From positions 210,816-274,815 of the forward strand of contig JAQUSN010000002.1 of the NCBI GenBank assembly GCA_028715115.1: a stretch of 64,000 bases of DNA, read 5' to 3'. Positions 1 to 64,000 of the stretch are shown here, in pieces; the stretch's first letter is position 1; the number at the start of each line of letters is the position of its first letter. Origin of the DNA: Patescibacteria group bacterium (GTDB taxonomy: Bacteria > Patescibacteriota > Patescibacteriia > UBA2591 > UBA4787). Position numbers and translations under genes: made by a program. The notes beneath the pieces were generated by a model. The model was not told the DNA's origin and did not search any database. It was given only the letters and a program-made list of their open reading frames with translations.

Positions 1-1228
1 GAGCATTTAAGACGATGCTGTCAGAAATATTATGCAACTTGGCCACCCAAATCGGTAGGGACCCCAACATTAAAATTAAAATCGAAACCGTGGCCCAAGA
101 AATTGACCCTTCAAACTGACTAAAGAAAGGTAAAATCTTTTTTTGCCACGGCATTTTTTTGTTTTTACCAAAATTTTCTATCATCCATGGAACATTTTCT
201 ATCCCATATCCCCAACGTCTCATTTGTTTGTATTGGCTAACCATGGATTTCCAAAAACTTCCACTATAAACCGTATCCATCGAAACCGGCATGTACAAAG
301 GAACAACTTTATAATTACCATTATAATAATTTAAACACATCAAAGAAGTTCTTGAATCTTCGCTGACCATATCCTTGGGCCAAAAGCCAACATCAACCAG
401 CGCTTTAAACGGCATACTGTGAGATGCAAAAGTAAAATTGATATTTGGTTTTGCTAATTCAGTAAAAAGCCAAAAGGTCGTTCCGCGCGCTACCACCCTG
501 GTTAATGCCGGTGAATCCCAGATATTGTTATTATAAATAGCGATAGGCTGATAACTGGTGTGCGTCGGATCTGGATCGGTCAAATACCGATAAGTTAAAT
601 AACTAAAATATTCTTTGTGCACTGATGTGTCAACGTCAAAACAGGAAACGATAATATTCTCATATGGAATTCCAATTTCATCAATTATTTTTTTAACCTG
701 ATGACCGGCCCAATTAGTATTCGAACCCTTGCCCGGTATTTCATCGGGCAAGTCTTTTGGATGTGTAGTAATCAATAATTTAAAAAACTTATCGCCATAT
801 TTTTCGCCAATAGCCTTGGCTACCGGTTCGAAAATATGTTTTTTCCTTTCTTCGCCGGTTAAAACGACTATGAATTTTTCCTTAGGATAATTAGTCTTTA
901 AGAGTGATTCAAAGCCTTGTTTAACCACATCAAGACCTTCAACACTAGATGGCAGCATTATCAAATGATAAATCTTCTCCCAACCGGGCAATTCCAGGGT
1001 TAATTTATCAAACCAATTTATCTTAGTGGTTATTTTAAATCGATGCCAAGAAATTAATAAGAATATCAACAAATATATAATCCTTAAAACCCAATATAAA
1101 TCATAAATAATAATCCAATATATTGCCCAGATGGGCTTTACAAATGAAAGAATAATGGCTCCCAAGAAAATAAACCAAATAACAAAGCCGGGGATCATTT
1201 CGTAAAATCTATATCGAGCTGTTTTCAT
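1..1228 (-). CDS. GT2 family membrane glycosyltransferase. Partial: the 3' end runs off the window start. The start codon ATG at 1226-1228 overlaps the polX stop (ATGA).
   Basis: My own translation of the minus strand is an open frame from 1228 to 1. It has N-terminal TM helices, a DxD-like 'SCFDVDT' motif and a C-terminal TM region, as in cellulose-synthase-like GT2 enzymes. It is absent from the ORF track because no stop lies in the window. Confidence 0.5.
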   Translation of the reverse strand, partial: MKTARYRFYEMIPGFVIWFIFLGAIILSFVKPIWAIYWIIIYDLYWVLRIIYLLIFLLISWHRFKITTKINWFDKLTLELPGWEKIYHLIMLPSSVEGLDVVKQGFESLLKTNYPKEKFIVVLTGEERKKHIFEPVAKAIGEKYGDKFFKLLITTHPKDLPDEIPGKGSNTNWAGHQVKKIIDEIGIPYENIIVSCFDVDTSVHKEYFSYLTYRYLTDPDPTHTSYQPIAIYNNNIWDSPALTRVVARGTTFWLFTELAKPNINFTFASHSMPFKALVDVGFWPKDMVSEDSRTSLMCLNYYNGNYKVVPLYMPVSMDTVYSGSFWKSMVSQYKQMRRWGYGIENVPWMIENFGKNKKMPWQKKILPFFSQFEGSISWATVSILILMLGSLPIWVAKLHNISDSIVLNA

Positions 1229-2934
1229 TTTAGGGATTTTAATAAATTATTTAATGACATTGAATTAACGACGTCTTTTTTCTCTATCCAGCCGCGGCGC
1301 GCTATGGCTACGCCAAATTTTATGTTTTGTAATTCAGATATATAATGCGAATCAGTAGAGATGGCAAATTTAACGCCAAAGCTTTTGGCCGTGCGAGCGT
1401 TTACATCGTTTAAATCTAACCTATTCCACTGTGAATTAATTTCTAAAATAGTTTTATTTTTTTTCGCTTCACGATAAATTTCTTCCAAATCTACATTAAT
1501 CGGTTCGCGCCGATTAATTAACCTCGTGGTAGGATGAGCAATAATATCGACGTTAACGTTTCTGACAGCATTAACAATTCTCTTCGTCATTTCCGCCCTT
1601 GGTTGTTTAAAATAACTGTGCACCGAAGCCACAACTACGTCTAGCATAGACAAAACCTTATCAGGCAAACTCAATGATCCATCTTTGTGAATGTCAATTT
1701 CAATTCCCGATAAAATTTTAAAATCTTTGAGAGACTTATTCGCTTTTTTTATTTCTTTCAATTGCTTTATCACTCTGTCTGCCGTTAAACCGTGCGTAAT
1801 GCCTATGGTCGCATCATGATCGGTGATGGCAATATATTTATAACCAAATTTTTTGGCCGCTTGCGCCATCTCTAAAATAGTTTGCGCTCCCTCTGACCAA
1901 ATTGAATGAACATGTAAATCTCCTTTAATATCTTTTTGAGTTATTAATTTTGGCAAAGCGCTTTTTCTGGCCGCTTCGATTTCACCGGTATTTTCCCTTA
2001 TTTCCGGAGGAATCCAGGGTAAATCAATGGCCTTAAAAACATCCATTTCTTCGCGACCGCCAATTTTTCGCCCCCCGCGTTTATAAATTCCATATTCGTT
2101 AATTTTTAAGCCCTTACTAATACCAATTTTTCTAGTAGCAATATTATGAGCTTTTGAACCGGTAAAATAATATAATGCCGCGCCGAACGAATCTGGCTCG
2201 ACCACCCTAAGGTCTGCTTCCAATCCTCTCTTTAAAAAAACATTGGCCTTGGTTGGTCCGGAAGAGAGAATGTTTTTGACTTCCGGCAATTGGCAAAAGA
2301 AGTTGATGGCCTGCTGTGGCCTTTTGCTGGTAGCCAAAAAATCTAAATCGCCCACCGTTTCTTTGCTGCGCCGAAAACTGCCGGCGATTTCTGCCCTATC
2401 GATAATGTAATTTTTTTTAAGTTCATGAAGTATTTTTTGAACTAAATCATCAACTTGGCCTAAGGGTAATCGCTGGGAAAATTTTTCATACAGACCCAAG
2501 CCCTCTTTTATATTATTGACTGTTTTCTCGCCCCAGCCCCTTTGGCTTTCCAATTTATGACTATTTAATAACTTTTTAAGGTCAGATATAGATTTAACTT
2601 TGAATTTTTTATAAATGAATTTTACTTTTTTGGGGCCAAGTCCGTTTATTCGCAACAGCTCAACTAAACCGCGCGGCAGGCTGTTTATAATTCTATCCAG
2701 TTCCACTGAATGGCCTTTTGTAATTAAATCTTTAATATGTTGAGCGATTTTTTCGCCGATCCCGGGAATTTCTTTTAATTTATCGTCTTGATAAATATCT
2801 TTGATGTCTTGTGGTAAAGATTCGATAGATAAAGCAGCTTGCCGATAAGCATTAGCTCTAAAAGGATTAGCGTTTTTTAATTCTAAAACGTCGGCAATTT
2901 CATTAAAAATTTTTGCTATTTCAATATTGTCCAT
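1225..2934 (-). CDS. polX: DNA polymerase X family protein (Pol beta-like nucleotidyltransferase with a C-terminal PHP phosphoesterase domain).
   Basis: N-terminal HhH/Pol-beta-like region (GIGEKIA, GSFRRSKETVGDLD) and C-terminal PHP motifs (HVHS...DH...SHY). Confidence 0.85.
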   Translation of the reverse strand: MDNIEIAKIFNEIADVLELKNANPFRANAYRQAALSIESLPQDIKDIYQDDKLKEIPGIGEKIAQHIKDLITKGHSVELDRIINSLPRGLVELLRINGLGPKKVKFIYKKFKVKSISDLKKLLNSHKLESQRGWGEKTVNNIKEGLGLYEKFSQRLPLGQVDDLVQKILHELKKNYIIDRAEIAGSFRRSKETVGDLDFLATSKRPQQAINFFCQLPEVKNILSSGPTKANVFLKRGLEADLRVVEPDSFGAALYYFTGSKAHNIATRKIGISKGLKINEYGIYKRGGRKIGGREEMDVFKAIDLPWIPPEIRENTGEIEAARKSALPKLITQKDIKGDLHVHSIWSEGAQTILEMAQAAKKFGYKYIAITDHDATIGITHGLTADRVIKQLKEIKKANKSLKDFKILSGIEIDIHKDGSLSLPDKVLSMLDVVVASVHSYFKQPRAEMTKRIVNAVRNVNVDIIAHPTTRLINRREPINVDLEEIYREAKKNKTILEINSQWNRLDLNDVNARTAKSFGVKFAISTDSHYISELQNIKFGVAIARRGWIEKKDVVNSMSLNNLLKSLK

Positions 2935-2947
2935 AGTAATACGTTCT

Positions 2948-2976
2948 ATTATACATAGAAACTACTTATATAACAA
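2948..2976 (-). promoter_or_regulatory. Putative sigma70 promoter for the polX-GT2 operon (TTGTTA, 17 nt spacer, extended -10 TGTATAAT).
   Basis: Read on the minus strand upstream of the polX start. Confidence 0.35.
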
Positions 2977-3030
2977 GTTTGTTTTAATTATAATTCATCA
3001 TTATTAAGCATTTCTTGAAGATGCGAGAGG

Positions 3031-3060
3031 TTGACAAAAATTAATAAAATGATAATATAT
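3031..3060 (+). promoter_or_regulatory. Consensus-like promoter of the 'TTGACAAAA..AAAATGATAATAT' family (cassette a).
   Basis: TTGACA at 3031-3036 and an AT-rich -10 about 17 nt downstream. The same architecture recurs at about ten other sites. Confidence 0.45.
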
Positions 3061-3080
3061 ATTTATCTGGAGGTTGAAGA

Positions 3081-3194
3081 ATGAACAGAAAGATGAGTCC
3101 CTTGGAGTTTCTCGCGGAGATTCTTGACACCATCAGAAACGTGATCGTTTTGGCTATAACAGCAGCTGGACTACTCTTCAATGTGGGCTGTTAG
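3081..3194 (+). CDS. Small hydrophobic peptide of 37 aa (MNRKMSPLEFLAEILDTIRNVIVLAITAAGLLFNVGC). GC-richer than its flanks.
   Basis: GGAGG ribosome-binding site at 3069-3073 with 7 nt spacing to the ATG. One predicted TM helix. A strong terminator follows. Confidence 0.45.
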   Translation: MNRKMSPLEFLAEILDTIRNVIVLAITAAGLLFNVGC

Positions 3195-3205
3195 TCCAGG
3201 CCAAA

Positions 3206-3238
3206 GGGCGGGTGTTCTCAACCCGCCCTGTTGTTTTA
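3206..3238 (+). terminator. Rho-independent terminator (GGGCGGGTGTTCTCAACCCGCCC + TGTTGTTTT).
   Basis: Perfect 8 bp GC stem followed by a T tract. Confidence 0.6.
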
Positions 3239-3243
3239 TCTAA

Positions 3244-3272
3244 ATATAAAAAGGCCTCTTCGTATGGCCTCT
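3244..3272 (-). terminator. Terminator downstream of ppdK (AGGCC..GGCCT stem followed by TTTTT on the minus strand).
   Basis: Hairpin followed by a T tract directly after the ppdK stop. Confidence 0.45.
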
Positions 3273-3287
3273 TTATATAGAAACAAC

Positions 3288-5948
3288 TTACTTAGATGTA
3301 TGCTCTATTTTTAATTTTCTTTTAACCACCGCCTGCGCCGCGGCAATTCTGGCAATCGGTACGCGATATGGAGAACAGCTGACATAATTCATACCTGCTT
3401 CATAACAAAACCCTATGCTAGCTGAATCGCCCCCATGCTCGCCACAAATTCCAATTTTTAAACCTTTCTTTACGCTTCGTCCCTTATTAATGCCAATTTT
3501 TACCAATTGCCCTATTCCCTCCTGATCTAAAGATTGAAACGGATCGGCTGCAATAATTTTTTTATTTAAATAAACCTTTATAAACTTACCTGAATCGTCG
3601 CGTGAAAAACCCATCCCCATTTGCGTTAAATCATTAGTACCAAAAGAGAAAAAATCCGCTTCTTGGGCAATTTGATCGGCTGTTACCGCGGCTCGCGGGA
3701 CTTCAATCATGGTGCCAACCAAATATTCAATCTTAGTTTTATATTGCTTCATAACTTCGGCGGCGATTTTTTTAACCACGTCTTTTTGATTTTTAAGCTC
3801 GTTAACATTACCGACCAATGGAATCATTATTTCCGGAACAACCTTAATATTTTCTTTTTTTAATTCACAGGCTGCAGAAATAATAGCCCGAACTTGCATC
3901 TCGGTAATTTCCGGGTAGGTGATGCCGAGCCGGCAGCCGCGATGACCAAGCATCGGATTAAATTCGTGAAGCTCTTGCGCCTTTGCCCAAATCTTTTCTT
4001 CGGAAATTTTTATTTTTTCCGATAACTCTTTGGCTTCTTTTTGATCCTTTGGCAAAAATTCATGAAGCGGCGGATCAAGGGTGCGAACCGTCACCGGATA
4101 ACCTCTCATCTCTTTGAATAATTCCTTGAAATCTTCTTTTTGAAATGGCAATAATTTATTTAAAGCCGCTCGTCTGGTTTCTTCGGTATCGGCAATAATC
4201 ATCTCCTGTATGTACGGCAGTCTATCTTTGTCAAAAAACATATGTTCGGTTCGGCAGAGCCCAATGCCTTCAGCGCCAAATATTCGCGCCATTTTAGCAT
4301 CGCGCGGCATATCGGCATTGGCTCGTACCTTTAATTGCTTAATTTCATCAACCCATTTCATTAATTGACCAAATTCTCCGCTTAAAGTTGGTTGCACAGT
4401 AGCCACTTTTCCCAAAATAATTTGACCGGTATTGCCATCAAGCGTCAGCCAATCACCTTCATTAACGATATTTTTACCTAAATGAAATTTTTTATTTTTT
4501 TCATCGACTTTCAGTTCTTCACAACCCACCACGCAACAACGGCCCATGCCCCTGGCCACTACGGCCGCATGACTGGTCATACCGCCTCTGGCGGTTAACA
4601 CTCCTTGCGCCACTTCCATACCGTGAATATCATCGGGGCAAGTTTCGGTACGCACCAAAATTACCGGTTTATCTACGCCTAAGGCTGTTGCCTCTTCGGA
4701 ACTAAACACAACATGACCGACTGCCGCCCCTGGTGAAGCCGGCAAACCTCGTCCAATAGCTTGCGATTTAATTTTTGGATCTAAGATTGGATGTAATAAT
4801 TGATTAATTTGCTCCGGCTCAACGCGTAAAATAGCCACCTCTTTGGAAATCATTTTTTCTTTTACCATATCAACGGCATTTTTTATGGCCGCTCGCGCTG
4901 TTCTTTTACCAGTACGAGTTTGTAGAATATACAGTTTATTTTTTTCTACCGTAAATTCAAAGTCCTGCACGTCTTTATAATGTTTTTCTAAACGCTTAGT
5001 AATTGTTTTTAGTTGCCTATATACCAGCGGCATATCTTTGGCTAAACTGGCGATTGGCTGTGGCGTTCTAACTCCCGCCACCACATCTTCGCCCTGGGCA
5101 TTAATTAAATATTCTCCATAAAATTGATTTTCGCCCGTAGCCGGATTTCTTGTAAAACCGACGCCGGTTGCGCAATCGTTGCCCATATTTCCAAAAACCA
5201 TAACCTGAATATTAACGGCCGTTCCTAAATCATCGGATATTTTATTTAAACGGCGATAAGTCTGCGCCCGAGGATTGTTCCAACTTTTAAATACGGCATC
5301 GCGCGCCATTTTTAATTGCTGATACGCATCGACCGGTAAATCATGTTTAGTAATTTCTCTGATTAATTTTTTATACTGACTGATTATCTCTTTTAAATCA
5401 TCTTCCCTTAAATCAAAGTCGTATTTAATATTCCTTTTTTCTTTTATTTCTGTAAGGATTTCTTCGAATTGTTCTTTGGCTATTCCCAAAACCACATTAC
5501 CGAACATTTGAATAAACCGGCGATAAGTATCATAAACAAATCGAGGATTTTTCGTGGTTTTGATTAGATTTACCACATTCTCATCATTCAAACCCAAATT
5601 CAAAATCGTATCCATCATGCCGGGCATAGAAAATCTAGCGCCACTGCGGACTGAAACCAATAACGGGTTTTTACTATCGCCTAATTTTTTATTAACGCTT
5701 TTTTCTATTTTTTTAAGCGCAGATTTTATTTGTTTGTCCAGTTCAGATGGTAATTTATTATTATGATCATAAAAATAATTACAAACCTCGGTAGTAATCG
5801 TAAAACCAGGCGGCACCGGTACTCCAGCCTTGGCCATATCAGCTAACCCCGCGCCCTTGCCTCCCAACGTGTCTTTCATTGTTATATTACCTTCAGTTTC
5901 ACGATCGCCAAAATAATAAACCAATTTCTGCGTTCTTTTTTTTGCCAT
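3288..5948 (-). CDS. ppdK: Pyruvate, phosphate dikinase.
   Basis: 886 aa. N-terminal ATP-grasp region, central phosphohistidine domain (GGMTSHAAVVARGMG) and C-terminal PEP-utilizing TIM barrel. Confidence 0.9.
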   Translation of the reverse strand: MAKKRTQKLVYYFGDRETEGNITMKDTLGGKGAGLADMAKAGVPVPPGFTITTEVCNYFYDHNNKLPSELDKQIKSALKKIEKSVNKKLGDSKNPLLVSVRSGARFSMPGMMDTILNLGLNDENVVNLIKTTKNPRFVYDTYRRFIQMFGNVVLGIAKEQFEEILTEIKEKRNIKYDFDLREDDLKEIISQYKKLIREITKHDLPVDAYQQLKMARDAVFKSWNNPRAQTYRRLNKISDDLGTAVNIQVMVFGNMGNDCATGVGFTRNPATGENQFYGEYLINAQGEDVVAGVRTPQPIASLAKDMPLVYRQLKTITKRLEKHYKDVQDFEFTVEKNKLYILQTRTGKRTARAAIKNAVDMVKEKMISKEVAILRVEPEQINQLLHPILDPKIKSQAIGRGLPASPGAAVGHVVFSSEEATALGVDKPVILVRTETCPDDIHGMEVAQGVLTARGGMTSHAAVVARGMGRCCVVGCEELKVDEKNKKFHLGKNIVNEGDWLTLDGNTGQIILGKVATVQPTLSGEFGQLMKWVDEIKQLKVRANADMPRDAKMARIFGAEGIGLCRTEHMFFDKDRLPYIQEMIIADTEETRRAALNKLLPFQKEDFKELFKEMRGYPVTVRTLDPPLHEFLPKDQKEAKELSEKIKISEEKIWAKAQELHEFNPMLGHRGCRLGITYPEITEMQVRAIISAACELKKENIKVVPEIMIPLVGNVNELKNQKDVVKKIAAEVMKQYKTKIEYLVGTMIEVPRAAVTADQIAQEADFFSFGTNDLTQMGMGFSRDDSGKFIKVYLNKKIIAADPFQSLDQEGIGQLVKIGINKGRSVKKGLKIGICGEHGGDSASIGFCYEAGMNYVSCSPYRVPIARIAAAQAVVKRKLKIEHTSK

Positions 5949-5963
5949 TTTATAATATATTAC

Positions 5964-6182
5964 TTAATTAATTTCTATAATTTTACTTTTAGTTTTATGA
6001 CCGATTGCAATAGATATCCTTGATGCTGGAATTTTAAAATATTCGCTTAATAATTTTATAACCGCTTGATTGGCTTTGCCTTGTTTAGCCGGCGCATTGG
6101 TAAAAACCACATATTCGCATTCGCCTATTTTCATAACTTCATTTTTTTTCACGCCGGGCTTAACTTTTACCAGTATTTTCAT
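5964..6182 (-). CDS. DUF167/YggU family small protein.
   Basis: 72 aa with the typical YggU-like beta-rich sequence. Sits immediately upstream of ppdK on the same strand. Confidence 0.6.
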   Translation of the reverse strand: MKILVKVKPGVKKNEVMKIGECEYVVFTNAPAKQGKANQAVIKLLSEYFKIPASRISIAIGHKTKSKIIEIN

Positions 6183-6204
6183 AATCCTAATAAAATAAAA
6201 ATAT

Positions 6205-6232
6205 ATTTTAGTATATATTCCATACTTGTCAA
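6205..6232 (-). promoter_or_regulatory. Putative promoter of the yggU-ppdK operon (TTGACA, 16 nt spacer, TAAAAT).
   Basis: Read on the minus strand about 25 nt upstream of the yggU start. Confidence 0.35.
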
Positions 6233-6259
6233 TATAATTTTAGAAACGCGCCTCCATTC

Positions 6260-6550
6260 TTAGTGGCGTTTGCTTCGCGGCCGAAATTGTGGATGATGTT
6301 TGTGCCTCCTTTCATGATGACCATTACCATTGTCGCCAGCAATCGTGACCCACCAGATTTTACACTCAGCGCAGCTTCGTGTAATTACAACCTGGTGATT
6401 AACACGAACTACCGATTGACACTCGACTCCCGTGTTGAAGCAACGCGGGCAAAGCTTACTGTCTCTTCTGCCGGCATTGGCATATCCCTTATTCGGGAGT
6501 CCTGTATGCGTACACACCACTTCTGCAATATCTATGTAGAGTGTAGCCAT
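6260..6550 (-). CDS. GC-rich Cys-rich small protein of 96 aa with a possible zinc ribbon (CPRC...CAEC) and a His/Arg-rich tail. Coding strand is ambiguous: an overlapping ORF exists at 6263..6628 on the plus strand.
   Basis: On the minus strand, a TTGACA-N17-TATAAA promoter-like sequence lies directly upstream of the ATG. There are two CxxC pairs. The local GC is clearly above backbone. Confidence 0.3.
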   Translation of the reverse strand: MATLYIDIAEVVCTHTGLPNKGYANAGRRDSKLCPRCFNTGVECQSVVRVNHQVVITRSCAECKIWWVTIAGDNGNGHHERRHKHHPQFRPRSKRH

Positions 6551-6628
6551 AGTTATTTTATATTATATAAAATAAAAAATGTCAACAAATACTTGTTAAC
6601 ATTTAAGGTTAAAATAAATATATATTAA

Positions 6629-7105
6629 TCAGTGATATTTATTTGAAATCTTATCAATCAATCGCGTCGTGGAATAGGTTGATTTTTTAATCTCCGAAAA
6701 TTTTAAAAGCTTCCAAGGACCACGGCCATATTCTTTCGGGCTTTTAGCTTCATCGACGGTCATGGCCACATAATCCGGTTTTAAAAATCTTAATAGCGCC
6801 ACTGATTCGGCTTTTGAATTTGATTTATCGGCAAAAGTATAATCAACGCCCTTTATACTATCAATCACTAATGTTCTGTCTTTTTGATTATTAATTGGCC
6901 TGCTTGATCCTTTTTTAAACTTGGTAAGCTTATCAGATTGCGTTAAAATAATTATTACCTCGGCTCTCTTTCTCAACATCTTAATTAAATATAGATAACC
7001 CGGATGCACGATATCAAAGACGCCCTTCTTTATCAAAACCTTTTGGCCGCGAGATTGGTAACGACTAATAATCTTTTTTAATTTTGATTTATTATTGATA
7101 ATCAT
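6629..7105 (-). CDS. Cytidylyltransferase-like nucleotidyltransferase (RfaE domain II / heptose-1-phosphate adenylyltransferase-like).
   Basis: GVFDIVHPGY motif (the (H/T)xGH family) within a 158 aa Rossmann-like protein. Confidence 0.6.
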   Translation of the reverse strand: MIINNKSKLKKIISRYQSRGQKVLIKKGVFDIVHPGYLYLIKMLRKRAEVIIILTQSDKLTKFKKGSSRPINNQKDRTLVIDSIKGVDYTFADKSNSKAESVALLRFLKPDYVAMTVDEAKSPKEYGRGPWKLLKFSEIKKSTYSTTRLIDKISNKYH

Positions 7106-7160
7106 TTATTTAGTATAGCATTCTTTGACAAATTTGTAAAAAGCGCTAAAGTATAAATCT

Positions 7161-7778
7161 ATGATCGCTACTCTTATAACTTTTTTAGCCAATATCATTA
7201 TCCAGGTCATTAGCTCAATCGGTTATGCCGGCATATATTTATTAATGCTGCTCGAAAGCTGCGGATTTTTAATTCCTTCCGAAATAATTATGCCCTTCTC
7301 GGGGTTTTTAGTGGCGACGGGGAAATTAAATTTTTGGTTAGTTATTTTTTTGGGAACATTGGGCAATCTTTCCGGTTCGCTTCTCGCCTACTGGATTAGT
7401 ATTAAGGGTGGACGGCCCTTAGTTGAAAAATTTGGTAAATATATATTAATTTCAAAACACGACCTAGATGTAGCTGACAATTGGTTTAAAAAACGCGGCA
7501 AATTAACCGTCTTTATAGGCCGCTGCCTGCCGATTGTTAGAACATACATCTCTTTTCCTGCCGGAGTGGCAAAAATGAATGTTTTTCAGTTTTCGTTCTA
7601 TACCTTTATCGGCGCAGCTTTATGGTCAATTTTATTTACTTGGTTAGGCGTTAAATTGCAAAATAATTGGGAATTAATTAACGTAAAGCTACATGAGTTT
7701 AATCTGATTATTGCGATTTTGGTAGTGCTTTTTATCGCCCTTTATATTTGGCGGCACATCAAACATAATAAATCTTAA
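7161..7778 (+). CDS. DedA family membrane protein.
   Basis: SNARE-associated/DedA signature (ISFPAGVAKMN..) and multiple TM helices. Confidence 0.8.
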   Translation: MIATLITFLANIIIQVISSIGYAGIYLLMLLESCGFLIPSEIIMPFSGFLVATGKLNFWLVIFLGTLGNLSGSLLAYWISIKGGRPLVEKFGKYILISKHDLDVADNWFKKRGKLTVFIGRCLPIVRTYISFPAGVAKMNVFQFSFYTFIGAALWSILFTWLGVKLQNNWELINVKLHEFNLIIAILVVLFIALYIWRHIKHNKS

Positions 7779-7787
7779 TAATAAAAA

Positions 7788-7824
7788 AATATGGACTGAA
7801 ATTAGTCCATATTTTTATTTTACC
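7788..7824. terminator. Bidirectional terminator between convergent dedA and uppP (ATATGGACT..AGTCCATAT + TTTTTATTTT).
   Basis: 9 bp perfect stem flanked by an A tract and a T tract. Confidence 0.6.
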
Positions 7825-7833
7825 TTAAATTTT

Positions 7834-8610
7834 TTATAGATTCAAAATAAAGATCGCGAAGATTGTGGCGATTAAAATGCGATATATTCCGAAAGCTATA
7901 AAATTATTTTTTTGAATAAAACTTAATAAAAACTTTATACTGACAACGGCCACGACAAACGAAACAATAAAGCCTATTAATAAATACCAGATTTGATCGA
8001 CCAAAAACGCATTCGCGCTTTTATACAGATCCAGGCCTGTCGCAGCCAGCATGGTCGGCACAGCCAATAAAAACGAAAATTCGACAATGGTTTTTCGTTT
8101 TAATCCCATGCCTAGGCCGCCGATAATTGTCGCGGCAGAACGGGAAACGCCGGGGATAATAGCGATTGATTGGCAAATACCCAAGGCTATCGCCTGCTTA
8201 TTAGAAATTTTTTCAATATCTTCAGTCGCTCCTTGTTTTTCGCGATACAAAAATTCGAAAATGATAATAAATATACCACCAATAAAGAGCGCTAAAACAA
8301 CTACCAAATTATTGCCTAATAAAAATTGCTTAACGATCTTATAAAAAATTAAGCCGATAATCGCCGTGGGAATAAAAGCGATAATGATTTTTTTGAGTAC
8401 CTGCCAGTTTAATAAAAATTTCTTCCAATACAGCACGACTACGGCCAAAATTGCTCCCAATTGAATGATAATTTCAAAGCTTTTAATGAAATCTGGCTGG
8501 CTAATTTTTAAGATATATGAAGCTAAAATCAAATGACCGGTTGATGAAATCGGCAAAAATTCAGTTAGACCTTCAATAAGACCCAAAATGATTGAATGAA
8601 ATAAATTCAT
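7834..8610 (-). CDS. uppP: Undecaprenyl-diphosphatase.
   Basis: BacA/UppP motifs (GLTEFLPISSTGHL, PGVSRSA). Confidence 0.85.
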   Translation of the reverse strand: MNLFHSIILGLIEGLTEFLPISSTGHLILASYILKISQPDFIKSFEIIIQLGAILAVVVLYWKKFLLNWQVLKKIIIAFIPTAIIGLIFYKIVKQFLLGNNLVVVLALFIGGIFIIIFEFLYREKQGATEDIEKISNKQAIALGICQSIAIIPGVSRSAATIIGGLGMGLKRKTIVEFSFLLAVPTMLAATGLDLYKSANAFLVDQIWYLLIGFIVSFVVAVVSIKFLLSFIQKNNFIAFGIYRILIATIFAIFILNL

Positions 8611-8639
8611 ATATAATTAGGTTATCGAGATTATTAAAA

Positions 8640-8683
8640 TTGTCAACTAATATTGACATAAGCGCATAAAATAATATAATTAA
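8640..8683 (+). promoter_or_regulatory. Promoter of the TTGACA family driving cassette c.
   Basis: TTGTCA/TTGACA at 8640-8659, followed by a TATAAT-like element around 8675-8680. Confidence 0.4.
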
Positions 8684-8684
8684 T

Positions 8685-8954
8685 ATGCCGTATCATTCAC
8701 CGCAAGCAAGAAAAGGAGCAATGATGTCTGTAACGGCCAAGGCGACCGTTTTTAAGCGCAGAGATACGTCGGTTATGACCGGCTGGCCAACTCGCGTCGT
8801 GAGACTTAAGGAGGACGAAACGCCACACGACCAGTCCCTGCACTTGGCGCATATCTGCGAATGCGACGCAGATGACCAGGCCAGAAAAGACGTTCTCTCC
8901 TTCTGGCTGCCCGAAAAATCCCTAAGAGAACACTACGAACCCGTGGAGGTGTAA
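8685..8954 (+). CDS. GC-rich small soluble protein. The start is more likely the ATG at 8724, which is preceded by AAGGAG.
   Basis: The ORF is bracketed by a consensus promoter and a strong terminator. No recognisable family. Confidence 0.45.
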   Translation: MPYHSPQARKGAMMSVTAKATVFKRRDTSVMTGWPTRVVRLKEDETPHDQSLHLAHICECDADDQARKDVLSFWLPEKSLREHYEPVEV

Positions 8955-8969
8955 ATGCGACCCAGCAAC

Positions 8970-9010
8970 AAGGGCCCTGACCGATAAGTCAGGGCCCCTT
9001 ATTTTTATTC
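8970..9010 (+). terminator. Strong rho-independent terminator (AGGGCCCTGAC..GTCAGGGCCCCT + ATTTTTATT).
   Basis: About 11 bp GC-rich stem followed by a T tract. Confidence 0.65.
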
Positions 9011-9025
9011 TCTTATAAATTAAGT

Positions 9026-9652
9026 CTACTTAGTAAATAATTTTACCAACCAGCCAAATAAGCTAAATTTATTTTCTTGAGTTTTAACAAAATTATTAAG
9101 TTGCGTTTGTTCTTGCTCTAAAGTATTAATCTGCTCCTGAATGGTTGTTTTAGTAGCGGTTGAATTAGTACTGTCTATTAGTCTATTTAGTTGATCTAAC
9201 CTATTTCTAGTCTGAACAATATCACTCCTTAAGGCGCCAAGATTTTTATAATCACTACCGATTAAAAATGTTTTTATTTTATTCCTATCTTGAATTTTCT
9301 TAATAGTCGCAGCAGTAGAAGTGACTGAATCGCTTTGCTGCTGTGCGATAATCCTAACCTGCTGACCAATTCCCCCGTTTCTATCGGCGGTTTGTAAAAG
9401 ATTTTGGACAAAATTTGCCACTGCGCTTCTGTGGGCTTCGGCCGTAATTTGCCCATTGTTTACCACAGGCACAGTCGGAGTGGCTGAGGTTGTCGGGATG
9501 GCGCTTCCTGAATTATTAAAAGTCTTTGGATTAATTTTACCCGCGTTATTATTCTGATTTTGCGATACGGCAAAACTTATATTAGATACCGAGAAGAAAA
9601 CAAAAAACGCCGCTAAAATTAATAGAATCGGTAGTTTTCTTACTTTATTCAT
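9026..9652 (-). CDS. Secreted coiled-coil protein (signal peptide). Paralog of 25108..25740.
   Basis: N-terminal signal/TM segment and a C-terminal region about 60% identical to the 25108..25740 product (ANFVQ.LL..ADR..GIG.QVR.IAQ.Q......KIQ.R..IKTFL.GSDYKNLGALRS..V.TRNRL.QLNRL...KFSLFGWL.KLF). Confidence 0.6.
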   Translation of the reverse strand: MNKVRKLPILLILAAFFVFFSVSNISFAVSQNQNNNAGKINPKTFNNSGSAIPTTSATPTVPVVNNGQITAEAHRSAVANFVQNLLQTADRNGGIGQQVRIIAQQQSDSVTSTAATIKKIQDRNKIKTFLIGSDYKNLGALRSDIVQTRNRLDQLNRLIDSTNSTATKTTIQEQINTLEQEQTQLNNFVKTQENKFSLFGWLVKLFTK

Positions 9653-9822
9653 ATGATTTTTATTACAAATTAACTATATATATTATATAATAAAAATAAA
9701 TACAATGTAAGATATCAAAAGTGGATAAAATTTCATTGATTTTTAAATAATTTATCCCTCCCAGGCAGGGGGATGCTTTCTTACATTCCCGCCTTCATTT
9801 TTAATTGCTATGTTGACAAAAG

Positions 9823-9851
9823 GGTAAAAATATGCTATATTTATATCATAA
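9823..9851 (+). promoter_or_regulatory. Promoter TTGACAAAAGGGTAAAAATATGCTATATT (cassette d).
   Basis: -35 TTGACA, 17 nt spacer, -10 TATATT. Nearly the same sequence as the promoter at 13285. Confidence 0.5.
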
Positions 9852-9867
9852 CCAAGGAGGCCTATAA

Positions 9868-10044
9868 ATGTTCGGATTCGGAAGCATCGGCGAATTGCTC
9901 AATGACCCCGCTGGTCCGATCTACTGCGGATTCATCCTGCTGGGTATAACGGTGATACTGGCAATCCCGGGACTGTTCATAGCGGCAATGCTGGACACAA
10001 GACGGGCGAAGAAAGAAGAAGAGGCAAAGGGTAGAGCCTCTTAA
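9868..10044 (+). CDS. Small membrane peptide of 58 aa (MFGFGSIGELLNDPAGPIYCGFILLGITVILAIPGLFIAAMLDTRRAKKEEEAKGRAS).
   Basis: AAGGAGG ribosome-binding site 7 nt upstream. One TM helix and a charged C-terminus. GC-rich. Confidence 0.5.
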   Translation: MFGFGSIGELLNDPAGPIYCGFILLGITVILAIPGLFIAAMLDTRRAKKEEEAKGRAS

Positions 10045-10127
10045 ACCAACCACGGAGGACTTGTTCTAGGTCCACCTCAACAGGTCGGTTCTGTAAAGGA
10101 GCCACTCGTAGGTGGGCCTTTGCTTTT

Positions 10128-10200
10128 ATACAAAAAGACGAGATTGTTCTCGCCTTGTTTTTTATATAAAAAGACGAGTGTTCTTGCTCGTCTTTTTATA
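10128..10200 (+). terminator. Tandem terminators of the 'AAAAAGACGAG..CTCG' family.
   Basis: AAGACGAG TGTTCTT GCTCGTCTT perfect hairpin followed by TTTTAT. An upstream partial copy is GACGAGATTGTTCTCGCC. Confidence 0.6.
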
Positions 10201-10217
10201 TCTTTAAAATCTCTCTA

Positions 10218-10595
10218 TTAATCTGCCTTATTCTCTGTTGTTATTAATGCTACTTTTGGGCTTGAACCATACTTATTATCGCCAGGTTGACTATTTTTTA
10301 AAGCAAAGATAGCTAAAATAATAGCTCCGATAAAAGGAATCAAGCCAAGAAGCAGCCACCAACCGCTAAAATTAATATCATGAAGCCTGCGCGCACCCAC
10401 CGCTAAACTCGGCGTTAACACTGCTAAACCATACAAAAGATTAATTATTCTATCTTTATCGCCTATTATAGCTGCGATGATGCCGAGCAAAACACCGATA
10501 ATAAAATTCCACAGAACAAAATTCCAATACTCCTTTCTGCTCGCGCGACCGCTAAAACCCAGATAATTCCTAATGACCATTAGGTAATATTTCAT
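10218..10595 (-). CDS. DUF805 family membrane protein.
   Basis: GRASRKEYW..RRLHD motifs typical of DUF805. Confidence 0.7.
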   Translation of the reverse strand: MKYYLMVIRNYLGFSGRASRKEYWNFVLWNFIIGVLLGIIAAIIGDKDRIINLLYGLAVLTPSLAVGARRLHDINFSGWWLLLGLIPFIGAIILAIFALKNSQPGDNKYGSSPKVALITTENKAD

Positions 10596-10627
10596 AAATT
10601 TTTATTTTTACAGATTAAGATATTTTA

Positions 10628-12868
10628 TTATTTTCTAAAACCATGAATAATGTTTTGCCAAACGGGAGCTAGTCGAGTATTCACAAAACCCGTAACAGTA
10701 ATATTGCCAATAATTGGTTGTGCTACTGAACCTATGCTGGCGACACCAAATTTACGTAAGAAAGAACTCCAAAGAGAACCAGAGCTGCCGGTCAAACCAG
10801 AAATGGGCAATGGCGTAATTTCTGTTGGCGGGGTTGATGGTAAAGGAACAATCTCCTCTGGTATGGTCGGGGTCGGAGTCGGAACTGGCGCTGGGGTTGG
10901 AATAACTGGCGGAATAATTACGGGTTGAATAATTTCTTCACCTAAAGTAGTAAAACAATATTCTGGGCTAACAGTTATGGGACTGCGAGAAACAACTCTA
11001 TAACAATAAACAGTTGAAGGTAATAAATTATATAATGACACTGAATGGAAAAGAACAGCCGGACTAACATTATATTCAGGGGTGGCGTAGACATACCCAA
11101 GTTTTGGCGGATTATCTGAAACCTGACTTAAATCAAGAAGATGTGGCTCATTCTCTTGAGAATAAATAATATAGCTTGTTGCCAAAAGATTAGTATACCA
11201 AGTAAACGCAGCACTACTTTCTGAACGTGAAACTAGTTTTTCATTATAAATTACTAGTGGCACACCACCACCACCTCCTCCTCCACCTCCTCCGCAAGAT
11301 TGTGTATTACAAACTAGACTTGAATCACCTTCGCAATTTTTTCCGCCATTAGCCGGCGCAGGATTAGTGCAAGTTCTTGTTTTGGTCCCACCACCGCAAC
11401 TTACAGAACAAGCACTCCAATCCGACCAACCGCCATCTATTGGCGTGGGCGGCGGAGCTGCCTGGATATCGTTATTAGTAATGGTACAACTTTTGTTGTC
11501 ACCGATAGCTAAAGTAATAACACCATCAGCATCACAATCTCCGCTAAAAGTTGCCGTATAACCACTCGGGCCTTGTTCAGAAACAAGGTAAGTCCCTACT
11601 GGAAAATTATTTGTTTCACCGCTAACAACCTGAGTTTCGCCAACATAAAGAGAAAAGTCGCTAACTTGAGAGGTACCGCCATCGTCATTAATAACCACCT
11701 TGGTAACCGTAAGCGCAGCGCAGTCTGGCGAATATGGAGTAATTTTTATTGGTTCATCAGTAAACTTAAATGTAAAAACAGATTTATCTACATGTCTCTC
11801 GGCAAAAAATATTTGAATAAGATGAGGGCCAGCGGTTAAATGTACAAATCCGTATTTATGTGTTTCACTATGAACCCCTCCGTTATCTATAGCCAAGACT
11901 CCGTCTATATAAACCCAAGAGTCATCATCAGAACCTAAATCATAATAATAGTCAGCTTCTGTTTCGATAGAGGCTACACCAGCCCAAGTCACTCCTAAAT
12001 GAAAATCATGGCCGTAATAAATTTCTTCTGCTGCCATATCGAAAGGAAAAAAGTTTTTACCAAAATCTACCGAGCTGTCTATTCTTGAAAATCTAAAATA
12101 AGATTGATCATACCAATCAGCAGTCCACGGATCCACATAACTCAACGGATCGCCATGCGTCCGGTCGGGCCATTTAGAAGGAGGCAAATTCATGTCCTTG
12201 TGGTGAATAGAATAATTAAAATACTCGCCATACCAACCGCTACCAACTATATCTGGACAAGTTAATTGTTCTAATTCACACGTAGCAGAACATCCATCTC
12301 CGTTAATATTATTATGGTCATCGCATTCTTCGCCATCATCTTTTACTCCGTCACCACACGTAGACAAAACAGGAGCCAAAGATAATGGAGCTAAAAATAA
12401 ATTTATTGGACTATCGTCATTAGTAATAGTACAAACCTTTGATTCGCCTGCTTTTAATAATATATTGCCATTTGAGTCGCAATCACCGCTAAAAGTTGCC
12501 GTATAACCGCTCGGGCCTTGTTCAGAAACAAGGTAAGTCCCTACTGGAAAATTATTTGTTTCACCGCTAACAACCTGGGTTTCGCCAACATAAAGAGAAA
12601 AGTCATCAACCTGAGAAACGCCGCCATCGTCATTAATAACCACTTTTACGATTTTGATTGAAGCTAATTCATTATCAGAATTATTAGGAGCCGATAAAAT
12701 AACGTCCGTGGATGTAGTAGATGCATTGGAGCTAAAGATATCGGCTAATAATTCTTCGGCTGAAACATAATCAAAAGACATAACCGACGATATCATTATC
12801 ATTAAACTAATCAGAAAAACTTTACCCTTGTGTTTGTGATTAATGAGTTTTAATAGAATGTTTTTCAT
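10628..12868 (-). CDS. Large secreted multidomain surface protein: signal peptide, two copies of a roughly 60 aa Ig-like repeat, a Myxococcus-type Cys-rich repeat, a PA14-like domain, a thrombospondin type-1 repeat, a poly-Gly linker, an FN3-like region and a Pro/Thr-rich C-terminal tail.
   Basis: [19 protein letters not shown] (Cys-rich repeat). [20 protein letters not shown] (TSP1 consensus WSxWSxCSxTCGxG). PA14-like [16 protein letters not shown] region. GGGGGGGGGG linker. Confidence 0.7.
11536..11698. repeat. Intragenic direct repeat, copy 1. About 163 bp, nearly identical to 12480..12643.
   Basis: The DNA is almost identical, with only a few mismatches, and encodes the duplicated Ig-like repeat. 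Confidence 0.7.
12480..12643. repeat. Intragenic direct repeat, copy 2.
   Basis: See copy 1. The two copies are 944 bp apart. Confidence 0.7.
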
Positions 12869-13284
12869 AAAAACGTTTTTATTTTACTTGTTTAGATATT
12901 AAGATTAAATGCTTAAATTATTTTTTGTATAAATAAAAGATGACCCTAAATAATAAAAGGCTCATTTATTTCTCGGTTCCAAATTATAGTGCAACACCGT
13001 CCAGCCTCCGTTTCGATTATAAAAAACCAGGACAAGCGCTGCCTTTTTGTCTACATTTTGTCAGCATTCAAAGCGCTATCTACTGTCATATTTTAAATAT
13101 TATTAAAATATGATTAACAGAGTATAAAACGCTTCTATTGCTTATAATACAAGAGGACGCTTTAGAGGTCCTCCTGTATATTAAATATATAATTATATCA
13201 TTAATTGTCAAGGCAGGTTTATCCACAAACACAAATATATGCATTAAAATAAGAGCATTTGCGCATCTATTCAATAATTTACTC

Positions 13285-13313
13285 TTGACAAAATTATAAA
13301 ATATGCTAATCTA
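13285..13313 (+). promoter_or_regulatory. Promoter TTGACAAAATTATAAAATATGCTAATCT (cassette e, first unit).
   Basis: Close match to the promoter at 9823. Confidence 0.45.
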
Positions 13314-13346
13314 TATTCATTGATCGAGGGTCTAAAAAGGAGCTAC

Positions 13347-13409
13347 ATGAAGAAGCTGAAGCCCGATCTTACGTTGATGCACACCCTGTACTGCGCGAGC
13401 GGCGACTGA
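13347..13409 (+). CDS. Possible 20 aa leader peptide (MKKLKPDLTLMHTLYCASGD).
   Basis: Good ribosome-binding site (AAAAAGGAG) 6 nt upstream. Followed by an ORF-free GC-rich region. Confidence 0.25.
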   Translation: MKKLKPDLTLMHTLYCASGD

Positions 13410-13580
13410 TCGCGGACCCGGGCCGGCCCGAACCGGTCGATCCATGGAGGAATAATGAGCGGATTCGTCTAAGAACCAGCCAGGTGCGGGTAAAACCCGC
13501 ACTAGTCCCACAATTAGGGGATGGTTCGAACCGGCGAATACATCCCTGAAGGAGCGTCCTGTGGCGCTCCTTTTCTTTTA
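13410..13580 (+). ncRNA. GC-rich untranslated segment ending in a terminator (AGGAGCG..CGCTCCT + TTTTCTTTT). Candidate small RNA or cis-regulatory leader.
   Basis: No ORF. Internal repeats of 'CGAACCGG'. A terminator hairpin at 13549-13580. Confidence 0.25.
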
Positions 13581-13594
13581 TATTATAGCGTGGC

Positions 13595-13623
13595 TTGACA
13601 AAAAACGAAAAAATAAATAATAT
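13595..13623 (+). promoter_or_regulatory. Promoter TTGACA-N17-TAATAT (cassette e, second unit).
   Basis: The track ORF 13595..14116 begins with the TTG of this -35 box. The true start is more likely 13679. Confidence 0.45.
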
Positions 13624-13678
13624 AAATATGGAGAGTTTATTCTCTTTTTCGCAAAGCACGCAAAACACTGGAGGAACC

Positions 13679-14116
13679 ATGGCAGAAGCAACGATGAGGG
13701 TCAACCGCCCATCGCGGTATCAAGACATCGCCGGGATAGCAATCACTATCCTGATTATGATCTTGGTGGCCTCTCCCGGTCTATACCCGATGATCAAGGG
13801 AGGACTGGTGATGAGCGCCAAGACCTCGGGATGGTTGACTACCACAATTCTTGTCGCGTCCGTGATCGTAGGTGTGATAGCGATGTTTGTCCTGGCCGAA
13901 TGGGATGCCCGTTCCAACAGATTCCCTTTCGCCGCCTGGAAGGTCATCCTCTGTACCTACCTCCTCAACTTCATCGTCTCGCTCACTCTCACCTTTGCCG
14001 CCGCAAGATCACCGGCTCACATCGTCTGCGCAATCGTCGGTGGTCTCTACGTCGGCGTCGTCGCCTTCGTAATGCTGTGTCTGTGGGCTATAGGCAGCAC
14101 CGAGGCGGAGCTCTAG
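13679..14116 (+). CDS. GC-rich polytopic membrane protein (about 145 aa, 4 TM).
   Basis: GGAGG ribosome-binding site 4-5 nt upstream of the ATG at 13679. Hydrophobic segments. Followed by complex terminators. Confidence 0.5.
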   Translation: MAEATMRVNRPSRYQDIAGIAITILIMILVASPGLYPMIKGGLVMSAKTSGWLTTTILVASVIVGVIAMFVLAEWDARSNRFPFAAWKVILCTYLLNFIVSLTLTFAAARSPAHIVCAIVGGLYVGVVAFVMLCLWAIGSTEAEL

Positions 14117-14139
14117 TACGCCCTCGGAGAACAAAATAA

Positions 14140-14240
14140 GTAGGGCTCGCAGAAAGCAAAACCAAATGGGTTTCGCCTACTCGCGAGCCCATTTGATTAT
14201 TATAAAAAGACGAGATTACTCTCGCTTTCTTTTTTTTTGT
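14140..14240 (+). terminator. Nested hairpins plus a copy of the shared 'AAAAAGACGAGATTACTCTCGC' terminator module.
   Basis: GGGCTCGC..GCGAGCCC and AAATGGG..CCCATTT stems, then GACGAGATTACTCTCGC followed by T9. Confidence 0.5.
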
Positions 14241-14246
14241 TTTTTT

Positions 14247-14285
14247 GGGGGGCCCGCCTGTTGACGGACGCAACTAAACTATTAC
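14247..14285 (+). repeat. Degenerate copy of the dispersed TCTGGGGT..ATGCAAG..TTAGAACC element (GGGGGGCCCGCCTGTTGACGGACGCAACTAAACT).
   Basis: Shares the GGGG..CCGCC..TTGACGGA(C/T)GCA core with the copy at 16588. Confidence 0.35.
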
Positions 14286-14313
14286 CAAAATAAACATTAA
14301 TAATTATTTAAAG

Positions 14314-16128
14314 TTATGATTTTATTCCTTTTTGCCTTCTTAGTTCTTCTGTTTCGTCTAAAATTATTTTTCTGATACGTATGTTCTTTGGCGTTACTTC
14401 TACTAATTCATCATCACCAATATACTCCAGGGCATCTTCAAGGTCCATTATTTGCGGAGCGTTAAAATGTTCAGCCGTGCCTTCGCCTCGGGAACGCATA
14501 TTACTAAGCCTCTTCTCTTTACAAACATTAACTCTCATATCTTGAGTGCGACTATTTTGGCCAACCACTTCTCCTTTATAAACCTTTTCACCTGGGCCAT
14601 AAAATAAAATACCGCGACCCTGAGCAATTAATAAACCATACAAACAAGTAATTCCCGATTCATGAGCAACTAATGAACCATGATTTCGTTCAATCTTCTT
14701 GTCAGTCTTTGGCCGATAACCATCAAAAAGAGTGTTCATAATGCCCAGGCCTCGAGTATCTGTTAAAAACCCGCTTCTGAATCCAAAGAGTCCGGCGGTA
14801 GGAACGGTAAACTCAAGATTGGTAATACCGTCTTCTGTTTTCATTTTTAAAAGTTGGCCCTGAACATTGCCAAGTTTTTGAATAATAATACCGGCATATT
14901 GTTCCGGCACATCGATAAAAATCAATTCCCATGGTTCCATCTTCTGACCATTAATTTCTTTTTCAATCACCTGGGGACGCGAAACCTGAAATTCATATCC
15001 TTCACGTCTCATTCTTTCAATTAAAATAGCCAAATGTAATTCTCCTCGTCCAGACACAATCCATTCGCCGGTTTGACTATCTTCAACTCTCAAGGCCATA
15101 TCTGTTTCAAGCTCTTTGTAAAGACGTTCTCTGATTTGACGAGAGGTGCTAAATTGCCCTTCTTTGCCGGCAAAAGGAGAAGAATTAATAGAAAAAATCA
15201 TTTTAACCGTAGGTTCGTCAATTTTTAAAACCGGTAAGGCGGTCGGATTATTAACGTCACTAATTGTTTCACCAATATTGATATCTGAAATCCCGGCTAT
15301 AGCAACAAGATCTCCGGCCTCGACTTTATCAACCTCTACTCTCTCTAGTCCCGAGAAATTCATTAAGCTGGTAAGACGGCAATTTTTAATTTCACCCGTG
15401 CGATTAATGTGGGACACTTCTTGGCCGGCCCTTAAAGTGCCGTTTTGCAACCGACCAATGGCAATACGGCCCTTAAAATTATCATAAGTAGTGGTTGTTA
15501 CTAACATTTGCAGGGTCGCTTGCGAATCAGATTTTGGCGCCGGAATATATTTTTCAATAGCTTCAAAAATGGGAATAATATCTGTCATTTTATCCAAATT
15601 TGCTTGCGTTCCTGCTTTACCTAATTTTGAAGAAGCATAAACTACCGGGAATTCAGCGGTTTCATCGTCAGCCCCAAGTTCTAAAAATAAATCAAAGGTT
15701 TTATCTAAAACAAAATTTGGCCGAGCATCTGGTTTGTCGATTTTATTAATGACCACAATTATTTTATGTTTTGTCTCCAGTGCCTTTTTTAAAACAAATC
15801 TTGTCTGTGGCATCGGACCTTCCTTAGCGTCAACTAGCAAAAGGCATCCATCGGCCATTTTTAAAACACGCTCAACTTCTCCCCCGAAGTCAGCATGACC
15901 GGGAGTGTCGATAATCTTTATCTTCAGATCATGCCACTCTACTGAAGCATTTTTGGAAAAAATAGTAATCCCTCTTTCTCTTTCTAATTCATTACTATCC
16001 ATAATACAAATATTTTGCGCGACTTCTTTTTTTAAGTGAGTTTGCGATTGTCTAAGTAAAGCATCCACGAGCGTTGTTTTGCCGTGGTCTACGTGAGCAA
16101 TGATAGCGACGTTTCTAATTTGTTTCAT
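14314..16128 (-). CDS. typA: Translational GTPase TypA/BipA.
   Basis: AHVDHGKTTL G-domain motif. 604 aa. EF-G-like domain order. Confidence 0.9.
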   Translation of the reverse strand: MKQIRNVAIIAHVDHGKTTLVDALLRQSQTHLKKEVAQNICIMDSNELERERGITIFSKNASVEWHDLKIKIIDTPGHADFGGEVERVLKMADGCLLLVDAKEGPMPQTRFVLKKALETKHKIIVVINKIDKPDARPNFVLDKTFDLFLELGADDETAEFPVVYASSKLGKAGTQANLDKMTDIIPIFEAIEKYIPAPKSDSQATLQMLVTTTTYDNFKGRIAIGRLQNGTLRAGQEVSHINRTGEIKNCRLTSLMNFSGLERVEVDKVEAGDLVAIAGISDINIGETISDVNNPTALPVLKIDEPTVKMIFSINSSPFAGKEGQFSTSRQIRERLYKELETDMALRVEDSQTGEWIVSGRGELHLAILIERMRREGYEFQVSRPQVIEKEINGQKMEPWELIFIDVPEQYAGIIIQKLGNVQGQLLKMKTEDGITNLEFTVPTAGLFGFRSGFLTDTRGLGIMNTLFDGYRPKTDKKIERNHGSLVAHESGITCLYGLLIAQGRGILFYGPGEKVYKGEVVGQNSRTQDMRVNVCKEKRLSNMRSRGEGTAEHFNAPQIMDLEDALEYIGDDELVEVTPKNIRIRKIILDETEELRRQKGIKS

Positions 16129-16257
16129 ATTTTATTTCGCAGCTATAAAATAAAAATCTTCCTGTCCATCAAGAAGATTATTATTCTTCCAGAAATAGCC
16201 TTAATTATTTTAGCTTTTATTATTCTAACAAAAATAGTAAAAATTGTCAACCGTCAT

Positions 16258-16286
16258 CTTGACAAAAGCGCAAAATGTGATAAAAT
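16258..16286 (+). promoter_or_regulatory. Promoter TTGACAAAAGCGCAAAATGTGATAAAAT (cassette f).
   Basis: Family consensus. Confidence 0.5.
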
Positions 16287-16311
16287 GTAAATATTGAACT
16301 CAGGAGGCTTT

Positions 16312-16497
16312 ATGACAAAGATCAGGACTGCAAACTGGATGCTCTGGATAGGATGTACGGCCCTTGTTGTAGGGGTCATCCTCTGCTTCTACACACACCT
16401 AAGCTGGTGGAAGGTGACGATGACTGGGATTGGGGCTGCGTCTTTACTGACGTCCATCTCCCTCGACCCCAGGGTAGCCTTCCCTTTCTTGGGATAG
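16312..16497 (+). CDS. Small membrane peptide of 61 aa (MTKIRTANWMLWIGCTALVVGVILCFYTHLSWWKVTMTGIGAASLLTSISLDPRVAFPFLG).
   Basis: AGGAGG ribosome-binding site 5-6 nt upstream. Two hydrophobic helices. The track ORF 16294..16497 begins at an upstream TTG. Confidence 0.5.
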   Translation: MTKIRTANWMLWIGCTALVVGVILCFYTHLSWWKVTMTGIGAASLLTSISLDPRVAFPFLG

Positions 16498-16585
16498 GCT
16501 CACCAAGAGTCTCCAGCAAATGGGACTCGACGTGAGCCTTTTGCTTTTACAAAAAAAGACGAGATTACTCTCGCCTCTTTTTATC
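16498..16585 (+). terminator. Hairpin GGCTCAC..GTGAGCC followed by TTTTGCTTTT, then the shared 'ACAAAAAAAGACGAGATTACTCTCGCCTCTTTTTAT' module.
   Basis: Same terminator module as at 10128 and 14205. A variant occurs at 27661. Confidence 0.55.
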
Positions 16586-16587
16586 TT

Positions 16588-16655
16588 GAGGAGGCGGCTC
16601 CACTAGTTGACGGATGCAGGGACGCCCGTTTATCGCCGCAGACAGATTATAACCG
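16588..16655 (+). repeat. Copy of the dispersed element (..GGCGGCTCCACTAGTTGACGGATGCAGGGACGCC..CAGACAGATTATAACC).
   Basis: Core ATGCA(A/G)GGACGCC + ..AGATTA(G/T)AACC shared with 17745. Confidence 0.4.
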
Positions 16656-16666
16656 GGATTATAATA

Positions 16667-17110
16667 TTATTTCTCTAACATTTCTTTTAATTTGTCTATA
16701 ACGGCATGTTTCCAAAAACGCATTGCATACCAACCAATTAATGGTTTAGCGAAAATGCGGAGAATAAAACTTTTTAACTCAATATTATAGGTATAATTAA
16801 TTTTCGTCCCCCCTGTAATTTCTTCCATTAAAAATTCTTCATGACCAGAAGTGCCAATGCCACTTTTATTGTCCGAAACATATCCAAGGGGCGGATGCAG
16901 TTGGGTGTCCATCTGTGCTGAAATAGTTCGGCCAAATGTTTTAGCTTTAATCTCCATAATGAGATGATTACCCTCTCGCTTAATAACGCGAATGGATTCG
17001 GCTACCGCTGGAAAATATTTGGGCATATTTTCAAAGTCGCTCATTATTCTATAAATTTCTTCTCGAGAAGCTTTTATAATCCAAGAGGCTTTTAAAATAA
17101 TTGTTTTCAT
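16667..17110 (-). CDS. SRPBCC (polyketide-cyclase/START-like) family protein.
   Basis: 147 aa with an SRPBCC-like pattern. Weak call. Confidence 0.4.
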   Translation of the reverse strand: MKTIILKASWIIKASREEIYRIMSDFENMPKYFPAVAESIRVIKREGNHLIMEIKAKTFGRTISAQMDTQLHPPLGYVSDNKSGIGTSGHEEFLMEEITGGTKINYTYNIELKSFILRIFAKPLIGWYAMRFWKHAVIDKLKEMLEK

Positions 17111-17180
17111 ATAATTATTATATTATAAAAAGAGTCCTTTATCAAGGCTCTTTTTATGTTGAAGTCACCCATCAGATAAT

Positions 17181-17678
17181 TTATAATCCTTGCTTAGTTC
17201 CCTTGGCCCTCTTAATCAGCTGTTCCCTTAATTCTTCAGCAACTTGAATCTTAAGACCAAAAAATCTACCTTCGCTCATGTTTCTGTTATTACCATAAGT
17301 AGAATAGCCGGCTGTTTGAACCTGTAAATCGCTTAGCCCTAACATTCTGCCAAGCAAACCCCGATAAATATCAATATTTTGTATTCTTTCATAGGGAATC
17401 GAAGTATATTTTTTCCAAATAACCCCTTTTTCAACTTTAATAGCGTCATCAGTAAGTTCATAGCGCCAAGAACGATAAAACAATTTCGACCATACAAAAC
17501 ACCAAATAAGACCAACAACAATAACAGCCACTGCCCAAAAAACAAAAGAAGCCAATGAAGTCCATTCCGTTATAATTAGTTTAAGTAAGGCAATGCACAA
17601 TATTACTAACAGAATAAGAAACCGAGAAATGCCCCTGAAGAAAAATAACCAAACCGCCTTAGGGTCTAATTGTTGCAT
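17181..17678 (-). CDS. Membrane protein with a bacterial PH domain (bPH_2/YdbS-like).
   Basis: Two N-terminal TM helices, then YERIQNIDIYRGLLGRMLGLSDLQVQTAG, typical of bPH_2. Confidence 0.55.
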   Translation of the reverse strand: MQQLDPKAVWLFFFRGISRFLILLVILCIALLKLIITEWTSLASFVFWAVAVIVVGLIWCFVWSKLFYRSWRYELTDDAIKVEKGVIWKKYTSIPYERIQNIDIYRGLLGRMLGLSDLQVQTAGYSTYGNNRNMSEGRFFGLKIQVAEELREQLIKRAKGTKQGL

Positions 17679-17744
17679 AATGATAAATAAAATTTATTAT
17701 TAATAAAACCTTAATTCCCAATATACAATAAAATAGTAATAAGT

Positions 17745-17795
17745 CAAGGTGCGGATGCAAGGACGCCTGCCCACTAGCAGGCAGATTAGAACCTA
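17745..17795 (+). repeat. Copy of the dispersed element (GCGGATGCAAGGACGCCTGCCCACTAGCAGGCAGATTAGAACCT).
   Basis: Contains the ATGCAAGGACGC and AGATTAGAACCT blocks. Confidence 0.45.
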
Positions 17796-17868
17796 AGAAT
17801 TGACAAGCTGGAATATAGACTTACTTTTTTAATGATATTTTTATCTGAAATGAGCCACAGACGTTTGT

Positions 17869-18411
17869 CTATGGCTCATCTTCTGTTTCCTCTGTGTGGT
17901 CCACTATTGGGAAAACGCTCAGGATCATCACGCTTAGGACTTTTCTCGGCAACATTAGCGTCACCATCTCGCCCATTGTTTTGCCTAACAGTTGTTGAGC
18001 CAACGGAGAATCAACCGAGGCAAAACAAATCTCTCTTCCTTTAGATTCCCGATAGCGTGGGTTAAAAACCAGATCGGCGGCTCCTACGATCCCGTAAACA
18101 TCCATCTCTTGAGTGTCGATGTCCAGCGTTTTGGCGCACATTCCTGGCCTGACTGTTGGAAGAACTCCGCTTTCGGGCGGCAGGTCTTCGATGAACTTAG
18201 GATCGTGCAGAAATTGCCGAACCGTTGCCAGGTTCTGCATCCGGCTCTTTTGCTGCCGCAGCAGGTTCAACCAATCAGGATTGTCGTGCCAACCACCACC
18301 AGTCTCGTACGATCTCCCAACCTGTCCCGATACTCGCTCTAACTCCTTCATTAGACTTGCGTGTTCTTTTTGAAGGAGCATAAGCGTTTCTCGAAACATT
18401 ATGTTTTCCAT
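17869..18411 (-). CDS. GreA/GreB-family transcription elongation factor-like protein. GC-rich cassette g.
   Basis: C-terminal FKBP-like segment ICFASVDSPLAQQLLGKTMGEMV resembles the GreA 'ISVNSPIARGLIGK..' region. N-terminal coiled coil. AAAGGAGG ribosome-binding site. Confidence 0.6.
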   Translation of the reverse strand: MENIMFRETLMLLQKEHASLMKELERVSGQVGRSYETGGGWHDNPDWLNLLRQQKSRMQNLATVRQFLHDPKFIEDLPPESGVLPTVRPGMCAKTLDIDTQEMDVYGIVGAADLVFNPRYRESKGREICFASVDSPLAQQLLGKTMGEMVTLMLPRKVLSVMILSVFPIVDHTEETEDEP

Positions 18412-18449
18412 TAGACCTCCTTTCTAGACTATAGTAGCTCTCTCTAACA

Positions 18450-18485
18450 CTATTAATATATCATTTTTTTACTTTTTGTCAAGTA
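18450..18485 (-). promoter_or_regulatory. Promoter CTTGACAAAAAGTAAAAAAATGATATATTAAT (minus strand) for the GreA-like gene.
   Basis: Same family consensus as the plus-strand cassettes. Confidence 0.45.
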
Positions 18486-18592
18486 AACAATTTTTAAAGG
18501 AATTAATCCTCTGTTTGGGCTTTTATTTTTTTTAAAAAAAATATCGTCGCGACATAAACGACAGTTAAACTTCACTCTATTATTTTAAATAA

Positions 18593-19051
18593 TCAAATAA
18601 CGATCAAATCTTCATTTTTAATTATTTTTTTTAATTCTAATAATTTATTAACAACATCAGGAATGGTGGAAATTTTTGGCTCGAATTGAGTCAATTTATT
18701 AATCGCTACCCATTGATATTCACTATATTCATCGCTTAATATAATTTCTCCTTCAATATGGCGGGCATAAAAATGTGGCAAAATCATAGAATCACCGCTT
18801 TTCTTTAAGTAAATATGATTAATCGTGAAAATGGGATAAATTTCTATTTTAAATCCTCCTCCGACCTCTTCGTTTTTTTCCCTTTGCAAACCGGCGATAA
18901 AAGATTTATCTGGAGTTTCCATTTTACCGCCTATAAAAGAGTATACCCCATCATAATCATTCTCTCCCTTTCTCTTGCATAGTAAAACACTTGTCATATC
19001 CTTGGAGAAGACTACTGTTTTCTGGCAATATTGAAAATTATATTTTTCCAT
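18593..19051 (-). CDS. NUDIX hydrolase.
   Basis: Nudix box GGKMETPDKSFIAGLQREKNEEVG. Confidence 0.7.
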   Translation of the reverse strand: MEKYNFQYCQKTVVFSKDMTSVLLCKRKGENDYDGVYSFIGGKMETPDKSFIAGLQREKNEEVGGGFKIEIYPIFTINHIYLKKSGDSMILPHFYARHIEGEIILSDEYSEYQWVAINKLTQFEPKISTIPDVVNKLLELKKIIKNEDLIVI

Positions 19052-19065
19052 GAACTAAGGCTTAA

Positions 19066-20652
19066 TTATTGAATTTTTATTGGTTGCCCGTTTCGAGACT
19101 TATCTCTATAGATCGTAATACCTTTTAAATTTAAATCAATGGCCATTAATAAAATATTTTTTATTTCATCTACCGTGGTATCTTCGGAAACATTCACGGT
19201 TTTAGAAATTGATTCATCTACAAATTCCTGTATGGCTGATATTATTAACAACTGATCCTTCGGTGAGATCCTTAACATGTCACGAAAGAATGGTTCTATG
19301 GATTGAGAAGCCTTGATAATAAGGCACGACCGGCCGGTAGGAGGCAAAGAAACAGTGGCGCAATTTCTAATCCCGTGCTCCCTAATCTCTGCATCAAGAG
19401 CCAACCAACTGTCTCTAGAAACAGTTTCGGTTTCTTGACGAGAATATCTTCTAATAATACTATCATCTCCGACATACCTGGATTTTTCAAAATCACCAAA
19501 AGCCCCGCGCTCTAAAGCTAATTCTGATGATGTTTTTTTTGAAATATAATTTATAAAACTAAAAATATTTCTAGCCAACTCTATAGCCTCAGGACTAGCA
19601 TAATCAATTTTTAACTTGGCTAATAAATCTGCAAAGCCGCAAACCCCGAGGCCAATTTTCCTTTTTTTCTTTGCTATGTCCCTACTTGCATCACTTTCAT
19701 ATCGTGAAATATTATATTCAACAGTATCGTCAAGGAATCTCACCACCAATTCAATCGCTTGTTTTAGTCCATCATAATCAATTGAACCATCATTAACAAA
19801 TTGACCAAGATTAATATAGGAAAACTGGCATGTTTCTCCTTCGGCCAAGCCTACTTCTCCGCATGGTGCTAGTGATTTATATGCTCCGGCACTTGGCACC
19901 TGATTATCCCTATTCAATCGATCAACAAAAGACAATCCTGGCTCACCGCTAGTATATATAGATCTTGCCATCTGATCTATTATCTCCGTTGAAGAAACGG
20001 TGCGGCCATCCTTTGAAATAATTGGTTCGCCGTTTTTAATTTTATGAGCGCTGTCCTCGTCAACATTCACTGAAAAATTAAATATCCAAGGACGATTTTT
20101 ATGAGCATTCTTAATCTGAATAAAATCGGTTATTCTTGGATGAGTAATAGCTAAGGACCCCATATTCCCAACTGGTCTAAGCTGCTTATCACTTGCCTGT
20201 CCTTCGATTGCTATATTATTTAAATATTCAATAATTGGAGTTGGATCCTCAATATCATCAAAATTAAAACCCGTACCCATTCCACTATTATGTAAATTGT
20301 CTACAACCCTTTTAACCCTAGATAAATCGCCCCCAAGGTCAACTGACGGAACAATGCAAGCCGATAACGGCTCGTTTTTCATTCTTCCAGCATTCATTAA
20401 AATAGGCGTGCTGGGAATAAATTTTTTGTCTTTTAAAAGCTGAAAGATTTGGGCCTTAAACCGATCGACGCGCTCCTGATCCGAATAAATCGTTTCGACT
20501 TCTGCCACGGCATCTACCACTCGCTGGAAAATTCTCAAAATATTTTCGCCTTTTTCGGCAATACCGAATTTATACAAAGCCTCTTCGCTAATAAATCCTT
20601 CTGTTTCTTCTGAATGTTTTGGATTACTTGCTTCAAAGTGTTCTAGTGTCAT
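19066..20652 (-). CDS. nrdJ: Ribonucleotide reductase, class II (adenosylcobalamin-dependent)-like. The track ORF extends to 20724, but its first 24 codons lie in the dispersed repeat, so the start is more likely MTLEHF at about 20652.
   Basis: PSTPILMNAG, NSGMGTGFNF and APCGEVGLAEGETCQFSYINL motifs of the RNR catalytic barrel. Confidence 0.65.
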   Translation of the reverse strand: MTLEHFEASNPKHSEETEGFISEEALYKFGIAEKGENILRIFQRVVDAVAEVETIYSDQERVDRFKAQIFQLLKDKKFIPSTPILMNAGRMKNEPLSACIVPSVDLGGDLSRVKRVVDNLHNSGMGTGFNFDDIEDPTPIIEYLNNIAIEGQASDKQLRPVGNMGSLAITHPRITDFIQIKNAHKNRPWIFNFSVNVDEDSAHKIKNGEPIISKDGRTVSSTEIIDQMARSIYTSGEPGLSFVDRLNRDNQVPSAGAYKSLAPCGEVGLAEGETCQFSYINLGQFVNDGSIDYDGLKQAIELVVRFLDDTVEYNISRYESDASRDIAKKKRKIGLGVCGFADLLAKLKIDYASPEAIELARNIFSFINYISKKTSSELALERGAFGDFEKSRYVGDDSIIRRYSRQETETVSRDSWLALDAEIREHGIRNCATVSLPPTGRSCLIIKASQSIEPFFRDMLRISPKDQLLIISAIQEFVDESISKTVNVSEDTTVDEIKNILLMAIDLNLKGITIYRDKSRNGQPIKIQ

Positions 20653-20696
20653 TTGGTTAATGAAATTATTATAAAATAAAGTATTTAATTTTTTAT

Positions 20697-20760
20697 ATTT
20701 TGGGGTGGCTCCGCCATTCGCCAATCGGCGAAGGCAGATGCAAGAATGTTAGAACCTATT
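20697..20760 (+). repeat. Copy of the dispersed element (TTTTGGGGTGGCTCCGCC..GGCAGATGCAAGAATGTTAGAACCT).
   Basis: The left end TGGGGTGGCT equals the complement of the 3' end of tRNA-His at 29843. Contains the minigene ATGCAAGAATGTTAG. Confidence 0.5.
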
Positions 20761-21132
20761 TTGTTTTTTCCTTACCCAATTAATAATAAATAAAACTCCT
20801 ATAAAGAATGCCGGACCAGCAACCATTAAAATCCAAGATACCATATACCACTGAAATGAATCTTTTAATATATTAACCAATATTAATATAACATATAATA
20901 TACCGGCCATAATAAAGACAATTCCGCTAATGATCTCTCGTTTCCAAAATGTTATCAAAATAATTAATAGAATAAATACCGGGATATTATGTATAAATAA
21001 TCCTATAATTATTTGCCAAAAACTTAATTCGGGAGAAATAATATCAAGCGAAAATAAGGTTAAAAAAAAGATAAATATTATTGATAAAATTCTTGGCGCC
21101 CAATATATAAATTTATTTATTTTTTGATTCAT
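20749..21132 (-). CDS. Hypothetical polytopic membrane protein.
   Basis: Four predicted TM helices. No family recognised. Confidence 0.4.
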   Translation of the reverse strand: MNQKINKFIYWAPRILSIIFIFFLTLFSLDIISPELSFWQIIIGLFIHNIPVFILLIILITFWKREIISGIVFIMAGILYVILILVNILKDSFQWYMVSWILMVAGPAFFIGVLFIINWVRKKQNRF

Positions 21133-21340
21133 AAACTAATTATAATCAGAAAAATTTTTAAAGCAAGAGGCCAAAAACCCTTATACAGAAAGATTAGGGC
21201 CGGTCTTGCACCATAAGCCAAAAAAATTCCCGGAAAATAAATTATAAACCACCTTAGACCATAGTATTTATGTTTGCATACTATAAGATTGCCCCCGCAT
21301 TCTCCTTTATCTATAACCTCAACAGAATATCCGTCTGATA

Positions 21341-24007
21341 TTAAACTAATTTATATGTTTTTTTATGTTTAACAATAAAATAGTATTTTACTATTTCAAT
21401 TAACAAAACATTTATTAGTCCCAGTCCCCCTATAATTATCCATGGGGATGCTGGCAAGGCAACTGTGCCCAATAATCGATTTAAAAATGGTAAATATACT
21501 GCTAATAACAAACCCAGAATACTCAAAAACCACGCACCAACTAAAAACTTATTATTCAGCAGATTAATATTCCACAAATTTTTTCTTAAACTCTTACAGC
21601 AAAAAACATACAACATAGAATCCACGGCAAGGGAGGCAAATATAATTGTTCTTACATATTCTATATTATGATTATTATTCCAGAGCCAAAAAAACAATCC
21701 TAAAAGTATAAAATCAGTTAATAAACCTATAACAAAAATAATTATCTTCATTTCTTTTGTTAATAGGGGGGTATTTTTACTTTGTGGTTTTTGTTTCATT
21801 AAATCTTTTTCTTTCGGCTCAAATGCTAGGGCAATATTGGGAAGCCCATCTTCTAGTAAATTGATCCATAAAATCTGAACAGCTGTCACTGGCAGAGGAA
21901 GACCCAACATTATACTAACCCCTATTAAAACTATCTCGGTAGAACTATCTGATAAGAGATATGTAATTACCTTTCTTATATTATCTAAGATTGATCTACC
22001 CTCTTCTACCGCTGATACAATAACAGAAAAATCATCTGTTAGAAGAACCATATCTGAAACCTCTTTTGCGACTTCTGTTCCAGACCCCAAAGCAACTCCT
22101 ATATTAGCTTGTTTTAGCGCCGGAGTATCATTAATTCCATCGCCTGTCATGGCAACCACCTCTCCTACGGCCTGCCAGGCTTTTATAATTCTTAGCTTAT
22201 GTTTAGGTTCAACTCGTGCATAAATATCTATATCTTTAAATCTAGAATTAAATTTCTCCTCTGACATTTTGTCTAAATCTCTACCCTCTAAAATATTTTT
22301 GTCTTTTATATTTAATCCCAATTTATTTGCAACCGACTTTGCGGTTAATTTATGATCTCCGGTAACAATAATAGCCCGCATTCCTGCCTGATAACATTTT
22401 TGTATAGCCTGTTTTGCTGATTTGCGAACTGGATCTTCTAAAAAAATAAATCCTGCAAAAATTAAATCATGTAGAGATTCGTCAGGATTTAAGTGCTGAC
22501 TTTGTATGTTTTTATAGGCTGTGCCTAAAACTCTATACCCATCGGTAGTTAATTTTTCGTACTTTTTGTTTAAAAAATCCCTTAGCTCCCTATTTATTTC
22601 AATTTTCTTGTTTTTTGAATATAAATATTTTGATTTCTCTAAAATTACCTCCGGAGCACCTTTCATATAAATAATATTTTCATTATTATTGGTAGATGAT
22701 TTTCTTAGTGTGGTAGAATATTTATATTCAGAACTAAATGAAATCTGATCAATTTGCGGTTCTAATTCTTCTAATTTATTTTTAATGAAATCATATTTAG
22801 CCCCCTCTAAAATTATTGATTTTTCCGTAGACATTCCTGTAATTTTCCAATTTTCTGGTTTATCTTCTGGATTTTCGATAAAAGACTCACTACATAAAAT
22901 AGCTATTTTAATAACTAAACTTTCATCTTCTGGACTACTTTCAGCGTATGTGTAAACTCCCGCTACACTCATTTTTCCTTCTGTTAATGTGCCTGTTTTA
23001 TCGGTTGCAATTATTGATGTACTACCAAGCGTCTCAGCTGCAGACAATTTTCTTACTAAACCATTTTTTTTAAAAATTTTCTGCATACCAATAGCTAAAA
23101 TAACTGTCATTGCTACTGGTAGGCCCTCAGGAATAGATGCCACGGCCACAGCAACAGCTGTAACAAAAATTTCAAAAAAATTTCTACCGACTAAAATACC
23201 CTCAATAAAAACAGCAAAACAAATTAATAATATTATGAGTCCAATAATTTTAGAAAAATTAGCTAATTTTTTTTGATAAGGTGTTGCATCTTCTTTTGCG
23301 CCCCTAACCAAGCTAGTAATCTTGCCAATTTCTGTTTTTATTCCACTGCTTGTGACAATAAACTTAGCACGACCATCTTCAACAACGGTGCCCATATAAA
23401 CCATATTATCTCTATCCGCAAGTGAAATGCCCTCCTCTAAAATTTTATTATCTTTTGATGCTGATAACCATTCTCCGGTTAAAGTCGATTCATTAACTTT
23501 TAAATTATTTACATCTATCAATCTGCCATCCGCTGGTACCTTGTCCCCGGGCCTTAATAAAACGATATCCCCAGGAACAAGTTCTTCTGCTAAAACCTCT
23601 TTCTCTCTTCCATCTCTTAAAACAATGGTCTTTATACTTAAAACATTTTTTAGTTTTCTAAGAGCTTTTGACGACTTGCTTTCCTGTATATAACCCACAA
23701 ATGTATTTATAAATACAGCGAAAAAAATCACCCCGGAATCAGTATATTCTTTCAATAATAAAGTTATTATTCCGGCTAATAGTAGGATGTAAATTAAGGG
23801 GCTCTTCAATTGCTCTAAAAAAATTATCAACTGAGATAGTGGTTTTTCTTGAGGAAGTTTGTTCTTACCAAATTTTTTTTGGTTAATCTCTACTTGATCC
23901 ATCGATAAACCATTTTTCAAATCAGAATAAAAGTGTTTTATTACTTCATTTATAGAAATGGCGTGCCAAATAATTTTACTATTTAATTCTTTTAATATAC
24001 TGCTCAT
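21341..24007 (-). CDS. Cation-transporting P-type ATPase (P2, Ca2+/Mg2+-type).
   Basis: DKTGTLT phosphorylation site, TGDGINDTPAL hinge motif, 10 TM topology. Confidence 0.85.
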   Translation of the reverse strand: MSSILKELNSKIIWHAISINEVIKHFYSDLKNGLSMDQVEINQKKFGKNKLPQEKPLSQLIIFLEQLKSPLIYILLLAGIITLLLKEYTDSGVIFFAVFINTFVGYIQESKSSKALRKLKNVLSIKTIVLRDGREKEVLAEELVPGDIVLLRPGDKVPADGRLIDVNNLKVNESTLTGEWLSASKDNKILEEGISLADRDNMVYMGTVVEDGRAKFIVTSSGIKTEIGKITSLVRGAKEDATPYQKKLANFSKIIGLIILLICFAVFIEGILVGRNFFEIFVTAVAVAVASIPEGLPVAMTVILAIGMQKIFKKNGLVRKLSAAETLGSTSIIATDKTGTLTEGKMSVAGVYTYAESSPEDESLVIKIAILCSESFIENPEDKPENWKITGMSTEKSIILEGAKYDFIKNKLEELEPQIDQISFSSEYKYSTTLRKSSTNNNENIIYMKGAPEVILEKSKYLYSKNKKIEINRELRDFLNKKYEKLTTDGYRVLGTAYKNIQSQHLNPDESLHDLIFAGFIFLEDPVRKSAKQAIQKCYQAGMRAIIVTGDHKLTAKSVANKLGLNIKDKNILEGRDLDKMSEEKFNSRFKDIDIYARVEPKHKLRIIKAWQAVGEVVAMTGDGINDTPALKQANIGVALGSGTEVAKEVSDMVLLTDDFSVIVSAVEEGRSILDNIRKVITYLLSDSSTEIVLIGVSIMLGLPLPVTAVQILWINLLEDGLPNIALAFEPKEKDLMKQKPQSKNTPLLTKEMKIIIFVIGLLTDFILLGLFFWLWNNNHNIEYVRTIIFASLAVDSMLYVFCCKSLRKNLWNINLLNNKFLVGAWFLSILGLLLAVYLPFLNRLLGTVALPASPWIIIGGLGLINVLLIEIVKYYFIVKHKKTYKLV

Positions 24008-24232
24008 TTTAAAAAATTGAAATTATAAATTAAATGACTTATATGTAAACACAAACTATTATATATTGTATCATGAAGAGTTAAATTTATTAAAATTATA
24101 ATTATTTCGGATATTATTATTCTATCACCATACTTTTATTTCTGGCGGAATTACTTACGATATATGACAAAAAATTTAAGGTTATCATTTTCATCAACTA
24201 TATCAAATAATTCTTCGTTCATAGATTATTTT

Positions 24233-24859
24233 TTAAAATTTAACTTCTTGACCGTCTCCGATAAACCCACAAATACCGTCTTCGCAAAACATGCCCTGTC
24301 CATCTCGTAATATATGCAATGGATGTTTGAGGTTTTTTAAGTTTCGCCTCACTGATTCTTCTTTATCATCATTATAATGAACCTTTAGAACAAAGGGCAC
24401 ATAATTTAAGGCAGTATAATCAGTTATTCCAAATTTATCTTTACCGTCTTGATTCCAATTGGCTACCTCGATGGTTGGACACATAATATAAGACCCGCAA
24501 CTTGTGCCAACATAAACTCTACCTTCATCAAGTAGCTCTTTAAGAATATCGGCAAAACCGGTTTCTCTTATCGCTTTTAATAAATAGAAAGTATTACCGG
24601 CTTCAATGTAAACGACATTTTTATCTTTAAAAAAATCTTTTATTTCCTGCTTGGTTTTCCCTTCTATATCAAAATCTTCGATATTATAGCCATTTTCTTT
24701 TATCGTCTCTGTTATTTTCTTGAAAAAATCTATATGAGTACGAGACACTTTATAGGCAGTTATAATATGACCGATTTTCATCTCACTCTTTGAAATGCCA
24801 GTTAAATTAAAACCGTACTTAAGAATAAATGTATAATCTGATCCAAGTATTAATTTCAT
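24233..24859 (-). CDS. Peptidase S51 (dipeptidase E-like) family protein.
   Basis: GTSCGSYIM nucleophile motif and overall S51 fold pattern. Confidence 0.6.
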   Translation of the reverse strand: MKLILGSDYTFILKYGFNLTGISKSEMKIGHIITAYKVSRTHIDFFKKITETIKENGYNIEDFDIEGKTKQEIKDFFKDKNVVYIEAGNTFYLLKAIRETGFADILKELLDEGRVYVGTSCGSYIMCPTIEVANWNQDGKDKFGITDYTALNYVPFVLKVHYNDDKEESVRRNLKNLKHPLHILRDGQGMFCEDGICGFIGDGQEVKF

Positions 24860-24879
24860 ATTTTAATTATAAATAAAAA

Positions 24880-24963
24880 TTGCCCAAATGGCAATAGTTA
24901 TATAAAAACGGTCTGGGGTCACTCCGCCAGTTGGCGGATGCAAGAATGTTAGAACCTGTTGCT
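24880..24963 (+). repeat. Full-length copy of the dispersed element (CCAAATGGCAATAGTTATATAAAAACGGTCTGGGGTCACTCCGCCAGTTGGCGGATGCAAGAATGTTAGAACCTGTT).
   Basis: Shares both the AAATGGCAATAGTTATAATAAAAAC and the TCTGGGGT..TTAGAACCTGTT modules with the copies at 25785, 28198 and 29420. Confidence 0.55.
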
Positions 24964-25107
24964 ACCCTACCCCTTAACTCGAGATGTGTTTTTCTGGAAG
25001 ACTGAGACGATTTTCGAACTTTTAGGTTAGCTTAATTTAATTACCTTTAATTCTAAAAATCGCTCTTTTTAAAGAACGACTTTTAGAATAATTATTATTG
25101 GTAATAA

Positions 25108-25740
25108 TTAATTAAACAATTTCAATAACCAACCAAATAGGCTAAATTTTCCTTCTTGTGCCTTTATAAAATTTTCAATTTTTGTCTGTTCCTGCTCTAA
25201 TATTTTAATTTGACTCTGGATTTCTGTTTGATCGCCTTCGTTTTGATTATTTTCCATTAACCTGTTTAATTGCTCTAACCTGTTTCTAGTTCTAACGGTT
25301 TCACTTCTTAAAGCACCGAGGTTTTTGTAATCAGAACCAAAAAGAAATGTTTTAATTTGACTTCTGGTCTGAATTTTTTCCATTGATTGAAGGGATTTTT
25401 CCGTTGATTGATTTTGTTCTTGAGCGATTACTCTAACTTGCTCTCCGATTCCCTCCTCTCTGTCAGCAACCCCTAAAAGACTTTGAACAAAATTTGTTAC
25501 GGTGCTTTTGTGGGCTTGAACCGAAAGCTGTTCCTGTTGTTGAGCTTGTAATTGTTCCTGATTCTGTTCCTGATTCTGTTCCTGATTCTGTTCCTGCCCT
25601 ACATTCATCTCTTGATTCTGTTCACGACTTTGTACTTGATTCATGTTTTGTGCTCTCGCATTAACGCTAAAAGCTAAAGAAAAGACAAGAACCATTGTTA
25701 AAATAACTACGAATAATTTAATTTTTTTGATATTTTCCAT
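25108..25740 (-). CDS. Secreted coiled-coil protein, paralog of 9026..9652, with an N-terminal QNQE tandem repeat.
   Basis: Signal peptide. 12 nt tandem repeat (TTCCTGATTCTG x3-4 at about 25560-25600, coding QNQEQNQE..). Conserved C-terminal region shared with 9026..9652. Confidence 0.6.
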   Translation of the reverse strand: MENIKKIKLFVVILTMVLVFSLAFSVNARAQNMNQVQSREQNQEMNVGQEQNQEQNQEQNQEQLQAQQQEQLSVQAHKSTVTNFVQSLLGVADREEGIGEQVRVIAQEQNQSTEKSLQSMEKIQTRSQIKTFLFGSDYKNLGALRSETVRTRNRLEQLNRLMENNQNEGDQTEIQSQIKILEQEQTKIENFIKAQEGKFSLFGWLLKLFN

Positions 25741-25784
25741 AGTTTTTTTAGTTTTAATAAATCGACCTTTCGTTTATTCTATCA

Positions 25785-25858
25785 AAAAACCGCCTAAATG
25801 GCAATAGTTATAATAAAAACTTCTGGGGTGGTCTATTAGACACTATTAGAACCTGTTT
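25785..25858 (+). repeat. Copy of the dispersed element (AACCGCCTAAATGGCAATAGTTATAATAAAAACTTCTGGGGTGGTCTATTAGACACTATTAGAACCTGTT).
   Basis: As above. The central part is divergent. Confidence 0.5.
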
Positions 25859-25988
25859 TGATAAAGAGAGATTTGGGTTTGTGAGAGAGTGGATTTAGAT
25901 AAAATCTGCTTGGCTAAAGCCATTTCGCTACGTAAAATTACAATATTCTTTATTAACTATAATTTGGACTAAAAATAGATAATCAAAA

Positions 25989-26219
25989 TTACTTATTTCT
26001 TATTCCCTTTAAAATTACAGCACTTAAGATAAAGGCAATGGTAAAAAATATCGCTCCGTAAAAACAAGGCGTCAAAAAGGGATTAACCAGACCCTGAACG
26101 CAGCCAGTAGTGCAGACTCGTTTGTTGAGCCAATTAACCAATTCAATCGTAAAGATAACCCAAGCGAATATGGTGCCGCCCAGCAAGATTATAAATTGGG
26201 TTAAAATAGTTTTTTTCAT
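25989..26219 (-). CDS. Small two-TM membrane protein with a CxxC motif (CTTGC).
   Basis: 76 aa, hydrophobic. No family assigned. Confidence 0.35.
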   Translation of the reverse strand: MKKTILTQFIILLGGTIFAWVIFTIELVNWLNKRVCTTGCVQGLVNPFLTPCFYGAIFFTIAFILSAVILKGIRNK

Positions 26220-26273
26220 AATAATCTTTATTAATGTTAATCGTATTAAATCAGAAGAAAATTAAAAAAATAT

Positions 26274-26555
26274 TTATTGATTCTTTTTTATTTTAATCGC
26301 TTTGCCTTCAACCAAAGCCTCGGCAATTTTTTGTCTAGCTGATGTTAGAATTCTTTGTAATGTGCTTTGGGAAATCTTCATTTTCTTCGCCGCCTCTGTT
26401 TGCTCAAAATTTTTAGAATCACACAGTCTAATTGCTTCTAATTCATCAGCCTTCAATTCAACCTCTTCTAACATTGAAAGAGGAACGGCTCTTGGCTTAA
26501 AGTAAACTACGTTTGGATTGAATTTTATTAATCTTGATATTTGTGGTCTTGTCAT
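26274..26555 (-). CDS. DUF134 (UPF0251) predicted DNA-binding protein.
   Basis: Typical DUF134 sequence with a C-terminal sigma-70 region-4-like HTH (ISQSTLQRIL). Confidence 0.65.
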   Translation of the reverse strand: MTRPQISRLIKFNPNVVYFKPRAVPLSMLEEVELKADELEAIRLCDSKNFEQTEAAKKMKISQSTLQRILTSARQKIAEALVEGKAIKIKKNQ

Positions 26556-26637
26556 ATTCTATATTTTATGTTAATCTTTTTTTGGAAGAAGGCCCCCGGC
26601 CCCTTATTGCAAAGAGGCCGGTTCCCGGTGCCTTCTT

Positions 26638-26898
26638 TTATTTTTGCTGGTCTTTCAGGGCAGCTTTTTCTTCACGAATTGCCGCCAGCTTTTCTTCAAG
26701 ATTTTTTTCTTCTTTTTCTAAAGCAGCTAGTTCATTTTTAGGAGAGATAAATCTTCTAAAACCGAAGCTATAGCCATAGCCGCATCCGCATCCGCAACCA
26801 CGGCCCCGCCTCATTCCCATACCACCACCGCAAGGACCCATCCCTCGACCAGTACCAGCACCTTGTCCCATTGGACCAGTTCCATCTAATTTTGGCAT
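26638..26898 (-). CDS. DUF5320-like Gly/Cys-rich protein with a C-terminal coiled coil.
   Basis: MPKLDGTGPMGQGAGTGRGMGPCGGG N-terminus and CGCGCG run typical of DUF5320. This family is commonly adjacent to DUF134. Confidence 0.55.
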   Translation of the reverse strand: MPKLDGTGPMGQGAGTGRGMGPCGGGMGMRRGRGCGCGCGYGYSFGFRRFISPKNELAALEKEEKNLEEKLAAIREEKAALKDQQK

Positions 26899-27014
26899 AG
26901 TTTTAAAGTTAGTTGTTGATAATGGCAGAGTGACCTTTATTATCCCTGCCTATTATGAATATATATTCAAAACTATCTTTTGTCAAATTATACCTGTGGA
27001 TAAGTTAAAATAAA

Positions 27015-27090
27015 AAAATCGCCTAATTAGCAACACTTTTTAGACTCAAGTCTTCTCTAGGTCCCTTATGCAAGGACGTTAGAACCCGGA
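27015..27090 (+). repeat. Copy of the dispersed element (..TCTCTAGGTCCCTTATGCAAGGACGTTAGAACCC). It is the left direct repeat of cassette h.
   Basis: 19 nt (27068-27086, ATGCAAGGACGTTAGAACC) identical to 27712-27730. Confidence 0.55.
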
Positions 27091-27119
27091 TATTGATAAA
27101 TATGGCTAAAATGGGGGTC

Positions 27120-27147
27120 TTGACAAAAGGATAAAATGTGATATGAT
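27120..27147 (+). promoter_or_regulatory. Promoter CTTGACAAAAGGATAAAATGTGATATGAT (cassette h).
   Basis: -35 TTGACA, 16 nt spacer, -10 TATGAT. Confidence 0.5.
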
Positions 27148-27218
27148 ATAAGTACAGAATTCAATAGAGTCTTCTAATCCCTTGTCTCACGACAAGGATA
27201 TTCTCAAGGAGGTAACTC

Positions 27219-27605
27219 ATGAAAAAGCTGGCCCTGTTTGCAACGTATAGCGTTTTGACGTGGGGGTGCATTTTCGCCACGACCCACAAGCCCCTCCCTG
27301 GCCTCATCGGCATTCTGTTGTATGCAGTATTGGTTCTCTACTTCGATGTCGAGGACCGCAGATGGTGGGCTCGCAACCACAAACGGACACAGTCACCTGC
27401 ACCCAACTTCGACGTCATCACGGGATATAGTTGGCTGATGGTAGGCGCAGTCTCTTTCTTGGTGAGCCTACCCTTCATGCCAAGCACCGCCACCATCTTC
27501 CATGTCTTCGCTCCTACGTTTGTAACGACCATCATCGCCGGAGCTATCAACACGCTGATGAGACTACACCAAAACAGCCACGACCAGAAAGTCGTCAGAG
27601 GCTAA
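27219..27605 (+). CDS. GC-rich membrane protein of 128 aa.
   Basis: AAGGAGG ribosome-binding site 6 nt upstream. 3-4 TM helices. The 5' UTR contains a CCTTGTC..GACAAGG hairpin. Confidence 0.5.
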   Translation: MKKLALFATYSVLTWGCIFATTHKPLPGLIGILLYAVLVLYFDVEDRRWWARNHKRTQSPAPNFDVITGYSWLMVGAVSFLVSLPFMPSTATIFHVFAPTFVTTIIAGAINTLMRLHQNSHDQKVVRG

Positions 27606-27624
27606 GGCCTCGTTCCGACAAATA

Positions 27625-27698
27625 AGGGGACACGAACAGTAGCGTGACCCCTTTTCAGTTAACAAAAAAAGAGTAATCACTTACTCTCTTTTTATTTT
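27625..27698 (+). terminator. Two hairpins, the second being a variant of the shared module (ACAAAAAAAGAGTAATCACTTACTCTCTTTTTATTTT).
   Basis: AGAGTAA..TTACTCT stem flanked by an A tract and a T tract. Confidence 0.55.
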
Positions 27699-27735
27699 AA
27701 GGAGGTCACCTATGCAAGGACGTTAGAACCTGTTG
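27699..27735 (+). repeat. Copy of the dispersed element (AAGGAGGTCACCTATGCAAGGACGTTAGAACCTGTT). It is the right direct repeat of cassette h and contains an SD + ATG-CAA-GGA-CGT-TAG minigene.
   Basis: Identical 19-mer to the copy at 27068. Confidence 0.55.
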
Positions 27736-28175
27736 CGAAGTTGTTTAAGGTGAAAATTTAAAAACTTTCTTTGTTCCGAAATTATATTATTAGGCAACTT
27801 GTTAAAAATTGCTATTTTTGTAGCTTCTTTATTAAGTTTAAATTTTTCTGATTCGGGTTTACATAAAAGAGCTAAACCAATTGTTCGTCCATATCCCCGC
27901 TCTTTCCGTTCGCTAGGATATTCAATAAAGCCAATGCTTTTTATTATTTTAACCGAAACACCAATCTCTTCTTTAGAAATTCTAGTAGCCGCCCTTCTTA
28001 TCGTTTCGTTATACAAAACCGTTCCCCCTGGAATATGCCATTGATTATACCAGTGCGGAAGGTCTCTTAGAGTTAAGACTATTCCTTTTTTTGTTTTAAC
28101 AACAAGCTCAATGGTTAATCTTGGAACCTTGGAATATATTTGCTTAAATTCTTTTAAAGAAAATGGTTTTCCCAT
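27723..28175 (-). CDS. NUDIX-like hydrolase (GDP-mannose mannosyl hydrolase-like variant).
   Basis: Degenerate Nudix box GGTVLYNETIRRAATRISKEEIG. Adjacent to a glycosyltransferase. Confidence 0.45.
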   Translation of the reverse strand: MGKPFSLKEFKQIYSKVPRLTIELVVKTKKGIVLTLRDLPHWYNQWHIPGGTVLYNETIRRAATRISKEEIGVSVKIIKSIGFIEYPSERKERGYGRTIGLALLCKPESEKFKLNKEATKIAIFNKLPNNIISEQRKFLNFHLKQLRNRF

Positions 28176-28197
28176 ATCATTTATTCTATCAAAGAAT

Positions 28198-28265
28198 TAC
28201 CAAATGGCAATAGTTATAATAAACCGATCTGGGGTCCCTTATGCAACTATTTTACTTAGAACTAG
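28198..28265 (+). repeat. Copy of the dispersed element (CCAAATGGCAATAGTTATAATAAACCGATCTGGGGTCCCTTATGCAACTATTTTACTTAGAACTAG).
   Basis: Both modules are present. The right end is divergent. Confidence 0.5.
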
Positions 28266-29382
28266 CCCGTTTGATGACTGACATTATTTGAGCATTAATA
28301 ACCCTAGGATTAAGAATTTTTCTTAAATTATTAATTTTTTTAGGTATTATTTGTTGACCACATAAAGACATTATTTTCTCAACCGTTTTTTTAGTATCAT
28401 TAAAAGACACTATCAAATTTTCTAAACCCGCCATTTTAAAAACTTCAGCACAGCCCATGTTTTCACTAACAAGGGCAGGGACCCCCATACATGCAGCTTC
28501 TATTGGAACATTCCCAAAAGTTTCAAACGACGAAGGACAAACAATAAGTCCTTGTGATAAATAAAATTTTAAAAGTTTGTCGTGTGTCATAGGCATAAGT
28601 CTATTTATTTTATTTGGGAAATTTTTAATTTTTGCTCCTCCCGTAACAAATGAAGCTTTATGCCTCCACCCTTTTTTTAGCAATGTTTTATGAATATTAA
28701 AAAATTCCTTAAAATTTTTTATCTCATCCCATCTGCCAACGGCAGCAATACGCCGCTTCAAACCCTTAAAAGTTATTTTTCCTGCGGGAATATTAAATGG
28801 ATTGGGTATTATAAAAGAATTTTTTATTTTTTTATTTATAATCTCTTTTTCAACCACATTCCTACATAAACGTGATGGAAAAATAAAATAATTAACTCTT
28901 TTCTGAAAAGATTTTTCTATTTGATTAAAAAATTTCTTTGCCTTTGGTTTTTCGTTCTTTGTTTCCTTTGAGTAGACCCCAGCATATCTTAAAACTATCG
29001 GGATTTTAAGCTCATAAGCAGCAATAGACATAAGCCAAGGTACATAATATGTTCCGTTTAAAAAAACTACTCTTGGCTTGTTCTTAATTAATATTGCCTT
29101 AATTATTTTAATAATAGGACGATATTTTTTTTCTAAATCCTTAAGAGATTTTGAAGAATAAATAGCTTTATATATTGAAATGTCATGAATGTTTATAATG
29201 TGATGATTAAACCAGGGCGAAGGAAGATGCTTAAAAATATCAGGGCCCAACACATATCTTCTATTATTTAACTCTAAACCAATAATTCCTTTACTTTTTC
29301 CATAAAGAAAATTTATAAAACTAATATTGGACCTCGTGATTCCGCCAAGGTATTCTCTTGTAACATTTGTTGCTATTGTCAT
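28252..29382 (-). CDS. Glycosyltransferase family 1 (GT4-like).
   Basis: C-terminal E..G..LEA..G.P motif region (FETFGNVPIEAACMGVPALV). Confidence 0.75.
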   Translation of the reverse strand: MTIATNVTREYLGGITRSNISFINFLYGKSKGIIGLELNNRRYVLGPDIFKHLPSPWFNHHIINIHDISIYKAIYSSKSLKDLEKKYRPIIKIIKAILIKNKPRVVFLNGTYYVPWLMSIAAYELKIPIVLRYAGVYSKETKNEKPKAKKFFNQIEKSFQKRVNYFIFPSRLCRNVVEKEIINKKIKNSFIIPNPFNIPAGKITFKGLKRRIAAVGRWDEIKNFKEFFNIHKTLLKKGWRHKASFVTGGAKIKNFPNKINRLMPMTHDKLLKFYLSQGLIVCPSSFETFGNVPIEAACMGVPALVSENMGCAEVFKMAGLENLIVSFNDTKKTVEKIMSLCGQQIIPKKINNLRKILNPRVINAQIMSVIKRASSK

Positions 29383-29419
29383 ATTTTTTAATTATACTAA
29401 AAAAGAACTTATTGTTAAG

Positions 29420-29463
29420 GCTCTTCTGGGGTCCCTTATGCAAGAACGTTAGAACCTGTTTGT
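29420..29463 (+). repeat. Copy of the dispersed element (CTCTTCTGGGGTCCCTTATGCAAGAACGTTAGAACCTGTT).
   Basis: Near-consensus right module with the ATGCAAGAACGTTAG minigene. Confidence 0.55.
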
Positions 29464-29511
29464 CATAAAACTCAAAGGGCGGCAGATGCCGCCCCCGATA
29501 AAGTATTCTAC

Positions 29512-29745
29512 TTAACCAAAAATTATAACATTTAAAATTATTCCAATAACCCCCATAATCATTTCACAAACACCCAGCCATCGATAAGTAATATAGGTAA
29601 GATTGGTAATTTCAGTTGCTATCCCGAATGATTGATTGCCTCGTTTAACCCATTTATTAACAAAAGATTCAAATTGAGATAAAATGCCAAAAACAAAAAT
29701 AATTGTAAAAAACAAAAACAATAAATTTGAATAGAGAGTTTTCAT
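29512..29745 (-). CDS. Small hypothetical membrane protein (77 aa).
   Basis: Two hydrophobic helices. Confidence 0.3.
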   Translation of the reverse strand: MKTLYSNLLFLFFTIIFVFGILSQFESFVNKWVKRGNQSFGIATEITNLTYITYRWLGVCEMIMGVIGIILNVIIFG

Positions 29746-29842
29746 AATAAAGTTTTTAATGTTTTAAAAGATTAACCTTAACCAATAAAGCTTATTATAA
29801 CAAAAAATAATAGAATAACAATAGTCAAAAAGGGTTTATTCC

Positions 29843-29917
29843 TGGGGTGGCTAACGGGATTCGAACCCGTGCTAAAAGCTCCACAGGCTTCTGTGCTACC
29901 ACTACACCATAGCCACC
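29843..29917 (-). tRNA. tRNA-His (anticodon GTG), with G-1 and an encoded CCA.
   Basis: Folded by hand. 8 bp acceptor stem with G-1:C73, D arm GTGT/GCAC, anticodon loop CTGTGGA, T arm ACGGG-TTCGAAT-CCCGT. Lies directly downstream of hisS. Confidence 0.8.
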
Positions 29918-29928
29918 ATATTATAAAA

Positions 29929-31290
29929 TTATCCAACTATTTCTTTTACTTTTTGGACTAAATCTTTTTCTTTTACTTCAAATTGTTCGCGAGTTTTGAT
30001 ATTTTTTATTTGTATCACTCCCCTTTTCAATTCATCAGAACCAATAATGATAATCACCGGAAAATCCTGACAAACGCCATATGACAATTGCCCCTTAATG
30101 GTTTTCTCGTTGCCAAAATACATTTCCGAAGCAATGCTGTTTTTTCTTAAAAGAGTTAAAACCTTTTCCGCCTCTTGCCGCGCTGAAGGCTCAATGTCCA
30201 GAACCAAAACCTTAGAAACGGTTTTTGGCGATTCGATTAACTTCATTTCTTTTACAGCCACGAACAATCTATCAACACCAACCGAGGCGCCAGTCGCCGG
30301 AATGGAATTAGCCATAAAACGATTAACCAACCCGTCGTATCGGCCACCGGAAAAAACGCTGCCAAGCTGAATCATATCGGTCAAAATAGTCTCATATACC
30401 GGACCAGTATAATAACCAAGGCCGCGCGCGATAGACAAGTCAACCACCCATTTATCTTTTGGCACACCCAAAGCATCTAGATGACCGATTATTTCTTCTA
30501 ATTCGGCTATGCCTTCCTGGGCAATGGCAGAATCTTTCATTAAAGATTTAATTTTAGCTAAAACATTACTTGAATCTTTATCATTAATGTCGATAATATT
30601 TTTAATCGCCTGGATTTGTTGGTCGTTTAAATTTAATTTTTTATCCTCATCTTCTTCTATTTCTTTACCGGATAATAATTTTTTAACATCGTCCCAACCG
30701 ATTTTATCCACCTTGTCCAAGATACGGATAACTTCGGCATTTTTCTCTGCCTCATAGCCAGCGTATTCAGACAAACCGTTTAAAATTTTACGGTTATTTA
30801 TTTGAATTAAAAAATTCTTAAAACCCAAATTACTCATTATTTCAGACATTAGGGCGATAATTTCCGCGTCAGCCATCATACTCTTGGTGCCGACAATATC
30901 AGCGTCAAACTGAACAAACTCTCTGAAGCGTCCTGCTTGCGGCCGTTCACCGCGCCAAACTTTGCCGATTTGATATCGCTTAAACGGCAAGCTGATTTGT
31001 TCTTGAGACGAGGCTACTACGCGCGCCAAAGGAACAGTCAAATCAAACCTTAAAGCTAATTTATCGTTGCTATCTTTTAATCCGGCACGATAAATTTGTT
31101 TTTTAAAATCTTCATCACCGCCAGTTAAAATTTCCTCTCGCTCTAAACAAGGAGTGTCCAACGGCAAAAAACCGAACTTCTGAAAGGTTTGTTCGATGAT
31201 GTTAAGCATTTTTTGCCGAGCAATCATTTCTTGCGGCAAATAGTCGCGAAAACCGCTCGGCAATTCTGGATTGATATTGTTTTTGGCCAT
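29929..31290 (-). CDS. hisS: Histidine--tRNA ligase.
   Basis: Class II aaRS motifs and a HisRS-specific N-terminus (PSGFRDYLP), 453 aa. Confidence 0.9.
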   Translation of the reverse strand: MAKNNINPELPSGFRDYLPQEMIARQKMLNIIEQTFQKFGFLPLDTPCLEREEILTGGDEDFKKQIYRAGLKDSNDKLALRFDLTVPLARVVASSQEQISLPFKRYQIGKVWRGERPQAGRFREFVQFDADIVGTKSMMADAEIIALMSEIMSNLGFKNFLIQINNRKILNGLSEYAGYEAEKNAEVIRILDKVDKIGWDDVKKLLSGKEIEEDEDKKLNLNDQQIQAIKNIIDINDKDSSNVLAKIKSLMKDSAIAQEGIAELEEIIGHLDALGVPKDKWVVDLSIARGLGYYTGPVYETILTDMIQLGSVFSGGRYDGLVNRFMANSIPATGASVGVDRLFVAVKEMKLIESPKTVSKVLVLDIEPSARQEAEKVLTLLRKNSIASEMYFGNEKTIKGQLSYGVCQDFPVIIIIGSDELKRGVIQIKNIKTREQFEVKEKDLVQKVKEIVG

Positions 31291-31301
31291 ATATTTAGAG
31301 A

Positions 31302-32011
31302 TTAAAATCTTAAATATTTATTCCAAATCTCATATAATTCTTTAGTGGCCACTAAATCTCCCGCGTTATATCGGGCTATATCTAAATATTTTTTATCTTG
31401 AAATAGTTTACCCACTTCGTGGCCGTTTATCTCGCCATCCTTCGGACTTTTTATACCAAAGGCTCTGGTCCATAAATGTAAGCTTCCTTTTTTCCTTACT
31501 GCGCCATAAAATGATAATTGATCATATAAATCGACATGCTTAATACCAAATTTTTGGCTTTCTAAATAACGATTGGGCATTAAATTAACCGTTGGCCTAA
31601 TATTATTAATCGCCGAACGAATCATTAAAAACGGAGCATCAAAAGCGCGACCATTAAAACTCACGCATTCATCATAATTTTTAACCCCTGCCAAAACTTT
31701 TCCAACATTTCTTTTTCGGTCAATTGTTGAAATTTATACCCATTTTCTTCAAAATCTTTATTCTTCTGTCCTGGAGCTTGATAATACACAGCTCCTTGTT
31801 TTTTTTCATAGTCTAAAACACCTATAACTACAATCTGGCCAGTATACGGAGAAATACCAAGGCGATCTTTTACATTTTTAAGGGCATTCTGATATTCTTC
31901 TTCACCAGTATATTCTTGCTTGATCCATTCTGTTAATGCTTCTTGGGTTTTCTTATCCATCTCGTTGAAATCCTCGCCCACTGTCTCAATGTCAAAAATT
32001 AATTTAGCCAT
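31302..32011 (-). pseudogene. PolB-exonuclease-like 3'-5' exonuclease (COG3298-like), split by a frameshift near an A5 run (overlap 31661-31694).
   Basis: The upstream frame carries Exo I (FDIETVG). The downstream frame carries Exo II (FNGRAFDAPFL) and Exo III (YNAGD). The two frames overlap by 34 nt around GGGGTTAAAAATT. Confidence 0.5.
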
Positions 32012-32015
32012 AAAG

Positions 32016-32480
32016 TTAAATTTGAATTAAAAATTTTTTTAATCGTTCAATATGGCTATTGGTACTTACTTCTAATGCGAGTAAAACCTGAATCAGTTCC
32101 GGTAAATCGCCCTGAAAAACTTCAAAAAATTTATTTTCAATCATTGATTCTTCCAAAGAGAGACTAAACTGGGCCTCTTCTTTTAAATTTAATCGCCTTG
32201 TTTCGGCAGAAGTTATTCTTGCTTTCACCGACTCGGCATAATTATCAATCGCCCATTTAGAAAAACGCCCTTCTTCAAATAATATTTTATCTTCATTAAC
32301 TAAATTCAATAAATTTTTAATCCACTTGCCATGTTCTAATTCCTCTTGACTGATTTGCTGCCAAAAATCAGCAAATTGATTAAATTGATTAGAATAAAGA
32401 TGATAAAGACGGCTCAAAGATTCTTCATTAGCGGCTAATGATTCAATTAAATTTTTTTGATAGGTAGTGACATTTGTCAT
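32016..32480 (-). CDS. Hypothetical all-helical protein (possibly ferritin-like).
   Basis: 154 aa. E..H-containing helical pattern. Weak call. Confidence 0.3.
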   Translation of the reverse strand: MTNVTTYQKNLIESLAANEESLSRLYHLYSNQFNQFADFWQQISQEELEHGKWIKNLLNLVNEDKILFEEGRFSKWAIDNYAESVKARITSAETRRLNLKEEAQFSLSLEESMIENKFFEVFQGDLPELIQVLLALEVSTNSHIERLKKFLIQI

Positions 32481-32551
32481 AAAATTTATAAAACTGCTTA
32501 TACTAAAATTATTATAAGATATTTTATTTTTAAAATCAAGTTTATTAAATA

Positions 32552-33823
32552 CTATTCATATCGTAAGGCCTCGATCGGACTTTTTAGTGAAGCGCGACGG
32601 GCCGGGTAAAGTCCAAAAACTAAACCGATTAAACCGGCCACCCCAAGCCCCAAAATTATAGCCGAGAGCGATAAATTAAAAGCCCAATTAACTCCTAGAA
32701 TTTTAGTCAAAATAACTGAAACCAATAATGAAAAGGTTGCGCCTAATAAGATTCCCGCCAAACCACCAACCGCGGTTAACATTACCGATTCTATCAAAAA
32801 TTGAGATAAAATATTGCTGTCAGTAGCGCCCAGGGCCTTGCGTAGACCGATTTCTCGCGTTCGTTCTGTAACTGAAACCAACATGATGTTCATTATTCCA
32901 ATTCCGCCGACTATAAGCGAAATGGCGGCGATTGAACCTAAAAATAAAGTTAAAACGTTAGTAATGGTGCTAACCATCGAAGTAATCTCGGCTTGGGTTT
33001 GAAGATAAAAATCATCTTTGGCAGGATCGGTAATTCCGTGCGAATTACGTAAAGTAATATTAATATCTTTGACGGCCTGGGGAATGTTTTGTTCAGAATC
33101 AACCTGAACTACAATATGGTGAAAATATTTCGCACCAAAAATATATTGTTGAGCGGTAGTATGTGGCATGGCCACAGTTTCATCAAAATTAATAAAAGAA
33201 AGCTGGCCTTTTTTCGGCAAAATGCCAATAACCCGAAAATTTCTGCCCTTAATGCGAATTTGCTGACCAAGGGCTGGGGTAGAGCCGAATAACTTCTCTT
33301 CAACCTTACTGCCAATCACCACGACACTATTTCTCCCGCGAACATCGTCATCAGTAAAAAAATTACCTAAAGATGGCTGAATGTCGTAAATTTTAGAAAT
33401 TAATTGAGTCGCGCCAATAATGGTTAGGCGATAATTTTGGTTCTCACGCGAAGCCGTAGCCACGCCCACAACAATTGGCATCGTATCAACTGCATCCGGT
33501 ACATTTGATTTTTTTGATAAAAGGATCAAATCTCTGTCGGTCAAAGATTGATTAGACAAACTATCCAAAATGCTTGGATCGGTTAAACCCTTGGGTTGTC
33601 TGCCCGGAGAAATAATAATAGATTTGGAGCCCAACCCTTGAATCTGACTCAAAATTAAACCTTCTGCGCCTTTGCCCAGCGACATAACCATAATGATTGA
33701 CAAAATGCCGATGGTAATGCCCAGGATAGTCAAAAGCGAGCGCGATTTGTGCGCCCTCATGGCTCGTAGGGCTGACTGAAAACCGTATTTTACTTTCATA
33801 ATTATTGACAACCAAGTGAACAA
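32552..33823 (-). CDS. ABC transporter permease, MacB/FtsX family.
   Basis: N-terminal TM helix, large periplasmic domain, C-terminal FtsX 3-TM bundle. Confidence 0.8.
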   Translation of the reverse strand: MFTWLSIIMKVKYGFQSALRAMRAHKSRSLLTILGITIGILSIIMVMSLGKGAEGLILSQIQGLGSKSIIISPGRQPKGLTDPSILDSLSNQSLTDRDLILLSKKSNVPDAVDTMPIVVGVATASRENQNYRLTIIGATQLISKIYDIQPSLGNFFTDDDVRGRNSVVVIGSKVEEKLFGSTPALGQQIRIKGRNFRVIGILPKKGQLSFINFDETVAMPHTTAQQYIFGAKYFHHIVVQVDSEQNIPQAVKDINITLRNSHGITDPAKDDFYLQTQAEITSMVSTITNVLTLFLGSIAAISLIVGGIGIMNIMLVSVTERTREIGLRKALGATDSNILSQFLIESVMLTAVGGLAGILLGATFSLLVSVILTKILGVNWAFNLSLSAIILGLGVAGLIGLVFGLYPARRASLKSPIEALRYE

Positions 33824-33907
33824 AGAAAAAATAATTATTTTTCTCTTCCAAAACGAGCACCGGCCCGCCCAGACTCGGCGAGGCTGGCAACACGGGGTTT
33901 AGGCCCT

Positions 33908-34627
33908 TTATTTATGGAATCCATCTACAGCGCGCAAGCGATGATCAACTAGCTTGTCACTATCAATCAGCCCGTCTTTCATGTGTATAATTCGTTGAGC
34001 GTGCTGCGCCGTATAGGTTTCGTGAGTAATTAAAATAATAGTATGTTCTTTTTCGTCATTAAGTTTTTGTAAAAAATTCATGATAATTTGTCCCGACTTA
34101 GAATCCAGGTTGCCAGTCGGTTCGTCGGCAAAAATAACTTGAGGGTTATTGACCAAAGCTCGAGCAATGGCCACGCGCTGTTTTTCGCCACCCGATAATT
34201 GTGAGGTCTCATAATTCAAACGATGGCTTAAATCAACGGCAGTAATAGCCTCTTTGGCTAGCTTGTCCCACTCTGATTCTTTTGCGTCTGAATATAATAG
34301 CGGCAGCTTAACGTTTTCTAAAACGGTCATTCGCGGTAATAAATTAAAAGATTGAAAAACAAATCCCATCTTGCGATTACGAACATGAGCAAGCTCGTCG
34401 CCCGAATAATCATCAATGGTTTTACCGTCAAAAAGATATTGACCGCCGCTCTGGCGATCAAGAAAACCTAACATATGCAACAGGGTCGATTTCCCCGAAC
34501 CTGACGGCCCCATAATAGCCACGAATTCACCGGCTTTAACAGCAAACGAAACTCCGCATAAGGCAGGAGTTTCTGTTTGGCCATCAACGTATATTTTTTT
34601 TAAATTTTTAATCTCGATTAGCTCCAT
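33908..34627 (-). CDS. ABC transporter ATP-binding protein (MacB/LolD-type).
   Basis: Walker A GPSGSGKST, signature LSGGEKQRVAIARAL, Walker B VIFADEPT. Confidence 0.85.
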   Translation of the reverse strand: MELIEIKNLKKIYVDGQTETPALCGVSFAVKAGEFVAIMGPSGSGKSTLLHMLGFLDRQSGGQYLFDGKTIDDYSGDELAHVRNRKMGFVFQSFNLLPRMTVLENVKLPLLYSDAKESEWDKLAKEAITAVDLSHRLNYETSQLSGGEKQRVAIARALVNNPQVIFADEPTGNLDSKSGQIIMNFLQKLNDEKEHTIILITHETYTAQHAQRIIHMKDGLIDSDKLVDHRLRAVDGFHK

Positions 34628-34631
34628 ATCT

Positions 34632-36167
34632 TCATTGATTAATTATTTTATCGCCTTCTTTTAAACCGTTAATAACTTCTATATTGCCGTCTGAACCGCG
34701 CAATCCTAGCTCCACCTTTACTTCTTGTAATTGTTTGTCATCGGTCCCTGAAATTTGAACAAATTTTTGCCCATCTTTGGTGATAACAGCTCTTTGTGGA
34801 ATGTATAAAATATTATCTCTCTTGTCGGTAGTAATATCGATGTTGGCGGTCATACCCGGCCTAATCCGCTCGTCGTCTCGGGTGAACTGTAAAGTAGTTT
34901 TATAAGTAGCCACGCCGTCAATAATAATTTCAGCTGGATCAATTTTTACCACTGCGGCGTCAAAGACATTTTCACTGCCATAAGCATCGAGCGTTATTTT
35001 GGCGGCATTGCCCACTTTAAGATTGGCAATATCAACTTCGGCAATATTGGTTTCGATTTCGAATTTCGCGTCAGAAATAACCGAAGCTACGTTAACGTTT
35101 GCCGACACTATCTCGCCTACTTTAGTATCTAATTGACTGACGACTCCTTTGATTGGTGAACGTAAAATCGTTTTGTCTAATTGCGCTTGCGCCGCATCAA
35201 CGTTAGCTTGAGCCTGTTTAACCAACGCCCGCCCGGCGGCAATTTGCTCCTGGGTTGAACCGGCTAAAATTAAATTTAATTGATTCTGATAAGATTCAAC
35301 GGTTAATTTTTGCGAAGCGATTAAATCCTGGCGAGTATTAATGCTGGTCATGGCCGTATTAATATTAGTTCTTGCCGTGGCTACGCTAGTTTTATAAGCA
35401 TCAAGGTTTGTTTGTGATAAATTAACCGCGCCGTTTAGGGTCGTGTAGAGATTGTTTAAAAAAATCCTGACAACATCTAAATGACGTTCTGCATTCATCA
35501 TTTCTTGATCTATGGCTGAATAATCGGCACCCAAAAAGCTAATTTCTGATTTAAAATTTCCCAATTCGGTTTCTATTGCCAAGCGTTGATTTTTCACGTC
35601 TGTTTCTGTCTGCGATTCAGTAGTAACAAACGTCAATTGCGGATTTGATGCCGGATTGCTAAATAGAGAATTTTGCTTATTAACCGCATCATCTGCTTTA
35701 TTGTAAGCATCATTTAAAATATCGATAACGCCATTATAATCATTAGTTAAATCTTGCTGGCTCTTCTTGAGGTCTGTTTGTCTGATGGAAATGTCTTCTG
35801 GCCGGCTGCCCCGAAGTAAAGCGTCGAGCTGAGCCTGATAATTAGCCAAGCCGGCTTGCGCCTGTTCTAATTGAGCGACCAAATCAGCATTATTTAACAC
35901 CATTAAAGTTTGCCCTTCAAATACCGTATCGCCCACTTTGACATTAACACGGATAACCTTGCCGCTTCTTTCAAAGGCTAAATCAATATCTTCGGCCGGA
36001 TTAACACGACCCGTTGAGCTAACCTCTTGAACAACCGTGCCGCGCGCTACGGTCGAAACAACGACCGTGGTTTTATTTTTCTTCCCACCAGAAATAATCA
36101 AAATTAAAATTAATAATAAAATTCCAACAATAATAAAAAAAACTGGCTTTTTAAAAAATTTCTTCAT
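34632..36167 (-). CDS. Membrane-fusion/HlyD-family periplasmic adaptor (MacA-like) with a long coiled coil.
   Basis: N-terminal TM helix, biotinyl/lipoyl-like hairpin regions flanking an extended coiled coil. Sits in an operon with the ABC pair. Confidence 0.7.
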   Translation of the reverse strand: MKKFFKKPVFFIIVGILLLILILIISGGKKNKTTVVVSTVARGTVVQEVSSTGRVNPAEDIDLAFERSGKVIRVNVKVGDTVFEGQTLMVLNNADLVAQLEQAQAGLANYQAQLDALLRGSRPEDISIRQTDLKKSQQDLTNDYNGVIDILNDAYNKADDAVNKQNSLFSNPASNPQLTFVTTESQTETDVKNQRLAIETELGNFKSEISFLGADYSAIDQEMMNAERHLDVVRIFLNNLYTTLNGAVNLSQTNLDAYKTSVATARTNINTAMTSINTRQDLIASQKLTVESYQNQLNLILAGSTQEQIAAGRALVKQAQANVDAAQAQLDKTILRSPIKGVVSQLDTKVGEIVSANVNVASVISDAKFEIETNIAEVDIANLKVGNAAKITLDAYGSENVFDAAVVKIDPAEIIIDGVATYKTTLQFTRDDERIRPGMTANIDITTDKRDNILYIPQRAVITKDGQKFVQISGTDDKQLQEVKVELGLRGSDGNIEVINGLKEGDKIINQ

Positions 36168-36177
36168 ATAAATTATT

Positions 36178-37062
36178 CTATTTTATTAATTCATCTTTAT
36201 CTAGATATGGCTGTATTTCGTCCAAAAAACGAAGCGCTTTTTCTTTAACTTCGGGATCTGTTTTTTTAGTTGGTAACCCAAATTCCAAAATTTGCGTAGT
36301 AAGCTGACTAATAAAAATTCTCAAAAGGTTTATTTCGCTATGACCGGTCGAATCTCCGCTCGTATCAAATGTTTTAATATAAGCCTCTAAATCTTCGGGG
36401 CCAATTGCTAAATAAAAAACTGGAATCTTTCTTTCTTCGCCCTTTGCAACCGGCCTATTTTGCCCCGTGCTGTGATCAATGCCTAAGCTATATTTTAATT
36501 TTGCTGCGCCAAATTCATTAAGTTGTTCAGACCTTGTTTTTTTTGTATTAATGTCCTTTCCTATTCTACCATTGGGATTATCGCAAAAATCATCAATAGC
36601 ACAGACCACTTCTCCGGTTTTCTTATTCAATATAACGTTATCAATGTTATTAAAAATATCATCATACTCCGAAGATCTAACGACAATAAACTTATTTCCC
36701 ATATGTTTCTGAAAGACTGCTGTCTTTAGCAACTCTAGTCTTTCGCCCTGCAAAATTCTTTTATTTACATCTGATCCCCATTTTGCTTTTTGCTCGTCTA
36801 CTCTTCTATTATCTACGGCTATTTCGTCGGCAGTATAAACCGAAGAATAACTCATCGGATTAAGACGGCCTGTTTCGGGGTCTATTAACACTCCGTCTTT
36901 TTCTATTTCAACGGCGCTACGTCTAATAAACTCCTCTATTTTTTTAATGGAAACCGTTAGTTCTCCCTCTCTTTTTACCTCGTTTAAAGATCTTTCTTGG
37001 GTTCTACGCATCCTTGGATCCATGTGTCTATCACTAAAAAATCCTTGCATCATGCGGTCCAT
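36178..37062 (-). CDS. Hypothetical protein.
   Basis: 294 aa. No family recognised. Confidence 0.35.
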   Translation of the reverse strand: MDRMMQGFFSDRHMDPRMRRTQERSLNEVKREGELTVSIKKIEEFIRRSAVEIEKDGVLIDPETGRLNPMSYSSVYTADEIAVDNRRVDEQKAKWGSDVNKRILQGERLELLKTAVFQKHMGNKFIVVRSSEYDDIFNNIDNVILNKKTGEVVCAIDDFCDNPNGRIGKDINTKKTRSEQLNEFGAAKLKYSLGIDHSTGQNRPVAKGEERKIPVFYLAIGPEDLEAYIKTFDTSGDSTGHSEINLLRIFISQLTTQILEFGLPTKKTDPEVKEKALRFLDEIQPYLDKDELIK

Positions 37063-37134
37063 ATTTATATAAAATTAATTATTAATAACTATTATTATAA
37101 CATATTTCTATATAAAAACAAGATTAAAGACAAA

Positions 37135-37690
37135 AAACGAAGGGCCTGACTGCATAGTCAGGCCCCTGGACATGGAAAGGGGTCAAACGCCGAGTTCTCG
37201 TTGCTTCCACCAGAAAGACGAATGGAGGCCTAAAGAAGCCTTTGCCCTATCGCTTTCGAGTTGCACTGACTCGTTTACGAGAACCTGTGTGCCCGGTCAA
37301 CGAGTAAACCAAGCTTAAGCGCGCAACCCCAAATATAAGCCGATGGCTAAGGATCGCTCCGTGGACCGGTTGGGAACCAGCCGCGCAAAGAAAAGGAGCG
37401 AACTCAAATCAGATGCTGACACGCAAGGACTTTCGTTTGTCTACTATATGAAGTTAACGGAGGCACTTCACCCGCCCCGTTATAGCTCAGTTGGTTAGAC
37501 CTTGCGGTAAACACCGGAGGAAGGTTTGGGTATGAGTTGAGTCTTACCTCTCACCATCGGCGAAAACCTCCAAATGGCGCCAGAATTGAAACAGTGACAA
37601 GGGCGGACGCGATAGTGGTGAAATATCGATAGCTACGAAGCAGTAAGCCGCCACGTACGCCGCTCATTTCTGGCTTATTTAATATAACAT
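37135..37690 (-). ncRNA. ORF-free GC-rich region of about 550 nt bounded by terminators. Candidate structured RNA(s) or a decayed GC-rich cassette. Identity unresolved.
   Basis: There is no ORF of 60 aa or more on either strand despite elevated GC. A terminator (GGGCCTGACT..AGTCAGGCCC followed by T6 on the minus strand) sits at 37135-37170. The region contains GAAAGTCC, CGGCTTA and GGTGAGAGGTAAGA, which resemble RNase P RNA motifs, but in the wrong order for a canonical RNase P RNA. Confidence 0.2.
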
Positions 37691-37711
37691 TTTATAAATT
37701 AAAGTCCAGTG

Positions 37712-37750
37712 GAAAATAAAAAACTTTCGAGGCCTAACGGCCTCGAAAGA
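37712..37750 (-). terminator. Strong terminator after the DUF1015 gene (CTTTCGAGGCC TAAC GGCCTCGAAAG + T tract).
   Basis: 11 bp perfect stem. Confidence 0.65.
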
Positions 37751-37797
37751 AAATATATATTTTTTTATTACTTTCTATTAAATAGAAGCTTATTTGT

Positions 37798-39132
37798 TTA
37801 CGGCCTGATTTTGCGGCATTCTAAATAATAACGCTTTTCATCTGCTTCGCCGAGAGAAAAAGTTTTGCGCGGCAAAGCGCCGTCTAAAATAACCGTCTTA
37901 AATAAATCATGTTTATCCATGACCGGCAAATAAAAACCTAAATTTCCGCTCTTTCGCCCAAGCTTGGCCACGGCTTTGTCGCCATGCACATAATCAATTT
38001 TTGTTTCTTTATGTTTGACTAAATATTCATCCAAGAATGATTGCAGCGTCCCGACTTCAAGATTTAATTTAGGATTTTTTATTTGCAAAACGCCAAATTT
38101 TTTACCACTAACGAATTTTATCAGGTGTTCGCTCCCCTTCTTCGCTTTCCTTGTCGCCTGTTCAGCCGCTTTATCGGTTTTAAATAATTTATAATCCAGG
38201 GTTGATTTTTGCTTTTTGTAATAGTAGTCCATTTCTTTTAATAATCGTTCAAGGTTTACATTAAAGAGAACACGATGAATTGGTTCGAAAATTAAACCAG
38301 TATCGTGAATATTCAATACTTCAACTAAAGCATATCTGGCAGGATGGTTAACCAATTTAGATTTTGGCAAACGTTTCTTAAATAATTCCCAAGTAGCCTT
38401 GGCCGTGGCCAGAGAATGATTACCATCTCCGGCGGCAAAAAGCACTATTGGTTCGTTTTTTACGCCATACTTTCGGCTAAAAGACCTTTTATCGGCTAAT
38501 TTTTCCAGATTCTTAATAGTTTTTTCTATTATTTTTTCGTCATTTATCTTATAGCCCCTAAGGTGTCCTCCGCTAAACATTAAATTAAAATCATAAATCT
38601 TATTCCTATGCTTCAGGTTTTTAAATAGTGGTTCGACGACGGTTTTCTTGGGGTCATCGATTAAAATCAGGATATGCGGCAATTCTATCAGCGCTTCTTT
38701 ACGAATGGCAATTCGCGGCGGCAAACGATTTAAAACCGTGCCTTCGGTGCAACGAATTAAACTCTTGGCGCCCTTATGATAATTATAATTCTCTAAATCA
38801 AGAGCCATAATCAAACCTTTGCGCGATTTTACCTCGTTAGTCTTGCGGTCAACTAAGACAAAACATTTTTCCGGTGTTAATACGGTCTGTAAATATTTTT
38901 TCATCTGCGCTTTTATGCGCTTAATTCTTTCTTGCTTACCTGGCGCCTCCAAGTATACTTCCGGAAAAATGATATTTAAAGTCGAAGGATTTGACCCGAC
39001 TATTTTTTTAACCTTTTGCCAATATTCCGGTTCGGAAGTATATTGATCGCAGGCCACGACCGACCACTTGCGCAAATCAACATTTTTAGGCAACAGGATT
39101 TCTGGAACAAGAACGCCGATTTTGTTTTTCAT
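37798..39132 (-). CDS. DUF1015-like family protein.
   Basis: 444 aa with CDQY and GDGNHS motifs that I associate with DUF1015. Moderate call. Confidence 0.45.
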   Translation of the reverse strand: MKNKIGVLVPEILLPKNVDLRKWSVVACDQYTSEPEYWQKVKKIVGSNPSTLNIIFPEVYLEAPGKQERIKRIKAQMKKYLQTVLTPEKCFVLVDRKTNEVKSRKGLIMALDLENYNYHKGAKSLIRCTEGTVLNRLPPRIAIRKEALIELPHILILIDDPKKTVVEPLFKNLKHRNKIYDFNLMFSGGHLRGYKINDEKIIEKTIKNLEKLADKRSFSRKYGVKNEPIVLFAAGDGNHSLATAKATWELFKKRLPKSKLVNHPARYALVEVLNIHDTGLIFEPIHRVLFNVNLERLLKEMDYYYKKQKSTLDYKLFKTDKAAEQATRKAKKGSEHLIKFVSGKKFGVLQIKNPKLNLEVGTLQSFLDEYLVKHKETKIDYVHGDKAVAKLGRKSGNLGFYLPVMDKHDLFKTVILDGALPRKTFSLGEADEKRYYLECRKIRP

Positions 39133-39175
39133 TTTTTAAATCTAAATTAATTATTAACGAACTACTGTTAAATTA

Positions 39176-39562
39176 TTAAAAAATATTATTATCTGAATGG
39201 TGATTGTCGGGGTGATCATTCGTCGTATCGCTTTCTCCCCAGGTAGAAGAAATTTTTTCGGCAATTAATTCATATGTCTTGATTTCTTCCTCTGATGCGG
39301 CTTGTACGATCATGTTGGTTAATTTGTGGCGGACAAAGGCTTGCGGACGCTGCATATCTGGATCGTAATCTTTAAAATCACATATTTCAGTTATGATGTC
39401 TATGAATGCTTGTTTTTTACTATTATCAATATTTGAATCTTGCACAAATTTAATCAACCCTCCCTTCAATTCTCTTACCCTGTCCATGAATTGTTCGTTC
39501 GGATTCTTTGGCGCCTCAGCTGACGGTATAACTTCGCCAATACCCGGTATTTTTTCAATCAT
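39176..39562 (-). CDS. Hypothetical protein.
   Basis: 128 aa, acidic. No family. Confidence 0.3.
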   Translation of the reverse strand: MIEKIPGIGEVIPSAEAPKNPNEQFMDRVRELKGGLIKFVQDSNIDNSKKQAFIDIITEICDFKDYDPDMQRPQAFVRHKLTNMIVQAASEEEIKTYELIAEKISSTWGESDTTNDHPDNHHSDNNIF

Positions 39563-39741
39563 TTTTTATAAGCGTTAACAAAGGTCAACTTGATATTGTA
39601 GTTTAAGCTTATTAATAATACATTAATACTATAACAAATCTAACCGATAATATAAGACTTAAGCTGTTGATTAACTTTATGAGAGATAAAAAACTGGCTC
39701 ATTATAAGGGTCAGTTTTTGAGTATATATCGTAATCTATTT

Positions 39742-40164
39742 CTAAATCTGGGTCAAGTCGCCATTAAGCACTACGTCAACCATGGCCTTAATTTCATCAA
39801 CGTAAGAAACGTTTTCCGGAATCGGGTTTAATAAAAACACTTTCTTATTATTGACGTAAGCAAAGCCGATTTCCATTAAAGTATTGCCGCCGATATAATT
39901 TTTAATACCGTTTTTATCAAAGTTACAAACTAAAAGTGCGTCACCCGATAAAATTATATCATACCAGGCCTTAATGTAATTATATTTTCTTTTTATCTCT
40001 GCATGCTCGCGACCGTCATCGCACAGAAGTTCCGGTGCATCGCCGCGAACAATACCAAAAACATCGCTATGCATTAATGGCTCATGGCCCATGGCTTTAA
40101 GCTTATTATAAACCTCAACCAACTTGTTAGCGCAAGCCATGCTGCCATTCACGGTTATTTTCAT
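39742..40164 (-). CDS. Nucleoside 2-deoxyribosyltransferase-like (Rossmann-like) protein. The N-terminus overlaps the next gene.
   Basis: Pattern ..GD.LLVC..GGNTLMEIGFA.. resembles NDT-like folds. Weak call. Confidence 0.3.
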   Translation of the reverse strand: MKITVNGSMACANKLVEVYNKLKAMGHEPLMHSDVFGIVRGDAPELLCDDGREHAEIKRKYNYIKAWYDIILSGDALLVCNFDKNGIKNYIGGNTLMEIGFAYVNNKKVFLLNPIPENVSYVDEIKAMVDVVLNGDLTQI

Positions 40165-40597
40165 GGGGTATAATATTTAGTTTTTTAAAAAAATATTCCC
40201 AAACATTTTGTAAATTTAATTTTCCCATTTCTTCTAAAGTATACCAGCCAATCGATTTTGTTTCTATTTTATTTTGCATTACCTCTCCTTCTGTGTCGCA
40301 TTCATATACGCGCCAATAATGAACTTCTATTCCTTTACTACAGGTATCCCAATCTAATTCTTCTTCCAATAATAATTTGTAATTTTTTACTTTTAATCCG
40401 CTTTCTTCCTCAACTTCACGAACCAAAGATTGTTCTGGCGTTTCGCCTTGATCAACATGGCCGGCCACGCAGGCAAAACCAAACGGAGTTTTCATGCGAT
40501 CGATTAACAAAAACTTTCCGCCTCGTTTAATCAAAGCACCAACTGAATAATGCTTGGACTTACCGTTGGCCGCTGTGTCTAAAATTGGACTAGACAT
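40127..40597 (-). CDS. NUDIX hydrolase.
   Basis: Nudix box GHVDQGETPEQSLVREVEEESGL. Confidence 0.7.
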   Translation of the reverse strand: MSSPILDTAANGKSKHYSVGALIKRGGKFLLIDRMKTPFGFACVAGHVDQGETPEQSLVREVEEESGLKVKNYKLLLEEELDWDTCSKGIEVHYWRVYECDTEGEVMQNKIETKSIGWYTLEEMGKLNLQNVWEYFFKKLNIIPHENNREWQHGLR

Positions 40598-40601
40598 AAA
40601 C

Positions 40602-41213
40602 TTATTTAATTTTAAGCGAAGAAACCATTAGTTCGATGGGTTGATTAATGGTTATGGTACGGTCGAGATTTCTACATTCGGTTTCAAATTGTGTTTCGCA
40701 ATATGCCCCGCAACTACCATCGCCACAACCAAGATGAGACCAAACCACAAAATATAAAACATAAAATTTTTGGTGCTTCTGGGCCACGTAGCAATAAGTA
40801 TTATATAACGAACCAGCGCCAGCATCCGAACCCTTCCAAAATTGATAACTGATTTTATTAATAGTCACGTCTTGTTCGACGCTGCCGGTCGGAAGCTCCG
40901 GACAACCGATCTTTAAGGCGTCTTGGCTGCTTTGGACGATTGTTAATTTTGGCGGCCAGGATTGCGCTCGCCAAACATTAGCGCCAAAAGTAGCTGGATA
41001 GCGAAAAGTAGTGCCGTTAATGTTGTCGAGATATGTCAGCCAATCACTGGGAATTTTATAGGCTGGATTATTTGGTTGGTAATTAACGATAAATTTAGTC
41101 GCCAATAAGAGCAAAATGGCGAAAACAATAACAATGATAATCCAAATGATTCTTTTTTTCATAAAATTAAATTTATATATTAAAATTATATCTTGATATA
41201 ATTTTACTGTCAA
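40602..41213 (-). CDS. Hypothetical secreted/TM-anchored Cys-rich protein.
   Basis: N-terminal TM helix. C-terminal CGDGSCGAYCETQFETEC. Confidence 0.35.
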   Translation of the reverse strand: MTVKLYQDIILIYKFNFMKKRIIWIIIVIVFAILLLLATKFIVNYQPNNPAYKIPSDWLTYLDNINGTTFRYPATFGANVWRAQSWPPKLTIVQSSQDALKIGCPELPTGSVEQDVTINKISYQFWKGSDAGAGSLYNTYCYVAQKHQKFYVLYFVVWSHLGCGDGSCGAYCETQFETECRNLDRTITINQPIELMVSSLKIK

Positions 41214-41229
41214 TATATTAAAATATCTT

Positions 41230-41263
41230 TAAAAAATAAAGGCGGCGCTTGCGCACCGCCTCG
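41230..41263 (-). terminator. Terminator of the GC-rich pyr island (GGCGGTGCGC AAGC GCGCCGCC + T tract on the minus strand).
   Basis: GC-rich hairpin directly after the PRTase stop. Confidence 0.55.
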
Positions 41264-41282
41264 GTTACTGACACCTTCCTGC

Positions 41283-42026
41283 CTACTGCCTTGTCTTGGC
41301 CATGGCCTCCATCAGTCGAGGCCACTCTGCCTTCGGTTTCAAGATCACGTTGCCGGCTGCGATGTCAGCCGCAACTGCCGGATCGTCCTGCTTCCACTGC
41401 TCGGTTGGCTTATTGACCAGAGCCACAACCGGCCTCTTTTCCCATTCCATTTTACCGGAACGGTTCAAGAAACAACCAACCCCAACCAGTCTTGCGCCGG
41501 TAGTCCCAATCGCAGCAGCGGCCTGACCGGTAGTAGAGTAGTTATTGCAGACATCTTCCACCAACAGGCATGGCGCATCGCGACCGATGTCATGACGCGA
41601 CAGAACCAGTTCGGACTGCTCGCGGCTCGTACCGGTAGCCAAGGCCGTCACCCTCTTCTCCAGGAAGGCAAACCGCTTACGCAGCGCCATCGCTACCAAA
41701 GCGGCCAATACGATACCTCCCATAGGTGCACCAATGACGACGTCGAATTGCGAATCGAAATCGCCATGACGCAACTCAAAGCCCAGTCTCTCGGCTTCTT
41801 GTCGAAGAACGTTGGGGTCTTGCTCGAGTGTAGCAACGTTGAAGTAAACGTCGCCGACATACTGCAGTTTCTGCCCATCAGATCCCTCGTAACGGCCAGC
41901 ATAACCGACTAGAGGTCCGAGACGCTTGCCGGTTATGGGGTCTCTTGGACAGGCATAGTAGCCACCCGCGGCATGAAGTATATCTAGCGGATCACTTGCC
42001 GGACCTATTTCTTCCATTTCATTCAC
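41283..42026 (-). CDS. Type I phosphoribosyltransferase, orotate phosphoribosyltransferase-like. GC-rich.
   Basis: PRPP-binding motif LLVEDVCNNYSTTGQAA. Directly downstream of pyrF. Confidence 0.5.
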   Translation of the reverse strand: MNEMEEIGPASDPLDILHAAGGYYACPRDPITGKRLGPLVGYAGRYEGSDGQKLQYVGDVYFNVATLEQDPNVLRQEAERLGFELRHGDFDSQFDVVIGAPMGGIVLAALVAMALRKRFAFLEKRVTALATGTSREQSELVLSRHDIGRDAPCLLVEDVCNNYSTTGQAAAAIGTTGARLVGVGCFLNRSGKMEWEKRPVVALVNKPTEQWKQDDPAVAADIAAGNVILKPKAEWPRLMEAMAKTRQ

Positions 42027-42050
42027 CTCCTTTCATTGGTGAGTTTGGAG

Positions 42051-42953
42051 TTATACGTGCTCGTCGCCAGCGGGAAAAGGAATGTCGCCGCCAGCCGCCC
42101 TGATCTGATCGCGTAGCTTCTCGGCTTCTGCGGCCGGATCGCTGGCGAAGATGATGCCGGACGATGAGTTGATGGTGATGGAACCGGGTCCTGCGAAAGC
42201 AGCCTTGACCGTCTCTTCGACGAATCCCTTCTGCGTTCCGATGCCCGGAATGAGCATCCACATCTCGTTGCCCACGATCTCCCTACATCTTGAAAGGTGC
42301 CAGAAGTAGACCTTGGACTCGTCGCTCGGATCCTTGTGAGCCGCGCCCATGACTACGCCGGCATTCTCGATGACCCCCAGCTCTTTCGACCACTGAAGCA
42401 GATTCTGGACCATGAACTCCCAGAAACGCAGACCGCTCTCCATCTTCGCATCCTAGATAACCCAGGCTTCTTTGTTGCTGGTCCGACCGAGGCCGACTAG
42501 TGCTCGACCCGGACGCTTTTCGTCGATCAGCGACATGAGCGTATCCTTGCCCATGTATCCGACGAAGTTCATCCCATCGGCGTTTTCGAGGCCGAGGTGA
42601 GTATTGCCGTAGAGCCTCTGAGTACGATCGATGTCGCCCCTCTTGCAGTCAACCATCACCGGAATGTCCGGATGATTCGCGTGGATGTAGCCGATGAGCA
42701 TCTTGAGAACCCCAAGCCCATCGGGAATTGCCTCCCAGTGAGCGTGCTGGAACTTGAACATCGACGCAGCGTGTTCGGTATCATCGATGACGCCCATCAT
42801 CCACAGATAGAGAGCGACATGCACAGCACATCCCATCTCCAGGAACCTGGACGGCATCCTCTCGATCAGCGGATCGAGGCCGACACAGACGAGGGAGTTT
42901 GCCCTCTTCTGCCTTTCTGTTAGCTTCTTGCGGAACCGTCTGTCTTCTGCCAT
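42051..42953 (-). pseudogene. pyrF: Orotidine-5'-phosphate decarboxylase (type 2 PyrF) interrupted by an in-frame TAG at 42444-42446.
   Basis: The upstream part has VCVGLDP and MVDCKRGDI (D-x-K-x-x-D). The downstream part has LIPGIGTQ. The two track ORFs (42453..42953 and 42051..42443) are in the same frame, separated by a single amber codon. Confidence 0.65.
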
Positions 42954-43034
42954 TACGAACTCCTTTGTGTTTGGTGTTTTTCCTAAAGAACAAGAGGCTA
43001 AGCCCTCCTAGCAGCTTTGCCCCCTCTATAATTA

Positions 43035-43063
43035 CATTATCCTGCTTTTTCTAGTTTTGTCAA
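43035..43063 (-). promoter_or_regulatory. Promoter TTGACAAAACTAGAAAAAGCAGGATAATG (minus strand) for the pyrF/PRTase island.
   Basis: Family consensus. AAGGAG ribosome-binding site before the pyrF ATG. Confidence 0.4.
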
Positions 43064-43108
43064 TAATAAAAAATACCCCTATATTAAAAAGGTATTTTAA
43101 AGTTTAAT

Positions 43109-43615
43109 TTATAATAGATCCTTGACTCTCTCGAAATCATTTCTGAATCCTTCACAAAACTTATCATGATTTTCTTTCGTCCCCTGTTCTATCTCGTTAA
43201 ATGTCATTCTGCTATAAGAAACCAATTCATGATTAAGCTTCGGTTCCTGGTCTGTCTCGGCTAAAAATACGCCGCAAAAAATCTTAAACCTTTTTCCATT
43301 ATATTCATTCTCTTGATAAAACTTATCGAGCATTTTTAGCTCGCAGTCGATGCCCAATTCTTCCATTAATTCTCTTTTTGCCGCGGTTTCATAATCTTCA
43401 CCGGCATCAACGTTGCCAAAGGCAGATAAATCGTATTTATCGGCGTCTAGTTTTTTATGAGAAGCGCGCTTGCTGACTACAAATCTGTTGTTCGAATCGC
43501 GCACAAAAATAGCCACAACTCGGGAAATAAAATTAAGTTCTGGCTTTTTACTTTTTAATTCCTTGCCGATCACCTCGTCGTTTTCATCCACTACGTCTAC
43601 ATAATGATCTGCCAT
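43109..43615 (-). CDS. NUDIX hydrolase.
   Basis: Nudix box GNVDAGEDYETAAKRELMEELGI. Confidence 0.7.
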   Translation of the reverse strand: MADHYVDVVDENDEVIGKELKSKKPELNFISRVVAIFVRDSNNRFVVSKRASHKKLDADKYDLSAFGNVDAGEDYETAAKRELMEELGIDCELKMLDKFYQENEYNGKRFKIFCGVFLAETDQEPKLNHELVSYSRMTFNEIEQGTKENHDKFCEGFRNDFERVKDLL

Positions 43616-43627
43616 AATTGTTGAAAA

Positions 43628-44044
43628 TTAAAATTCTTTACTCATATAATACCAATCGTGATTATAATAATAATCTAATAACACTGCATCTTTCTTATAT
43701 CCGCTCTTTTCATAAAACCTAATCGTATCTACGAAGACTGACGGTACTTTAATTACTGATTTCTTACAATTATTGTCGTTCGCCCATTTTTCAATATATT
43801 TAAGCAAATTAGTGCCAATACCCTTACCGGTTAATTCGTTTTTGACCAGGATATCTCTTATTTCGACCACGCCCCCTCTAAGTTCAACTTTAGCATAAGC
43901 TGATAAATTTTTATCAACATAAACTCCAAAGAAAAATGTTTCCTTTGGAGGCAAAAGATTATATTTTTTATTTATGACTTCCCATTCTTTGTCGAAAAAT
44001 TCTTTAATTTCCGTTGCATTAATTTGCTGTATTCGAATATCCAT
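43628..44044 (-). CDS. GNAT family N-acetyltransferase.
   Basis: Motif A (LTGKGIGTNLL) and a GNAT fold pattern. Confidence 0.7.
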   Translation of the reverse strand: MDIRIQQINATEIKEFFDKEWEVINKKYNLLPPKETFFFGVYVDKNLSAYAKVELRGGVVEIRDILVKNELTGKGIGTNLLKYIEKWANDNNCKKSVIKVPSVFVDTIRFYEKSGYKKDAVLLDYYYNHDWYYMSKEF

Positions 44045-44109
44045 TTCAATTAAATAAATTTATATCATTGGCAAAACTGCGAGGCTTGGATTCCCGGCCC
44101 AAGGCCGAT

Positions 44110-44203
44110 CGGAGTCTAATCTGGGAGACCTGGATTCGAACCAGGATAGACAGATCCAGAGTCTGCCGTCCTACCGTTAGACGATCTCCCAGATTAGACT
44201 CCG
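44110..44203. repeat. 19 nt inverted repeat (CGGAGTCTAATCTGGGAGA / TCTCCCAGATTAGACTCCG) enclosing tRNA-Gln. It extends the acceptor stem by 11 bp.
   Basis: The arms are perfect reverse complements, at 44110-44128 and 44185-44203. Confidence 0.6.
44121..44191 (-). tRNA. tRNA-Gln (anticodon CTG). No encoded CCA.
   Basis: U1:A72 and G73 as in bacterial tRNA-Gln. T arm CCTGG-TTCGAAT-CCAGG identical to E. coli tRNA-Gln. Anticodon loop CTCTGGA. Confidence 0.7.
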
Positions 44204-44212
44204 CTATACAAT

Positions 44213-44238
44213 ATTCTAACATTCTTAAGAATGTTAGA
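44213..44238. terminator. Perfect 26 nt palindrome TTCTAACATTCTT|AAGAATGTTAGAA, just downstream of the dnaX stop and upstream of tRNA-Gln.
   Basis: Perfect inverted repeat. It shares the 13-mer AAGAATGTTAGAA with the dispersed element. Confidence 0.45.
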
Positions 44239-44264
44239 ATATTATTTTATGAAAAAAATAAAGT

Positions 44265-45350
44265 TTATGAGCAAATTTTAATAACAGCCAGTTCTAGCGG
44301 CAGCTGAGGAATCTTGGCGTATGATAATTCTTGCTGCACGGAAATAAATTGTTCAATCATCAATATCAAAGCGTTCTGCTCAAATTTATTCGCAAAATCT
44401 CTTACTTTTTCTTGAACCTCATTGTCTAAATATTGTAAAATCCTTTCTTGATCAGCACCAACTTTAACTAATAAAACTTTTCGCAAAAATTCTATCAAAT
44501 CCTTGGTAAATTGTTCTAAATCAACGCCCTCTTCAAGTAATTTATTTATCAATCCTATCGCCTCTTTCTTATCTTTAGAGGCCAGTAATTTAACAAAATT
44601 AACTATTAGATTCAACTTAGTCGAAGGAATGACGAGTGACGCTTCTTCCATAGTAATTTCTTGGTCGTCAAATGTAAAAATCTGCGATAGCAAACTTTCG
44701 GCATCGCGCACACTGCCTTCAGAACGTTGGGCAATAATTTTTAAAACTTCTGACTCTATTTTAACCTTTTCACTTTTAGCGATTTTAGCCAAACGTTCGA
44801 CAATTTTATCTAAATCAACCTTGGTTAAATCAAATCTCTGGCAGCGCGAAATAATCGTATCTGGAACTTTATGGATTTCGGTCGTGGCTAAGATGAAAAT
44901 AATATATGACGGCGGCTCTTCCAGCGTCTTCAAGAGCGCGTTAAAGGCCGCGGTCGAAAGCATGTGAACTTCGTCGATGATAAAAATTTTATATTTTCCT
45001 CTCGATGGCGGCACGCGCGTGCCGGCGATAATGTTCTCGCGAACATTGTCCACGCCTGTTTGCGAAGCGGCATCCATTTCAATTAAATCAAAAAATTTAC
45101 CCTGCATTAATTCCAAACAATTGGAACATTTATTGCATGGCTCACTCTCGCCTTTCTTGCGATTCTCACAATTAACCGCTTTGGCCACTAAGCGCGCCAA
45201 GGTTGTTTTACCTAAACCTCGAGGACCGGTTAAAAGATAAGCATGAGCTAAGCGTTCTTGCTTAATCTCATTTTCCAAAGTTCTAATAACGTGTTCTTGG
45301 CCAATAACCTCGCTAAAGTTTTGTGGACGATATTTACGATAAATTACCAT
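44265..45350 (-). CDS. dnaX: DNA polymerase III subunit gamma/tau (short form).
   Basis: AAA+ clamp-loader motifs (LLTGPRGLGKTT, DEVHML, SRC-like) and a zinc module CNKCSNC. Confidence 0.85.
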   Translation of the reverse strand: MVIYRKYRPQNFSEVIGQEHVIRTLENEIKQERLAHAYLLTGPRGLGKTTLARLVAKAVNCENRKKGESEPCNKCSNCLELMQGKFFDLIEMDAASQTGVDNVRENIIAGTRVPPSRGKYKIFIIDEVHMLSTAAFNALLKTLEEPPSYIIFILATTEIHKVPDTIISRCQRFDLTKVDLDKIVERLAKIAKSEKVKIESEVLKIIAQRSEGSVRDAESLLSQIFTFDDQEITMEEASLVIPSTKLNLIVNFVKLLASKDKKEAIGLINKLLEEGVDLEQFTKDLIEFLRKVLLVKVGADQERILQYLDNEVQEKVRDFANKFEQNALILMIEQFISVQQELSYAKIPQLPLELAVIKICS

Positions 45351-45498
45351 AGTATAGAAAATAGAAGTTAGAAAACAGAAAATAGAATAATGCCGTTAAT
45401 CACCAGTCACCAATGCCCAATTTCCAAAATAATTTATAAAAATTCTTAAAAAAAATTATTCGCAATTCGTTTAAAACTAGTAATTATTAGGAAAGGCA

Positions 45499-46686
45499 TC
45501 AGTCACCGCTGCAGTTGGTACAATTACTGCAAAATGCTTTTGATTGATATCGACGACAAAGAGCGCAAACTTCGCAAGATTGAAGAGCGCGTTTATAAAC
45601 ACGGACTTCATCTTCTAGACCGTTGGAGTAATAACCACCTGAGTACGTTCCTATATTAGTGCTACTGCCGGTTATTAATGATCCTGAAACATTTTGCTGT
45701 GTTGTTTGCGAAGCATCAATATAGGCAGTCAATTTTGAACCGTTATAAGTAAAGCTTAAAAAATGCCAATTACCATCTGTCAAACCAGATCCCGAATTAA
45801 ATACTTGTCTACTCATCGTATTAGTAGTTACGCCGGTTCTAATCTGACCGCCAGAATCAGGAACGCTATTTTCGATTTGTGTACCTTGCATAAAAATAAT
45901 ATGATAACCACTTGCCGGGACTCCTAATCTTTTAAACCAACCAATCACAGATACATATTCAGGTGGGTTTACCGGATTAACCTTTACATAATTGCTTGTT
46001 CCATTAAAACTTAAACAATTGCCAGAGATACAATTTGATGTTTGCCAAGTCGGACCAGCTGCCGGGCAAGTACTAGCATCACACAATTGTCCGTTATTGG
46101 CATAGGCAGATGAATCATTAGCATCAGTTCCGCTGCCTTCATTAAAGTGCCAATCACCCACAATTGAGGTGTCTTGGTATTGCTGTTGGTTGGTCATAAT
46201 CTGATTTAAGGTCGTATTGGTCAAAGAGATTTGACTGGTTTGAGCTCCGGCAGATTTGTAGATCTCATAGTAGCTTGAAGCAGTGCCGTTGTCGCTTGAG
46301 GCAGAAGCGGTATCTCGTTCCAGATAGACAGCTAACTTGTAATTGATGCCAGTTGAATCAGAAATATAGTAATAGCAGTATTTGGAAGAATTGGGGTCAG
46401 TGGGCAAAGAAGAAAGATAGGTGGAATTAATCAGAGCAGTAATTAAAGGATTGTAAGGGTCTGAAGTACAACCTCCTGAAGCCCAAATGGGATAAACCCC
46501 ATTAGTATTAAGATAAAGATCAAGTGTTTTAGAGAATTGGTTTAAGTCCCCTATTCTTCGCACATCCCTGGCTTTGGCCGAAGCTGTAGAAACAGAGGTT
46601 AAGGCAATAGCTGAGAGAAGACCGATAATGGCGACTACGACCAGGAGTTCGATCAAGGTGAAGCTTCTGCGAGAACGGCTAGACAT
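45499..46686 (-). CDS. Type IV pilin-like protein (prepilin N-terminal methylation motif) with a C-terminal LamG/concanavalin-like domain.
   Basis: SFTLIELLVVVAIIGLL class III signal. A LamG-like region (DWHFNEGSG..NCLSFNG..) and a Cys-rich C-terminus. Confidence 0.7.
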   Translation of the reverse strand: MSSRSRRSFTLIELLVVVAIIGLLSAIALTSVSTASAKARDVRRIGDLNQFSKTLDLYLNTNGVYPIWASGGCTSDPYNPLITALINSTYLSSLPTDPNSSKYCYYYISDSTGINYKLAVYLERDTASASSDNGTASSYYEIYKSAGAQTSQISLTNTTLNQIMTNQQQYQDTSIVGDWHFNEGSGTDANDSSAYANNGQLCDASTCPAAGPTWQTSNCISGNCLSFNGTSNYVKVNPVNPPEYVSVIGWFKRLGVPASGYHIIFMQGTQIENSVPDSGGQIRTGVTTNTMSRQVFNSGSGLTDGNWHFLSFTYNGSKLTAYIDASQTTQQNVSGSLITGSSTNIGTYSGGYYSNGLEDEVRVYKRALQSCEVCALCRRYQSKAFCSNCTNCSGD

Positions 46687-46723
46687 AAAATTAAATTATG
46701 AACAAAATATCATATAATAATAT

Positions 46724-47260
46724 TTATATCACATATAGGTAGACTGGTTTGTCTTGCGGCGTGGGCCGAATAATTTTTATCGGCGTCAGAGCTTTAATTT
46801 GAAAACAAATAGAGACAACGCGTGTACCGGGCTTTAAATTAGATAATAATTTTGGTCCTAAACGATCCATCAAAGCCGGCATTAAAAAAAGCGCTACGGC
46901 GGTCGCGTCAGAATAATCGGCTTTTAAAATATCGCCACATCTAACTTGCGCTAATTTATCTAAACCTAAAAATTTAATTCGCCAATTAGCGTAGATACAC
47001 AACCACCAAACCAATTCAATGCCTCTTGCTTTAACGTGATATTTTTTAGCCGCTTCAATGGTTATTCGTCCGTCTCCACAGCCTAAATCGTAAAAAATAT
47101 CATTTGGCTGAAGTTCCAGCGCTTCAAGAGCTCGATCAATGTATTTTTTCATCAGCGGTATCCAAGGTGTGGCAAAACTAAGCCCAAGAAATAATAAAGA
47201 AAAAAATACAAAGGCTAGGAATAAAATTATTATCAGTAGAATCGTTAAAAAAATAAGCAT
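46724..47260 (-). CDS. Class I SAM-dependent methyltransferase with an N-terminal TM helix.
   Basis: Motif I DLGCGDGRITIEA. Confidence 0.6.
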   Translation of the reverse strand: MLIFLTILLIIILFLAFVFFSLLFLGLSFATPWIPLMKKYIDRALEALELQPNDIFYDLGCGDGRITIEAAKKYHVKARGIELVWWLCIYANWRIKFLGLDKLAQVRCGDILKADYSDATAVALFLMPALMDRLGPKLLSNLKPGTRVVSICFQIKALTPIKIIRPTPQDKPVYLYVI

Positions 47261-47263
47261 AGA

Positions 47264-49843
47264 TTAAAGCGTCGAAGTTGGAGTAGAAGCAGGACCGTAA
47301 TTAGGCGTAGTTGGTTTTTTGTCTAATTCAATTGCTTTGGCTCTTTCTAAAATTTCGCTCTCAACAACCGCTTTGGGTCGGCCGTATTTTAAGTGCGACA
47401 TTTCTTTTACTAACTTCGCCACTTCTTCGTTCCCTTTGCGCGGCGGCATGCCCAACATATTAAACGGCCTGACTGCTTCTTTATCAACCAGTAATTTCAC
47501 GTAAGCGTTAAATCGCTCAACATTAATTAAATCATATTCATTTAAAACGGGCGCAAATTGTTTAACCAAAACTTGCGCATCTTCAATGCCGATATTAAAA
47601 GCTATCATCGTGCCTACCGTGCCCAGCACCGCGTCGCGAATTGAAGTGTCGTTATTTTTTGTCAGCTGCCCCATATATTGATGGGCAATGGTCAGATCAA
47701 GTTTATATTTTCTCGCTTCGGACAAAATCACGCCAATCGTATCAGTGATAAAATTCTGGAACTCATCAATGTATAAATAAAAATCTCGGCGATTTTCTTC
47801 GGTGGTATCAGCGCGTGAAAACGCGGCCATAGTAATTTTACCAACGATAACTAAGCCCAAAAGATATGCATTCAGATCTCCCACCAAGCCTTTTGGCAAG
47901 GTTACCAGCACGATTTTGCCTTCGTCCATGGCCTTGCGGAAATTAAAAGCACTGGCCTGCTGGCCGATAATCGGCCGCATAATATCGTTAGAAATAAATT
48001 GATTCAACTTTGAAGTGATATAAGGAGTCATGTTGGAAAGAGCTGCTTCACCGCCAGCCTTCTCGGCTTCTTTAATCCAGAAATCGCGCACTACCGGATT
48101 GGTACAATGTTTTAATTTAAAATGGCGGAATTCAGGGTCGGCCATTACTTTGGGAATTTCCATTAGCGTCGAACCGGATTCGGGATGTTCCATAATCAAC
48201 AGCATGGCGTTACGCATATATTGTTCGAACATCGGGCCACCGGTTTGGCGCAAATCATAAAGCTTATCCATTATCTTAATCATTTCGTTAATCACAAAAG
48301 TTTTTTGTTCCGGATATTTTGAATCGTATTCAAGTAGATTCAAGCCCATCGGCCTATCAATATTGGCCGGATTAAAATAAATTACGTCCTCAGCTCGCTC
48401 TTTGGGAACGTTAGCTAAAATATTTTCCACTAAATCGCCATTCGGATCAATAACGCAAACGCCCTCGCCGTTTTCGATATCTTGAATGGCCATATTGGAG
48501 ATCAGGACGGATTTACCCACGCCGGTTTTACCGATTAGATATACATGTCGGCGGCGATCGTCGCGTTTAATGCGGATAATTTTTTCTTCTCCGCGATAAA
48601 TGTTTTTGCCTAAAATAATTCCTTCGGTCGGAATATTAACCGGCGCCGGAGCCTTCTTGGCTAAGAGCCACTGAATATTCGGCACTTCGGTAATTGATAA
48701 AGGAAAATGAAACAAACTGGTCAACTCTTCAGTATTTAAAACAAAACCGGTAGACGGAATAAAATCGCGATAAATAAAATTACGAACTACGTTAGCCGAG
48801 GCGCTGGTTGGCACGGCCTTAAAACCATTGCCATATTCATAACCGGTATACTGAGCAAAAGAATTTAAAATATTTTGCAAAGACATTTTAGCCGCATTTT
48901 TGTCCTGGCTGGCCACGACTATTCTAATATTAATATCAAGTCCTGCTTTCGAACTTTTTGCCTCTAAACCTTTGATTATCTCTTGCTCCATTGGTGAAAG
49001 CTGATGTGGCTTATTTATATCTTTTAACTGGTCTTTTTTGTTATCGGTGGCATAAAAACTTTTCACGAATTTCCAAACGCCGCCCTTTTTCTTGCTCATC
49101 ACTTCGCTCAACTTTTTTCCTTGCTGCATTTCAGTCGCAATCTTGGCGCCGACGCGATGCCACTCGGCATTAGCCGAACGCGCGACTATCTGAATAGCTG
49201 CCGAGCTGCCCTGCGGAATCTTTGATAAAGAAGTTAAAATGCCATTTAATGGATCATTTTCTAGCTGTTGGTAAGTTTTAATGGGAAAGGCCCATTTATT
49301 ACGAAGTTTGAGGTAGGCCGACTCGATTTGGGATTTAGAATCAAAAAGATTATAATCTTCAACTGTTTCGATTTGGGCGGCCGGATGTTGAGCATGAATT
49401 TGCTGTTCAACAAATTGCCTTAAAGATTTTGGCATCACGACGTAAAAACGGATCACGCCATCCTTGTTGATTACTATTTCAAAACTAATATGATCGTTAC
49501 GGCCCAAAAAATTTACCTTCAAACCGTGTTGAGCTTTTAATCCGCCGATATTAGCAAAAAAACCTTCCATCGGCGATAGCAAATCCTTGATTTGCTTTTG
49601 TTGTTTATTGTCGTCGCCACTCGATTCTTTGGGCACGGTGATTAATAAAACCACTTTGTCAAAAGCAGTCGAAAAACGGGCTATATTTTTTAAATAATTT
49701 TTTAATACAGCGAAAATAATTAAAAATAAAATAATAATTCCGATAAAAATTAAAAAATAAATGAAAAATCCGCCACTAAGCAATCCTATTCCTGCTTGTT
49801 GGGCGGTATTGAGATCTAAACTTGGCACTTGAAGATCATTCAT
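47264..49843 (-). CDS. Membrane-anchored P-loop ATPase of the type IV secretion/conjugation superfamily (VirD4/TraG- or VirB4-like, DUF87-like).
   Basis: N-terminal TM segment. Walker A LIGKTGVGKS followed by VIDPNGD. Walker B YLYIDEFQNF. An AHQYMGQL motif. Confidence 0.5.
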   Translation of the reverse strand: MNDLQVPSLDLNTAQQAGIGLLSGGFFIYFLIFIGIIILFLIIFAVLKNYLKNIARFSTAFDKVVLLITVPKESSGDDNKQQKQIKDLLSPMEGFFANIGGLKAQHGLKVNFLGRNDHISFEIVINKDGVIRFYVVMPKSLRQFVEQQIHAQHPAAQIETVEDYNLFDSKSQIESAYLKLRNKWAFPIKTYQQLENDPLNGILTSLSKIPQGSSAAIQIVARSANAEWHRVGAKIATEMQQGKKLSEVMSKKKGGVWKFVKSFYATDNKKDQLKDINKPHQLSPMEQEIIKGLEAKSSKAGLDINIRIVVASQDKNAAKMSLQNILNSFAQYTGYEYGNGFKAVPTSASANVVRNFIYRDFIPSTGFVLNTEELTSLFHFPLSITEVPNIQWLLAKKAPAPVNIPTEGIILGKNIYRGEEKIIRIKRDDRRRHVYLIGKTGVGKSVLISNMAIQDIENGEGVCVIDPNGDLVENILANVPKERAEDVIYFNPANIDRPMGLNLLEYDSKYPEQKTFVINEMIKIMDKLYDLRQTGGPMFEQYMRNAMLLIMEHPESGSTLMEIPKVMADPEFRHFKLKHCTNPVVRDFWIKEAEKAGGEAALSNMTPYITSKLNQFISNDIMRPIIGQQASAFNFRKAMDEGKIVLVTLPKGLVGDLNAYLLGLVIVGKITMAAFSRADTTEENRRDFYLYIDEFQNFITDTIGVILSEARKYKLDLTIAHQYMGQLTKNNDTSIRDAVLGTVGTMIAFNIGIEDAQVLVKQFAPVLNEYDLINVERFNAYVKLLVDKEAVRPFNMLGMPPRKGNEEVAKLVKEMSHLKYGRPKAVVESEILERAKAIELDKKPTTPNYGPASTPTSTL

Positions 49844-50012
49844 AAAATATAAAAAATAAAACCTAAAAGATAAAAAATATAAATGCCAATGCGCCGATTA
49901 AAAATTAAATCACAAGCACAAAATTACAAATCAAAATTTAAAAATTTAAATTCTAGATTATATTTTCCTGTCTACCGCCTGCCTAACGGTAGTCAGGGCG
50001 GGCAGGTAGATT

Positions 50013-50516
50013 CTACTTTCTTTTCTTTTCCGCTAAAGCTAAAATTTTGTCTGTTCTGATTTTTGATTCCTGCTCTAAAAAAAATCTATTAACTCCGGGA
50101 AGAATTTTCAACCAATTATAAATCAATTCTAAAATTTTCTTGACCGTAAATTTTGTTTGCGAAATAAGTTGTTCTATTTTCGTAGCTGTTTCCTCCCCCT
50201 TCTTTCTAAACTGCTCCTGTAAGGCGGCTGACAAATTTTTATAAACCGGCTCTAAATCCTCGGACAGAATGTTCTCAATCTCTTTTAACGTTTCACTTTT
50301 AGCTAAAACAACTGTCGGCACTTTTTTGCTTTTAACGGATGGTCTAACTGTTTTTGCCTGTGGTTGGATCTCGCCTGATTTTTCAACCGGTAAAGTTTCC
50401 GCCTGCTCTAATTTTTGCGCTTCGATTTCCGGAGTAATAGGCTGTTCAACCGTCGCTTTTTCGGTCGATGGCGCTATTTTTGGCTCTAACTCTTGGGGTG
50501 AATTTAACTCAGCCAT
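50013..50516 (-). CDS. Hypothetical protein with an acidic, low-complexity N-terminus.
   Basis: 167 aa. No family. Confidence 0.35.
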   Translation of the reverse strand: MAELNSPQELEPKIAPSTEKATVEQPITPEIEAQKLEQAETLPVEKSGEIQPQAKTVRPSVKSKKVPTVVLAKSETLKEIENILSEDLEPVYKNLSAALQEQFRKKGEETATKIEQLISQTKFTVKKILELIYNWLKILPGVNRFFLEQESKIRTDKILALAEKKRK

Positions 50517-50580
50517 AAAGGTAATAATAAATATTATGCGTTAATTATATACGAATAAAGAGAAATAGCAAGAAAATATA

Positions 50581-50652
50581 TAGCGCGTAAGGGAATCGAA
50601 CCCTTGTTATATGGTTGAGAACCATATGTCCTAGCCACTAGACGAACGCGCC
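50581..50652 (-). tRNA. tRNA-Glu (anticodon CTC). No encoded CCA.
   Basis: D arm TTCGTCTAGTGGCTAGGACA closely matches the E. coli tRNA-Glu D arm. Anticodon loop TTCTCAA. T arm AAGGG-TTCGATT-CCCTT. Confidence 0.65.
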
Positions 50653-50655
50653 CCA

Positions 50656-51843
50656 TTATAGATTTTCGTCTTGCAACTTTTCAAATAAATCTTTCTGCTT
50701 TTTATTTAAATTCTTGGGGACTTTTATCTCCACTTCAACAATCTGATCACCACGGCCATGGCCCTTTAAAAACGGCACACCCTTACCTGATAATTTAAAT
50801 TCCTGTCCCGAATAAGTGCCGGCCGGAATTTTAAGAACCACTTCACCGTCAATGGTTCTCACATTAATTTTCCCGCCTAAAACTGCTTGCGAAATTGAAA
50901 TTTGTTCCTGCGAATATAAATTATAACCCTCGCGTTTAAAATATTTATCTGGCCTGATATGCAAATGAATATATAAATCGCCCGCCGTCGCGCTCTTAGC
51001 GCCAGCTTCGCCATAACCAGCTAAACGAATAACCCCGCCGTCGTTTACACCGGCTGGAATTTTAACTTTAATATTCTGATATTGCTGGTATCGGCCCTCA
51101 CCTTTACACTGCACACATTTCTTACTCGTTAATTTACCTTCTCCTCTGCATTCTGGACACTCACCAACAGTGCGAAAAGTACCAAAAAAGGTTGTCTGGT
51201 CTTGCGCTACTTGCCCGGTTCCGCGACAACGAGAACAATTAATAATTTTACTGCCTGGCTCAGCGCCAGTCCCGCCACACTTTTGACAGGTGGCATTTTT
51301 TTCTAGTCTTAATTCTTTCTCTGTACCAAAAACAGCTTCTTTAAAGTCAACGCTTATTTCTATTTCCATGTCCCGTCCGGTCTTTTTTCTGGCCCTTGTA
51401 CGGCCACCGCTAAAACCGCCAAACAAGTCTCCAAAGATATCTCCCAAATCGCCGAACTCGGCTCCCTGAAATCCCTGATTGGTTTGATGACCATTTTGTT
51501 TCATAGCTTCGGCCCAAGTGGCCCAATCGCGGAAATTATCAAATCCAGAAAATCCGCCTTGTGAGCGAGCCTGTTGGAATGTTTCGCCATACTGGTCATA
51601 CATCTTTCTTTTTTCGGCATCAGAAAGGGTCTGATAAGCTTCGTTCACTTCTTTGAATTTTTCCGCATTGCCACCGGCTTTGTCGGGATGGTATTTGTGC
51701 GCCAATTCACGAAACGCTCGCCTGATTTCATCAGCCGAAGCATTCTTATTGATTCCTAAAGTTTTATAATAATCTGCCATAAATCTTAAAATTTTTGATC
51801 CGCCGGCTGGCGGAGATAAATTTTTAGCAACAATTATGAGCAC
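50656..51843 (-). CDS. dnaJ: Molecular chaperone DnaJ.
   Basis: J domain with HPD, a G/F region, and four CxxCxGxG zinc repeats. Confidence 0.9.
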   Translation of the reverse strand: MLIIVAKNLSPPAGGSKILRFMADYYKTLGINKNASADEIRRAFRELAHKYHPDKAGGNAEKFKEVNEAYQTLSDAEKRKMYDQYGETFQQARSQGGFSGFDNFRDWATWAEAMKQNGHQTNQGFQGAEFGDLGDIFGDLFGGFSGGRTRARKKTGRDMEIEISVDFKEAVFGTEKELRLEKNATCQKCGGTGAEPGSKIINCSRCRGTGQVAQDQTTFFGTFRTVGECPECRGEGKLTSKKCVQCKGEGRYQQYQNIKVKIPAGVNDGGVIRLAGYGEAGAKSATAGDLYIHLHIRPDKYFKREGYNLYSQEQISISQAVLGGKINVRTIDGEVVLKIPAGTYSGQEFKLSGKGVPFLKGHGRGDQIVEVEIKVPKNLNKKQKDLFEKLQDENL

Positions 51844-51886
51844 TCCGACTGTCTCGTCGGAGTAGCCATAAATATTAACGATAGAA

Positions 51887-52627
51887 CTATTTGATAGTCA
51901 TGCGAATAAAATTAATGATAGTTGGCCAACCAAAATAAGCAATAATAATTGCTATTATTATTCCGATAATTTTCCATAAATCTTTCTTAAACTCTCTACC
52001 TGATTTTATATCATCTGATTTTATAACGAGAGGAGGATAAAATCGAGGAAAGACCCGAATAATAAAATAAGCTATGCCTCCGCCCAATAGAATAAAAAAT
52101 ATAAAAAATAAAAATATATAAATAATACTAGGAGATTCATGAACGGAAATGAATTTTCGAGCTGGTATTATGAAAAGGGGTACTAATATTATAAACATTA
52201 TCATGGGACCGAAGATGTCTACCCCCCTATAAATAAATGTATTCCAATTTTTATTTTGAAAAAATTCAACTATCTTTTTTTTATAAACTATCGTTAGTTT
52301 TTCGTCTGAACTAGTTATATCGAGATAAAGATCATCTTCATTATATGAAAAAACTATATCTATATCATGACCATAATATCTTAATTTTAATGATTCTATA
52401 TTTAATATATCTTTCTTAATTCTATCTTCGAGTTCTTCTGATTTTTTAAATTCATAAATTTCTCCATTTTTAAATGATGCTATAAAGCATGGTTCTTTAA
52501 AATATTCATCTTTAAATATATTTTTTTCTTCTAAATATATGGTAATTAGAAAATCGGTTAACTTTTTTAAATCAATTAAATTTATACTAAAACTTTTAAT
52601 TTTTGTTCTGGATTTAAACTTGCTCAT
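51887..52627 (-). CDS. Hypothetical membrane protein.
   Basis: Soluble N-terminal domain and C-terminal TM helices. Confidence 0.35.
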   Translation of the reverse strand: MSKFKSRTKIKSFSINLIDLKKLTDFLITIYLEEKNIFKDEYFKEPCFIASFKNGEIYEFKKSEELEDRIKKDILNIESLKLRYYGHDIDIVFSYNEDDLYLDITSSDEKLTIVYKKKIVEFFQNKNWNTFIYRGVDIFGPMIMFIILVPLFIIPARKFISVHESPSIIYIFLFFIFFILLGGGIAYFIIRVFPRFYPPLVIKSDDIKSGREFKKDLWKIIGIIIAIIIAYFGWPTIINFIRMTIK

Positions 52628-52683
52628 ATTATTAATTTATTTTTAAAAAGATTAAAACTTATTAATCAGAATGAAAAATAAGT

Positions 52684-53748
52684 TTATATTTTAATCACTT
52701 CTGCTTCTTTCATTTCTTTTTCAATAGAAACCACGTCAATCAACCTGAAAACATAGAAAATAATTTGTGTTAATATTAGACCGATTCCGGCTAAAAAGCT
52801 AAAAATAAATTTGGCTAATAAAAACACTATGATAAGAATTAAGTAAGAAATATATTTTCCATACGGACCAATAAAATCGCCCAAGCGGTTGTTGATAATG
52901 GTCGTTAAAATGTCGTCCATTTTTTCTTTACCGGTTAAAGTAATGCCCAACGATTGGCCCATATCAACTCTCATTTGAGTAATCAAATTCGGGTTAATTT
53001 TTTTTGCCTGTTGCGAAAGTTGCAATAAAACAGTTTGATTAATTTCTGGATTACCAGCCAAAGCGCTAAAGTCTATTTTACCCGTTTTCTTGTCGACAAA
53101 CTTCTCTAGATTGATGGAATTAGGGTCTAAGCTCGGCTGAAATTCATTCGCCGCCAAAGACATCGACAATATTTCGTCCAGTGTTTTGTTTGAATCACAA
53201 AATGGTAATATTTTATTCAAGAACGGAGAAATAGGAACAATAGTCCATTTTATCAATTGTGGCGGCAGGGTAATTTTATTATTTTCAAACTTTATTAAAG
53301 GATGAACAAAATAGATAGATGAAAGAAAAATCGCCAAGCCGATTGATAATAGCGGAATACCGCGGCGGCAAAATCTTATTAGCGATACTTTGCAATATAA
53401 ATCTTTTTCAGTCGCAATAAGCTCGAAAGCAATAACCAAAGAAAAATAAAAAATAACCAAACCGATTAAATACCAAATAAGCGTACCGTGGCCAAAATAC
53501 CGAAAACCGACTGCGACAAACACGATCACCAAAATCAAGCTTGTGCCATAAATCACTCGCCTATCTTCGATTAAGCCAAAAAGCAACAAAACGGCGCCGA
53601 AGAAAAACACAGCAATAACCGCTGCCGCAATCGCATTAGCCGTAGAAATAGGCTTAACAAAAAAACTTAAAGTTTTATCTACAAGTAAAACTCCTGTTAA
53701 TAAAAATAAAAACGATAAAATCAGAATAACTGCCAATTTCTTGGACAT
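52684..53748 (-). CDS. Hypothetical polytopic membrane protein.
   Basis: About 6 TM helices plus a soluble loop. Confidence 0.35.
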   Translation of the reverse strand: MSKKLAVILILSFLFLLTGVLLVDKTLSFFVKPISTANAIAAAVIAVFFFGAVLLLFGLIEDRRVIYGTSLILVIVFVAVGFRYFGHGTLIWYLIGLVIFYFSLVIAFELIATEKDLYCKVSLIRFCRRGIPLLSIGLAIFLSSIYFVHPLIKFENNKITLPPQLIKWTIVPISPFLNKILPFCDSNKTLDEILSMSLAANEFQPSLDPNSINLEKFVDKKTGKIDFSALAGNPEINQTVLLQLSQQAKKINPNLITQMRVDMGQSLGITLTGKEKMDDILTTIINNRLGDFIGPYGKYISYLILIIVFLLAKFIFSFLAGIGLILTQIIFYVFRLIDVVSIEKEMKEAEVIKI

Positions 53749-53776
53749 ACTTCTGGTTATGAGCTAGCTTATATTG

Positions 53777-54544
53777 CTATCTTAATTCAAAACCTAACGT
53801 AACATTAACGGTAATTTCTTGACTACCCTGTTCTATGCTCGGGGCGCCGCCTCCACCAATACCGCTCATCGCCTTGTCTAAATAAATCGGTTGCGAATAA
53901 GTATATGTCCCGTCATTTTCAGAGAAAGAAACTACTCGACCAAGGGAAAAGCCAACGCTCTTGGCAATGTCTCTGGCTTTTTCTTTTGCCTGGGCAATAG
54001 CTTTTTCTCGAGCATCATTTCTTAATTTTTCCTTGTCGTCAATAATAAATTGAATATCGCCAACCTGATTGGCGCCACGAGAAACCGCACCATCAATAAT
54101 TTCACTAACCTTATCCAAGTTTCTCATTTTTACTGAAATACTTGAGGTCAACTCATAGCCGCGATCGATTCTGATACCATCTCTCCAATCATAACGAGGG
54201 CTTAAATAATAGCCAGTTGTTTGAATGTCTTTCACGTCAACACCGCTGTCTTTCACGAATTTAATGATTTCGTTCATTTTACTGGAATTTTCTTGCATTA
54301 CTTCTTTGGCCGTTAACTTATCGGTAACTACCGACAAAGTAACTAGGCCAATATCTGGTATGCCAATGGCCTTGCCTTCACCGCTGACAGAAATATTCTG
54401 CTGCGGATTAAATTTTGCCTTCCAGCCGCCAATTTGGCTAACCGACAAGGTCAGCAATAAAACAGCCAACAAAATCATAATAATGATTTTTATAGCTTTG
54501 TGGCCATGACACATTGGATGGTGCATCATTTGTTGTTCATCCAT
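53777..54544 (-). CDS. SIMPL/DUF541 (BP26-like) domain protein.
   Basis: N-terminal TM helix, then the characteristic DUF541 pattern (..VTLSV.T....A..A..EN...M..II..VK..GV...DIQT...SLSP.YDW..). Confidence 0.6.
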   Translation of the reverse strand: MDEQQMMHHPMCHGHKAIKIIIMILLAVLLLTLSVSQIGGWKAKFNPQQNISVSGEGKAIGIPDIGLVTLSVVTDKLTAKEVMQENSSKMNEIIKFVKDSGVDVKDIQTTGYYLSPRYDWRDGIRIDRGYELTSSISVKMRNLDKVSEIIDGAVSRGANQVGDIQFIIDDKEKLRNDAREKAIAQAKEKARDIAKSVGFSLGRVVSFSENDGTYTYSQPIYLDKAMSGIGGGGAPSIEQGSQEITVNVTLGFELR

Positions 54545-54598
54545 AAAATTTTAATTACGAATTAAATTTACCCTCACACCAAGTTAAAGGTATGGGAA

Positions 54599-55444
54599 TT
54601 AATTATTTAATAATGTTTTTGCTTCTTTGATTAATTGCAATAAAATATTAAGGGGGATTCTGTTTGTTCTGGAAAATTTATCAGGATCGATCTTCAATAA
54701 GTCTTCGGCGAGCATTATTCTCTTGTTCGCAAAAATATCAAAATGAAATTGTTTTAAAGACGGTAAAATGGTAATGGGATATAATTTTTGGCTCTCAATA
54801 TAATACTGTAAATTATTCGTTCCGGGATAACCCCAGCCCAACAATTTATTTCCTACGCAATTCGAGTAATCTATCGCCTGCTCGCTAAACTTAGTGTTGG
54901 TAACCAAAAGGCTGGAAATTTTGAGCCCGGCAAATTCTTTTTTATTAAAAAAGTTCCCTTGCTTAATGTCTAAAAATCTGGCGTGATTTGCCAGCGCCAC
55001 CTTTAAATCAGTACGAAATCCCAAAACATTATGATACTTGCATTCACCGACAAAAAGCTCTTTATCCTTCTTAGCTAAAAAATCTATTTCGTAATCAACA
55101 CAATAGCCCTTAATTATTTGATTGAGCTGCACCCAATAACCTTGTTTGGTTAAAATTGCAGCAATATATTTTTCAAATGGAAATCCACTCGGCCCTAATT
55201 TACGCAGAGAGCTCTTTAAGCTAAATTTAATAGCCACGGCCGGAACCTCTTTTCCTAAAAGTTGTTTAATGCGATCATAAATCTCGGTAGTTGTTATTCC
55301 GGGTCGAGCTTCTCGCCCAATAACTTCCATGGCCTTGCGCGCCACAAATTTGTCGGCTCCGGCGTGCCTAGCGCTACGATAAACCTTTTTTAAAGATAAA
55401 GGTTCTTTCTCTCCCAATAAATTAATGACGTAGATGGATTTCAT
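54599..55444 (-). CDS. ATP-cone domain protein fused to a PD-(D/E)xK (Mrr-like) restriction-endonuclease-like domain.
   Basis: N-terminal ATP-cone-like segment. C-terminal D..E.K (DYEIDF..GECKYH). Confidence 0.45.
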   Translation of the reverse strand: MKSIYVINLLGEKEPLSLKKVYRSARHAGADKFVARKAMEVIGREARPGITTTEIYDRIKQLLGKEVPAVAIKFSLKSSLRKLGPSGFPFEKYIAAILTKQGYWVQLNQIIKGYCVDYEIDFLAKKDKELFVGECKYHNVLGFRTDLKVALANHARFLDIKQGNFFNKKEFAGLKISSLLVTNTKFSEQAIDYSNCVGNKLLGWGYPGTNNLQYYIESQKLYPITILPSLKQFHFDIFANKRIMLAEDLLKIDPDKFSRTNRIPLNILLQLIKEAKTLLNN

Positions 55445-55512
55445 GGCTACTATAAATTATAAATTTTTACTCTATATATCATACAGGAAATATTTTATAA
55501 AAACAAGCTAGT

Positions 55513-56688
55513 TTACTTCTTTAAGCGCCGTTGGCGGCGACTTAAACTCAAAGCAAAACGATGGGCCTCGTCGCGCACTCTTAAAAATACATTTTTTGAC
55601 AATAAAACCATATCTTTTAGCGCTTTTTTACTTTTGGGCGGAAAAACCAACTCGTCTCCCCCGTATTTAGAAATGCCCACTAGAGGAATATTTATATTTT
55701 TATCTTTTAAAACTTTGGTCAAAAAATTAATCTGCGGACGCCCGCCATCGATCATTAGATAATCTGGGAACAGCCATTCTTTATGATTAAAACGCCTAAT
55801 TAAAACTTCTTCAAGGGCCCGCAAATCGTCATTGGCTGGCGCGGTTCTAATCTTAAAAAGTCGATATTGATTCTTGTCTGCTGCCCCGTTAACAAAAACC
55901 ACCATCGAGCCAACGGTTTCTCGACCGGTTAAATGGGAAATGTCATAACCTTCAATCTTGGTCAAGCGTTTGTCAAAATTCATATTCATTTCATTTTCAA
56001 TAGACAACAAAGCTACATCTTGCAAGTGCTTTAAGGCTAAAGCTTGAGCCGGATTTTGCTTGGTTAATTTTTTTAGCAATGACTTCTTTTGTCCACGCAA
56101 CAGGGCAATGATATTTTTTATACTTTCTTGGTATTGCTCATTTGATATCTTGCCAACGCAAGCTCCAGGACAAAGACCAATTTGGTAATTAAAACATGCT
56201 TCTCCGGACAATGGCCGGCAAGTGCTATAAGGAAAAACTTTTCTAATCAAACGCAAAAATTTTCTAACCAACATTAAACTTTGATACGGACCGAATATTT
56301 CAGCTCGGCTCGGCGGATATTTCTCCAATTCCCTTCGGCGCATCACCATCGGATACGGCCATTCGGTTTTCGGAATAACGATATAAATAAACGAACGGTC
56401 GTCTCGGTCTTTGATGTTATACTTCGGCCAATGTTTTTTTATCAAATTTGCTTCAAGAATTATTGCCTCCAAAACCGTATCAGTCGAAATGTATTTAATC
56501 TCTTTAGCCTTTTTTACCATCTCGAGTAGCCGTGATTCAAGATTTTTCTGAAAATAACTAGTCACTCGCCTTTTAAGCGAAGTGGCCCGGCCAACGTAAA
56601 GAATCTTTTTATTTTTATCAAGATACAAATATACGCCGGGCCGATCCGGTAAACTGCTGGCTCTTTTTTGTAATTTCCCCAAAGCCAT
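55513..56688 (-). CDS. uvrC: Excinuclease ABC subunit C, short form lacking the C-terminal (HhH)2.
   Basis: N-terminal GIY-YIG (GVYLYLD..ILYVGRA), a Cys4-like region, and the C-terminal RNase-H-like endonuclease motif VRDEAHRFA. Confidence 0.65.
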   Translation of the reverse strand: MALGKLQKRASSLPDRPGVYLYLDKNKKILYVGRATSLKRRVTSYFQKNLESRLLEMVKKAKEIKYISTDTVLEAIILEANLIKKHWPKYNIKDRDDRSFIYIVIPKTEWPYPMVMRRRELEKYPPSRAEIFGPYQSLMLVRKFLRLIRKVFPYSTCRPLSGEACFNYQIGLCPGACVGKISNEQYQESIKNIIALLRGQKKSLLKKLTKQNPAQALALKHLQDVALLSIENEMNMNFDKRLTKIEGYDISHLTGRETVGSMVVFVNGAADKNQYRLFKIRTAPANDDLRALEEVLIRRFNHKEWLFPDYLMIDGGRPQINFLTKVLKDKNINIPLVGISKYGGDELVFPPKSKKALKDMVLLSKNVFLRVRDEAHRFALSLSRRQRRLKK

Positions 56689-56690
56689 AA

Positions 56691-59201
56691 TTATTTCAAG
56701 TATTCCTTTAGATAATAACCGGTATATGAACCTCTTTTCTGGGCCACTTCTTCGGGCGTACCGGAAACGACAACTTCGCCACCGTGCTCGCCCCCCTCAG
56801 GCCCGAGATCAATCAGATAATCCGCAGATTTTATAAAATGTAAATTATGCTCGATAACAATAACCGTATTGCCTTTATCTACCAACTTATTAATAACCTT
56901 CAAAAGCATTTCAATGTCATGATAATGCAAACCAACCGTGGGCTCGTCTAATAAATATAATGTTTTTTTGCCTAAGGGCTGAGTCAATTCGCGGCCTAAT
57001 TTTATTCTCTGCGCTTCACCGCCAGACAAAGTCGTAGCGCTTTGGCCCAGTTGAATATAGCCCAAACCGACTTCTTTTAAAACTTTTAATTTGTCAGTAA
57101 TTTGATAGATGTCTTTGAAAAAATCGTAAGCTTCGTCGATGGTCATGGCCAAGACTTCGCTGATATTTTTCTTTTTATACTTAACCTGCAGCGTCTCTCG
57201 ATTAAAACGCAAGCCACGACAGACGTCACATTGGACCAAAACCGGCGGCAAGAAATGCATTTCCACTAAATTAAAACCTGCTCCACCGCAAGCTTCACAA
57301 CGGCCGCCAGGTACGTTAAAGGAAAAACGCGAGGCCTTATATCCTCTCTCTTTGGCTTCGGGTAATTCGGCAAAAAAGTCCCTAATCGGCGTAAAAATTC
57401 CAGTGTAAGTGGCTGGATTAGAGCGCGGTGTACGGCCTATCGGTGATTGATTAACCATCACAATTTTATCCAAATAATCGCTGCCGCTAATTTTACTAAC
57501 TCCGATTAATTTATCGGAAATGTGATTTTTCATTTTATTGACATTTTGATACAAAACATCATGGACTAAAGTCGACTTGCCGCTACCGGAAACTCCGGTC
57601 ACACAGACAAATTTGCGCAGCGGAATCTCGACGGAAATATTTTTTAAATTATTAATCTTAGCGCCAGTAATTTTCATTTTCTCGTTGATTTTCACGCGGC
57701 GATGAAGAGGTAGGGCGATTTCTTTTCGGCCACTTAAATAATCAAGCGTCATAGATTTTTTAAAGGAGCGCGAATTGATGATTTGCGGCAATTCGCCCTC
57801 GGCCACTATCTCGCCGCCCAATCGTCCAGCGGCCGGACCGAGATCAACTAAATAATCGGAGTTTAAAATAGTTTTTTCGTCATGCTCAACGATAATAACC
57901 GTATTGTTCTGATCGCGCAACGACTTAAGAGTTTTAATTAATTTTTCGGTGTCGCGTTCGTGTAAGCCAATTGTCGGTTCATCTAATACATATAGTGTAC
58001 CAGAAAGTTGCGAACCGATTTGCGAAGCCAAGCGAATTCTTTGCGCTTCACCGCCCGATAAGGTCTCGGCTTCGCGCGATAAAGACAGATAATCTAAACC
58101 GACTTCCAATAAAAATTTCAATCGATCGCTTATTTCTTTAACCAAGGTTATGGCAATGGTTTTTTGCCGCGCAGTCAATTTTTTTTCATAATCGGCGAAG
58201 AAATCAGCCATCTGGCCAATACTCATTCTGGTTAATTGGCAAATATTTTTGCCGCCGATCTTGACTGATAGAGATTCGGGCTTTAAGCGTTTGCCCTCAC
58301 AATCAGTGCAAATAGTATTTAAAAATAAATCTGTTTTACCCAAGCCATGACAAGTCGGACAAGCGCCCATCGGACTATTAAAAGAAAACAAACGCGGTTC
58401 GATTTCCGGAAAAGCGAAATTATCTTCTGGACAAGTCCAACGACTCGATAAAACAAATTCTGCTTCGTCTTTTTTGCCCTCCTTAAACACGAAGGTCACC
58501 AATCCCTTACTGTAATCAAGGGCATTTTCCACAGCTTCAAACAATCTTGTCTCATCGGTCAGCATAACGCGATCCATAACAATATCGATGGAGTGGACTT
58601 TATAACGAGAAAGAATTATTTGATCGTGAAGCGAATGCATTTTACCGTCAACTCTAGCTTCAGTAAATCCAAGATTAAGATAATCATAAAGCATTTGGTA
58701 ATATTCGCCCTTTCTGCCGCGCACCACTGGCGACAAAATGGTTACGATTTTTTCCTGCGCTGCCTTGCCTTGCTTAATAATAATATTAACCATTTCCTCG
58801 ACAGAAAGTTTTTGAATTTTCATATTACACTTAGGACAAAAAACTTCGCCCAAGCGCGCATATAAAACTCTCAAGTAATCATAAATCTCTGTTAAAGTGC
58901 CGACGGTTGAGCGTGGATTATGCGACAAAGCGCGCTGGTCAATGGCGATAGCTGGTGACAAGCCGGTGATTTTATCAACGTTCGGTCGATCCATCTGGCC
59001 CAAGAATTGCCGAACATAAGGCGACAGCGATTCAATGTAGCGGCGTTGGCCTTCGGCAAAAATTGTATCAAAAGCTAGTGATGATTTGCCGCTGCCGGAA
59101 ACGCCGGTAAAAACTATCAATTTATTTTTCGGCAATTCTAAGTCCACATCCCTGAGGTTATGGACTTTAGCGCCCTTGATTTTTATGGTATCAATTGACA
59201 T
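56691..59201 (-). CDS. uvrA: Excinuclease ABC subunit A.
   Basis: Two ABC ATPase modules ([10 protein letters not shown] and [10 protein letters not shown]; LSGGEAQRI twice) and zinc fingers. Confidence 0.9.
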
Positions 59202-59204
59202 AAA

Positions 59205-61037
59205 TTATTTTTCTTCTAAATTAATTAAATTCTCAATATTTCTTGAAACGGACTTAGCTACTAGGTGGTGTTTTTTATTATAAGCCATTTGTTTTTCCCG
59301 TCGACGGTTAACTTCGCTGACGGCACGCTTAATCGAACCGGTAATGTTGTTGGCATACAAAATAACGCGACCGCTAACATTGCGGCTGGCCCGGCCCATG
59401 GTTTGAATAAGAGATGTTTCACTACGCAAAAATCCTTCTCGGTCAGCATCTAAAATCGCGACCAGCGTTACTTCGGGTAAATCAAGACCTTCACGCAAAA
59501 GATTCACGCCAACTAAAACATCAAATTTGCCCTGGCGGAATTCATTTAAAATCTGCGTCCGCTCCAAAGTCTTGGTATCCGAATGCATAAACTTGGCCTT
59601 GTAATCTTTTTGTGTCAAAAAATCTGTCAAATCTTCGGCCATTTTTTTGGTTAAAGTATTAACTAAAATTCTTTCTTTTTTAGCGACAACCTTTTTTATT
59701 TCATCCATTAAATCTTCTATCTGGCTGTGGTTGTGGACCTTATCGAAAACCTTGCGCACCTCAACCGGCGGATCAATTAGGCCAGTAGGTCTGATAATTT
59801 GTTCAACCACTTGTTGAGATTTTTTTATCTCCCAATCGCTCGGCGTAGCTGAAGTAAAAATAACCGAACCGACACGTTGTTCAAACTCAGTAAACTTTAA
59901 CGGCCGATTATCAAGCGCTGACGGCAAGCGCCAACCATATTGGACTAAAATTTCCTTGCGGCTGCGGTCGCCTGCATACATACCGCGAATCTGCGGCACG
60001 GCCACGTGCGACTCATCAATGATGGTAAGAAAATCCGGCCAGCCGTTTTTTTTGGGGAAAAATGACAATAATGTTTCCGGCGGTTCGCCGGCCAGCTTAC
60101 CACTCAAGTGCCGTGAGTAATTTTCAATGCCATGACAATAACCCACGGTCTTAAGCATTTCTAAATCATATTTTGTCCGCCGTCCCAAACGGTCGGCTTC
60201 TAAATACAATTTTTTCTGTTTGAAATATTTTAGCCGTTCTTGCAATTCCTGCCTAATATCTTTAATGGCTTGTTCTCGTTGCGGTTCGCTGCTGATAAAA
60301 TGTTTGGGCGGAAAAATAACAATATCTTGCAGTTTATTGACTATTTTTCTAGTAGTCGGATCAACCAACATTATTTCATTAACCTTCTGATCTAATAACT
60401 CTAAATAATAAACTACCTCGCCCGAGGCTGGCATTATCTCAACGATATCGCCGCGAGCCCGAAATAATCCGCGCGCTAAAACGCCGCTTGTCCGCTCAAA
60501 ATGCATTCTGACTAATTGTCTGATTAAATCGCCGCGCGTTAAGGGCTTGCCGATTTCTAAATGTAAAGTCGCCGACAAATAATTTAATGGCACTCCTAAG
60601 TTATAAATACAAGAAACCGACGCGACAATAATCACGTCGCGGCGGGACAATAAAGCACTAGTAGCTTTGTGGCGCAAACGATCTATTTCTTCATTTATCA
60701 TCGCCTCTTTCTCAATATAAGTATCGCTAGTCGGCAGATAAGCTTCGGGCTGATAATAATCGTAATAAGAAACAAAATAATTGACCGAATTATGAGGAAA
60801 AAAATTTTTATATTCTCGATAAAGCTGAGCGGCTAAAGTTTTATTCGGCGCCATAACTAAAACCGGCTGGTCAAAATGGCTTAAGACATTGGCCGCGGTG
60901 AAAGTTTTGCCTGAACCAGTCACACCCAAAAGCGTCTGGCGGTCATGTCCCTTTTTTAAACCAGCTACTAGTTTTTTTATCGCTTCCGGCTGATCACCAG
61001 CCGGGCGATACTTTGATTCTAATTTAAATAAAGACAT
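59205..61037 (-). CDS. uvrB: Excinuclease ABC subunit B.
   Basis: [10 protein letters not shown] Walker A. Helicase motifs. 610 aa. Confidence 0.9.
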
Positions 61038-61174
61038 ATTTATATAATAAAATAATTTTCGTTAATTCAAGACTAACCTCAACTAACCAAAAAGTCCCGC
61101 TTGTCGCGGTCTAGGGGGCTATAGATCTGTAAAGATATTATAGCATAAATATAAATTTTAGCCAGAGATAAAAA

Positions 61175-61490
61175 GAGGAGGGCCAGCTTTCGCCGGCCCT
61201 CATTGCACTCCAGGTTGTAGTCTGTCTTTCGACAAGACCGAGCTCGCCATCCGAGACAACGATAGCCTTCTTAAGGCTTAGGTTATAACCCCGGCTGTTC
61301 GCCGAGCACCTGTTTTGTTGTCTCCGATAACTCGCCCGTATTCTAGTAGTCCTTCTCCACTGCGCCTCCATGGGGAGCCGCGCGACTCGACGCCGCACGA
61401 CGGTTTAGAGCTTCCGGATCTTGCTCGACCGTACAGCGCACCAGTGAAACACCGGCGCGGCGGACAGACGATATCCGTTAGGACGTATCC
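61175..61490 (-). ncRNA. GC-rich transcription unit of about 315 nt with a strong promoter and terminator but no credible ORF. Candidate small RNA.
   Basis: On the minus strand: promoter TTGACA-N17-TATTAA (61525..61497) and terminator GGGCCGGCGAAAGCTGGCCC followed by TCCTCTTTTTATC (61179-61201). The only long ORF (61138..61398) is Arg-rich and reads through the terminator. Confidence 0.3.
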
Positions 61491-61546
61491 ATGATTATTA
61501 ATATACCAAAAACAAAAAAAATGTCAAGGGATTTTTCCACAGACCT

Positions 61547-61571
61547 AACCCCCGCTTTCTTAGAAAGCGGG
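61547..61571. promoter_or_regulatory. Perfect 12 bp-arm palindrome CCCCCGCTTTCT t AGAAAGCGGGGG between divergent promoters, abutting the -35 box of the promoter at 61574.
   Basis: Perfect inverted repeat. It could be an operator or a bidirectional hairpin. Confidence 0.4.
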
Positions 61572-61573
61572 GG

Positions 61574-61602
61574 TTGACAAAAGCCAAAAAATATATTAAA
61601 AT
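61574..61602 (+). promoter_or_regulatory. Promoter TTGACAAAAGCCAAAAAATATATTAAAAT (cassette k).
   Basis: -35 TTGACA, 17 nt spacer, -10 TAAAAT. Confidence 0.5.
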
Positions 61603-61622
61603 AAAAACATTCAAGGAGGCCT

Positions 61623-62003
61623 ATGGCTCTTCCCATAACGAAAAATCCACCTACGACGATTAGTAGAGGTGACGTCATGAGGCGCCTAAGAGAATCCGGA
61701 AATCCTGTCTGGAGAAGCTTTGTCCTGCCAAGGCGCGAACATCTACGGCCCGATGAGAAACTCCGACTCTTCAGCTTCGCACCGGTTCAAGAGACTCTTC
61801 TGCCGATCCCCTTGTCAGTTGACGAACTGAGAATAGAAGCGATCGAAGGCGACCGGATCATCTTTGCCGATCCGTGGCAAGACGGCATTACGCCAAGACC
61901 CAGTCCGCTGTCCATCGTCGAAATACTCACAGACACAGTCAGGCTGACGCCGGAAGGAGAGTTCACGCTCTATCTGGTACGCCTTGAACGCCCCCGTCAC
62001 TAA
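61623..62003 (+). CDS. GC-rich hypothetical soluble protein (126 aa).
   Basis: AAGGAGG ribosome-binding site 3-4 nt upstream. Promoter and terminator bracket the ORF. No family. Confidence 0.45.
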   Translation: MALPITKNPPTTISRGDVMRRLRESGNPVWRSFVLPRREHLRPDEKLRLFSFAPVQETLLPIPLSVDELRIEAIEGDRIIFADPWQDGITPRPSPLSIVEILTDTVRLTPEGEFTLYLVRLERPRH

Positions 62004-62007
62004 TCGA

Positions 62008-62050
62008 AAGCCGGCTCGCGCTATACGCGGGCCGGCAATTAGTTTTTATG
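62008..62050 (+). terminator. Terminator GCCGGCTCGCG CTATA CGCGGGCCGGC followed by AATTAGTTTTT.
   Basis: About 11 bp GC stem with one mismatch. Confidence 0.55.
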
Positions 62051-62056
62051 AATATT

Positions 62057-62779
62057 TTATCTTTTATTGATTGCCCATAAAAATCCCATCTTCTTGTCAA
62101 ATTGCGAAGGGAAAATTTTCACGCTGAATCCATTACTTCTTAACTTTTCTTCTATTAAGCGATAATCGCGCCAATTATCATTATGATACTCTAAAACCAT
62201 GGCTTCAATTATTTTAAAATCATCTATAGATAAACTATCGATTATCTGATATTCGCCGCCTTCGATATCCATTTTTAACAAACCTATTTCGGTAATTTTA
62301 TTTGCTTGACGCCAATCGCTCAAATTATATATTTTTACCTTTTGAAATTTTTGCTCCGGAGCTGCTTCTTGCTCGGCTAAATGATGATTATGATTATCAG
62401 CTGCTATGACCAATTCCCCTTCTCCACTTTTCTCGCCTATCGCCGCTCTGATTAAATTAATCCGTAAATTATTATCTATATTTATTTTTTCAAGCGCTTT
62501 AAAATTATTTTCTTCCGGCTCGAAGGCGTAAATAAAAACATTCGGGTTTAAGGCCCGACAATATAAACTAAACAGGCCAATGTGGGCTCCGATATCTAAA
62601 ATCGGCGCTTTGGCCTGTTTTATTTTATCTATAGCGCAACGATATTCTTCTATTTTAAATATCTCATTAAAAACACTCTGGTCAACTTCGTCGCGCAATA
62701 ATACTTTAAAATCACATTGATTATAATTTAAGTTAATTAATTGCATATTAAGGCTGTAAAGAAGTCTCTGAATCGCCAT
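62057..62779 (-). CDS. FkbM family methyltransferase.
   Basis: DIGAHIGLFS and LKMDIEGGE motifs. Confidence 0.7.
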   Translation of the reverse strand: MAIQRLLYSLNMQLINLNYNQCDFKVLLRDEVDQSVFNEIFKIEEYRCAIDKIKQAKAPILDIGAHIGLFSLYCRALNPNVFIYAFEPEENNFKALEKINIDNNLRINLIRAAIGEKSGEGELVIAADNHNHHLAEQEAAPEQKFQKVKIYNLSDWRQANKITEIGLLKMDIEGGEYQIIDSLSIDDFKIIEAMVLEYHNDNWRDYRLIEEKLRSNGFSVKIFPSQFDKKMGFLWAINKR

Positions 62780-63653
62780 TAACGGAAATAATCACGCTCT
62801 TTACCGTCGAAAATTGTTTTAGAGTTTCGGTAATTTCCGATCTGATGGCCGCCACTCGGCAAGAGCCGCCGACCTGATTTTGTATCTGCTCATTGAAATC
62901 AATTTTAGCTACACCATTTTCGATTGTCAGACTTTGAATTTCTACTCCCGGATTAATGCTAGTATAATATCCTTGCGTACGCTCAACTGCGGTCGGCCCC
63001 TTCAATAATTCACTAATAGCCGCCCTGGCTACAGCTTCGGTTTTGGGAACTTGCCTGTCAACGACAAAAACTTTATTACAAGAAACCTGCGGATCTAATT
63101 TGTCATTATTAAAATAAACTTTCACGGTCATTGCTTCGGTCGCGGGCGGAAATTGTACCGGCACCTCAAAGCTCTTTCGATTCTGGGGCAATCCGGAAGG
63201 ATTGTCGTTTTGAAAAATTAATTTGCCAGTAGTGGCCAGGCCCTGATCAAAAGTCATTTCACCTTTAAAATGAACAAAATCTTCCGTCATCCAGTCTTCG
63301 GTGGCTTGAACTGGCATCTGAGCCAACAGATTTCCGTTTGCGTCATATAATTTCACCGGAAAGCTGGCCTCAAAAAACCACGTGCCCTTGGCTTGGCCTT
63401 CAAGCAACAACGGACTGCTGATGATAGCATTGGGCTGCGGCGAAGTAACGATAATCTCGCTTTCAATTGGCGGTGGGATTTGGCCAGGGCAAGGCGTAGT
63501 CGGCATAAGTGTTGAAGGCGCCCCATGTTTAACCCATTGGCCATTTTGGCAAAGCCAAGCATCTTCAGACCCACTAAATATTCTGACCACTATAAATAGT
63601 AAAATAGCTAAACCAAGGATAAATAATGAGAATAATAATTTTTTATTTTTCAT
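62748..63653 (-). CDS. Secreted GerMN domain protein.
   Basis: Signal/TM N-terminus. C-terminal GerMN-like segment (AISELLKGPT..GYYTSI..GV..IDFN..). Confidence 0.55.
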   Translation of the reverse strand: MKNKKLLFSLFILGLAILLFIVVRIFSGSEDAWLCQNGQWVKHGAPSTLMPTTPCPGQIPPPIESEIIVTSPQPNAIISSPLLLEGQAKGTWFFEASFPVKLYDANGNLLAQMPVQATEDWMTEDFVHFKGEMTFDQGLATTGKLIFQNDNPSGLPQNRKSFEVPVQFPPATEAMTVKVYFNNDKLDPQVSCNKVFVVDRQVPKTEAVARAAISELLKGPTAVERTQGYYTSINPGVEIQSLTIENGVAKIDFNEQIQNQVGGSCRVAAIRSEITETLKQFSTVKSVIISVNGDSETSLQP

Positions 63654-63675
63654 AATTAAAATAACGAAGAAACAA

Positions 63676-64000
63676 CTAAAATTCTTCGCACTTCAACTGA
63701 TAAAACGATTGGGCATGATCACATGATGGACATTTTGCCGGAGGCTGAGTGCCAAAGTGAGCATAACCGCATTCACGGCAAACCCACCAAACCTCCTTGT
63801 CTTTCTTAAAAATCTTACCGGCTTCCAATTGTTCTAAAATCTTTTTATATCTTTCTTCGTGGTGCTGCTCGGCCTTGGCAATAGACCTTAACCTCATGGC
63901 AATCTCTTTTAAACCTTCTTTTTCGGCTAAATCGGCAAATTCAGGATACATTTTTGTATACTCGTGATTTTCTCCGCCGATCGCCGCCTTTAGATTCTCG
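63676..64000 (-). CDS. Rubrerythrin. The 5' end is truncated by the window edge.
   Basis: The frame is open through 64000 (ENLKAAIGGENHEYTKMYPEF matches the rubrerythrin diiron helix). C-terminal rubredoxin-like CxxC..CxxC. Confidence 0.65.
   Translation of the reverse strand, partial: ENLKAAIGGENHEYTKMYPEFADLAEKEGLKEIAMRLRSIAKAEQHHEERYKKILEQLEAGKIFKKDKEVWWVCRECGYAHFGTQPPAKCPSCDHAQSFYQLKCEEF

Follow-up and report, generated by a model that had tools for sequence, protein, structure and literature searches.

The locus examined here lies in a 64-kb stretch of DNA (64,000 nt, hereafter the window) from a Patescibacteria (CPR) bacterium. Along the minus strand, the dnaX gene is followed by a perfect palindrome, a tRNA-Gln(CUG) gene enclosed in a base-paired stalk, and a decayed piece of another tRNA-Gln. 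dnaX (44265–45350, minus strand) encodes a short gamma/tau-type clamp-loader subunit of 361 aa. Its Pfam domains (DNA_pol3_delta2, 2.7e-44, and also DNA_pol3_gamma3) confirm the gene that an earlier note, made from the sequence alone, had placed upstream of the palindrome and the tRNA, and its product is 100% identical to P0001 (“DNA polymerase III subunit gamma/tau”, Patescibacteria group bacterium). The order dnaX then tRNA-Gln is kept across the phylum and shows in most of ~85 related loci.

The tRNA-Gln gene, its stalk and its neighbors

The tRNA-Gln gene occupies positions 44121–44191 on the minus strand (71 nt). It matches Rfam RF00005 over model positions 1–71 with 60.3 bits (gathering score 29, E = 1e-12) and ARAGORN reads its anticodon as ctg, i.e., it combines a full-model score above the gathering threshold with the Gln anticodon CUG expected of a Gln acceptor. 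U1 is at 44191, A72 at 44122 and G73 at 44121, the U1-A72 pair being read from the sequence; the ARAGORN call is one base off because the helix is continuous. No CCA is encoded. To judge from its sequence, this should be a working tRNA-Gln(CUG) gene, and it is probably the only one of a reduced genome.

A repeat search recovered the perfect 19-nt inverted repeats that the earlier note had described around the gene (CGGAGTCTAATCTGGGAGA / TCTCCCAGATTAGACTCCG; 44110–44128 and 44185–44203, 100% complementary, 56 nt apart). They comprise the 7-bp acceptor stem, then a C(-1):G73 pair, then 11 more pairs. The acceptor stem is thus extended as had been proposed, but by 12 bp and not 11, the discriminator pair C(-1):G73 having been left out of the first count. 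On the tRNA strand, the 5' (leader) arm of this stalk (44192–44203, minus strand) reads CGGAGTCTAATC and the 3' (trailer) arm (44110–44121, minus strand) reads GATTAGACTCCG, the first base of the latter being the discriminator G73. The pre-tRNA region has a fold z-score of -8.2, and no further copies of the stalk arms were found within the 64-kb window. With loops of ≤100 nt, the tRNA-Gln repeat and the neighboring palindrome are the two longest perfect inverted repeats of the window, and both exceed everything seen in 100 dinucleotide-preserving shuffles (longest arm 16 nt, mean 13.7).

Could such a structure be an assembly artefact (a fold-back chimera) or a terminator hairpin? Short-read Logan contigs from three runs (L006–L008) all break 13 nt beyond the palindrome centre and so miss the tRNA, as an artefact would allow. 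We nevertheless find this reading barely credible: another, independent MAG assembly (L005, GCA_028713815.1) has exactly this sequence at the locus while differing elsewhere (2 SNPs over 7 kb), the tRNA inside the repeat is intact, and analogous structures are reproduced in independent assemblies. As for a terminator, no U-tract follows the stalk, and a terminator scan found none on the minus strand at 43950–44400, flagging the palindrome alone, on the plus strand and with 3 G-C pairs. A consensus scan also found no sigma-70-like promoter on the minus strand between dnaX and the tRNA, where -10/-35 assignments fitted by hand were too weak for use; the entire stalk is therefore probably transcribed.

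Directly downstream of the functional tRNA (44077–44103, minus strand) lies what is left of a displaced tRNA-Gln of the resident type, a decayed 3' remnant. It retains the T-stem strand CTTGG, an altered T-loop (GCCGGGAAT), the T-stem strand CCAAG, the acceptor 3' strand CCTCGCA and the discriminator G, and an anticodon-arm-like stretch (AGACTCCGATCGG, 44105–44117) may belong to it as well. The remnant and the 3' end of the functional tRNA form a direct repeat (D1, 80% over 20 nt). An nhmmer tRNA-Gln profile matches the remnant at positions 55–71 with E = 6.3, which is not significant alone. The stretch GAATCCAAGCCTCGCAG agrees at 17/17 positions with the 3' end of the tRNA-Gln that functions in L167 and at 16/17 with those of L002 and L010, and CCTCGCA is the exact complement of an orphan 5' fragment, TGCGAGG, in the relative L009. 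In its D and anticodon arms, the body of the window tRNA looks like the resident type found in L002, and only three stem base pairs set it apart from the remnant type; the gene may therefore stem from a partial duplication within the genome and not from a foreign source. Similarity between tRNA sequences was discarded as a test of origin, since it does not separate a foreign from a native source.

The palindrome (44210–44243) consists of 17+17 nt, perfect and without spacer, AATATTCTAACATTCTT being followed by AAGAATGTTAGAATATT. The earlier note had recognized it at 44214–44239 as 13+13 nt, i.e., correctly but too short, and had equated its half-site with the core of a dispersed element; this equation holds, the palindrome being two inverted copies of the 13-nt core, exactly identical to two dispersed copies. 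The core, AAGAATGTTAGAA, occurs exactly four times, in both palindrome arms and at 20742 and 24942; 100 shuffles yielded none. Copies with 1–2 mismatches lie at 27072, 27716 and 29442. Single-copy core motifs, in the 20–30 kb region, sit ~45 nt upstream of good sigma-70-like promoters, and no inverted partner accompanies the dispersed copies within 250 nt. In the relative L001 the palindrome recurs at the same place (ACATTCCAACATTCTTGAGAATGTTGGAATGT) with substitutions that are symmetric in both arms, as well as in a second copy 400 nt away (~5548–5580 of L001); in a third genome, L212, the contig stops within the first bases of the palindrome. The palindrome thus appears conserved in two relatives (L001 and L212) and so comes through the check on related genomes that the earlier note had set; it is a feature separate from the stalk and older in the clade. 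It may be a protein-binding site of dimeric type or else form an RNA hairpin that ends the dnaX message. Against the consensus sequences, an integron attC site was rejected (TTCTAAC and GTTAGAA are each one base off RYYYAAC/GTTRRRY, and the palindrome is perfect, without extrahelical bases), and Xer/dif, LexA-box and NrdR-box readings of the palindrome and core were dropped on sequence grounds. Readings of the dispersed element as a mini-ORF or a hairpin were unconvincing.

Stalks and invaded tRNA-Gln loci among relatives

The five closest relatives with a legible tRNA-Gln (L001, L002, L003/4, L009 and L010; DnaX 65–86% identical to that of the window) all lack the stalk extension. These keep the order dnaX then tRNA-Gln(CTG), with different tRNA-Gln genes and no stalk; in a further DnaX relative, L213, the contig ends before the tRNA. 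The earlier note had named related genomes as the place to check the repeats, and with none of the five carrying the extension, its suggestion of a processing signal does not stand as a conserved feature. Its alternative of a permuted tRNA fails too, the gene being colinear and complete.

We then considered the contiguous helix, acceptor stem included, across 226 tRNAs. It measures ≤11 bp in 220 of these, 21 bp in the window and in L005, 23 bp in L214, 19 bp in L106 and 16 bp in L153. The sole other tRNA above 11 bp, that of L010 (14 bp, A/T-rich, 2 G.U), was discounted, while the L136 helix is interrupted by one mismatch and one bulge (1+13+6 bp). Stalks running on from the acceptor stem are therefore as unusual as had been claimed, being confined to five lineages among the 226 tRNAs. 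The five stalks have unrelated sequences, all begin with C(-1):G73, and none of the five tRNAs encodes CCA. Each adjoins a displaced tRNA-Gln piece: stalks occur at 5 of ~10 loci with such pieces vs 0 of ~215 other tRNAs examined, ~65 of which are further Patescibacteria tRNA-Gln genes from this locus. Remnants do not always yield stalks, as seen from the stalk-free 3' remnants of L203, L204, L137 and L179. A scan of the genome collection with the tRNA 3' end was too general to find close relatives, because the acceptor sequence is common to the tRNA-Gln of many phyla; it served as a background set and yielded L106.

Across the ~85 related loci, the tRNA-Gln gene has been invaded repeatedly, with a nuclease ORF that has a tRNA-Gln fragment on one side and a complete tRNA-Gln on the other. 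The arrangement of 5' tRNA-Gln fragment, GIY-YIG ORF and complete tRNA-Gln is found in L106, L132, L157, L159, L167, L169 and L215/L216, while L187 carries a LAGLIDADG ORF at the same place and L009 a degenerate copy; Pfam confirms the nuclease domains in the ORFs of L106, L132, L157, L169, L215 and L187. All eight GIY-YIG ORFs at these loci share 30–76% mutual identity. The small GIY-YIG proteins consist of the catalytic domain only, and their homing activity is assumed. The break points in the relatives’ tRNA-Gln genes fall in the D-loop, T-loop or anticodon-loop region, those of the D-loop at 21/22 and those of the T-loop at 57/58. By sequence, tRNA-Gln genes of the resident type carry TGCGGGG or TGCGAGG and those of the replacement type TGGGAGA. 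In L136, a whole tRNA-Gln is inserted in the T-loop of another, whose four stems are all intact around the insert (the independent assembly L221 agrees, with 1 SNP); the same nesting of tRNA-Gln within tRNA-Gln occurs in L153 and L106.

From these relatives we defined a class of nuclease-associated tRNA-Gln replacement loci. The window fits it in having a complete tRNA-Gln below dnaX and an adjacent displaced fragment. However, there is no room for a nuclease ORF between dnaX and the tRNA, and tblastn with 9 nuclease queries found no locus-associated nuclease ORF in the 64-kb window at E < 0.1, so that the window is at most a degenerate member of the class and the invasion of its genome is deduced from the remnant and the relatives. 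Stalks are restricted to invaded loci, which ties the extension to an inserted or replaced element and not to tRNA biology of the ordinary kind; the earlier note had likewise thought of an element, though of a permuted or excised one.

Rfam E-value scans (window region, L106, L001, L009 and L010) returned tRNA only, with no intron, ribozyme or other family; weak matches to miRNA models in these scans are generic hairpin noise. A group I intron in the tRNA gene was rejected, the window tRNA being uninterrupted and the scans showing no ribozyme. A phage origin was likewise set aside: the one viral contig found carries an unrelated tRNA array and no stalk.

Origin and possible role of the stalk

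The account towards which we lean, with some reserve, is that of a replacement tRNA-Gln at a repeatedly invaded locus, whose stalk is a templated inverted duplication. We infer the following order of events. The resident tRNA-Gln downstream of dnaX would have been broken by mobile insertions, which in Patescibacteria invariably leave or bring a complete tRNA-Gln; the nuclease gene would since have been lost, so that a replacement copy on its 12-bp stalk is left together with a 3' stump of the former tRNA. The stalk would have arisen at the DNA level, with the trailer copied into the leader in a quasipalindrome-type template switch during break repair or replication, seeded by the 7-bp repeat of the acceptor stem. 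Its perfect pairing and its absence from the closest relatives make a recent origin probable. In L214, the 16 nt of the 5' arm are inserted with respect to both the L215 and the L217 leader; the 3' arm has its homologue in the older trailer of L217. In the window, the 3' arm overlaps the sequence resembling the remnant’s anticodon arm and the leader differs from that of L001; the same polarity is a candidate at most here.

Template switches are known to cause mutations in which a short inverted repeat becomes perfect (Ripley; Lovett), and the window may owe its stalk to nothing else, i.e., to a quasipalindrome mutation that arose by chance or neutrally in an otherwise ordinary tRNA gene, the stump being an unrelated old tandem duplication. 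The tRNA body, like the clade’s resident type, and the lack of a nuclease gene nearby suit this reading, which we nonetheless hold to be quite improbable given that stalks cluster at loci with displaced pieces (5/~10 vs 0/~215). Even less likely, in our view, are arms that represent the terminal inverted repeats of a MITE-like, tRNA-carrying element inserted between dnaX and the old tRNA. Perfect terminal repeats do surround a 71-nt cargo, and in L136/L221 the tRNA and its stalk form a discrete insert within another tRNA; yet there is no target-site duplication (flanks GTATAG / ATCGGC), the 64-kb window holds no second copy of the arms, the repeats begin exactly at the tRNA ends, and the five lineages have arms of unrelated sequence, a point against recognition by a transposase.

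In RNA, the stalk would clamp both ends of the pre-tRNA, and maturation would need cuts at +1 and after G73 as well as CCA addition. For E. coli RNase P, two leader-RCCA pairs already reduce kcat/Km, and an extended acceptor helix needs unwinding (PMC9433436). A 12-bp extension should accordingly hinder canonical RNase P, and the helix would be opened or cut first (e.g., by RNase III) or merely tolerated. The stalk may thus act as a processing clamp. A stronger version would make it a selected processing signal, at which an RNase III cut frees the tRNA from the dnaX read-through transcript, or, as a variant, a device that could insulate folding of the tRNA from the adjoining homologous stump. 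RNase III needs a helix of roughly two turns, a length approached by 19 bp with a stackable 5-bp T-stem, which makes the case borderline. Precedents exist in the leader-trailer helix of rRNA (PMC10250234) and in intervening sequences (IVS; PMC11270868). Selection for processing would also accord with the five lineages retaining pairing with wholly different sequences, with the probable transcription of the stalk in the absence of a sigma-70-like promoter between dnaX and the tRNA, and with the substitutions in the older stalks, 5/6 of which are G.U-compatible on the tRNA strand (L214 2/2, L136 3/4). The latter hint at constraint at the RNA level rather than a neutral scar, although the bias is not significant (~p = 0.1). 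Two further observations make a selected signal unlikely in our estimation: the stalk is missing from the five closest readable relatives and from ~70 other Patescibacteria tRNA-Gln genes at the locus and is therefore no general requirement, and a perfect 12 bp suggests youth, not long maintenance.

Known systems and significance

A close parallel to the proposed replacement of the tRNA lies in homing endonucleases of stable-RNA genes, with precedents in insertion sequences of CPR rRNA genes (where GIY-YIG ORFs also occur in insertions other than group I/II introns; PMC11270868), in group I introns of Patescibacteria tRNA genes (PMC13011429, which makes no mention of Gln, GIY-YIG or the T-loop) and in phage T4 SegB within a tRNA cluster (PMC13096335). 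There too, the nuclease families seen here lie within or next to an essential RNA gene, and in the same phylum. Here, however, the target is tRNA-Gln, no intron ribozyme was detected, the damage is apparently offset by a second complete tRNA copy and not by splicing, and the window itself is without a nuclease gene. Integrative elements that insert at tRNA genes and partly duplicate them (attL/attR) likewise leave, at a hot spot for recombination, a complete tRNA next to one of its own displaced fragments. In contrast to these, no element lies between the two copies in the window, whose 3' ends start 44 nt apart, relatives often duplicate the 5' and not the 3' end, no integrase was seen, and the repeats flanking the gene are inverted, not direct.

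As to the stalk itself, rRNA leader-trailer helices and 23S IVS likewise place a stable RNA at the tip of a long flanking or inserted helix, but the window stalk is continuous with the acceptor stem, with the RNase P and RNase Z sites inside the helix. Pairing between leader and trailer or between leader and RCCA is known from E. coli RNase P substrates (PMC9433436) and from MALAT1 mascRNA (PMC8457004), where it likewise lengthens the acceptor stem of the precursor and affects end processing, the known bacterial cases having 1–3 pairs vs 12 perfect pairs here. Archaeal split, permuted and BHB-intron tRNAs share the use of flanking complementary sequences, which in them join tRNA pieces, whereas the window has a continuous 19-bp helix with no bulge-helix-bulge around a colinear, complete gene. 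Quasipalindrome template switches extend a short imperfect repeat, here the acceptor stem, to a perfect longer one; at 57 nt, the spacer is longer than usual for them, and the mechanism is read from end products. A link of such a switch to nuclease-induced breaks is speculative. We know of no description of an RNase III-type stalk on bacterial tRNAs, and no description of such a tRNA-Gln locus was found in the literature accessible to search.

Taken together, the loci point to a recurrent, phylum-wide conflict between nuclease-encoding insertions and one tRNA gene, resolved in the cases seen by a carried or regenerated replacement tRNA and sometimes by the nesting of a tRNA within a tRNA. For annotation, this means that tRNA finders give the inner gene only and overlook fragments and nested outer genes. 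Since a 12-bp extension should obstruct canonical bacterial RNase P, the stalk also informs on tRNA processing in CPR bacteria. More daringly, and with considerable doubt, the stalked tRNA might be the core of an undescribed lifestyle of a mobile element in an essential RNA gene. Such an insert would not splice out like an intron but would bring along its own complete tRNA-Gln, mounted on a base-paired stalk; tRNA-processing enzymes or RNase III would cut the stalk from the host transcript, and the supply of tRNA-Gln would be kept even as the resident gene is destroyed. On this view, the L136/L221 insert could even act like an intervening sequence in the shape of a tRNA. If true, this would be “self-replacement” in place of self-splicing.

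Anatomy of the stalked tRNA-Gln locus

Nearly all genes of the window lie on the minus strand. Read in that direction, dnaX (44265-45350, minus; Pfam DNA_pol3_delta2 and DNA_pol3_gamma3) is followed by a perfect 34-bp palindrome (44210-44243, 17+17 nt), seven bases, a 12-nt arm CGGAGTCTAATC (44192-44203), tRNA-Gln(CUG) (44121-44191, minus; 60.3 bits over the whole Rfam model), the complementary arm GATTAGACTCCG (44110-44121), whose first base is the discriminator G73, six further bases, a tRNA-like stump (44077-44103), and a GNAT acetyltransferase gene (43628-44044). The tRNA gene encodes no CCA, and, as the helix is continuous, ARAGORN places it one base off. The earlier note had placed this tRNA inside a perfect 19-nt inverted repeat next to a palindrome, and a repeat search confirmed both: the repeat is the 7-bp acceptor stem plus 12 more pairs, and the palindrome is perfect as described, with arms of 17+17 nt instead of the proposed 13+13. 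No other perfect inverted repeat of the window reaches the length of either, and no inverted-repeat arms >16 nt arose in 100 dinucleotide shuffles. Flank pairing is weak and non-contiguous for the window's tRNA-His and tRNA-Glu. A second MAG assembly (L005) is identical at the tRNA locus, with 2 SNPs over 7 kb, and an assembly artefact is therefore unlikely.

For every tRNA of the fetched loci, we measured how far leader–trailer pairing continues the acceptor stem without a break. Of 222 tRNAs, 218 had perfect extensions of ≤3 bp, and with G.U allowed, 220 of 226 had contiguous helices of ≤11 bp. Beyond the acceptor stem, stalks comprised 12 perfect pairs in the window and L005; 10 bp, a mismatch, and 5 more in L106; 8 bp and then 4 more in L153; 15 bp including 2 U.G in L214; and 1 + 13 + 6 bp in L136, with one A.C mismatch, a 2-nt bulge, and 3 G.U. 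A 14-bp helix in L010 (2 G.U) was not counted as a stalk, its two strands being an A/T-rich leader and a run of T. Leader–trailer duplex energies of the stalks ranged from -20 to -35 kcal/mol (vs a median of -6). The five stalks share no common sequence, yet all five open with a C(-1):G73 pair and none of the five tRNAs encodes CCA. The extension is thus as unusual as first proposed, with stalks in five lineages among 226 tRNAs: flank pairing as such is not unique, while a long helix contiguous with the acceptor stem is. Offset leader–trailer pairing was seen in some GC-rich Anaerolineae tRNA-Gln pairs, which are tandem with a conserved GCCGCCA / TGGCGG pairing (L125, L081, L053, L070, L090, L109, and L080), and in one CPR tRNA-Ser(GGA) (L190, 779-868), whose 18-bp helix lies a few bases off the tRNA ends.

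Displaced and nested tRNA-Gln genes

The window DnaX matches a 'Patescibacteria group bacterium' MAG protein at 100% identity. Across relatives' dnaX loci and 80 further metagenome loci, the gene order dnaX to tRNA-Gln was kept in most fetched loci; the tRNA-Gln itself was not conserved. L001 (DnaX 86%) carries a different, CCA-encoding tRNA-Gln preceded by the palindrome, L010 (75%) a "resident-type" gene TGCGGGG...CCCCGCAG, L002 (73%) a resident-type gene with CCA encoded, L009 (72%) a 5' orphan fragment TGCGAGGTCGTCTAATGGAAAG followed by yet another tRNA-Gln, and L003/L004 (65%) another variant. The stalk extension is absent from all of these; the earlier note had suggested a processing signal, to be compared with orthologous loci, and by that comparison it is not a conserved one. 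Upstream of dnaX, positions 45499-49843 encode a VirD4/TrwB-like coupling ATPase (relatives' homologues match DUF8128), a DOT1-like methyltransferase, and a pilin-like protein with an N-terminal methylation motif and a Laminin_G_3 domain. The order ATPase, methyltransferase, dnaX recurs in relatives, only in the window genome was the pilin-like gene seen between the latter two, and DnaX is a short form of 361 aa in the window vs ~540 aa in Kuenenbacteria.

The stump at 44077-44103 reads, on the tRNA strand, CTTGG-GCCGGGAAT-CCAAG-CCTCGCA-G, which corresponds to a T-arm whose loop is altered, the 3' strand of an acceptor stem, and a discriminator base. It is a direct repeat of the functional tRNA-Gln 3' end (80% over 20 nt in the repeat search), and the tRNA-Gln profile matches it at profile positions 55-71, a match weak on its own (E = 6.3). 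Its final 17 nt agree fully (17/17) with the functional L167 tRNA-Gln 3' end and at 16/17 positions with those of L002 and L010, and its CCTCGCA is the exact complement of TGCGAGG, the orphan 5' strand in L009. Together, these matches indicate that a resident-type tRNA-Gln once stood at this place and has since been displaced. All five stalk loci hold a displaced tRNA-Gln piece. Among the fetched loci, stalks occur only where the locus has been invaded, and at about half of the invaded loci with 3' remnants; since L203, L204, L137, and L179 have 3' remnants without a stalk, the association is one-way.

The tRNA-Gln profile search and direct inspection revealed two recurring arrangements. In class A, dnaX is followed by a 5' tRNA-Gln fragment, a small ORF, and a complete tRNA-Gln, with the fragment broken in the D-loop (about positions 21-30) or T-loop, often with inserted G+C-rich hairpins. 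The ORF is a GIY-YIG protein in L106, L132, L157, L159, L167, L169, and L215/L216 (Pfam PF01541 confirmed for L106, L132, L157, L169, and L215, and recorded for L215/L216; L159 and L167 assigned by homology only). All eight GIY-YIG ORFs at these loci, including that of L058, which lies downstream of the tRNA, share 30-76% mutual identity. L187 instead encodes a LAGLIDADG protein (PF14528), and only the last codons of a LAGLIDADG ORF remain in L009. The L215 fragment matches nucleotides 1-21 of the complete gene exactly, as it would if the insert regenerates what it displaces. Class B comprises loci where a complete tRNA-Gln lies within the pieces of another or just upstream of them. In L136 (Kuenenbacteria; 4162-4350), a 119-nt insert (28 nt, an inner TGGGAGA-type tRNA-Gln, and 20 nt) splits an outer tRNA-Gln(CTG) in its T-loop, so that a complete tRNA-Gln(CTG) with a ~20-bp stalk sits inside a second one whose four stems are intact. 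An independent assembly, L221, reproduces this structure with one SNP. The intact outer gene points to a very recent insertion or to continuing constraint on it. L153 and L106 are further nested cases, and in L214 the inner gene is followed by an outer 3' part with hairpins in its T-loop.

The G+C-rich hairpin inserts occupy fixed points of the fragments: TTCG|AATCC in the T-loop and after TAATGGTAG in the D-loop. Examples are L132 2296-2336, L214 3826-3865, and L217 about 3675-3699, with D-loop inserts also in L153, L157, L159, L167, L169, L106, L163, and L215. The hairpin loop TCGGATGA is common to L214 and L217, whose stems differ by compensatory changes; a ~44-nt unit is repeated in tandem in L159, and L106, L163, and L215 contain the same two hairpins despite distant hosts. 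A flank CCAATTTGTAAAG, followed by G+C-rich hairpins (CCCGCCTCGCTCGGGCGGG), comes after three different tRNA-Gln bodies (L001 5258-5330, L009 4287-4339, and the L177 contig end); this region has no Rfam match and may be a conserved structured element or element end 3' of the tRNA.

The palindrome and its dispersed core

The palindrome was said to be built from the core of a dispersed element, and this proved real: both arms contain the 13-mer core exactly, as do positions 20742 and 24942, against a chance expectation of none, and near-copies lie at 27072, 27716, and 29442. The core-bearing stretch at 20-30 kb is low in GC (31-32%) and adjoins tRNA-His. Single copies read AACAGGTTCTAACRTYCTTGCAT..GGGACCCCAGA on the coding strand, have no inverted partner nearby, and, where a minus-strand gene follows, precede good sigma-70-like promoters by ~45 nt; at the 27716 copy, a terminator-like hairpin takes the promoter's place. 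In L001, the palindrome downstream of dnaX carries a symmetric substitution (TTCTAAC to TTCCAAC, GTTAGAA to GTTGGAA), and a second copy lies 400 nt further on. Symmetry maintained between genomes fits either a dimeric DNA-binding site, which the single core copies favour, or a 3'-terminal RNA hairpin of the dnaX message, favoured by the zero-spacer perfect hairpin and probable read-through. The palindrome does not qualify as a canonical terminator on the transcribed strand and fails the criteria for an attC site.

The L212 contig (DnaX 81%) ends with the first bases of the palindrome, and short-read contigs from four data sets (L006, L007, L008, and L212) all end inside it. Long perfect palindromes break k-mer assemblies, and such sites are thus systematically under-represented in public contigs.

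Core copies belong to a ~100-nt dispersed module (20730-20760, 24863-24960, 25773-25857, 27055-27090, 27704-27734, 28179-28246, and 29425-29460). On the minus strand, the core AACAGGTTCTAACRTYCTTGCAT is followed by GGGACCCCAGA, in some copies with a G+C hairpin showing compensatory changes between them; next come a sigma-70-like promoter (TTGCCA-16/17-TATAAT or TAGAAT) and then the downstream gene. The upstream ORF stops inside the core in two cases (..RF*), and the module resembles a promoter or boundary unit common to acquired gene cassettes. A ribonucleotide reductase large-subunit ORF of only 552 aa (19066-20724), possibly truncated, has a putative TTG start 18 nt downstream of a core copy. 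At 27060-27090, 27704-27734, and 29430-29460, the core also reads as a tiny plus-strand ORF, ATG CAA GRA YGT TAG (M-Q-E/G-C/R-stop), in some copies preceded by a AAGGAGGT- or GGGGT-type ribosome-binding site; this ORF is probably coincidental, though conserved across copies. Each palindrome arm consists of two 8-nt units (TTCTAACA, TTCTTAAG), the former repeated in tandem about 6 times in L134 (about 5290-5350), and CTAACATCCAACATCTAA stands just upstream of tRNA-Gln in the L147 leader (3604-3628), which suggests an iteron-like binding motif common to the clade.

Origin of the stalk and pre-tRNA processing

The L214 leader has a 16-nt insertion, the 5' arm, that the leaders of its relatives L215 and L217 lack (..ATTGT|TCGGGG), and its 3' arm is homologous to the trailer still found behind the tRNA remnant in L217, so that the 5' arm was copied, in inverted form, from a pre-existing trailer. 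The window 3' arm overlaps AGACTCCGATCGG, a stretch similar to the displaced tRNA's anticodon arm, which is consistent with the same direction of copying without proving it. We infer that the acceptor-stem repeat could seed a templated inverted duplication that creates the stalk. Such an event would make the extension begin exactly at the tRNA ends, leave it perfect while young and different in sequence in each lineage, and cluster such stalks where the gene is repeatedly broken and repaired. A link to an inserted or replaced element is supported by the stump and the relatives' invaded loci; the window tRNA-Gln, which the note suggested might be permuted, is not. The window contains no nuclease gene, and the small GIY-YIG proteins, which consist of the catalytic domain only, are assumed here to have homing activity. 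Local partial duplication and divergence, rather than import, is a possible source of the window tRNA-Gln: its D and anticodon arms resemble the resident type of L002, and just three stem base pairs (3-70, 7-66, and 50-64) separate it from the stump type.

No promoter was detected between dnaX and tRNA-Gln, and in L002 the tRNA starts ~20 nt past dnaX, which argues that the two are likely co-transcribed, yielding a full-length RNA stalk. E. coli RNase P is slowed by as few as two leader-RCCA pairs and must unwind extended acceptor helices (PMC9433436), so that a 12-bp extension is not innocuous; the stalk would be either opened or cut by another activity, or tolerated by RNase P. Wobble-compatible substitutions in older stalks (5/6) are suggestive of an RNA-level constraint, though not significant.

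For Patescibacteria, the literature searched describes group I introns within the anticodon loops of tRNAs as well as rRNA genes carrying insertions with nucleases, and contains no account of the present tRNA-Gln arrangement. At the Patescibacteria tRNA-Gln locus, the pattern is recurrent and apparently undescribed, and the window feature is one instance of it, probably young and degenerate.

Follow-up and report, generated by a model that had tools for sequence, protein, structure and literature searches.

Screens from the Breaker laboratory (PMC6429828, PMC8723152) found that GC-rich intergenic regions are enriched for structured RNAs. These GC-IGR and DIMPL screens look at long GC-rich intergenic regions in bacterial genomes that are AT-rich, and a candidate is accepted only when it has covarying homologues (PMC6429828, PMC8723152, PMC11109978). 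A different arrangement is found in type III toxin-antitoxin systems such as ToxIN, CptIN and TenpIN, where the antitoxin RNA is a tandem-repeat array lying upstream of, and co-directional with, a toxin gene, and where the toxins belong to ToxN/AbiQ-type endoribonuclease families. Orphan cassettes of the 'moron' kind, found in variable genome islands, are delimited by their own consensus promoter and terminator, and divergent promoter regions can hold palindromic operators. Here we describe a locus that invites comparison with each of these, located in a 64-kb stretch (64,000 nt) of a Patescibacteria metagenome-assembled genome, hereafter the window. It comprises, on the minus strand, a unit that is fairly likely to yield a discrete noncoding transcript, whatever its function, and, on the plus strand, the gene for a 126-aa protein that we call p126. 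Our best reading of the minus-strand unit, offered tentatively, is a lineage-specific (orphan) functional noncoding RNA gene of approximately 320 nt that resides in a variable island.

Two back-to-back units between uvrB and an FkbM-type methyltransferase gene

The 1.02-kb gap between uvrB (59205-61037, minus strand) and a gene encoding an FkbM-type methyltransferase (62057-62779, minus strand) contains two units arranged back to back. A first-pass annotation of this DNA had described a divergent promoter pair, an intervening palindrome, an ORF-less GC-rich unit and a 126-aa gene; all of these are present, with coordinates shifted by 1-3 nt. The features of the interval, numbered from the first nucleotide of the window, are as follows:

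61118-61087, minus strand: conserved hairpin of the uvrB leader, then a T-run (context, outside the noncoding unit)
61165-61137, minus strand: uvrB promoter, CTGGCT-17 nt-TGcTATAAT, TG-extended (outside the noncoding unit, downstream of its terminator)
61178-61201, minus strand: intrinsic terminator of the noncoding unit, GAGGGCCGGC-GAAA-GCTGGCCCTC then CTCTTTTTAT (terminator call)
61170-61492, minus strand: predicted ORF-less GC-rich transcript, about 320 nt including the terminator (promoter and terminator calls, folding, no ORF)
61500-61527, minus strand: promoter of the noncoding unit, TTGACA (61527-61522), 16-nt spacer, TG-extended TATATT (61505-61500), 11 of 12 matches
61533-61541, plus strand: DnaA-box-like 9-mer TTTTCCACA, 6 nt upstream of the -35 box of the noncoding unit
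61547-61575, both strands: perfect 14+1+14 palindrome AACCCCCGCTTTCT-T-AGAAAGCGGGGGTT (dyad search)
61574-61602, plus strand: p126 promoter, TTGACA-17 nt-TAAAAT, 11 of 12 matches
61613-61619, plus strand: p126 ribosome-binding site AAGGAGG, read from the sequence, ending 3 nt before the ATG
61623-62003, plus strand: gene for the 126-aa orphan protein p126, GC content 54% (ORF, one homologue, period-3 signal of 2.87)
62010-62036, plus strand: p126 terminator hairpin (terminator call)

With a GC content of 57.6%, positions 61175-61495 form the GC-richest non-coding stretch of the window, which as a whole has a GC content of 38.2%. Because such stretches belong to a class that is enriched for structured RNAs, this composition supports the presence of an RNA gene. 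The adjacent, divergent p126 gene is likewise GC-rich relative to the genome, and no flanking direct repeats of note surround the region from 61175 to 62050. Elsewhere in the window are several GC-rich cassettes on the plus strand that have the same promoter and terminator layout, along with a GC-rich pyrE-like gene and a pyrF gene split into two ORFs. GC-rich DNA that was probably acquired is therefore common in this genome, and as a consequence a GC-rich segment need not be a structured RNA. We also considered whether high GC content marks highly expressed native genes, and rejected this explanation because the other large GC-rich block consists of the pyrE-like gene and the split pyrF rather than genes for ribosomal proteins. 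An NCBI contig from another assembly (JAQTNO010000020.1, GCA_028713815.1) shows no difference from the window across the 2.8 kb compared and lacks an annotation for p126.

Promoters and terminators of the two units

The minus-strand unit has its own promoter and its own terminator. The promoter had initially been placed at 61525..61497; its presence stands, at 61527..61500, and the original coordinates correspond to an alternative -10 register. From the revised position, transcription is predicted to start near 61492. On the plus strand, the promoter at 61574 that had been proposed to drive the 126-aa protein as one of a family is borne out by its TTGACA and TAAAAT boxes, and it is a member of the TTGACAAAA promoter type of this genome, with 10 such sites against 0.14 expected. 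More generally, sites with at least 11 of 12 promoter matches occur 19 times in the window compared with 3.0 +/- 1.9 times in shuffles. Promoters this strong are thus approximately six times commoner in the window than chance, and we conclude that most of them are real.

The terminator of the noncoding unit comprises a 10-bp stem with eight GC pairs, a GAAA loop and the tail CTCTTTTTAT; a strong terminator had been noted before uvrB at 61179-61201, and the call recovers it at 61201..61178. Taken with the promoter, its high quality and matching polarity support an RNA gene. The p126 terminator and the FkbM methyltransferase gene converge, so that this hairpin may serve both directions.

A further observation concerns the DnaA-box-like 9-mer beside the promoter of the noncoding unit. 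Of 22 strong promoters, 3 have such a 9-mer placed 6-9 nt ahead of the -35 box, where 0.23 would be expected, and DnaA boxes overall show no enrichment in the window.

The minus-strand unit lacks coding potential and matches no RNA family

The minus-strand unit is without coding potential. No start codon in any frame of 61175-61495 is paired with a ribosome-binding site, and applying genetic codes 4 and 25 to the unit yields no ORF. Its sole long frame, located at 61138..61398 (minus strand, 86 aa), is Arg-rich and runs through the terminator, just as the first-pass annotation had it. The period-3 signal of the unit is 1.28, against 2.4-10.8 for seven CDSs of the same window, GC-rich ones included. 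Comparison with all of the loci fetched using tblastn and tblastx gave no protein-level similarity bar one compositional match. This tblastx match, to locus L012, was rejected as it runs across a stop codon and its target is a Pro/Ser-rich surface protein. With no ribosome-binding site, period-3 signal or alternative-code frame, and with the protein homologue that was sought not found, the claim that the unit holds no plausible ORF is upheld.

Searches for known RNA families were similarly negative. At gathering thresholds, Rfam 15 identified only three tRNAs in the whole window, and ARAGORN found tRNA-His, tRNA-Gln and tRNA-Glu in the window but no tmRNA. The models for tmRNA, RNase P, 6S and SRP RNA, which had been put forward as candidate identities, gave no match between 61000 and 62100 even at E-values of up to 10, and these identities are not supported. 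The top match in this interval at the same relaxed cutoff was to BjrC174, a Bradyrhizobium sRNA model whose gathering score is 45; the match reaches 22.5 bits, and its well-aligned part is the terminator hairpin. Rfam searches of the relatives' loci gave no match to the family models. Within 61000-62100 there are no tandem repeats with a score of at least 30 and no internal direct-repeat family.

Searches with nhmmer, blastn and tblastx covered 52 GTDB loci, seven related organisms (8 loci) and the window itself, and gave neither a homologue of the RNA or of the module it forms with p126 nor a second copy. The RNA has no match in phage and plasmid collections, and its pattern does not occur in viral and JGI contigs as judged from exact-pattern scans, which have low sensitivity for a diverged RNA. 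As no homologue of the RNA was found, conservation and covariation are not demonstrable. A retron is not supported, given that no reverse-transcriptase gene is present among the neighbours (uvrB, p126, and the FkbM methyltransferase and Gmad2/Germane genes). Predicted duplexes between the RNA and either the p126 mRNA or the uvrB leader did not exceed those of shuffles, a result made uninformative by a method that permitted unrealistic long-range duplexes, and the repeats common to the RNA and p126 regions are of a length within chance.

Predicted folding of the minus-strand transcript

The transcribed strand has a predicted minimum free energy of -141 kcal/mol, which, with the terminator included, corresponds to a z-score of -4.17 relative to dinucleotide shuffles; the z-score of the opposite strand is -2.16. 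The excess of predicted folding energy is thus strand-specific. When the terminator is left out, the z-score is -3.21, the lowest among ten segments tested. GC-rich coding controls fold nearly as well, with z-scores of -2.89 for the pyrE-like gene and -2.48 for p145. The predictions are therefore suggestive of folding beyond that dictated by base composition, to an extent that surpasses the GC-rich coding controls only modestly. The predicted fold includes a three-way junction at 61235-61345.

The unit is independent of uvrB and occupies a variable island

The terminator of the noncoding unit precedes the uvrB start codon by 140 nt. Between the two, uvrB has its own promoter and leader, both of which recur in four related loci (L058, L060, L061 and L063) whose UvrB proteins are 78-83% identical and all of which lack the RNA. 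Since relatives without the RNA retain this promoter and leader, the unit is, by this comparison of loci, independent of uvrB and not its leader.

The relatives have a common gene backbone in this region, which begins with a Mur ligase, a rubrerythrin or desulfoferrodoxin, a Gmad2/Germane protein and the FkbM methyltransferase, followed by a variable segment, and which then continues with DUF2196, an HTH protein, a 139-aa protein, small genes, uvrB and uvrA. What fills the variable segment differs between loci: in L063 there are genes for a pair of N6/N4 DNA methyltransferases, for a protein of 417 aa and for a NERD protein, in L064 for a DUF559-type protein and a PIF1 helicase, and L065 has orphan genes. 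In the window, p126 and the RNA replace everything between the methyltransferase and uvrB, and nowhere in its 64 kb are the DUF2196, HTH and Zincin genes present. Directly upstream of the uvrB promoter in L058 and L060, and co-directional with uvrB, is a GC-rich gene encoding 118-125 aa. With a TTGACA promoter and a terminator of its own, this gene matches the RNA in position and layout, without sequence similarity; the possibility that the RNA stretch is a decayed copy of it was rejected on the latter ground. Judged by gene content across these loci, the interval that separates uvrB from the FkbM methyltransferase gene is a strain-variable island, and the module is absent from the nearest readable relatives.

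p126 is a conserved gene of rare occurrence

A single homologue of p126 was identified among 5.8 billion protein clusters: P0002, a protein of 117 aa with 59% identity. P0002 adjoins the same methyltransferase and Gmad2/Germane genes as p126, on a contig (JGI sample 3300075153) that begins 120 nt upstream of the P0002 gene. The proposal that the 126-aa ORF is a real gene is thus well founded: from its homology and conserved neighbours, p126 is a conserved gene that has the same position in a second organism.

The protein has no match in Pfam, NCBIfam, PADLOC, PHROGs or PDB sequences, and a scan of JGI metagenomes with the p126 profile, using an exact-pattern method, found none. When a HMMER profile of p126 was compared with 1.84 billion representatives, it recovered P0002 together with weak multi-repeat matches to Fn3/Ig-like repeat proteins; we consider the latter compositional and at most a hint of an all-beta fold. 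The AlphaFold2 model of p126 has a mean pLDDT of 42.7, too poor for a fold search.

A perfect palindrome between the promoters

The first-pass annotation had reported a perfect 25-nt palindrome between the two promoters at 61547-61571. The palindrome is real, but this core lies at 61549-61573, and the dyad extends further, to 14 nt on either side of a central nucleotide. It covers approximately positions -62 to -34 relative to p126 and -55 to -83 relative to the RNA, and overlaps the -35 box of the p126 promoter (61574-61579) by 2 nt. No match to it arose in shuffles, and it is present in single copy in the 64-kb window. It is absent from the fetched loci of other organisms and was seen besides only in copies of the same genome; with no further site in the window or in any fetched locus of another organism, the suggestion that the palindrome might define a regulon was not borne out. 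It does not read as a terminator either: the terminator calls do not include it, and in place of a T-run the hairpin is followed by TTGACAAAAG on the plus strand or TTAGGTCTGTGG on the minus strand.

The palindrome is placed where it could serve as an operator over the p126 -35 box. It resembles palindromic operators of divergent promoter regions in being a perfect dyad that lies between the promoters and touches one -35 box, whereas its 14-bp arms, 1-nt centre and G+C-rich core look more hairpin-like than typical operators. As it is present in single copy, nothing marks it as a recognised operator; unlike these, it has neither a second copy nor an apparent regulator. No cognate DNA-binding regulator is evident beside it, and p126 itself has no recognisable DNA-binding domain, although its structure model is unreliable.

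In L063, a similar CCCCC...GGGGG hairpin that abuts a TTGACA box is the terminator of the upstream gene. Since a hairpin so placed can be a mere terminator, a relic hairpin is a fair alternative explanation for the palindrome of the window.

Discussion

We tentatively infer that the minus-strand unit is transcribed and that its product has a function. A near-consensus sigma-70-type promoter would drive a GC-rich, noncoding and probably structured RNA of approximately 320 nt (61170-61527, minus strand, counted from the promoter), which the strong intrinsic terminator would end ahead of the promoter of uvrB. The most likely mode of action would be that of a stand-alone, trans-acting RNA. Expression of the RNA and of p126 may be coordinated via their common upstream region, and a dimeric DNA-binding protein bound to the 29-bp palindrome could repress p126.

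The main rival to an RNA gene is a transcribed relic, in which decayed, horizontally acquired DNA lies between a promoter and a terminator that still work, and the RNA is functionless. Several features of this genome are in keeping with such a relic, namely the GC-rich cassettes of the same promoter and terminator layout, the GC-rich pyrE-like gene with its split pyrF, and the GC-rich gene for 118-125 aa that fills this slot in L058 and L060, in the orientation of the RNA and with a promoter and a terminator to itself; so too are the lack of detectable RNA homologues and the GC-rich coding controls that fold almost equally well. However, the unit retains no coding trace: there is no ribosome-binding site and no period-3 signal, and tblastn and tblastx gave no similarity to the L058/L060 gene or in 60 related loci, bar the compositional match to L012. 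Both promoter and terminator, moreover, are intact and close to consensus, as would not be expected of DNA long dead, and the excess of folding is strand-specific. On this evidence we consider the relic a serious possibility, yet a doubtful one, and retain the orphan RNA gene as the preferred reading. A small-protein gene is very unlikely, and so is a cis-acting role for the RNA as the leader or a riboswitch of uvrB. The RNA has the orientation of uvrB and terminates 140 nt before its start codon, but this terminator is separated from uvrB by a TG-extended TATAAT promoter and by the conserved hairpin of the leader, and relatives have uvrB without the RNA in front of it; for a small protein, there is no small ORF with a ribosome-binding site, and the sole long frame crosses the terminator.

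A highly divergent RNase P RNA, tmRNA, 6S RNA or SRP RNA was also considered. Patescibacteria RNAs can be divergent, and the size and GC content of the unit are within range, but the negative results from Rfam, both at gathering thresholds and at E-values of up to 10, and from ARAGORN leave this identity scarcely credible, as does its absence from the seven related organisms read, which argues that the unit is not an essential RNA at this position. A two-part RNA-protein module of the toxin-antitoxin or phage-defence type, in which the RNA would neutralise or regulate p126, both under control of the palindrome region and both cargo of a defence-type variable island, draws on the location of the locus, given that the same interval in relatives holds N6/N4 DNA methyltransferases with a 417-aa partner, NERD, DUF559/PIF1-helicase or orphan genes. 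It draws too on the adjacent, divergent and GC-rich nature of the RNA and p126, and on p126 being, like accessory genes, extremely rare. Yet none of the PADLOC, Pfam, NCBIfam and PHROGs models matches p126, tandem repeats are lacking in the RNA, and the divergent layout is not the co-directional RNA-terminator-toxin order of type III systems. Predicted pairing of the RNA with the p126 mRNA is also not above that of shuffles, by a method whose unrealistic long-range duplexes make this uninformative, their common repeats are within chance, and the P0002 locus is readable from 120 nt upstream of the gene only. We therefore regard such a module as unlikely, and its more specific form, a previously undescribed toxin-antitoxin-like or anti-phage accessory module made up of the RNA and p126, borne in this island of a Patescibacteria lineage with the palindrome as common control site, as a little less likely still.

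To our knowledge, the noncoding RNAs of the Candidate Phyla Radiation have been little studied. If functional, the RNA described here would represent a new class of mid-sized structured RNA from this radiation, and if coupled with p126, it would belong to a new kind of accessory module, pairing an RNA with a protein, in the defence-type island of an ultrasmall symbiont. Its present value is that of a well-delimited candidate from one genome, together with the variable island beside uvrB and the conserved uvrB leader.

Comparison with known systems

Like the GC-IGR and DIMPL candidate RNAs (PMC6429828, PMC8723152, PMC11109978), the unit is a long intergenic stretch that is GC-rich (57% versus 38%), lacks an ORF, is bounded by a promoter and terminator of its own and has a predicted folding energy below that of shuffles. 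It differs from accepted members in having no homologue in any searchable collection. The likeness to type III toxin-antitoxin systems lies in a noncoding RNA gene beside a small protein gene within an accessory or defence-type region; in contrast to those systems, the RNA here has no repeats and is divergent from the protein gene, and p126 matches no toxin family. Unlike 'moron'-like orphan cassettes, the RNA unit has no reading frame and no phage or plasmid similarity, but it has in common with them its own consensus promoter, a terminator and a non-host composition, as well as a patchy presence among relatives and the occurrence of several similar cassettes in the same genome.

Variable gene content upstream of uvrB

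A variable island separates the FkbM methyltransferase gene from DUF2196/uvrB. Its content differs in each relative; it was delimited in the window and at the loci L063, L064 and L065 of related organisms:

Window 61038-62056, variable island
L063 7690-12811, variable island
L064 3953-7234, variable island
L065 2967-6788, variable island

Among the relatives, L063 carries methyltransferases of the restriction-modification type and a NERD protein, L064 a DUF559-type protein together with a PIF1 helicase, and L065 orphan genes. The island in the window's genome holds only the 126-aa orphan protein p126 and the predicted ORF-less GC-rich RNA, and the DUF2196, HTH and Zincin genes are missing from all 64 kb of the window.

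In the NCBI contig JAQTNO010000020.1 (L062, same genome), no gene is called in the 1.02 kb gap between the methyltransferase and uvrB (8981-10001), and p126 is therefore unannotated there. At the related locus L058, the public call of a 147-aa product (5344-5787, minus strand) seems to have been placed on the wrong strand. Read on the plus strand, 5393-5749 gives a Trp-rich protein of 118 aa, 57% identical to a 125-aa protein of L060 (1958-2335); the L058 gene is equipped with a promoter, a ribosome-binding site and a terminator of its own.

Other GC-rich units and repeats in the window

Four additional GC-rich (53-56%) small-gene cassettes were identified, all on the plus strand, whereas nearly all other genes in the genome lie on the minus strand:

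8653-9000, plus strand, 77-aa protein
9813-10130, plus strand, 58-aa protein
13595-14200, plus strand, 145-aa protein
27120-27660, plus strand, 128-aa protein (p128)

In each, the promoter is of the TTGACA type and both the ribosome-binding site and the terminator are strong; none of the four proteins matched Pfam (0/4). A second GC-rich unit with its own promoter and terminator, about 260 nt long (13285-13579, plus strand), contains as its only ORF one of 20 codons with a ribosome-binding site. It has a weak period-3 signal (1.48) and no Rfam match at gathering thresholds, and could specify a further noncoding RNA or a leader-peptide RNA.

The p128 cassette is flanked by a 28-nt direct repeat (27059-27086 and 27703-27730; copies 93% identical). 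Its 20-nt core, TATGCAAGGACGTTAGAACC, has five occurrences, all on the plus strand, where 0 are expected; those outside the bracketing pair are at 20737, 24937 and 29437. This repeat may have arisen by duplication of an insertion site, or it may be a motif that recurs between genes. Elsewhere, an AT-rich, perfect 17+17 nt palindrome (44210-44243; arms AATATTCTAACATTCTT and AAGAATGTTAGAATATT) directly adjoins tRNA-Gln (44120-44192).

A block of about 59% GC (41283-42950) looks like acquired pyrimidine-synthesis genes. One gene of the block is possibly a pseudogene. A pyrE-like phosphoribosyltransferase is encoded there alongside an OMP decarboxylase that is split over two ORFs:

42453-42950, OMP decarboxylase, N-terminal part
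42051-42440, OMP decarboxylase, C-terminal part

Promoter-associated motifs and the uvrB leader

At three strong promoters on the minus strand, the -35 box is preceded at a distance of 6-9 nt by the DnaA-box-like 9-mer TTWTCCACA (3/22 promoters versus 0.23 expected); across the whole window the 9-mer is not enriched (5 found versus 6.9 expected):

61533-61541, at the RNA promoter
13219-13227
26995-27003

In five organisms, uvrB has a conserved promoter with a conserved leader motif downstream of it:

Window 61087-61165, minus strand
L058 5790-5885
L060 2790-2870
L061 1330-1400
L063 12735-12805

The leader, CCCC(C)-YAR-GA-NCC(C)-loop-GGG-NN-TTTTTG, matched none of the Rfam families. It forms a small hairpin with a T-run a short distance before the start codon, and may serve as an attenuator or as a regulatory leader.
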